Below the pieces are notes generated by a model that was not told the DNA's origin, searched no databases, and saw only the letters and a list, made by a program, of their open reading frames with translations. Positions 1 through 16,363 of a stretch of 16,363 bases of DNA are shown here, in pieces. The DNA is from Thermovirgaceae bacterium (GTDB lineage Bacteria; Synergistota; Synergistia; Synergistales; Thermovirgaceae), in the NCBI GenBank assembly GCA_046542505.1, contig JBKHBH010000041.1, forward strand, positions 1-16,363, written 5' to 3'. A program made the translations under genes and the position numbers. Position 1 is the first letter of the stretch, and the number at the start of each line of letters is the position of its first letter.

Positions 1-2030
1 AGACCGATCCCGACACGTCCCAGAATACTTTCTCTGATCTGCAGCTTGTTCCGTTCATTACGAAGCTCCGTCCTTGTCCGCAGAAACTGCATTAAGGCCT
101 GTTTCGCCGCACGGGCGTCTTTGTCCGTTCGGGCCGTCACGATTTCAAAAAACTCCGGGTTCTCGGCCCTGAAACGTTCACCCACCTCGTCCCGCGCCGC
201 CCGGTCTCCGCCGGCTTTCATGGACGCCGCACGGTACCGCTGCCAGTACCGCGTGATCCCCAGGACGCTCCTTTCATCGTCGAAAACAGTTTCGTAGGGC
301 GTCCCTGCCGTTTCGTCGCGGAGGTCCGAAAGGGCTTCGTCCATCCTTGCCTCGATGCCCAGGTGGGCGCTTTCGTCGGGCTGCGGGTAGTGGGTGAGCA
401 AAAAGACCACCGCCGAGGCGACCACCACGATGGTGAAGATCTTCCTCAAAAACATCCACGTCCGATGCAGCGAACGCCTCGCCACGTTCCGCAGGGCAGG
501 CAGATGGTAGATGGGCATCTCCATCATGAAAGGTGCGCTCGGTTCATGCTTCAGTACGGTGAGGGTGAGCACCTTGCTGACCACCAGCGCCACGATGAGC
601 GTGATGGAGGCGATGAAAAACATGGCGATGCTTTGTGACGAGGCAAAATAGATGCTCACCAGCAGGGTGTAGAAAGGCACCTTGGCCAGGCAGTTCATGA
701 GGGGGACCACCATGATCGTAGCCAGCCGGGCCCGCCTGTCCGGGATGCCCCTTGTCGCCATCACGCCCGGAACGGCGCAGCCCCCCACGAAAACACCCCC
801 CAGCACAAGGGGGAGCACCGACTGCCCGTGGAGGCCGAAGCGGCGGAAAAGTCTGTCGAGCACAAAGGACATCCGCGGCATGTAGCCGCCGTCTTCCAGC
901 ACGGCGATCAAGGCAAACAGAATGAGAAAGATGGGGATGTAGTTGAGCACCGCCAGCACCCCGTCGGTGACGTAAAGCACCGAGGAGCGGAGCAGTGGGT
1001 CCGCAAGAAGCCCTTCACCGGGCAAGGCCTCGGAGATGACACCACGCACCGCCCCCAACAGGGGCCAGGTGTAGCCCGTGAGGCGGTACCCCTGGACGAT
1101 GGCAAGCTCGTAAAGGGAAAACATGACCCCTGCCAGCACGAAAAGCCCGAAAACCGGGTGGAGCACCACGCGGTCCACCTTGTCGCTCAGCCGTTCCCGC
1201 TTTTTGCCCTCGACGGAGACCCTGGCCGCCAGGTCTCTCGCCGCTTCATGGCGCTTCAAAGCGATATGCTGCGAGGGCGGGGCGCCCAGAGACTGCGACG
1301 CCCTTTCAACCTGCTCCCGGGCCATCTTTCTTGCCGCTTTCGTGCCCGGAAGCCCTTCACAGAACCTCCAGATCTCCTCGTCCTGTTCCAGGAGTTTCAG
1401 AGCGATCCACCGCGGGGCCAAGGGCAAATTTTCTCCCGATGCCTCCAAGGCGTCGGTTACGAGCCTAAGGGCCTCCTCAAGTTCCCCGTAGTCTACGAGG
1501 GAGCCGGTGTGGACCTTCGGCGGAAGCTCCTCGACGATCTTCGCCTTCAGCTCTTCCTTGCCCTTTTCCCTGTGCGCCGCCGTGGCCGCCGCGGGCACCC
1601 CGAGCTCCTTTTCCAGCAAGGCCCTGTCGATCTTGATGGAAGATCTTTCGGCGAGGTCGGTCATGTTTAAGTCCAGAATTACCGGCACGCCCGTTTCGAC
1701 GAGCTGTATGGTCAGGTAGAGGTGCCGCTGGAGATTCGATGCATCCACCACGTTGACGATCCTGTCGGGTGTGTGCTCGAGCAAAAAACCACAGGCCGCC
1801 CGTTCCTCTTCCGAAAAGGAAGTCAGGCTGTAGGTGCCCGGCAGGTCGACGATCACCACGCCCGGTGTCCCCCGCTGTGCCATGGACCCTTTCTTGATGT
1901 CCACTGTGATCCCCGGGTAATTGGCGATGTGCTGGTGGATGCCCGTCAGCATGGTGAACACCGACGACTTGCCGCAGTTCGGTTGTCCGGTGAGGGCTAC
2001 CGTCTTTATGGGCGTTTCCTTTTTGGTCAT
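1..2030 (-). CDS. feoB: Ferrous iron transport protein B, 3' end beyond the window edge (missing from the ORF track)
   Basis: Manual translation from ATG at 2030, which overlaps the feoA stop as ATGA: MTKKETPIKTVALTGQPNCGKSSVFTMLTG..ANYPGITVD..VDLPGTYSL..VNVVDASNLQRHLYLTIQL..LNMTD (G1-G4 motifs). A membrane domain follows with LEDGGYMPRMSFVLDRLFRRFGLHG, GGCAVPGVMATR and PFMMEMPIYHLP. The frame stays open to the window edge. Confidence 0.97.
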   Translation of the reverse strand, partial: MTKKETPIKTVALTGQPNCGKSSVFTMLTGIHQHIANYPGITVDIKKGSMAQRGTPGVVIVDLPGTYSLTSFSEEERAACGFLLEHTPDRIVNVVDASNLQRHLYLTIQLVETGVPVILDLNMTDLAERSSIKIDRALLEKELGVPAAATAAHREKGKEELKAKIVEELPPKVHTGSLVDYGELEEALRLVTDALEASGENLPLAPRWIALKLLEQDEEIWRFCEGLPGTKAARKMAREQVERASQSLGAPPSQHIALKRHEAARDLAARVSVEGKKRERLSDKVDRVVLHPVFGLFVLAGVMFSLYELAIVQGYRLTGYTWPLLGAVRGVISEALPGEGLLADPLLRSSVLYVTDGVLAVLNYIPIFLILFALIAVLEDGGYMPRMSFVLDRLFRRFGLHGQSVLPLVLGGVFVGGCAVPGVMATRGIPDRRARLATIMVVPLMNCLAKVPFYTLLVSIYFASSQSIAMFFIASITLIVALVVSKVLTLTVLKHEPSAPFMMEMPIYHLPALRNVARRSLHRTWMFLRKIFTIVVVASAVVFLLTHYPQPDESAHLGIEARMDEALSDLRDETAGTPYETVFDDERSVLGITRYWQRYRAASMKAGGDRAARDEVGERFRAENPEFFEIVTARTDKDARAAKQALMQFLRTRTELRNERNKLQIRESILGRVGIG

Positions 2031-2248
2031 TCCGAACGAACCTCCACCCCTTCAACCTCGAAGCGCCGGACCGAGACCCGGCGGCCGTCGAGGGAGCACT
2101 CGATGGGATCTTTGAAAGGGGCGTTGCGCACCACGGTAATTCTCACACCAGGGAAAAAGCCCAGATCATAAAGGCGTTGCATGGTGTTTCCCGGTTCAAT
2201 CTTCGAAATGATGCCCTGATCTCCAGGGTTCATGTCCTTGAGCAACAT
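2027..2248 (-). CDS. feoA: FeoA family protein
   Basis: 73 aa with LKDMNPGDQGII..RLYDLGFFPGVRITVVRNAPFKDPIE; GAGGAG RBS upstream; translationally coupled to feoB. Confidence 0.95.
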   Translation of the reverse strand: MLLKDMNPGDQGIISKIEPGNTMQRLYDLGFFPGVRITVVRNAPFKDPIECSLDGRRVSVRRFEVEGVEVRSE

Positions 2249-2307
2249 CGAAATCTCCTCTTTTCTGATTGTCAGGTGACGAGGTGCAAGCCCCGCAGGA
2301 AAATAAA

Positions 2308-2327
2308 AAGTTTAAATACCTAAACTT
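2308..2327. promoter_or_regulatory. Palindromic operator AAGTTTA-N6-TAAACTT, candidate DtxR/MntR-family metal-repressor box
   Basis: Perfect 7-6-7 inverted repeat between the two feoA genes; a near-identical copy lies at 2640-2659. Confidence 0.7.
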
Positions 2328-2373
2328 AACTGGTTTCAAAAAAAACCGGTTCAGGTTGTAGACGCAAATGTGG

Positions 2374-2601
2374 CTAATCTTTGGAAACGACTATTTTCTC
2401 AGCCATACCTCCACCTACGGCATAAGAGGTCCCGCGGCTGCGGATCTGCATCCTTCCTCCATAATTCATTTGCACTTCGATTTCGGCTCCCGGTACGAGC
2501 CCCAAATCACTGCAACGTTGCTGCAGTGACCTTCCACCATTAATAGTAAGCACCCGAACCCTTGTTCTGGCAGGGCATTCATGGAGAGAACAGGTCAACA
2601 T
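2374..2601 (-). CDS. feoA: FeoA family protein (second copy)
   Basis: 75 aa with SLHECPARTRVRVLTINGGRSLQQRCSDLGLVPGAEIEV..YAVGGGMAEKIVV; AGGGAGG RBS upstream. Confidence 0.92.
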   Translation of the reverse strand: MLTCSLHECPARTRVRVLTINGGRSLQQRCSDLGLVPGAEIEVQMNYGGRMQIRSRGTSYAVGGGMAEKIVVSKD

Positions 2602-2639
2602 GGATCCCTCCCTTCCAGAAATAGCCGTTTTGCAGCAAT

Positions 2640-2659
2640 AAGTTTATTAATATAAACAT
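2640..2659. promoter_or_regulatory. Palindromic operator AAGTTTA-N6-TAAACAT overlapping the predicted feo transcription start
   Basis: 7-6-7 inverted repeat with one mismatch, just downstream of the -10 element on the minus strand. Confidence 0.7.
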
Positions 2660-2665
2660 GATCGC

Positions 2666-2694
2666 ATTTTACGAACTTCCTCACGCCATGTCAA
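2666..2694 (-). promoter_or_regulatory. Sigma70-type promoter of the feoAAB operon
   Basis: Minus strand TTGACA (2694-2689), 17 bp spacer, TAAAAT (2671-2666). Confidence 0.8.
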
Positions 2695-2760
2695 GCGTGG
2701 GGAAAGGAAAATAAAGAATTGTCTTTGGAAGGTGCCAGCAAAACTTCTTAAGGTGCCGGT

Positions 2761-2781
2761 AAGGAAATTAGAAATTTCCTT
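2761..2781 (-). terminator. Possible weak terminator hairpin downstream of the PQQ dehydrogenase gene
   Basis: AAGGAAATT-AGA-AATTTCCTT inverted repeat 16 bp past the stop; the stem is AT-rich. Confidence 0.3.
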
Positions 2782-2797
2782 TTCACGGGTAAATGCG

Positions 2798-3967
2798 CTA
2801 TTGGGAGACCAACCGCAAGATCCGGTCGTCGCCGGGTGCGGGGGAGCCCCTGCCGTCGCGGTTGCTGGTCAAGACGTAGAGCGCCCCGTCAGGGCCGACG
2901 ACGGCGTCGCGGAGTCTTCCGTAGACCCCGTCCGAAGCTCCCCGGGCAAAAAGCCTGTCGATGGCCGTAACCTTGTAGCCGTCATCGAATTGCTCCAGGG
3001 CAATCCGTATCAGGGCCCGGCTTCTGAGGGTGGCCACAAAGAGCCTCCCGTCCCAGAAGGCCATTCCCGAAGGCGGTGTCGCCCGCTCCCACATGACAAG
3101 GGGATCGATGAAACCTTCCACGTCGGCGTCACCCAGAACAAGAGGCCACCCGTAGTTGCCTCCGGCTTTTATGACGTTGACGATATCCCTTCCCCGCAGG
3201 CCGAACTCGCCCGACGGGCCGTGCTCCGATGAAAAAAGGTCTCCCGTTTCTGGATGCCAGGCCAGTCCCTGGGGGTTTCGGTGCCCCAAAGAATATACCG
3301 GCGACCCCTCAAAGGGATTGTCCGGCGGTATGCTTCCGCCGGGCGTTAGGCGAAGGATCTTTCCGCCCAGGCTTTCGTGGTCCTGGGCGATCTTGGCCTG
3401 CCACACATCGCCGGTGGTGACGTAGAGCATGCCGTCGGGGCCGAAAGCGATCCGTCCGCCGTCGTGGACCCTGTTTCCCGGGATGCCATCAATGATCACC
3501 TTCTCAAACTCCATGCCACTTCCCGTGTCGCGATACCTGACCACCTGGTTGTACAGGTTTCCGCCTTCCCTGTAGGTGTGCATCACGTAGATCTTGGGCT
3601 CCTCAGGGTACTTTGGATGTTTCGCGATTCCCATGAGCCCGGCCTCTCCTGTGTGAGCCACGCCATCGATAACGGCATAGGGTTCCTCACGGAGCCGCCC
3701 GTTTTCGATCAGTCGGACCCGGCCCGGTCTTTCGGTCACCAGGGCCCTTTCCTCCGAAAGAAAGACCAGCGACCAGGGGACTTCAAGTCCTTCCACCCAG
3801 GTGGAGACATCGTATTCCTCAGGTTTTGGGACGAAGGTATCTTCCACGCTTTGTGGCTCGCCGCCCACCACTGGATTGCCGTATTCCGGCGTCCTCCCCG
3901 GGGCGGGCGCAGCCAGGAACAGGACAAGCAGCAGGGTGCAGACCGATTGCAATGCATTTCGTTTCAT
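2798..3967 (-). CDS. PQQ-dependent sugar (glucose/sorbosone, Asd/YliI-type) dehydrogenase, secreted
   Basis: N-terminal signal peptide; motifs GLEVPWSLVFL, VTERPGRVRL, GEAGLMGIAKHP, HDGGRIAFGPDGMLYVTTGD, GKILRL, YSLGHRNPQGLAW, GGNYGWP and GRLRDAVVGPDGALYVLTSNRDGRG. Confidence 0.93.
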   Translation of the reverse strand: MKRNALQSVCTLLLVLFLAAPAPGRTPEYGNPVVGGEPQSVEDTFVPKPEEYDVSTWVEGLEVPWSLVFLSEERALVTERPGRVRLIENGRLREEPYAVIDGVAHTGEAGLMGIAKHPKYPEEPKIYVMHTYREGGNLYNQVVRYRDTGSGMEFEKVIIDGIPGNRVHDGGRIAFGPDGMLYVTTGDVWQAKIAQDHESLGGKILRLTPGGSIPPDNPFEGSPVYSLGHRNPQGLAWHPETGDLFSSEHGPSGEFGLRGRDIVNVIKAGGNYGWPLVLGDADVEGFIDPLVMWERATPPSGMAFWDGRLFVATLRSRALIRIALEQFDDGYKVTAIDRLFARGASDGVYGRLRDAVVGPDGALYVLTSNRDGRGSPAPGDDRILRLVSQ

Positions 3968-4000
3968 GGGCTTCGACCCTCCTTCTATAATCGCGTTATA

Positions 4001-4018
4001 GCGTTATTATAATAACGC
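4001..4018. promoter_or_regulatory. Perfect 18-bp palindrome GCGTTATTATAATAACGC, candidate operator containing TATAAT on both strands
   Basis: Lies in the divergent intergenic region, about 34 bp upstream of the dehydrogenase start. Confidence 0.5.
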
Positions 4019-4052
4019 ACGTAAAGGTTTTCCTCCAGGGATTCACAGTACA

Positions 4053-4130
4053 GGGTCGGCATTGCGCCGATTGCTGCAAGTTTGGGAGACGGCAAAAATC
4101 AGTAAATCGAAGATCCGACCCCAAAGGTTC
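4053..4130. repeat. REP/REPIN-like element, family A (intact right arm, left arm reduced to GGGTCGG)
   Basis: 4095-4122 AAAATCAGTAAATCGAAGATCCGACCCC is identical to 9498-9525 and is followed by a similar AAAGGTT flank. Confidence 0.85.
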
Positions 4131-4155
4131 AGGGGGTCATGGAAAGGGAGCGCGG

Positions 4156-4857
4156 ATGGGAACAATATCCGTCATTTTCGACAACAACTCCATCGACAGG
4201 AAAATCAGGCCCGCTTGGGGTTTCTCCGCCCTCATCGAGCACGAAAGACGGCAGATGCTTTTTGATACGGGAGGGGATGCGGGAACCCTTCTGCACAATG
4301 CGACGGCCATGGGCGTCGACCTGCACTCCGTCCCCGACGTGTTTCTCTCTCACGCCCACGGGGATCACACGGGAGGCCTTTCGGCCCTCCTGCGTCCGGG
4401 CCTGAAAATCTTCATTCCACGGTCTTTCCCGGCTGGCTTTTTCAGCCACGTTCAAAAAGCCGGCGCCATCCCCGTGGTGGTCTCAGACCCCCTGTGGTGT
4501 TTGGAAGGCTTTCGGTCCACGGGTGAGCTCGGAAGGGGCGTTCTTGAGCAGTCTCTCATCGTCGATGCACCGGGAGGCCCCGTTCTCGTCACTGGATGCG
4601 CCCACCCGGGCATCGTCAATATCACCCAATTCGCCACGCGCCTTGCCGGCCGTCCGCTTTCGCTGGTTCTTGGAGGCTTTCACCTGGGAGGTGCAACGGA
4701 CAGGGAAGTCTACGCTATCGCGAAGGCCCTCAAAGAACTCGGTGTCGAAAAAGTCGCACCCTGCCACTGCACGGGCCGGCCGGCAACGAGGATTTTGCTT
4801 CAATCCTTCGGTGACAATGGGATAGCCGTTTCCGCGGGATCTGTCGTGACGTTTTGA
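4156..4857 (+). CDS. MBL-fold metallo-hydrolase (COG1237-like)
   Basis: Motifs WGFSALIE, LFDTG, SHAHGDHTGGL (HxHxDH), EQSLIV, TGCAHPGIVNI, LGGFHL and APCHCTG; AGGGAG RBS. Confidence 0.92.
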   Translation: MGTISVIFDNNSIDRKIRPAWGFSALIEHERRQMLFDTGGDAGTLLHNATAMGVDLHSVPDVFLSHAHGDHTGGLSALLRPGLKIFIPRSFPAGFFSHVQKAGAIPVVVSDPLWCLEGFRSTGELGRGVLEQSLIVDAPGGPVLVTGCAHPGIVNITQFATRLAGRPLSLVLGGFHLGGATDREVYAIAKALKELGVEKVAPCHCTGRPATRILLQSFGDNGIAVSAGSVVTF

Positions 4858-5103
4858 AACCGCCGGGGCCGGTTTGTAGACAGCAATTTAGCGTAAACAC
4901 CGAGATTTTGGTCAGATCATACCCGCGGTCGCTTCCTGCAAGATCTTTGGGAGCAGGGGTTGTCACGCCCAGAGGCGGGGCCGACAGGAGCAACAGTGCA
5001 AAACCATGGCCGCCGGCTCTCAATTGCATTTCTCCCCCCACGGGGCATGCTTCACATCCAGGCGGCCTTCAGGTATTTTTAGACGAAAACAGGGGGCTTT
5101 CTG

Positions 5104-6201
5104 ATGAAGAAGCTTTTCGACAACGTCGACATCGGCTCCATGACATTGAAAAACCGTTTTGTCCGAAGCGCGACCTGGGAGAGAAAGGCCGACGAAAAGG
5201 GGTACCTGACGAAGGAACTGTCGAAGGTTTACGAAGAGCTGGCCCGGGGCGGCATCGGCATGATCATCACCGGGTACGCTTTCGTGCATCCCGAGGAACA
5301 GCCGAACCCGGGCATGATGGGAATCTGTGACGACTCTTTCATCGACGGTTACCGGCAGTTCACCGGCATGGTTCACGAATCGGGCGGCCGGATCGTCATG
5401 CAGATAGCCTATGGCGGAACCCGAACGGGGTTTTGCCCCGAAAAGAGGGTCATCTGGGGTCCTTCGGCGGTTCCGGAATACAGCACCGGCGTCGTGGCCA
5501 AAGAAATGACCGCCGAGAACATCCATGACCTGGTAAAGGTCTTCGGAGATGCGGCGGACCGGGTGAAAAAGTCCGGTTTCGACGGTGTCCAGCTTCACGG
5601 GGCGCACGGATACCTTTTGGGTCAGTTCCTGAGCCCCTTGCATAACCAAAGAAAAGACAAATACGGTGGGACCCGAGAAAACAGGGCCCGGATCATCCTG
5701 GAGGTCTTCGAGGAAGTCCGCGGAAGGGTCGGGCCCTCCTTTCCGGTCTTGATCAAGATCAATTCGGAAGACTGCGTCCCCGGGGGAGCGACCTTTGAAG
5801 ACTGTCGATATGTCTGCCGGGCCTTGTCAGGAGCGGGAATCGACGCCATAGAAATCAGCGGAGGGATCGGAGCTGCAGGAACCCCCTATTCTTCTCACCG
5901 GCCCGTTTCTTCAGAAAAGGACGAGGCCTATTTTTCCGAAGCCGCGGCGGCGGTGGCCGCAGAGGTGGATACGCCAATCATCCTCGTTGGAGGGCTCCGG
6001 AGCCCCGCGGTCATGCAGAGGCTGCTGGAAATCACGGAGATCGCCTGTTTCGCCTTGTCCAGGCCCTTTCTGGCGGAGCCCCACCTGGTCAAAAGATGGG
6101 AATCCGGCGATTTGACGAAAGCCAGATGCCTCTCCTGCAACCGGTGCAGAACCGATGAGGGAAATTACTGTACCGTTTTCAACGGTCTGGGGATGAAATG
6201 A
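5104..6201 (+). CDS. NADH:flavin oxidoreductase, old yellow enzyme family
   Basis: Motifs LKNRFVRSATWE, ARGGIGMIITG, GFDGVQLHGAHGYLLGQFLSP..N.RKDKYGGTRENRAR and SRPFLAEPHL; C-terminal CLSCNRC..C cluster. Confidence 0.95.
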   Translation: MKKLFDNVDIGSMTLKNRFVRSATWERKADEKGYLTKELSKVYEELARGGIGMIITGYAFVHPEEQPNPGMMGICDDSFIDGYRQFTGMVHESGGRIVMQIAYGGTRTGFCPEKRVIWGPSAVPEYSTGVVAKEMTAENIHDLVKVFGDAADRVKKSGFDGVQLHGAHGYLLGQFLSPLHNQRKDKYGGTRENRARIILEVFEEVRGRVGPSFPVLIKINSEDCVPGGATFEDCRYVCRALSGAGIDAIEISGGIGAAGTPYSSHRPVSSEKDEAYFSEAAAAVAAEVDTPIILVGGLRSPAVMQRLLEITEIACFALSRPFLAEPHLVKRWESGDLTKARCLSCNRCRTDEGNYCTVFNGLGMK

Positions 6202-6238
6202 ACGCAAAGGGCCGGGCGACGGCCGGAAAGGGGAAAGA

Positions 6239-7225
6239 ATGAGACCAGACGAAGGTTTCTACAGCGAACCCGGCGGCGAGAATCCCATGCACGCCCCGAG
6301 GTACTGCGGCATTCCCACCTTTATGAGGACGCCCCATGTCACAAACCCCAACGGGCTCGACATCGCCCTGGTGGGCGTCCCCTACGACGGCGCCGTAGAG
6401 GCCCGGTCGGGCGCACGCCAGGGGCCCCGGCAGATCCGCGACATGTCCAGCATGATGCGCGCCATCCACCACGTCACCCGGGTCAACCCTTACGAACTGT
6501 GCCGTGTGGGTGATATGGGCGACGTTCCTTTCAGCCGGATCTTTGATGTGGAGGCGAGCCACAGGGACATCACGGCCTTTTTCGAAAAAGTGCATCACGC
6601 CGGGGCATCGCCCCTGAGCGCCGGAGGCGATCATTCCATCACCCTCCCGATCCTTCGGGCCATCGCCGGGGAAGGCCCGGTTGGCCTGATCCACATCGAC
6701 GCCCACACGGACTGCTGCGACGAGGAGATGAACTCCAGGTACAGCCACGGTACGCCTTTCCGCCGGGCCGTCGAGGAAGGTCTGGTCGACCCCGGGCGAA
6801 TGATCCAGATCGGGATCAGGGGAGCCGCAAATTCCGACGAATGCTGGACCTTCGGTGAGAGGGAAGGCATCCGGATCGTCTTCATGGAGGAGTTCACCCG
6901 CCTCGGCGTGGACGAAACCGTCGCCGAGACGCGCAGGATCATGGGCGGGGGGCCCGTTTACATCACCTTCGACGTGGACGGCGTCGATCCTGCCTTCACG
7001 CCGGGGACGGGAACCCCCGAGATCGGGGGACTGACGTCACGTGAGGCCCAGGCCCTGGTCCGTGGCTTTCGGGGCCTTGACATCGTGGGGGGCGACGTCG
7101 TGGAGGTGGCTCCGCCCTTTGACCCCTCGGGCAACACCGCACTGGTGGCGGCCACGATCATGTACGAGATCCTGTGCATCCTGGCCGAGTCGAAGGCCTG
7201 CCGAAAAAAGCGTGTTCCGCGGTGA
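6239..7225 (+). CDS. Ureohydrolase (agmatinase / guanidinopropionase-like)
   Basis: Motifs GARQGP, GGDHS, HIDAHTD, HGTPFRRA, FDVDGVDPAFTPGTGTPEIGG and DVVEVAPPFD; the binuclear Mn ligands are present. Confidence 0.93.
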   Translation: MRPDEGFYSEPGGENPMHAPRYCGIPTFMRTPHVTNPNGLDIALVGVPYDGAVEARSGARQGPRQIRDMSSMMRAIHHVTRVNPYELCRVGDMGDVPFSRIFDVEASHRDITAFFEKVHHAGASPLSAGGDHSITLPILRAIAGEGPVGLIHIDAHTDCCDEEMNSRYSHGTPFRRAVEEGLVDPGRMIQIGIRGAANSDECWTFGEREGIRIVFMEEFTRLGVDETVAETRRIMGGGPVYITFDVDGVDPAFTPGTGTPEIGGLTSREAQALVRGFRGLDIVGGDVVEVAPPFDPSGNTALVAATIMYEILCILAESKACRKKRVPR

Positions 7226-7261
7226 TCGCCCTGAAAGGGATGACTCGACGCGGCAGAAGGG

Positions 7262-7270
7262 TGATATGAT
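7262..7270 (+). promoter_or_regulatory. Extended -10 element (TGnTATGAT) for the DUF6922-AbiEii pair
   Basis: TGATATGAT upstream of an AAGGAG RBS (7279-7284) and GTG at 7294. Confidence 0.45.
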
Positions 7271-7293
7271 TGAGCCGGAAGGAGCGGGAGTCC

Positions 7294-7590
7294 GTGAAGA
7301 CAGGGAAAACGCCGATACCCGAAAAGCTGCGCCCCCTTTTCTGGGACGTGGATCAATCAAAGCTCGACCTGGTCCGGCACAGGGCTTTCATCATCGAGCG
7401 GGTCCTCAACATGGGAGACCAGCAGGCCCTTGCCTGGCTTCGGATCATCGTTTCCGACGAAGAGATTCTCCAGGTCGTCAAAAACAGTCGCCGCCTGACC
7501 AGAAAAGCGGCGCTGTGCTGGAAAAATATCTATCACCTCGACGAGGATGAGATGCGATGTTTTGGGACGTCCTCGATCCGGCAAGACTGA
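7294..7590 (+). CDS. DUF6922-like protein, putative type IV antitoxin partner (GTG 7294 preferred over TTG 7270)
   Basis: LRPLFWDVDQSKLDL..HRAFIIERVLNMGD signature; overlaps the downstream nucleotidyltransferase gene. Confidence 0.8.
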   Translation: MKTGKTPIPEKLRPLFWDVDQSKLDLVRHRAFIIERVLNMGDQQALAWLRIIVSDEEILQVVKNSRRLTRKAALCWKNIYHLDEDEMRCFGTSSIRQD

Positions 7591-8195
7591 AACTGCTCGA
7601 AAAACTCGCCTGCGCATCTCCCGTCGGGCTGTCCTACCTCGCCGGGGGAACGGCTCTGGCGCTCCTTCTGGGGCACAGAGAGTCGGTGGATTTCGACTGG
7701 TTCACCCCTGAGCCCTTCGACCCCGAAATCCTGTCCAGGCGCATGGGACGGTTCGGCGAGGTCTCCGTGGCCGAAACCGCCCCGGGGACCTTCATCGGGT
7801 GGATCGGCGACACCCAGGTCACCTGGCTTCATTATCCCAACCCCGTCCTGGAACCTTTCACAGAACCCCCAGACGTTCCTGGACTGCGAATCGCCTCCCT
7901 GACGGACATGGCAATCATGAAGTGGACCGCCCTCGCCAACCGAGGCTCCATCAAGGACTTCATCGACCTGTTCGTTCTTGATCAGCAGGGCATCACCCTG
8001 AAAGACCTTTTCCCGCTTCTTGAAAAAAAGTATCCCGATGCCCGCATCAATACCTACCATATGGTAAAAAGCCTCTCCTGGTTCGATGACGCCGAAAACG
8101 AACCCTGGCCGGTGCTCAGGATGCCCCTCGAATGGGAAAACATCGAGAGCCGCTTTCTTGAAATCCAGCGGGAGCTCTTCCCCCTCCTGGGCTAG
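7557..8195 (+). CDS. Nucleotidyltransferase of the AbiEii/AbiGii toxin family (type IV TA)
   Basis: Motifs YLAGGTALALLLGHRESVDFDWF, IASLTDMAIMK..A...RGSIKDFIDL and KSLSWFDDAE. Confidence 0.9.
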   Translation: MFWDVLDPARLKLLEKLACASPVGLSYLAGGTALALLLGHRESVDFDWFTPEPFDPEILSRRMGRFGEVSVAETAPGTFIGWIGDTQVTWLHYPNPVLEPFTEPPDVPGLRIASLTDMAIMKWTALANRGSIKDFIDLFVLDQQGITLKDLFPLLEKKYPDARINTYHMVKSLSWFDDAENEPWPVLRMPLEWENIESRFLEIQRELFPLLG

Positions 8196-8196
8196 C

Positions 8197-8257
8197 GAAA
8201 CAACCGGGGGTCGGATCTTCGATTTACGGATTTTTCTGCCGACCCCAAGGGGTTTTC
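8197..8257. repeat. REP-like element, family A short form (61 bp); hairpin between convergent genes, may double as a terminator
   Basis: GAAACAACC-G-[GGGGTCGGATCTTCGATTTACGGATTTT]-TCTGCCGACCCCAAGGGGTTTTC; 54/61 identical to 10930-10990. Confidence 0.9.
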
Positions 8258-8283
8258 GCGAGATTCGGGAAGATGCTCTTCAG

Positions 8284-8682
8284 TTAAAGATATTTCTCCA
8301 GGAACTGGGCGGGAGTTATGACATCCGGTTTTTCGATTTCAATTGAACCGAAATCCTTGTCCCCGGTAATAAGAACGTCGACACCTTCTATAATTGCTGT
8401 ATACAGAACCGGGTAATCTTTCTTGTCACGGATGAAGAAAAGCGAATAGTCCATTTCCTCGGGTGTGTAAACAAAATCGTAACTCATCTTGGTCAGAAGA
8501 CTATCAATGGCTTTTTCTTTCGTCGGAAATTTCCGTTGTACAACCGCCTTCAGCTCGTCTACAACGAAAGACGAGAGAACGAGTTCGTGCTTCCTGAAGA
8601 TATATTCCATCATAGTGTTCATTTTTTCACTTGGAAACAAAAACATGGATACGAGCACATTGGTGTCGAGCATCACCCTCAT
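8284..8682 (-). CDS. PIN-domain toxin (VapC-like)
   Basis: MRVMLDTNVLVS..ELK..IRDKKDYPVLYTAI..VDVLITGDKDF contains the PIN acidic residues. Confidence 0.92.
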   Translation of the reverse strand: MRVMLDTNVLVSMFLFPSEKMNTMMEYIFRKHELVLSSFVVDELKAVVQRKFPTKEKAIDSLLTKMSYDFVYTPEEMDYSLFFIRDKKDYPVLYTAIIEGVDVLITGDKDFGSIEIEKPDVITPAQFLEKYL

Positions 8683-8685
8683 GGT

Positions 8686-8943
8686 TTACTTTCCCGTTCT
8701 CTCGCGACGCAATTCTTTCATCATGGAAACAACATCATCTTCGTCTTTAAGCCCGGCACGTGCAGCCTCTCCGGTAAAAGCAGCCTGCGCCTCCCTGAGG
8801 GCCTCCATTGAAGAGTTGAGGATATAGATCTTCCCGTCATCTTCGACAAAAAGAATTTTGTCACCTTTTTTGACGCCCAGCTTTCTACGGACATCGACCG
8901 GAATGGTTATCTGTCCTTTTGAAGTGATCTTTGCAAGTTCCAT
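8686..8943 (-). CDS. AbrB/MazE/SpoVT-family antitoxin (85 aa, start ATG 8943)
   Basis: MELAKITSKGQITIPVDVRRKLGVKKGDKILF; GAGGTG RBS; stop 3 bp before the PIN gene start. Confidence 0.92.
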   Translation of the reverse strand: MELAKITSKGQITIPVDVRRKLGVKKGDKILFVEDDGKIYILNSSMEALREAQAAFTGEAARAGLKDEDDVVSMMKELRRERTGK

Positions 8944-8972
8944 TTGTTGCCACCTCTTTTGGGAAATGAATA

Positions 8973-9021
8973 CCTTACATTCCTTACATAAAAAGATACA
9001 TAAAAACCACCAAAATATCAA
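8973..9021 (-). promoter_or_regulatory. Promoter and candidate autoregulatory operator of the AbrB-PIN pair
   Basis: Minus strand TTGATA (9021-9016), 17 bp spacer, TATCTT (8998-8993); tandem CCTTACAT repeats at 8973-8980 and 8982-8989 near the start site. Confidence 0.55.
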
Positions 9022-9239
9022 GAACGGTCAATTCCTGTGTGTTTTGGACGCGTTGAAGGTCCGCCGGGGAAAGAGTGCTAGAAGACCGGGGAAAACCCTT
9101 TTTGTGACTTTTCCGAACTGCACGTGACTGCTTCTCGGTTTCTTCAGCCTTTGTATAGTTTAAAGGCTCCTTCGGGTCGCCTTGTTTTTGAGGTGTTCGA
9201 GGTGTGCCGTCGGATCATGCCATCAGGCGGTCGTTGCAG

Positions 9240-9428
9240 GGCCTTCGGGAGCAGGGGATCGTCCCCATTCAATCCCGGCATTCGACATTCCATTGCAGCC
9301 AACGGAACAGGTCGTTTCTGTCTGCCTCACGTATGGCAAGAGCGAGCGCCATCTCAAAAAAATCTTCGTCGCTTGCCGTTATCGTGCAATTGTTGTTTTC
9401 CAGGAAGATGTTACCTGAATCATCTCGT
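9240..9428 (-). pseudogene. Possible degraded response-regulator receiver-domain remnant
   Basis: Two minus frames give DDSGNIFLENNNCTITASDEDFFEMALALAIRE and RQKRPVPLAAMECRMPGLNGDD, which loosely match the REC consensus. It needs a frameshift and has no proper start. Confidence 0.25.
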
Positions 9429-9534
9429 GAAACAACCGGGGGTCGGATCTTCGATTTACTGATTTTCAAATCGCAGGTTGCTCATGTGGTCGGCAGAAAA
9501 ATCAGTAAATCGAAGATCCGACCCCAAGGGTTTT
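9429..9534. repeat. Complete REPIN-like element, family A: two perfect 28-bp inverted arms around a 31-bp spacer
   Basis: 9439-9466 GGGGTCGGATCTTCGATTTACTGATTTT with its exact reverse complement at 9498-9525; flanks GAAACAACC and AAGGGTTTT. Confidence 0.95.
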
Positions 9535-9601
9535 GGTCGCCAAGGGAGGATCAGGCTTTCTCGGCCTGCCTGAATCACCCAGGACATCAAAAAGACGAAA
9601 T

Positions 9602-10078
9602 CTACTCGACTATCTCCAGTCCGAGTTGTTCCTCGTCGTAGTTTTTCGCGTTGTTGTCCTTTACTGTGGCTACAACTGTATACTCCCCGGCAGGAATGCC
9701 CTTCAGGTTCAGGTCAACGGTGAAGTACAGGTCGTTGATCTTGCTCTTGAAATTGTCATTGCCGAAGTTGACCATGTTTTTCTCATTGATCAGGGCTTTG
9801 CCTGAAGAATCCAAAAGTGCGAAATCCAGGGCCACATCTACAGAGTAAGTTCCGTTGCTCTCGACCCTCCTGAAATTGTCGAGTTCAAGATAAACCACCG
9901 TCTGGCTGTCCTCCTTGAATGTGCTGGAGGGCTCCTCCTCGTAGAGCCCGAAGGTGGTGACCTCTTGCGCAAAGAGGATCTTTTGGATCTCGATAGATTC
10001 CTGTGCGAAAAGGGCAGGCGCCAGCATGAAAACCAAAAGGCAAGACACCGCCAGGGTCGTGATACGTCGCATCTTCAT
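9602..10078 (-). CDS. Secreted hypothetical protein (158 aa), probably a beta-sandwich
   Basis: AAGGAG RBS before ATG 10078; signal peptide MKMRRITTLAVSCLLVFMLAPALFA; alternating beta-strand pattern ending IPAGEYTVVATVKD. Confidence 0.8.
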   Translation of the reverse strand: MKMRRITTLAVSCLLVFMLAPALFAQESIEIQKILFAQEVTTFGLYEEEPSSTFKEDSQTVVYLELDNFRRVESNGTYSVDVALDFALLDSSGKALINEKNMVNFGNDNFKSKINDLYFTVDLNLKGIPAGEYTVVATVKDNNAKNYDEEQLGLEIVE

Positions 10079-10142
10079 GGACTTTCTCTCCTTTTTCCGC
10101 AAGGACGGGTTCAATCTGGAGCAATGAACTGTCAGACAAGAA

Positions 10143-10183
10143 TGGAACCTGCACCTTATTTTAGAAGTCAGGTGCAGGTTCCA
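10143..10183. terminator. Perfect 14-bp-stem hairpin between the two secreted-protein genes (terminator or another REP-like palindrome)
   Basis: TGGAACCTGCACCT-N13-AGGTGCAGGTTCCA, 8 bp after the stop at 10192; only a short T tract (TTCTT) follows on the minus strand. Confidence 0.6.
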
Positions 10184-10191
10184 CTTGATCG

Positions 10192-10704
10192 CTATCTTGT
10201 TACACTGTCTGCAATCTCCTCAACGGGTATTTCTTCGCCAAGGGAAATCAGATCATTCTCGTTTACGTCCTGGTTTGTTTCAATTGCTGCGACCACATCA
10301 TTTTGCACGGCGATCCCCAAGGTGCCACCTGGCTGATCCTTTCGGATTTGGAAAAACGCCTCCCTGCCGGAAATTTCCGTAGATTTTAAGATTGCTTCCT
10401 CGGTTTCCACTTCCATCAGTGACAATTCCCGGAACTTCTGGACTTGCGGGGCCGTGTCACCTGCAACGACCATGAGGCGGATTCTTTTGGCCCCATCAGA
10501 GTATTTTTGTTCAACAGCAGCGTATGTTTGGCCCGAGTTTTCTAAATTACCTCCATCGGGATCATCTGATTTCTCCATTCCACCAATACTGTCGGGGAGG
10601 ACCGGGATCATGTCCTCGTAATCGTATTCCGCTGCAACTGCAACAGAAGCCGCCAGCATGACACACAAGGCTACTAAGAAAATGAAAATATTTCTGATTC
10701 GCAT
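10192..10704 (-). CDS. Secreted hypothetical protein (170 aa)
   Basis: GGAGGTG RBS before ATG 10704; signal peptide MRIRNIFIFLVALCVMLAASVAVA; acidic mature region. Confidence 0.8.
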   Translation of the reverse strand: MRIRNIFIFLVALCVMLAASVAVAAEYDYEDMIPVLPDSIGGMEKSDDPDGGNLENSGQTYAAVEQKYSDGAKRIRLMVVAGDTAPQVQKFRELSLMEVETEEAILKSTEISGREAFFQIRKDQPGGTLGIAVQNDVVAAIETNQDVNENDLISLGEEIPVEEIADSVTR

Positions 10705-10821
10705 TACATGCACCTCCAAAAATTTTTTGGGCCTGGAAATTTCGTTTCGGGAAAGTTGTTTCGGAAAGTCTGGACAATCGAAACCAGTGAAGCAGGGAGG
10801 ATAAACACTGTCTTTTCCCGG

Positions 10822-10849
10822 AAAGTACCATACCAACGACTTTTGTCAA
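10822..10849 (-). promoter_or_regulatory. Sigma70-type promoter for the 10704 gene
   Basis: Minus strand TTGACA (10849-10844), 16 bp spacer ending TGG, TACTTT (10827-10822). Confidence 0.5.
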
Positions 10850-10929
10850 ATTTCGCGATATGAGTCAAGGCGAAATCGAGTCTGGTAATGGTTTCCCTTC
10901 GCTTGCCAGCTACGCCGGACATCCCCAGC

Positions 10930-10990
10930 AAAACAACCCGGGGTCGGATCTTCGATTTACTGATTTTCCTGCTGACCCTTAGGGGTTTTC
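10930..10990. repeat. REP-like element, family A short form (61 bp)
   Basis: Perfect 28-bp arm at 10940-10967, followed by CCTGCTGACCCTTAGGGGTTTTC. Confidence 0.9.
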
Positions 10991-11018
10991 AGAAATCGGG
11001 CTCTTCTCGTTTACTGGT

Positions 11019-11375
11019 TCAATCGAGATCGAAGAGGATTTTCAAAGCCTGCCCTATTCGCGAAAGGGTTTCTTCGTCGACACGGCCCCTCGTTTTGACG
11101 AACCGGGCCCTCTGATCGACAGGCCTGGTTTGGAGACAATCGGCAACGGATTTTTTTGTCAAGCCGTTTTGGGCGTCAGGGATGATTTCGACATTCGTGA
11201 TAATTCTGGATTTCCGCTCGCTCCATCCCGTGATCGGTACCACCTGAATCACAGGGCTTCTCTTGTTATATTCATCGTTGGTGACGACAATGCATGGGCG
11301 CTGTTTGCCCGTTTCAGACCCTTCCGTCGGATCCAGACGGACGTCGATGAGCATCCCCCGTTCCAGGGCGTTCAT
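11019..11375 (-). CDS. mazF: PemK/MazF-family endoribonuclease toxin (118 aa, start ATG 11375)
   Basis: ERGMLIDVRLDPTEGSETGKQRPCIVVTNDEYN..IQVVPIT..NGLTKKSVADCLQTRPVD; ATGA overlap with the upstream antitoxin. Confidence 0.93.
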   Translation of the reverse strand: MNALERGMLIDVRLDPTEGSETGKQRPCIVVTNDEYNKRSPVIQVVPITGWSERKSRIITNVEIIPDAQNGLTKKSVADCLQTRPVDQRARFVKTRGRVDEETLSRIGQALKILFDLD

Positions 11376-11605
11376 GAAGGCCACTCCGCAAGGTCTGCAT
11401 TCGTCCATTCTCGTGTTTCCCGGTCTTCTTCGTAGACTTCCTCATACAAGGCCGCCGATTCCCGAAGGCGCTGTCTGGTGAGATCCTCGGCAAGCCGGTC
11501 AAGGGCGGTTCTCACGACTTCGCTCTTGTCCTTGAAACCATAGGACCGATATTCTTGAAGAAAAAGGAGGTTTGATTCCTTGAGACTGAATTTGGCCTGG
11601 TGCAT
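11372..11605 (-). CDS. Ribbon-helix-helix (CopG-like) antitoxin (77 aa, start ATG 11605)
   Basis: MHQAKFSL..YGFKDKSEVVRTALDRL with an acidic C-terminus; AGGGAGGG RBS; coupled to mazF. Confidence 0.82.
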   Translation of the reverse strand: MHQAKFSLKESNLLFLQEYRSYGFKDKSEVVRTALDRLAEDLTRQRLRESAALYEEVYEEDRETREWTNADLAEWPS

Positions 11606-11651
11606 TAGGTTCCCTCCCTTGAAAATTTCGAAAGTCCATTTCCAGGGCCCT

Positions 11652-11679
11652 ATTTTAGGTGTTAATTTCAGGGTGTCAA
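11652..11679 (-). promoter_or_regulatory. Promoter of the RHH-mazF pair
   Basis: Minus strand TTGACA (11679-11674), 16 bp spacer, TAAAAT (11657-11652); imperfect direct repeat ACACCCTGAAAT/ACACCTAAAAT inside it as a candidate operator. Confidence 0.65.
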
Positions 11680-11704
11680 TATTGGCACCTTCAGGAAAAC
11701 CGGT

Positions 11705-11799
11705 TGGGGTCAAGTCTTTACTTTTAGGGTTTTTGCCACCTGACTGGACGCGCATCGGGCTGTTCCGATCAAAACACAAAAAGTAAAGACTTGACCCCA
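11705..11799. repeat. Complete REPIN-like element, family B
   Basis: Perfect 21-bp inverted arms TGGGGTCAAGTCTTTACTTTT (11705-11725) and 11779-11799, extendable with mismatches to about 30 bp; left flank GAAAACC. Confidence 0.9.
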
Positions 11800-11820
11800 C
11801 AGGCTCATGAGTCAGAAGTA

Positions 11821-11838
11821 TGATATATTATGTATATC
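11821..11838 (+). promoter_or_regulatory. Extended -10 element and palindromic operator of mazEF
   Basis: TGaTATATT (11821-11829) overlapping GATATA-N5-TATATC (11822-11838); GAGGAGG RBS follows. Confidence 0.55.
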
Positions 11839-11856
11839 TAAGAGGAGGGGAGAACA

Positions 11857-12102
11857 ATGGCTCACAGTGTCCGGTTGGCGCGCTGGGGAAACAGCATAGG
11901 CGTTCGCTTGCCAAAACACGTGGTGGAGGTCTTGAACCTCAAGCCCGGAGGCTTTCTCAAAGTCTCTTTGGGCAAGGACAACTCAATAGTCCTGAATCCG
12001 GAAAGAAAATATCACCTGGAAGACCTGGTCTCGCGGATTACCGAGGACAATTGTCCTGGCGAATTCGACTGGGGCCCCGATGTCGGAAGGGAACAGCAAT
12101 GA
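11857..12102 (+). CDS. mazE: MazE (AbrB-fold) antitoxin
   Basis: ARWGNSIGVRLPK..YHLEDLVSRITEDN..EFDWGPDVGRE, typical of MazE. Confidence 0.93.
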   Translation: MAHSVRLARWGNSIGVRLPKHVVEVLNLKPGGFLKVSLGKDNSIVLNPERKYHLEDLVSRITEDNCPGEFDWGPDVGREQQ

Positions 12103-12449
12103 GTGAATGGGCTCCGGACCGGGGCGACATCATACGCGTCGATTTGAAACCCGTCAAAGGGCACGAACACGGAGGGAGAACCCGCCCTGTTCTGGTTCTC
12201 TCTCCTTATGAATACAATGTCCGCACAAACCTGTGCATCACGGTTCCCTTCACAACAAAGCAAAAAGGCTATCCCTTTGAAGTGGAGACGGGCACCTTCC
12301 CCATGAAAACCCGCGGTGTCATTCTGGCCGATGCTGTCCGAAGCATCGAATGGAAAACCCGAAACGCCCGGTTTATCGAGAAGGCCGACAAGGCCTTCGT
12401 CGATGATGTTCTCCTGAAGCTGGCCACCCTGCTGGCGACTGATCGTTGA
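12099..12449 (+). CDS. mazF: MazF endoribonuclease toxin (116 aa, start ATG 12099)
   Basis: WAPDRGDIIRVDLKPVKGHEHGGRTRPVLVLSPYEYN..VPFTTKQKGYPFEV..GVILADAVRSIEWKTR; ATGA overlap with mazE. Confidence 0.93.
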   Translation: MSEWAPDRGDIIRVDLKPVKGHEHGGRTRPVLVLSPYEYNVRTNLCITVPFTTKQKGYPFEVETGTFPMKTRGVILADAVRSIEWKTRNARFIEKADKAFVDDVLLKLATLLATDR

Positions 12450-12451
12450 AT

Positions 12452-12490
12452 GAAAACCACGGGTTCAGACGTTACATTTGACATTGACAA
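12452..12490. repeat. Single diverged REP-like arm, family C
   Basis: GAAAACCAC-GGGTTC-AGA-CGTT-ACA-TTT-GACATTGACA has the same left flank and block spacing as families A and B; it starts 2 bp after the mazF stop. Confidence 0.5.
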
Positions 12491-12761
12491 AACAGCCCTC
12501 CCCACCGGACGTCGCAGGGCTCTCTTGTGAGCTTTCGGCACTTTACAGTATGGATTCCCCGAACATGAGAACCTCGCTTTTCATGATTTGCCGTCAGAAG
12601 CTGAAAGTGGACGAAGGGCCATTAACCATGACCCCGGGCGGCAATGTGTGTAAACTTATACATCAGTGATTGTCATGGCAATGACGGGGCGGTGTCCATC
12701 GGGACCGATTTTGAGCAGGGCACCGAAAGGCCGCGAAAAAATGGGGAGTTGAATCGGCTGG

Positions 12762-15700
12762 ATGATCTGTCTTCACGTGTCACTGCTCGACGGGGCCCCG
12801 TACCTGTGGTCCGAACTGGCAGGCGTCGAAGCCCCGAAGGAGGGGACGACCGGCCTTTCAGGGGACCCCCTTTGGTACCCCTACGATCCCGGCGGTGCCT
12901 GCCTGCAAAAAGCCATAAAACCCGTTCTTCCCGGGTTTAGGGTCAACAAGCAAAACACCCTGCCCGTCACCTTGTGGCTTCCCTCAAGGGGCAGCCGGCC
13001 CGTGCGGTCCTACCTCAGGTATGACGACGAGGTGGATCGAAGGTACAAGGTCCGCATCGCGCCCTGGCGGACGATGGCGAGACCCCTTGATATGGAAGAA
13101 CTGGTCGGGCTTTGTTCCATCGCCGAAGCACAAAACGGGCGGGGCGAAAAGCTTGTCCCGGGCTCTTCCCTTTCATGGATCGGCGCTGTATGGACCTGTG
13201 CCCTTGATATCGTTATGGGCGAAAACTTCCTGCCCGGGGTGTCCGAGGGAGAAAAGGGGCAGGAAGCGCGCTGGATTCCCATGCCGGACAACGAGCAGGA
13301 AGCCGAAATCAGGAAACTCGGCGATTCCATGCCCGGCATTTGCCGCTGCCTGACCGTTGCAGGCGAAGAACCTCCCCTTTATTCCCCCCTTGAAACGGCC
13401 AAAAACCTCGTGGCACGCATGACGGACCACCTTGTCCGCGAATCCGCGGGACATGCAAAAGATCAATGGCCAGGAGAGGGAGAAAAAGGTTTCTCGAGCA
13501 TTCACGATGCCTGGATACATGCCCTCACTTCCCAAAACCCCGTTATCGAAGGTCCTGACGCCGCAGTGGCCGAATTCAAAAACCAGGTCGACCAGTGGCA
13601 GAGAAAGCTGGTCCTGGTGCGCCGGTCTCCTTTCCAGTTCTGCCTTCGCCTTCACGAGCCCGACACAGAAGCGCCGAAAGAAAAGGAGCCCCTCTGGAAA
13701 GTGGAGTACCTTGTCCGGCCCAAAGTCGACCCGACGCTTCAGGTTCCCGTGTCCCAACTATGGGACCCAAAAAGCCCGGGCAGCCGCGAGCTTGAAAAAT
13801 ACGGCTCCGATGTCCGGGAATATCTTTATACCGTGCTCGGCCAAGCAGCGAGAATCTGCCCGCCCATCGCCGAAAGCCTTGAAAGCAAGGCCCCCGGCGG
13901 TTTTCATGCCGACAACGGGGAGATCCTTGAATTTCTCAATGAAAGCGCCGGTAAGCTTGCACAGGCCGGTTTCACCCTCATGCTTCCCTCCTGGTGGATC
14001 AACAAGACACCGGGCCAAAAACCCCGGGTCAAGGTAAAGGTAAAGACGAATCCGGGTGAAAGCCCCGGGGGATTTTCCCTGGATTCTTTATTTCAGTTCA
14101 ATTACAGGTTTTGTTACGAGGGCACGGAACTCTCGCTCGAGGAACTGGAAGAACTGGCCCGGCTCAAGTCCCCTCTTGTCCGGCTCAGGGGGCAGTGGAC
14201 CAATATCAGCGAGGAGGGCATCAAAGCGGCGATAGATTTTCTGCGCAGGCAGAAAGAGGGCACTCTCTCGGGCAGGGAAATCCTGAAAATGAGCCTGGGT
14301 GAAGAGGGCGAGGCCGGGGGCTTCCCCATAGAGGACATCGAAACCGAAGGTTGGCTCAAAAAGGTGCTTGACAAGCTCAAAAAGAGCGTAAAACTCGAGG
14401 TAAAGAACCCGCCCGAAGGGTTCAATGGTGAGCTTCGTCCCTATCAACGGCGGGGATACTCGTGGCTCGACTTTTTGCAGGAGACGGGGCTGGGAGCGTG
14501 CCTTGCCGACGATATGGGACTTGGGAAAACCATTCAGACCCTTGCCCTCATCCAGAAGAAAAGGGAAGAAGGAGAAAACCGGCCCTTCCTCCTTATATGC
14601 CCCACATCGGTCGTGAACAACTGGAGGATGGAAGCCGAAAAATTCACCCCCCGCCTCGACGTGCTGGTTCATCACGGATCGGACAGAAAAAAGCAGGAGC
14701 GCTTCCAAAAGGAGGCGGCCAGGTATGCCATGGTCCTTTCCAGCTATGGCCTCATAACGAGGGATATTGACTTTCTCAGGGAAGTTCCCTGGGCCGGGAT
14801 AGTGCTCGACGAGGCGCAAAACATACGGAACCACGAAACCAAAAGAGCCAGGGCGTGCCGTGCCGTCCCGGCAGGCTGCCGCATAGCCCTGACGGGCACC
14901 CCGGTCGAAAACCACGTGGGCGACCTGTGGTCCATAATGGACTTCCTCAATCCGGGATTGCTCGGAAACTATTCATACTTCCGGGCCAACTTCCACAGGC
15001 CCATCCAGGTGTGGAAGAATGAGGAAGCCGCCACGAGGCTCAGGAAAATCACCGCACCGTTCATTCTCAGGCGCCTCAAGACGGACAGGTCCGTCATTAC
15101 GGACCTGCCCGAAAAAATCGAGACCAGGGAATACTGCAACCTCACCCGGGAGCAGGTCTCCCTCTACAAGGCCGTCCTCGACGAGGTGGAAGAAAAGATC
15201 GAAAGCTCCGAAGGCATGGAAAGAAAAGGGCTGATCCTCTCCACCCTCACCCGGCTGAAACAGATCTGCAACCACCCCGCCCAGTACGCGAAGGACGAAA
15301 ACCCCGTCCCGGTGCGATCAGGCAAACAGAGCCGCCTTTTCGAAATGCTTCGTGAAATCCGGGAAGGGGGCGAAAGGTCTCTTGTCTTTACCCAGTACGC
15401 GGAAATGGGCCGGATACTTCAGCAAAGCCTTGTGGAGGAATTCATGGAAGACGTCTTCTTCATTTGCGGGGCCACCCCCAGAAAAAGACGCGACGAAATG
15501 GTGAGAATTTTCCAGGAAGACCAGGACGCCCCGCATGTATTCGTCCTCTCTCTCAAGGCGGGTGGGACGGGCCTCAACCTCAGCAGGGCCAACCACGTCT
15601 TCCACTATGACAGGTGGTGGAACCCCGCCGTCGAAAACCAGGCCACCGACAGGGCGTTCAGGATCGGGCAGAAAAAGAACGTGCTGGTTCACAAATTCGT

Positions 15701-15860
15701 TGTCGTCGGCACTCTGGAGGAGAGGATAGACAGGATGATCGAAAGCAAGAGTGAGATAGCCGAACAGGTCCTCGGCAAGGGTGAAGCAGGCCTCACAGAA
15801 CTTTCGAACGAAGAGATAAAGAACCTGATCAAACTTGGCAAGGAAGCCGCGGGAGACTGA
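12762..15860 (+). CDS. SNF2-family (superfamily II) helicase/ATPase, 1032 aa, YwqA-like
   Basis: Motifs [67 protein letters not shown] and [21 protein letters not shown]. Confidence 0.96.
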   Translation: [1032 protein letters not shown]

Positions 15861-15864
15861 ACCC

Positions 15865-16363
15865 ATGAGAAACCACTGGCGTTACCGTGATTTTTACCCC
15901 GAATCTGAACCCAAACAAGTGCAGGGTGGAATAAAAGCCCAAAACAGAAAAGGAGCCTTCGCGAAAACGTGGTGGGGCAAACGGTGGATAGAGGTGCTCA
16001 AGAATTTCGAAATCGGCAAAAGACTGGTCAGGGGAAAACGCTACGCACGGAAAGGGCAGGTCGTCAACCTTGACGTTACGAAGAGTCGCGTAAAGGCGAA
16101 GGTACAGGGGGCACGGGTAAAACCTTATGATATCTTGATAGAAAACGACACCATCCCCGATAAACAGTGGCAACAGGTAATTACCGCCTTGTCGGGACAG
16201 CCCCGCTTCGTGTCCTCCCTTCTTTCGGGCGAGATGCCCCAGAATATCGAGGAAGTCTTCAACCGGGCGGGCCTTTCACTTTTCCCCGGGGAAGAAGAAC
16301 TCCGCTTTGGCTGCTCCTGCCCGGATTCTTCCAGCCCCTGCAAACATATTGCCGCCGTCTTCT
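15865..16363 (+). CDS. SWIM zinc-finger protein (YwqB/COG4279-like), 3' end beyond the window edge (missing from the ORF track)
   Basis: Manual translation MRNHWRY..FAKTWWGKRWIEVL..RLVRGKRYARKGQV..AKVQG..KPY..LLSGEMP..LFP..CSCPDSSSPCKHIAAVF, containing the SWIM CxC..CxH motif. Confidence 0.93.
   Translation, partial: MRNHWRYRDFYPESEPKQVQGGIKAQNRKGAFAKTWWGKRWIEVLKNFEIGKRLVRGKRYARKGQVVNLDVTKSRVKAKVQGARVKPYDILIENDTIPDKQWQQVITALSGQPRFVSSLLSGEMPQNIEEVFNRAGLSLFPGEEELRFGCSCPDSSSPCKHIAAVF

Follow-up and report, generated by a model that had tools for sequence, protein, structure and literature searches.

Hairpin repeats tied to one Y1 transposase gene sit at the joints of a mosaic toxin-antitoxin island in a Thermovirgaceae genome

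The hairpin repeats that punctuate a toxin-antitoxin (TA) island of a Thermovirgaceae bacterium (GCA_046542505.1, here G000) are small non-coding mobile elements of the REPIN/TIR type, tied to one Y1 HUH transposase gene. The island is a horizontally exchanged mosaic, and the elements sit at the joints where its modules differ. We consider it probable (about 0.6) that the GGGGTC hairpins are non-autonomous TIRtron repeats (REPIN-like), on which one RAYT-like Y1 HUH transposase (TIRYT) acts in trans. The window analyzed here is the whole 16,363-nucleotide stretch of contig JBKHBH010000041.1.

Results

Repeat elements of the window

We used as family-A arm a sequence of 28 nt, with its reference copy at 9439-9466 of the window. 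As presented by the window search, arm copies were found at 4095 (-), 8207 (+), 9439 (+), 9498 (-) and 10940 (+) with 0-1 mismatches. Five copies against 0 expected in 200 shuffles confirm that the repeats exist as claimed by the first-pass annotation. Family B is an inverted pair at 11705-11733 and 11771-11799. In the whole genome we counted 23 family-A and 7 family-B arms, and arm-bounded elements of about 270-400 nt also exist. The elements of the window are the following.

4053..4132, minus strand: family-A singlet between the GSDH gene and the metallo-beta-lactamase (MBL)-fold gene; full 28-nt arm at 4095-4122 (-) and, about 43 nt further inward, the short partner GGGTCGG
4856..4872, plus strand: candidate for a truncated element end (flank and GGGGCCGG) immediately past the MBL-fold gene stop; 15/16 nt agree with the flank and arm start of the copy on contig C134 (by reading; weak evidence), with no counterpart at the same site in the relative G001
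8197..8257, plus strand: family-A short form (flank, 28-nt arm, CCGACCCC, flank), beginning 2 nt past the AbiEii stop and finishing 27 nt ahead of the PIN stop; fold z -2.25
9429..9537, no strand assigned: full REPIN-like element of family A, its two 28-nt arms inverted and perfect (100% complementary) with a spacer of 31 nt between them; fold -34.4 kcal/mol, z -9.4
10930..10990, plus strand: family-A short form lying 29 nt past the MazF stop and repeating 8194-8257 in direct orientation (89% over 64 nt); fold z -0.67
11696..11808, no strand assigned: full family-B REPIN-like element between two divergent MazF operons; fold z -6.8
12452..12640, no strand assigned: degenerate element remnant, with flank and decayed arm start on the left and ...ATGACCCC on the right (by reading)

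Strong hairpins were thus limited to the two full elements. Folding was weak for the two short forms and for 4045-4135 (z -1.1), and 12450-12520 did not fold (z +0.85). At 12452, where an element had been proposed, only a degenerate remnant was found. A GAAAAC-type flank motif stands outside both arms, the 'left' GAAACAACC being the same motif as the 'right' AAGGGTTTT; it therefore marks both termini of an element that is palindromic, not an orientation. The idea that all family-A copies are co-oriented fails for this reason, and the 4095 singlet is inverted relative to 8197 and 10930. Co-orientation can be demonstrated only for these two short forms. Target-site duplications were not seen, and none are expected here.

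Genes of the island

The island comprises four TA pairs and a few additional features, as follows.

7270..8195, plus strand: AbiE-type pair, DUF6922 (7270-7590) and AbiEii nucleotidyltransferase toxin (7557-8195); Pfam E 1.2e-15 and 2.5e-13
8284..8943, minus strand: PIN TA operon, AbrB/MazE-type antitoxin (8686-8943) then PIN toxin (8284-8682); Pfam PIN_3 1.5e-12 and MazE_antitoxin 3e-12, NCBIfam TIGR00305 and TIGR01439
9209..9423, plus strand: non-coding remnant ending 5 nt before the full family-A element; 94% identical to G004 2,132,656-2,132,829, with matches in G001 and G005 too, and adjoining other genes in relatives
9602..10114, minus strand: ORF with a signal-peptide-like N-terminus, no family match (Pfam, NCBIfam)
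10192..10836, minus strand: ORF, probably starting near 10704, with a segment that resembles a signal peptide, no family match; mostly missing from the contigs of metagenome runs X4, X8 and X10
11019..11608, minus strand: TA operon, small upstream ORF (11372-11608) then PemK/MazF toxin (11019-11408; PemK 1.5e-23; truncated in G004), with a promoter-like site at 11679-11652
11857..12449, plus strand: MazE-MazF operon, MazE (11857-12102) and PemK/MazF (12099-12449); Pfam 5e-10 and 1.1e-21
12762..15860, plus strand: SNF2/DUF3670 helicase gene (Pfam), right-hand bound of the island

The earlier description of this locus was borne out in part. Pfam agreed with the gene order for AbiEii, PIN-AbrB, MazF, MazE-MazF and SNF2; the 'RHH' antitoxin at 11372-11608 had no Pfam or NCBIfam match and is RHH-like by reading only. 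The two genes described as secreted do have signal-peptide-like N-termini in their translations, though without a Pfam match. The minus strand carries all 6 ORFs of 8257-11705, and the short spacings between toxin stops and elements were found again (8195 to 8197; 8257 to 8284, 27 nt; 10990 to 11019, 29 nt; 12449 to 12452). The cargo is indeed AT-richer, with a GC content of 44-52% across 8100-12300 compared to 57-66% in the flanks and 55% in the genome.

A single Y1 transposase gene is flanked by the same arms

The first-pass annotation had proposed to look for a Y1 HUH transposase flanked by the same repeat, and one such gene was found. The profile search gave a single Y1_Tnp match in the genome (C28:1295-1621), and inverted family-A arms at 782 (+) and 2025 (-) of the same contig enclose this gene in a span of 1.27 kb. 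We read in its translation an HYH motif and the tyrosine motif YVVLNPV. The protein scored 74 bits on NCBIfam REP_Tyr_transpos, not reaching the equivalog cut-off of 80, and its HTH match was under the Pfam cut-off. The ORF lacks the stop present in G004 and runs through the arm to 448 aa, which suggests that the G000 transposase may be impaired. In G004, a genome of the same genus, the orthologous transposase (72% amino-acid identity) has family-C arms on both sides, and about 22 of the 25 arms of that genome belong to family C. The transposase genes of G035 and G015 likewise lie between GGGGTCAG-type inverted repeats. No Y1_Tnp match was detected in the 99%-complete G026 despite its 18 arms; present-day mobility there cannot rest on a resident transposase.

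Arms are confined to small variable regions

Even spreading of the repeats, named beforehand as an outcome contrary to the cassette idea, was not what we observed: they are restricted to small variable regions. As many as 8/11 arm-bearing contigs of G000 map to the same 223 kb of G004, and confinement was seen in three further genomes, with 23/25 arms of G004 within 127 kb that takes in the transposase gene, 20/21 arms of G035 on the transposase contig and 16/18 arms of G026 in one 39-kb array. The arms are not specific to TA genes. Among the 16 G000 elements outside the window, none had a TA family in a flanking ORF by Pfam (0/16); neighbours with a Pfam match were regulators, transporters, peptidases, methyltransferases, HisD, a sigma factor and similar, and the others had no match. 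Most G004 arms are likewise beside non-TA genes or ORFs without a Pfam match; those outside the island have as neighbours, among others, SHMT, TRAP transporter genes, HisD and alkaline phosphatase. In another family of the order there are again TA arrays with arms between their modules, similar to that of the window. Homologues of AbiE and RHH-MazF in other genera had no arms nearby (0/6 loci).

The island is a mosaic with breakpoints at element edges

Identity to G004 was about 87-97% in the island versus 72-78% in the backbone. The element-bounded blocks differed significantly among themselves (96.8, 86.7, 97.4 and 90.2%; chi-square P about 8e-20), the first being the AbiE block (7251-8259), the third the MazE-MazF block (11792-12455) and the last the SNF2 gene. 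A foreign family-A element is present in G004, attached to the 97%-identical AbiE block.

Alignment of relatives and metagenome contigs gave modules gained, lost or reordered, with ends mostly at element edges (8247/8255, 9438, 10927, 10991 and 12455); one end fell inside the MazF gene at 11208, away from any element. At the right edge of the 8197..8257 short form, G004 and run X10 have a breakpoint (8247 joined to 11208); runs X8 and X10 show a loose end at 8255. G001 does not have window 4863-10991, so that homology resumes at the right edge of the 10930..10990 element. In runs X4, X8 and X10, metagenomes from three separate studies, 10927 is joined to 11819, which removes exactly the stretch that starts with the A short form, contains MazF-RHH and ends with the B element. 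A form of run X4 skips 9036-9437 and stops exactly at the outer end of the arm.

Element content also varied between genomes under an unchanged gene order, both at the B-element site and in the gap between the second MazF gene and SNF2. The B element is absent from G001, and a relic of 30 nt is left of it in G004 and runs X4 and X10. Where the window has the degenerate remnant, the relatives have full elements, of family A in G001 and of family C in G004; run X10 also has family C there. The RHH-MazF/MazE-MazF adjacency, kept in G001 without the B element and in G004 and the two metagenomes with only the relic, is, in part, the same gene order without the repeats that had been named as evidence against a cassette system.

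Outside the window, a 660-bp unit [arm / HicA-HicB / full element] is common to G026 and G035. Its homology ceases 1-5 nt from the outer ends of the arms, its flanks are unrelated, and it lies on opposite sides of a neighbouring gene in the two genomes. To judge by these alignments, the HicAB unit looks more like arm-bounded cargo movement than passive gap filling.

Discussion

A probable transposase action in trans on hairpin ends

If it works as IS200/IS605 and REP/RAYT enzymes do, the transposase would recognize folded single-stranded hairpin ends, and would cut and rejoin single-stranded DNA at replication forks. New copies would then land near the donor and the transposase gene. We infer such single-strand transposition and local hopping, as well as any causal role of the elements in module exchange. 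Copies would persist in a variable, AT-richer, horizontally exchanged stretch, where many short operons, here the four TA pairs, may supply dispensable intergenic gaps. Nearly all gaps of the island are filled by elements, directly 3' of each toxin and upstream of the antitoxin promoters. Gene modules come and go at these element-filled gaps, so that the elements mark the joints, and they probably help to make them by shared homology, hairpin-stalled replication or transposase nicks. The simpler alternative first offered, insertion of REPINs into intergenic gaps, was right on the nature of the elements but leaves over the island confinement and the edge-to-edge module differences.

Alternative explanations

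The enzyme family of IS200/IS605 can carry whatever lies between two ends. It is possible, though we think it rather unlikely, that the Y1 transposase excises and reinserts arm-bounded DNA, including whole TA operons, as a single-stranded circle. The island would then be built module by module, with the arms as true sites of capture and exchange. The transposase gene would itself be such a cargo, and the 270-400 nt elements are bounded by the same arms. Three units (window 8197-9537, window 10930-11808 and the HicAB unit of G026) share one architecture, a single arm after the toxin stop, the TA operon and a full element upstream of the antitoxin. The different placement of the HicAB unit, the 10927-11819 joint, the unequal block identities and the foreign element of G004 also point this way. 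However, homologous recombination between dispersed arms predicts an identical pattern, and elements occupy most short intergenic gaps, which brings module ends near them by geometry alone. The deletion end within MazF and the armless homologues of other genera argue against it, as do metagenome contigs in which PIN-AbrB has no arm in 30 nt of upstream flank (the loose end at 8255). Neither a circle nor an arm-to-arm joint with precisely removed cargo was seen.

REPs have been reported to influence termination and mRNA stability, according to the available text of PMC3733652. We consider improbable an explanation in which the elements are exapted hairpins, in RNA or DNA and with T-runs on both strands, kept to terminate or insulate transcription or to stabilize the mRNA of packed, partly convergent TA operons. 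The GAAAAC/GTTTTC flanks do put a T-run after the stem on either strand, and an element or remnant lies <30 nt from the stop of 4/4 toxin genes of the window. However, folding of the short forms is weak (z -0.67 to -2.25), the same operons are kept without the element in G001, and the transposase link and the confinement to one region would be left unexplained. A simple terminator scan did not flag the elements, a miss that is not decisive since the scan was limited to loops of 3-8 nt.

The gene-plus-palindrome layout and the TA richness resemble chromosomal integron arrays and dif modules. That the arms are recombination sites of an integron-like or Xer/dif-module-like system is nevertheless very improbable and the integron-analogous reading was not supported: the four tyrosine-recombinase matches of the genome are on arm-free contigs (C24, C43, C21 and C58), the best integron-integrase score was 60 bits against a cut-off of 265, inspection of the arm did not reveal a pair of half-sites with dyad symmetry about a short spacer, modules have both orientations and at least one its own promoter-like site, the 16 outside elements are beside non-TA ORFs or ORFs without Pfam match, and the gene that the arms flank is that of the Y1 transposase.

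Comparison with known systems

In chromosomal super-integrons, short gene modules alternate with palindromic sites, and TA pairs are numerous. The present island has the same short modules, palindromic separators and many TA pairs; it differs from integron cassette arrays by mixed module orientation, its own promoter-like site(s) and the same sites beside housekeeping genes, with no IntI found and no attC core sites. Repeats on both sides of a gene module, in some cases a TA pair, are also a feature of the dif modules of Acinetobacter plasmids, where the enzyme is XerC/D. MITE-pair composites such as the Tn3-derived TIMEs are likewise, in the available text of PMC4133298, small non-coding repeats bracketing a module, sometimes a TA pair, in varied contexts. 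The enzyme here is a Y1 HUH transposase, unlike the Tn3 transposase of TIMEs (same source) and the XerC/D of dif modules.

As in IS200/IS605 (IS608, ISDra2; available part of PMC6006769), a Y1 HUH enzyme goes with hairpin ends, but here the transposase gene is single-copy, not multiplied with its ends, and the ends are near-perfect inverted repeats. Strand-specific, replication-coupled insertion as in that family could explain co-orientation, for example that of the 'GGGGTCAC'-type arms of the G026 array, 6/6 of which are on one strand. With the REPIN-RAYT systems of Pseudomonas and Enterobacteria (Bertels and Rainey, 2011, PMC3116915, as far as its available text goes), the present repeats share the hairpin formed by two inverted repeats, the single-copy, apparently vertically inherited and repeat-flanked transposase gene, and one repeat family per transposase. 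Compared to that description, there is here no GTAG tag, copies number tens and not hundreds and are clustered and not genome-wide, and the protein is below the NCBIfam REP_Tyr_transpos cut-off.

The TIRYT group (TnpA-REP subclass 2.1), with GGGGWSAS inverted repeats and a C-terminal HTH (PMC3733652, PMC6006769), is the closest described kind in the available parts of these two papers (Di Nocera et al., 2013; Quentin et al., 2018). Relative to the same excerpts, the host differs, being a Thermovirgaceae (Synergistota), the repeats stand in one variable region instead of being dispersed, and the punctuated TA island with TA-carrying units bounded by repeats is not mentioned. Shared with TIRtron/TIRYT are a RAYT-like protein of the Y1 HUH type, some 280 aa long and HTH-like in its C-terminal part, a single-copy gene between inverted repeats starting GGGGTCAG or GGGGTCGG, near the consensus GGGGWSAS, and moderately abundant repeats present as singles, dimers and clusters.

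Inverted 28-nt arms within the TA island

The source genome, G000, measures 2.14 Mb in 142 contigs (93.5% complete), one of which, C92, is entirely covered by the window. The window carries 28-nt arms of two families; for family A, located with at most one mismatch, 200 shuffles returned 0 copies:

4095, minus strand, family-A arm
8207, plus strand, family-A arm
9439, plus strand, family-A arm
9498, minus strand, family-A arm
10940, plus strand, family-A arm
11705-11733 and 11771-11799, inverted pair of family-B arms

The gene order proposed by the first-pass annotation was matched by both Pfam and NCBIfam for DUF6922 with AbiEii, the AbrB/MazE-type antitoxin with PIN, the two PemK/MazF genes (one with MazE) and SNF2. 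The ORF called RHH is present but has no Pfam or NCBIfam match, and the two ORFs called secreted have signal-like N-termini but no family match. The assignment of every gene between 8257 and 11705 to the minus strand was correct, as was the spacing of elements 1-2 bp after two plus-strand toxin stops and under 30 bp beyond two minus-strand ones, and the cargo is indeed lower in GC (44-52%) than the flanks (57-66%). The modules of the window occur on both strands. The claim that family-A copies are co-oriented did not hold: the supposed orientation flanks are a single GAAAAC-type motif outside both arms, and are therefore the two ends of a palindromic element with no orientation mark; the copy at 4095 runs opposite to both short forms. 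As for the description of the elements as hairpins, strong folds were obtained only for the two full elements (z -9.4 and -6.8), but the short forms fold weakly and 12450-12520, included as an element, has no fold.

Two 49-nt stretches, 4911-4959 and 9209-9257, were also observed to form a direct repeat with 71% identity (family D3); each lies next to an element or to what may be the end of one. Related sequence occurs in two relatives, G001 and G005, where it separates an element from the SNF2 gene. We considered 9209-9423 as a remnant of the 3' end of an ERCC4-like gene found beside elements in G001 and on G000 contig C27, but obtained no support for this candidate: no protein similarity appeared in the one frame tried, and tblastn in G000 found the C27 copy only.

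A single Y1 transposase gene lies between arms of the same repeat

The suggestion that a Y1 HUH transposase bounded by the same repeat might exist in the genome was borne out. Y1_Tnp (PF01797) has one match in G000 (E 6.8e-10, above cut-off), on contig C28, where the gene at 811-1654 lies between inverted family-A arms at 782(+) and 2025(-). By reading, its translation contains NHYHLL (HYH) and RYVVLNPV (YVVLNPV), which we take to be the catalytic HUH and tyrosine motifs. Against the NCBIfam model REP_Tyr_transpos ("REP-associated tyrosine transposase") it scored 74 bits for an equivalog cut-off of 80, and no GTAG tag was seen by reading in the arms, which start GGGGTC; for these two reasons, we class it with relatives of TIRYT type rather than with classical RAYTs. 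A C-terminal HTH_23 was matched weakly (E 5.5e-4; 20.1 bits, below the cut-off of 24.6), and a PDB sequence search returned no solved RAYT, its sole HTH-like match being weak and to a designed repeat protein.

The orthologue in G004, a complete genome of the same genus, is encoded by an intact single-copy gene and is a protein of 280 aa with 72% identity. Family-C arms stand on both sides of the transposase genes of G004 and of another relative, G003, and those of G035 (another family of the order) and G015 (a further genome) lie between GGGGTCAG-type inverted repeats. A single transposase thus stands against many repeats, one Y1_Tnp versus 23 family-A and 7 family-B arms in G000 and one versus 25 arms in G004. 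Family A is found at the gene and dominates in G000, and family C is found at the gene and dominates in G004 (~22 of 25 arms). In these two genomes of the genus, compared in full, each transposase lineage appears to be paired with its own repeat family.

The G000 ORF (locus L002 of C28, 308-1654, minus strand) has no stop where the 280-aa proteins of G004 and G003 end, and continues across the left arm, then antisense to a neighbouring transporter gene, to reach 448 aa; the G000 transposase may be impaired or C-terminally altered. In G015, which has 0 matches to the arm pattern, one of two Y1 transposase genes was observed 2.5 kb from the AbrB-PIN homologue (C1:409,008-409,334 and 411,896-412,609).

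The arms are regional and not generally associated with TA genes in G000

At up to 7 mismatches, 9 contigs of G000 carry 23 family-A arms between them and 5 carry 7 family-B arms, giving 11 arm-bearing contigs in total. An association with TA genes across the genome was not recovered, since none of the 16 elements outside the window (12 of family A, 4 of family B) is flanked by a TA-family ORF, on crude gene calls by greedy longest-ORF picking with 86 of 120 ORFs scanned. Their neighbours include GntR/FCD regulators, a TRAP transporter, creatininase, HisD, methyltransferases, peptidases, a sigma-70 factor, an iron repressor, SIMPL and AOR, together with several ORFs without a match. G000 is poor in TA genes, so that "next to TA genes" effectively means one locus there: 2 of 2 PemK, 2 of 2 MazE-type and 1 of 2 PIN matches fall in the window, and a tblastn search with 13 proteins of relatives, 11 being TA components, yielded nothing beyond the window PIN, a single HicA-like fragment and a single, weak Rpn-like match. 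Around the G004 arms outside the island, 33 ORFs were scanned, and those matched by Pfam were mostly metabolic or transport genes, with one Fic protein.

An even spread of the repeats, which the first-pass annotation named as a refuting condition for its cassette reading, was not observed. In G004, which is 2,203,405 bp long, 23 of 25 arms fall within 2,049,901-2,177,164, an interval surrounding the transposase gene at 2,167,472, and 8 of the 11 arm-bearing contigs of G000 map to one 223-kb stretch of G004. In the other family of the order, 16 of 18 arms of G026 lie in 39 kb (C3:1,936,591-1,975,263), and 14 of 21 arms of G035 lie in 19 kb, 20 of the 21 being on the transposase contig. The binomial tail probabilities are tiny, but overstate the clustering because arms are paired and the intervals were chosen after the data had been seen. 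A tie between clustering and the replication origin was rejected: in G004 the distance between the arms and dnaA is 26-153 kb on the upstream side and 48 kb on the downstream side, and the G026 array is ~0.88 Mb from dnaA.

Larger elements of ~270-400 nt with family-A arm ends and a common inner sequence were observed in G000 (C134 10523-10798 and 9181-9585; C117 2304-2571). They form a larger MITE-like class with the same ends, whose inner part is partly related to an IS-like end. That IS-like sequence is present in G004 in three copies (~2,081,640, ~2,152,250 and ~2,171,480; loci L036, L039 and L040), each abutting a family-C arm cut at one position (..AAAGATCTGA / ACATTCC..), and looks as if it inserts into the arm end. 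A fragment of it lies at 9250-9440 of C134, within an element bounded by family-A arms.

In a second family of the order, dense arm arrays are rich in TA modules

The dense arrays of G026 and G035 hold many TA modules, interleaved with other genes:

HicA/HicB, TA module
DUF2281, TA module
YafQ-RelB, TA module
MNT-HEPN, TA module
PIN-Phd, TA module
PIN beside an ORF without Pfam match, TA module, the pair having 68% DNA identity to the window AbrB-PIN
YhgA/Rpn-like nuclease genes, counted with the TA modules
FAD-oxidase/Etf operon, non-TA
copper ATPase with HMA and ArsR, non-TA
TRAP transporter operon, non-TA

A 660-bp unit consisting of an arm, HicA-HicB and a full element is common to both genomes at 90.8% identity. 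Its homology ends 1-5 nt from the outer ends of the arms, the flanks are unrelated and its position relative to the Rpn-like gene differs. Six of six GGGGTCAC-type arms of G026 are on the same strand, an outcome that strand-specific insertion by the Y1 HUH class of enzymes (PMC6006769) would produce. Despite its dense array, G026 (99% complete) has no Y1_Tnp match, and the array looks like an orphan.

These arrays contain, at dispersed positions, YhgA/Rpn-like (Transposase_31) genes along with several DUF4351 fragments:

G026, locus L078, 1805-2758, 11224-11646 and 13090-13620, YhgA/Rpn-like or DUF4351
G035, locus L080, 17074-18084, YhgA/Rpn-like or DUF4351

Such genes presumably encode recombination-promoting nucleases, and could contribute to module shuffling.

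The island is a mosaic with joints mostly at the elements

We compared the locus with its relatives, which are few and mutually related, and with metagenomes; G000 itself is fragmented, and repeats break assemblies. The backbone of G000 is 72-78% identical to that of G004 (74.6% over 7.2 kb around mnmG, 76.7% over 14.7 kb). In the island, identity reaches 96.8% for AbiE with the A short form, 86.7% for RHH-MazF, 97.4% for MazE-MazF and 90.2% for SNF2, with steps at elements. Since these blocks are far above the backbone and differ strongly from one another, the island is a horizontally exchanged mosaic. Window 8260-11207 is missing from G004, where the A short form passes at its right end directly into MazF, itself truncated; the view that module breakpoints fall at elements therefore stands for one end of this gap but not for the other, which is inside the MazF gene. 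G004 also carries one family-C element after MazF2 and several upstream of AbiE. In G001, an MBL-fold gene abuts MazF with no element between, so that window 4863-10991 is missing; homology restarts at the right edge of the 10930-10990 element, the B element is absent and a family-A element follows MazF2. In other genera, no arms lie within ~2 kb of the homologues of AbiE (4 loci) and RHH-MazF (2 loci), and arm-like matches (5-8 mismatches of 28) lie within ~450 nt in 4 of 6 AbrB-PIN loci. In G005 (loci L029 and L030), a family-B element was observed directly upstream of an agmatinase gene, where the window has an OYE gene, and family-A arms flank the GSDH gene on either side, the one on the 4095 side being inverted relative to the window.

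Among metagenomes, 0.19-0.32 of the words sampled from 7200-12700 were present in 22 non-source runs. Contigs from four of these runs were aligned at a likeness of at least 90% and read over the window parts that they cover; as they possibly derive from several related organisms, they show existing forms and not frequencies. Run X10 has the G004-like joint of 8247 to 11208 and a family-C element after 12455. In X4, X8 and X10, 10927 is joined to 11819 with 48 other letters between, a form that leaves out precisely the A short form, MazF-RHH and the B element. In X4 there is a form skipping 9036-9437, ending at the outer end of the 9439 arm, and contigs of X8 and X10 match rightwards from 8255 with unrelated sequence before.

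At the B site (window 11691-11792), G004 (L024 ~16087-16057), X4 and X10 hold a 30-nt relic alone (...AAACAACGGGGGGT/G then GACCCCACAGG), which keeps just the outermost bases of both arms and may be either an excision scar or an internal deletion. The relic (...GGGGGGT GACCCC...) suggested an excision footprint, with cleavage inside the end motif; this idea could not be generalised, GGGGTGACCCC occurring 0 times in G000.

Passive or active role of the arms

We favour, with a probability of about 0.6, the reading that REPIN-like repeats accumulate near the transposase in a permissive mosaic island, where they mark, and perhaps assist, joints. A passive role, in which the arms merely take up the sole free DNA of a gene-dense, recombining island, is suggested by their occupation of most short gaps (e.g. 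61 of 88 nt between AbiEii and PIN), since module ends must then fall nearby. One deletion end within a gene, the PIN-AbrB contexts without an arm and the G026 array without transposase point the same way.

It is doubtful, though conceivable, that the arms act as working ends of cassettes, the Y1 HUH transposase lifting arm-bounded DNA, including a whole TA operon, as single-stranded DNA and pasting it beside another arm. This is consistent with the transposase gene itself being arm-bounded cargo, with three TA units of the same arm, operon and full-element architecture, and with the HicAB unit, one clean case of the same cargo in unrelated contexts as expected of a composite MITE-bounded transposon, ending at arm edges. 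The 10927-to-11819 form (3 runs), which ends at arm edges, is suggestive, and an arm of a foreign family moved with the AbiE block into G004; however, homologous recombination between arms is an alternative. If cassettes do move, the system would build and reshuffle TA and accessory islands, modules would cross species with an arm attached, and a new route of gene-cassette mobility would be added, a single-strand, hairpin-guided analogue of integron exchange.

Retention of the elements for mainly regulatory reasons is improbable. A simple terminator scan, covering loops of 3-8 nt only, left the elements unflagged. No Rfam family was matched in the window at gathering thresholds. The arms are hardly conceivable as tyrosine-recombinase sites, as none of the four recombinase matches in G000 is on an arm-bearing contig and the arm, by reading, lacks the internal dyad of a 28-bp Xer dif module site (two 11-nt half-sites with dyad symmetry and a 6-nt spacer).

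We know of no generally accepted mechanism for the movement of chromosomal TA modules, and the host benefit of domesticated transposases of the RAYT/TIRYT type and their repeats is, to our knowledge, an open question. The present case joins both, with a TIRYT repeat family confined to a TA-rich island exchanged between species and copies at the edges of modules that differ between genomes and metagenomes. Even on the conservative reading, it is new that TIRYT-type systems reach Synergistota, and that their repeats can be strongly regional rather than genome-wide and mark recombination joints.

Comparison with known systems

Integrons carry attC sites whose cores are conserved, and their cassettes lack promoters and share one orientation. 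The analogy with them, drawn in the first-pass annotation, failed for each defining feature that was tested: by reading, the 28-nt arms form inverted repeats flanked by GAAAAC-type motifs, modules are found on either strand and there is a promoter-like site at 11679-11652. For an IntI-type integrase (TIGR02249), all 4 matched stretches in G000 are below the cut-off of 265 (best 60 bits) and lie on C43 and C24, contigs without arms. Classical RAYTs differ by the transposase score under the equivalog cut-off and by the arms without GTAG.

The degenerate arm pattern was also observed as exact matches in MAGs titled Acidobacteriota or Thermoanaerobaculia (L051, L052, L055, L060, L062 and L063), among them one inverted arm pair 60 nt apart.

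No report of TA modules bounded by TIRYT repeats was found in the full-text literature searched, to which the supplementary TIRYT lists of PMC3733652 and PMC6006769 might add related proteins. Of these two sources, the first places Acidobacteria among the phyla with a well-defined TIRYT group and gives TIRtrons an inverted-repeat consensus, GGGGWSAS, with repeats as singles, dimers and clusters, and the second describes a TnpA-REP subclass 2.1 with a C-terminal HTH (HTH_23, HTH_28 or Bac_DnaA_C). GGGGTCAG, with which family C and the left arm beside the G000 transposase gene begin, fits this inverted-repeat consensus, and families A (GGGGTCGG) and B (GGGGTCAA) are each one position off. The evidence on repeat mobility is indirect: sites that carry an element in some relatives or metagenomes lack it in others. 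Overall, the elements very probably belong to the TIRYT type of REPIN-like repeat and depend in trans on a Y1 transposase, which is predicted to cleave and move them.
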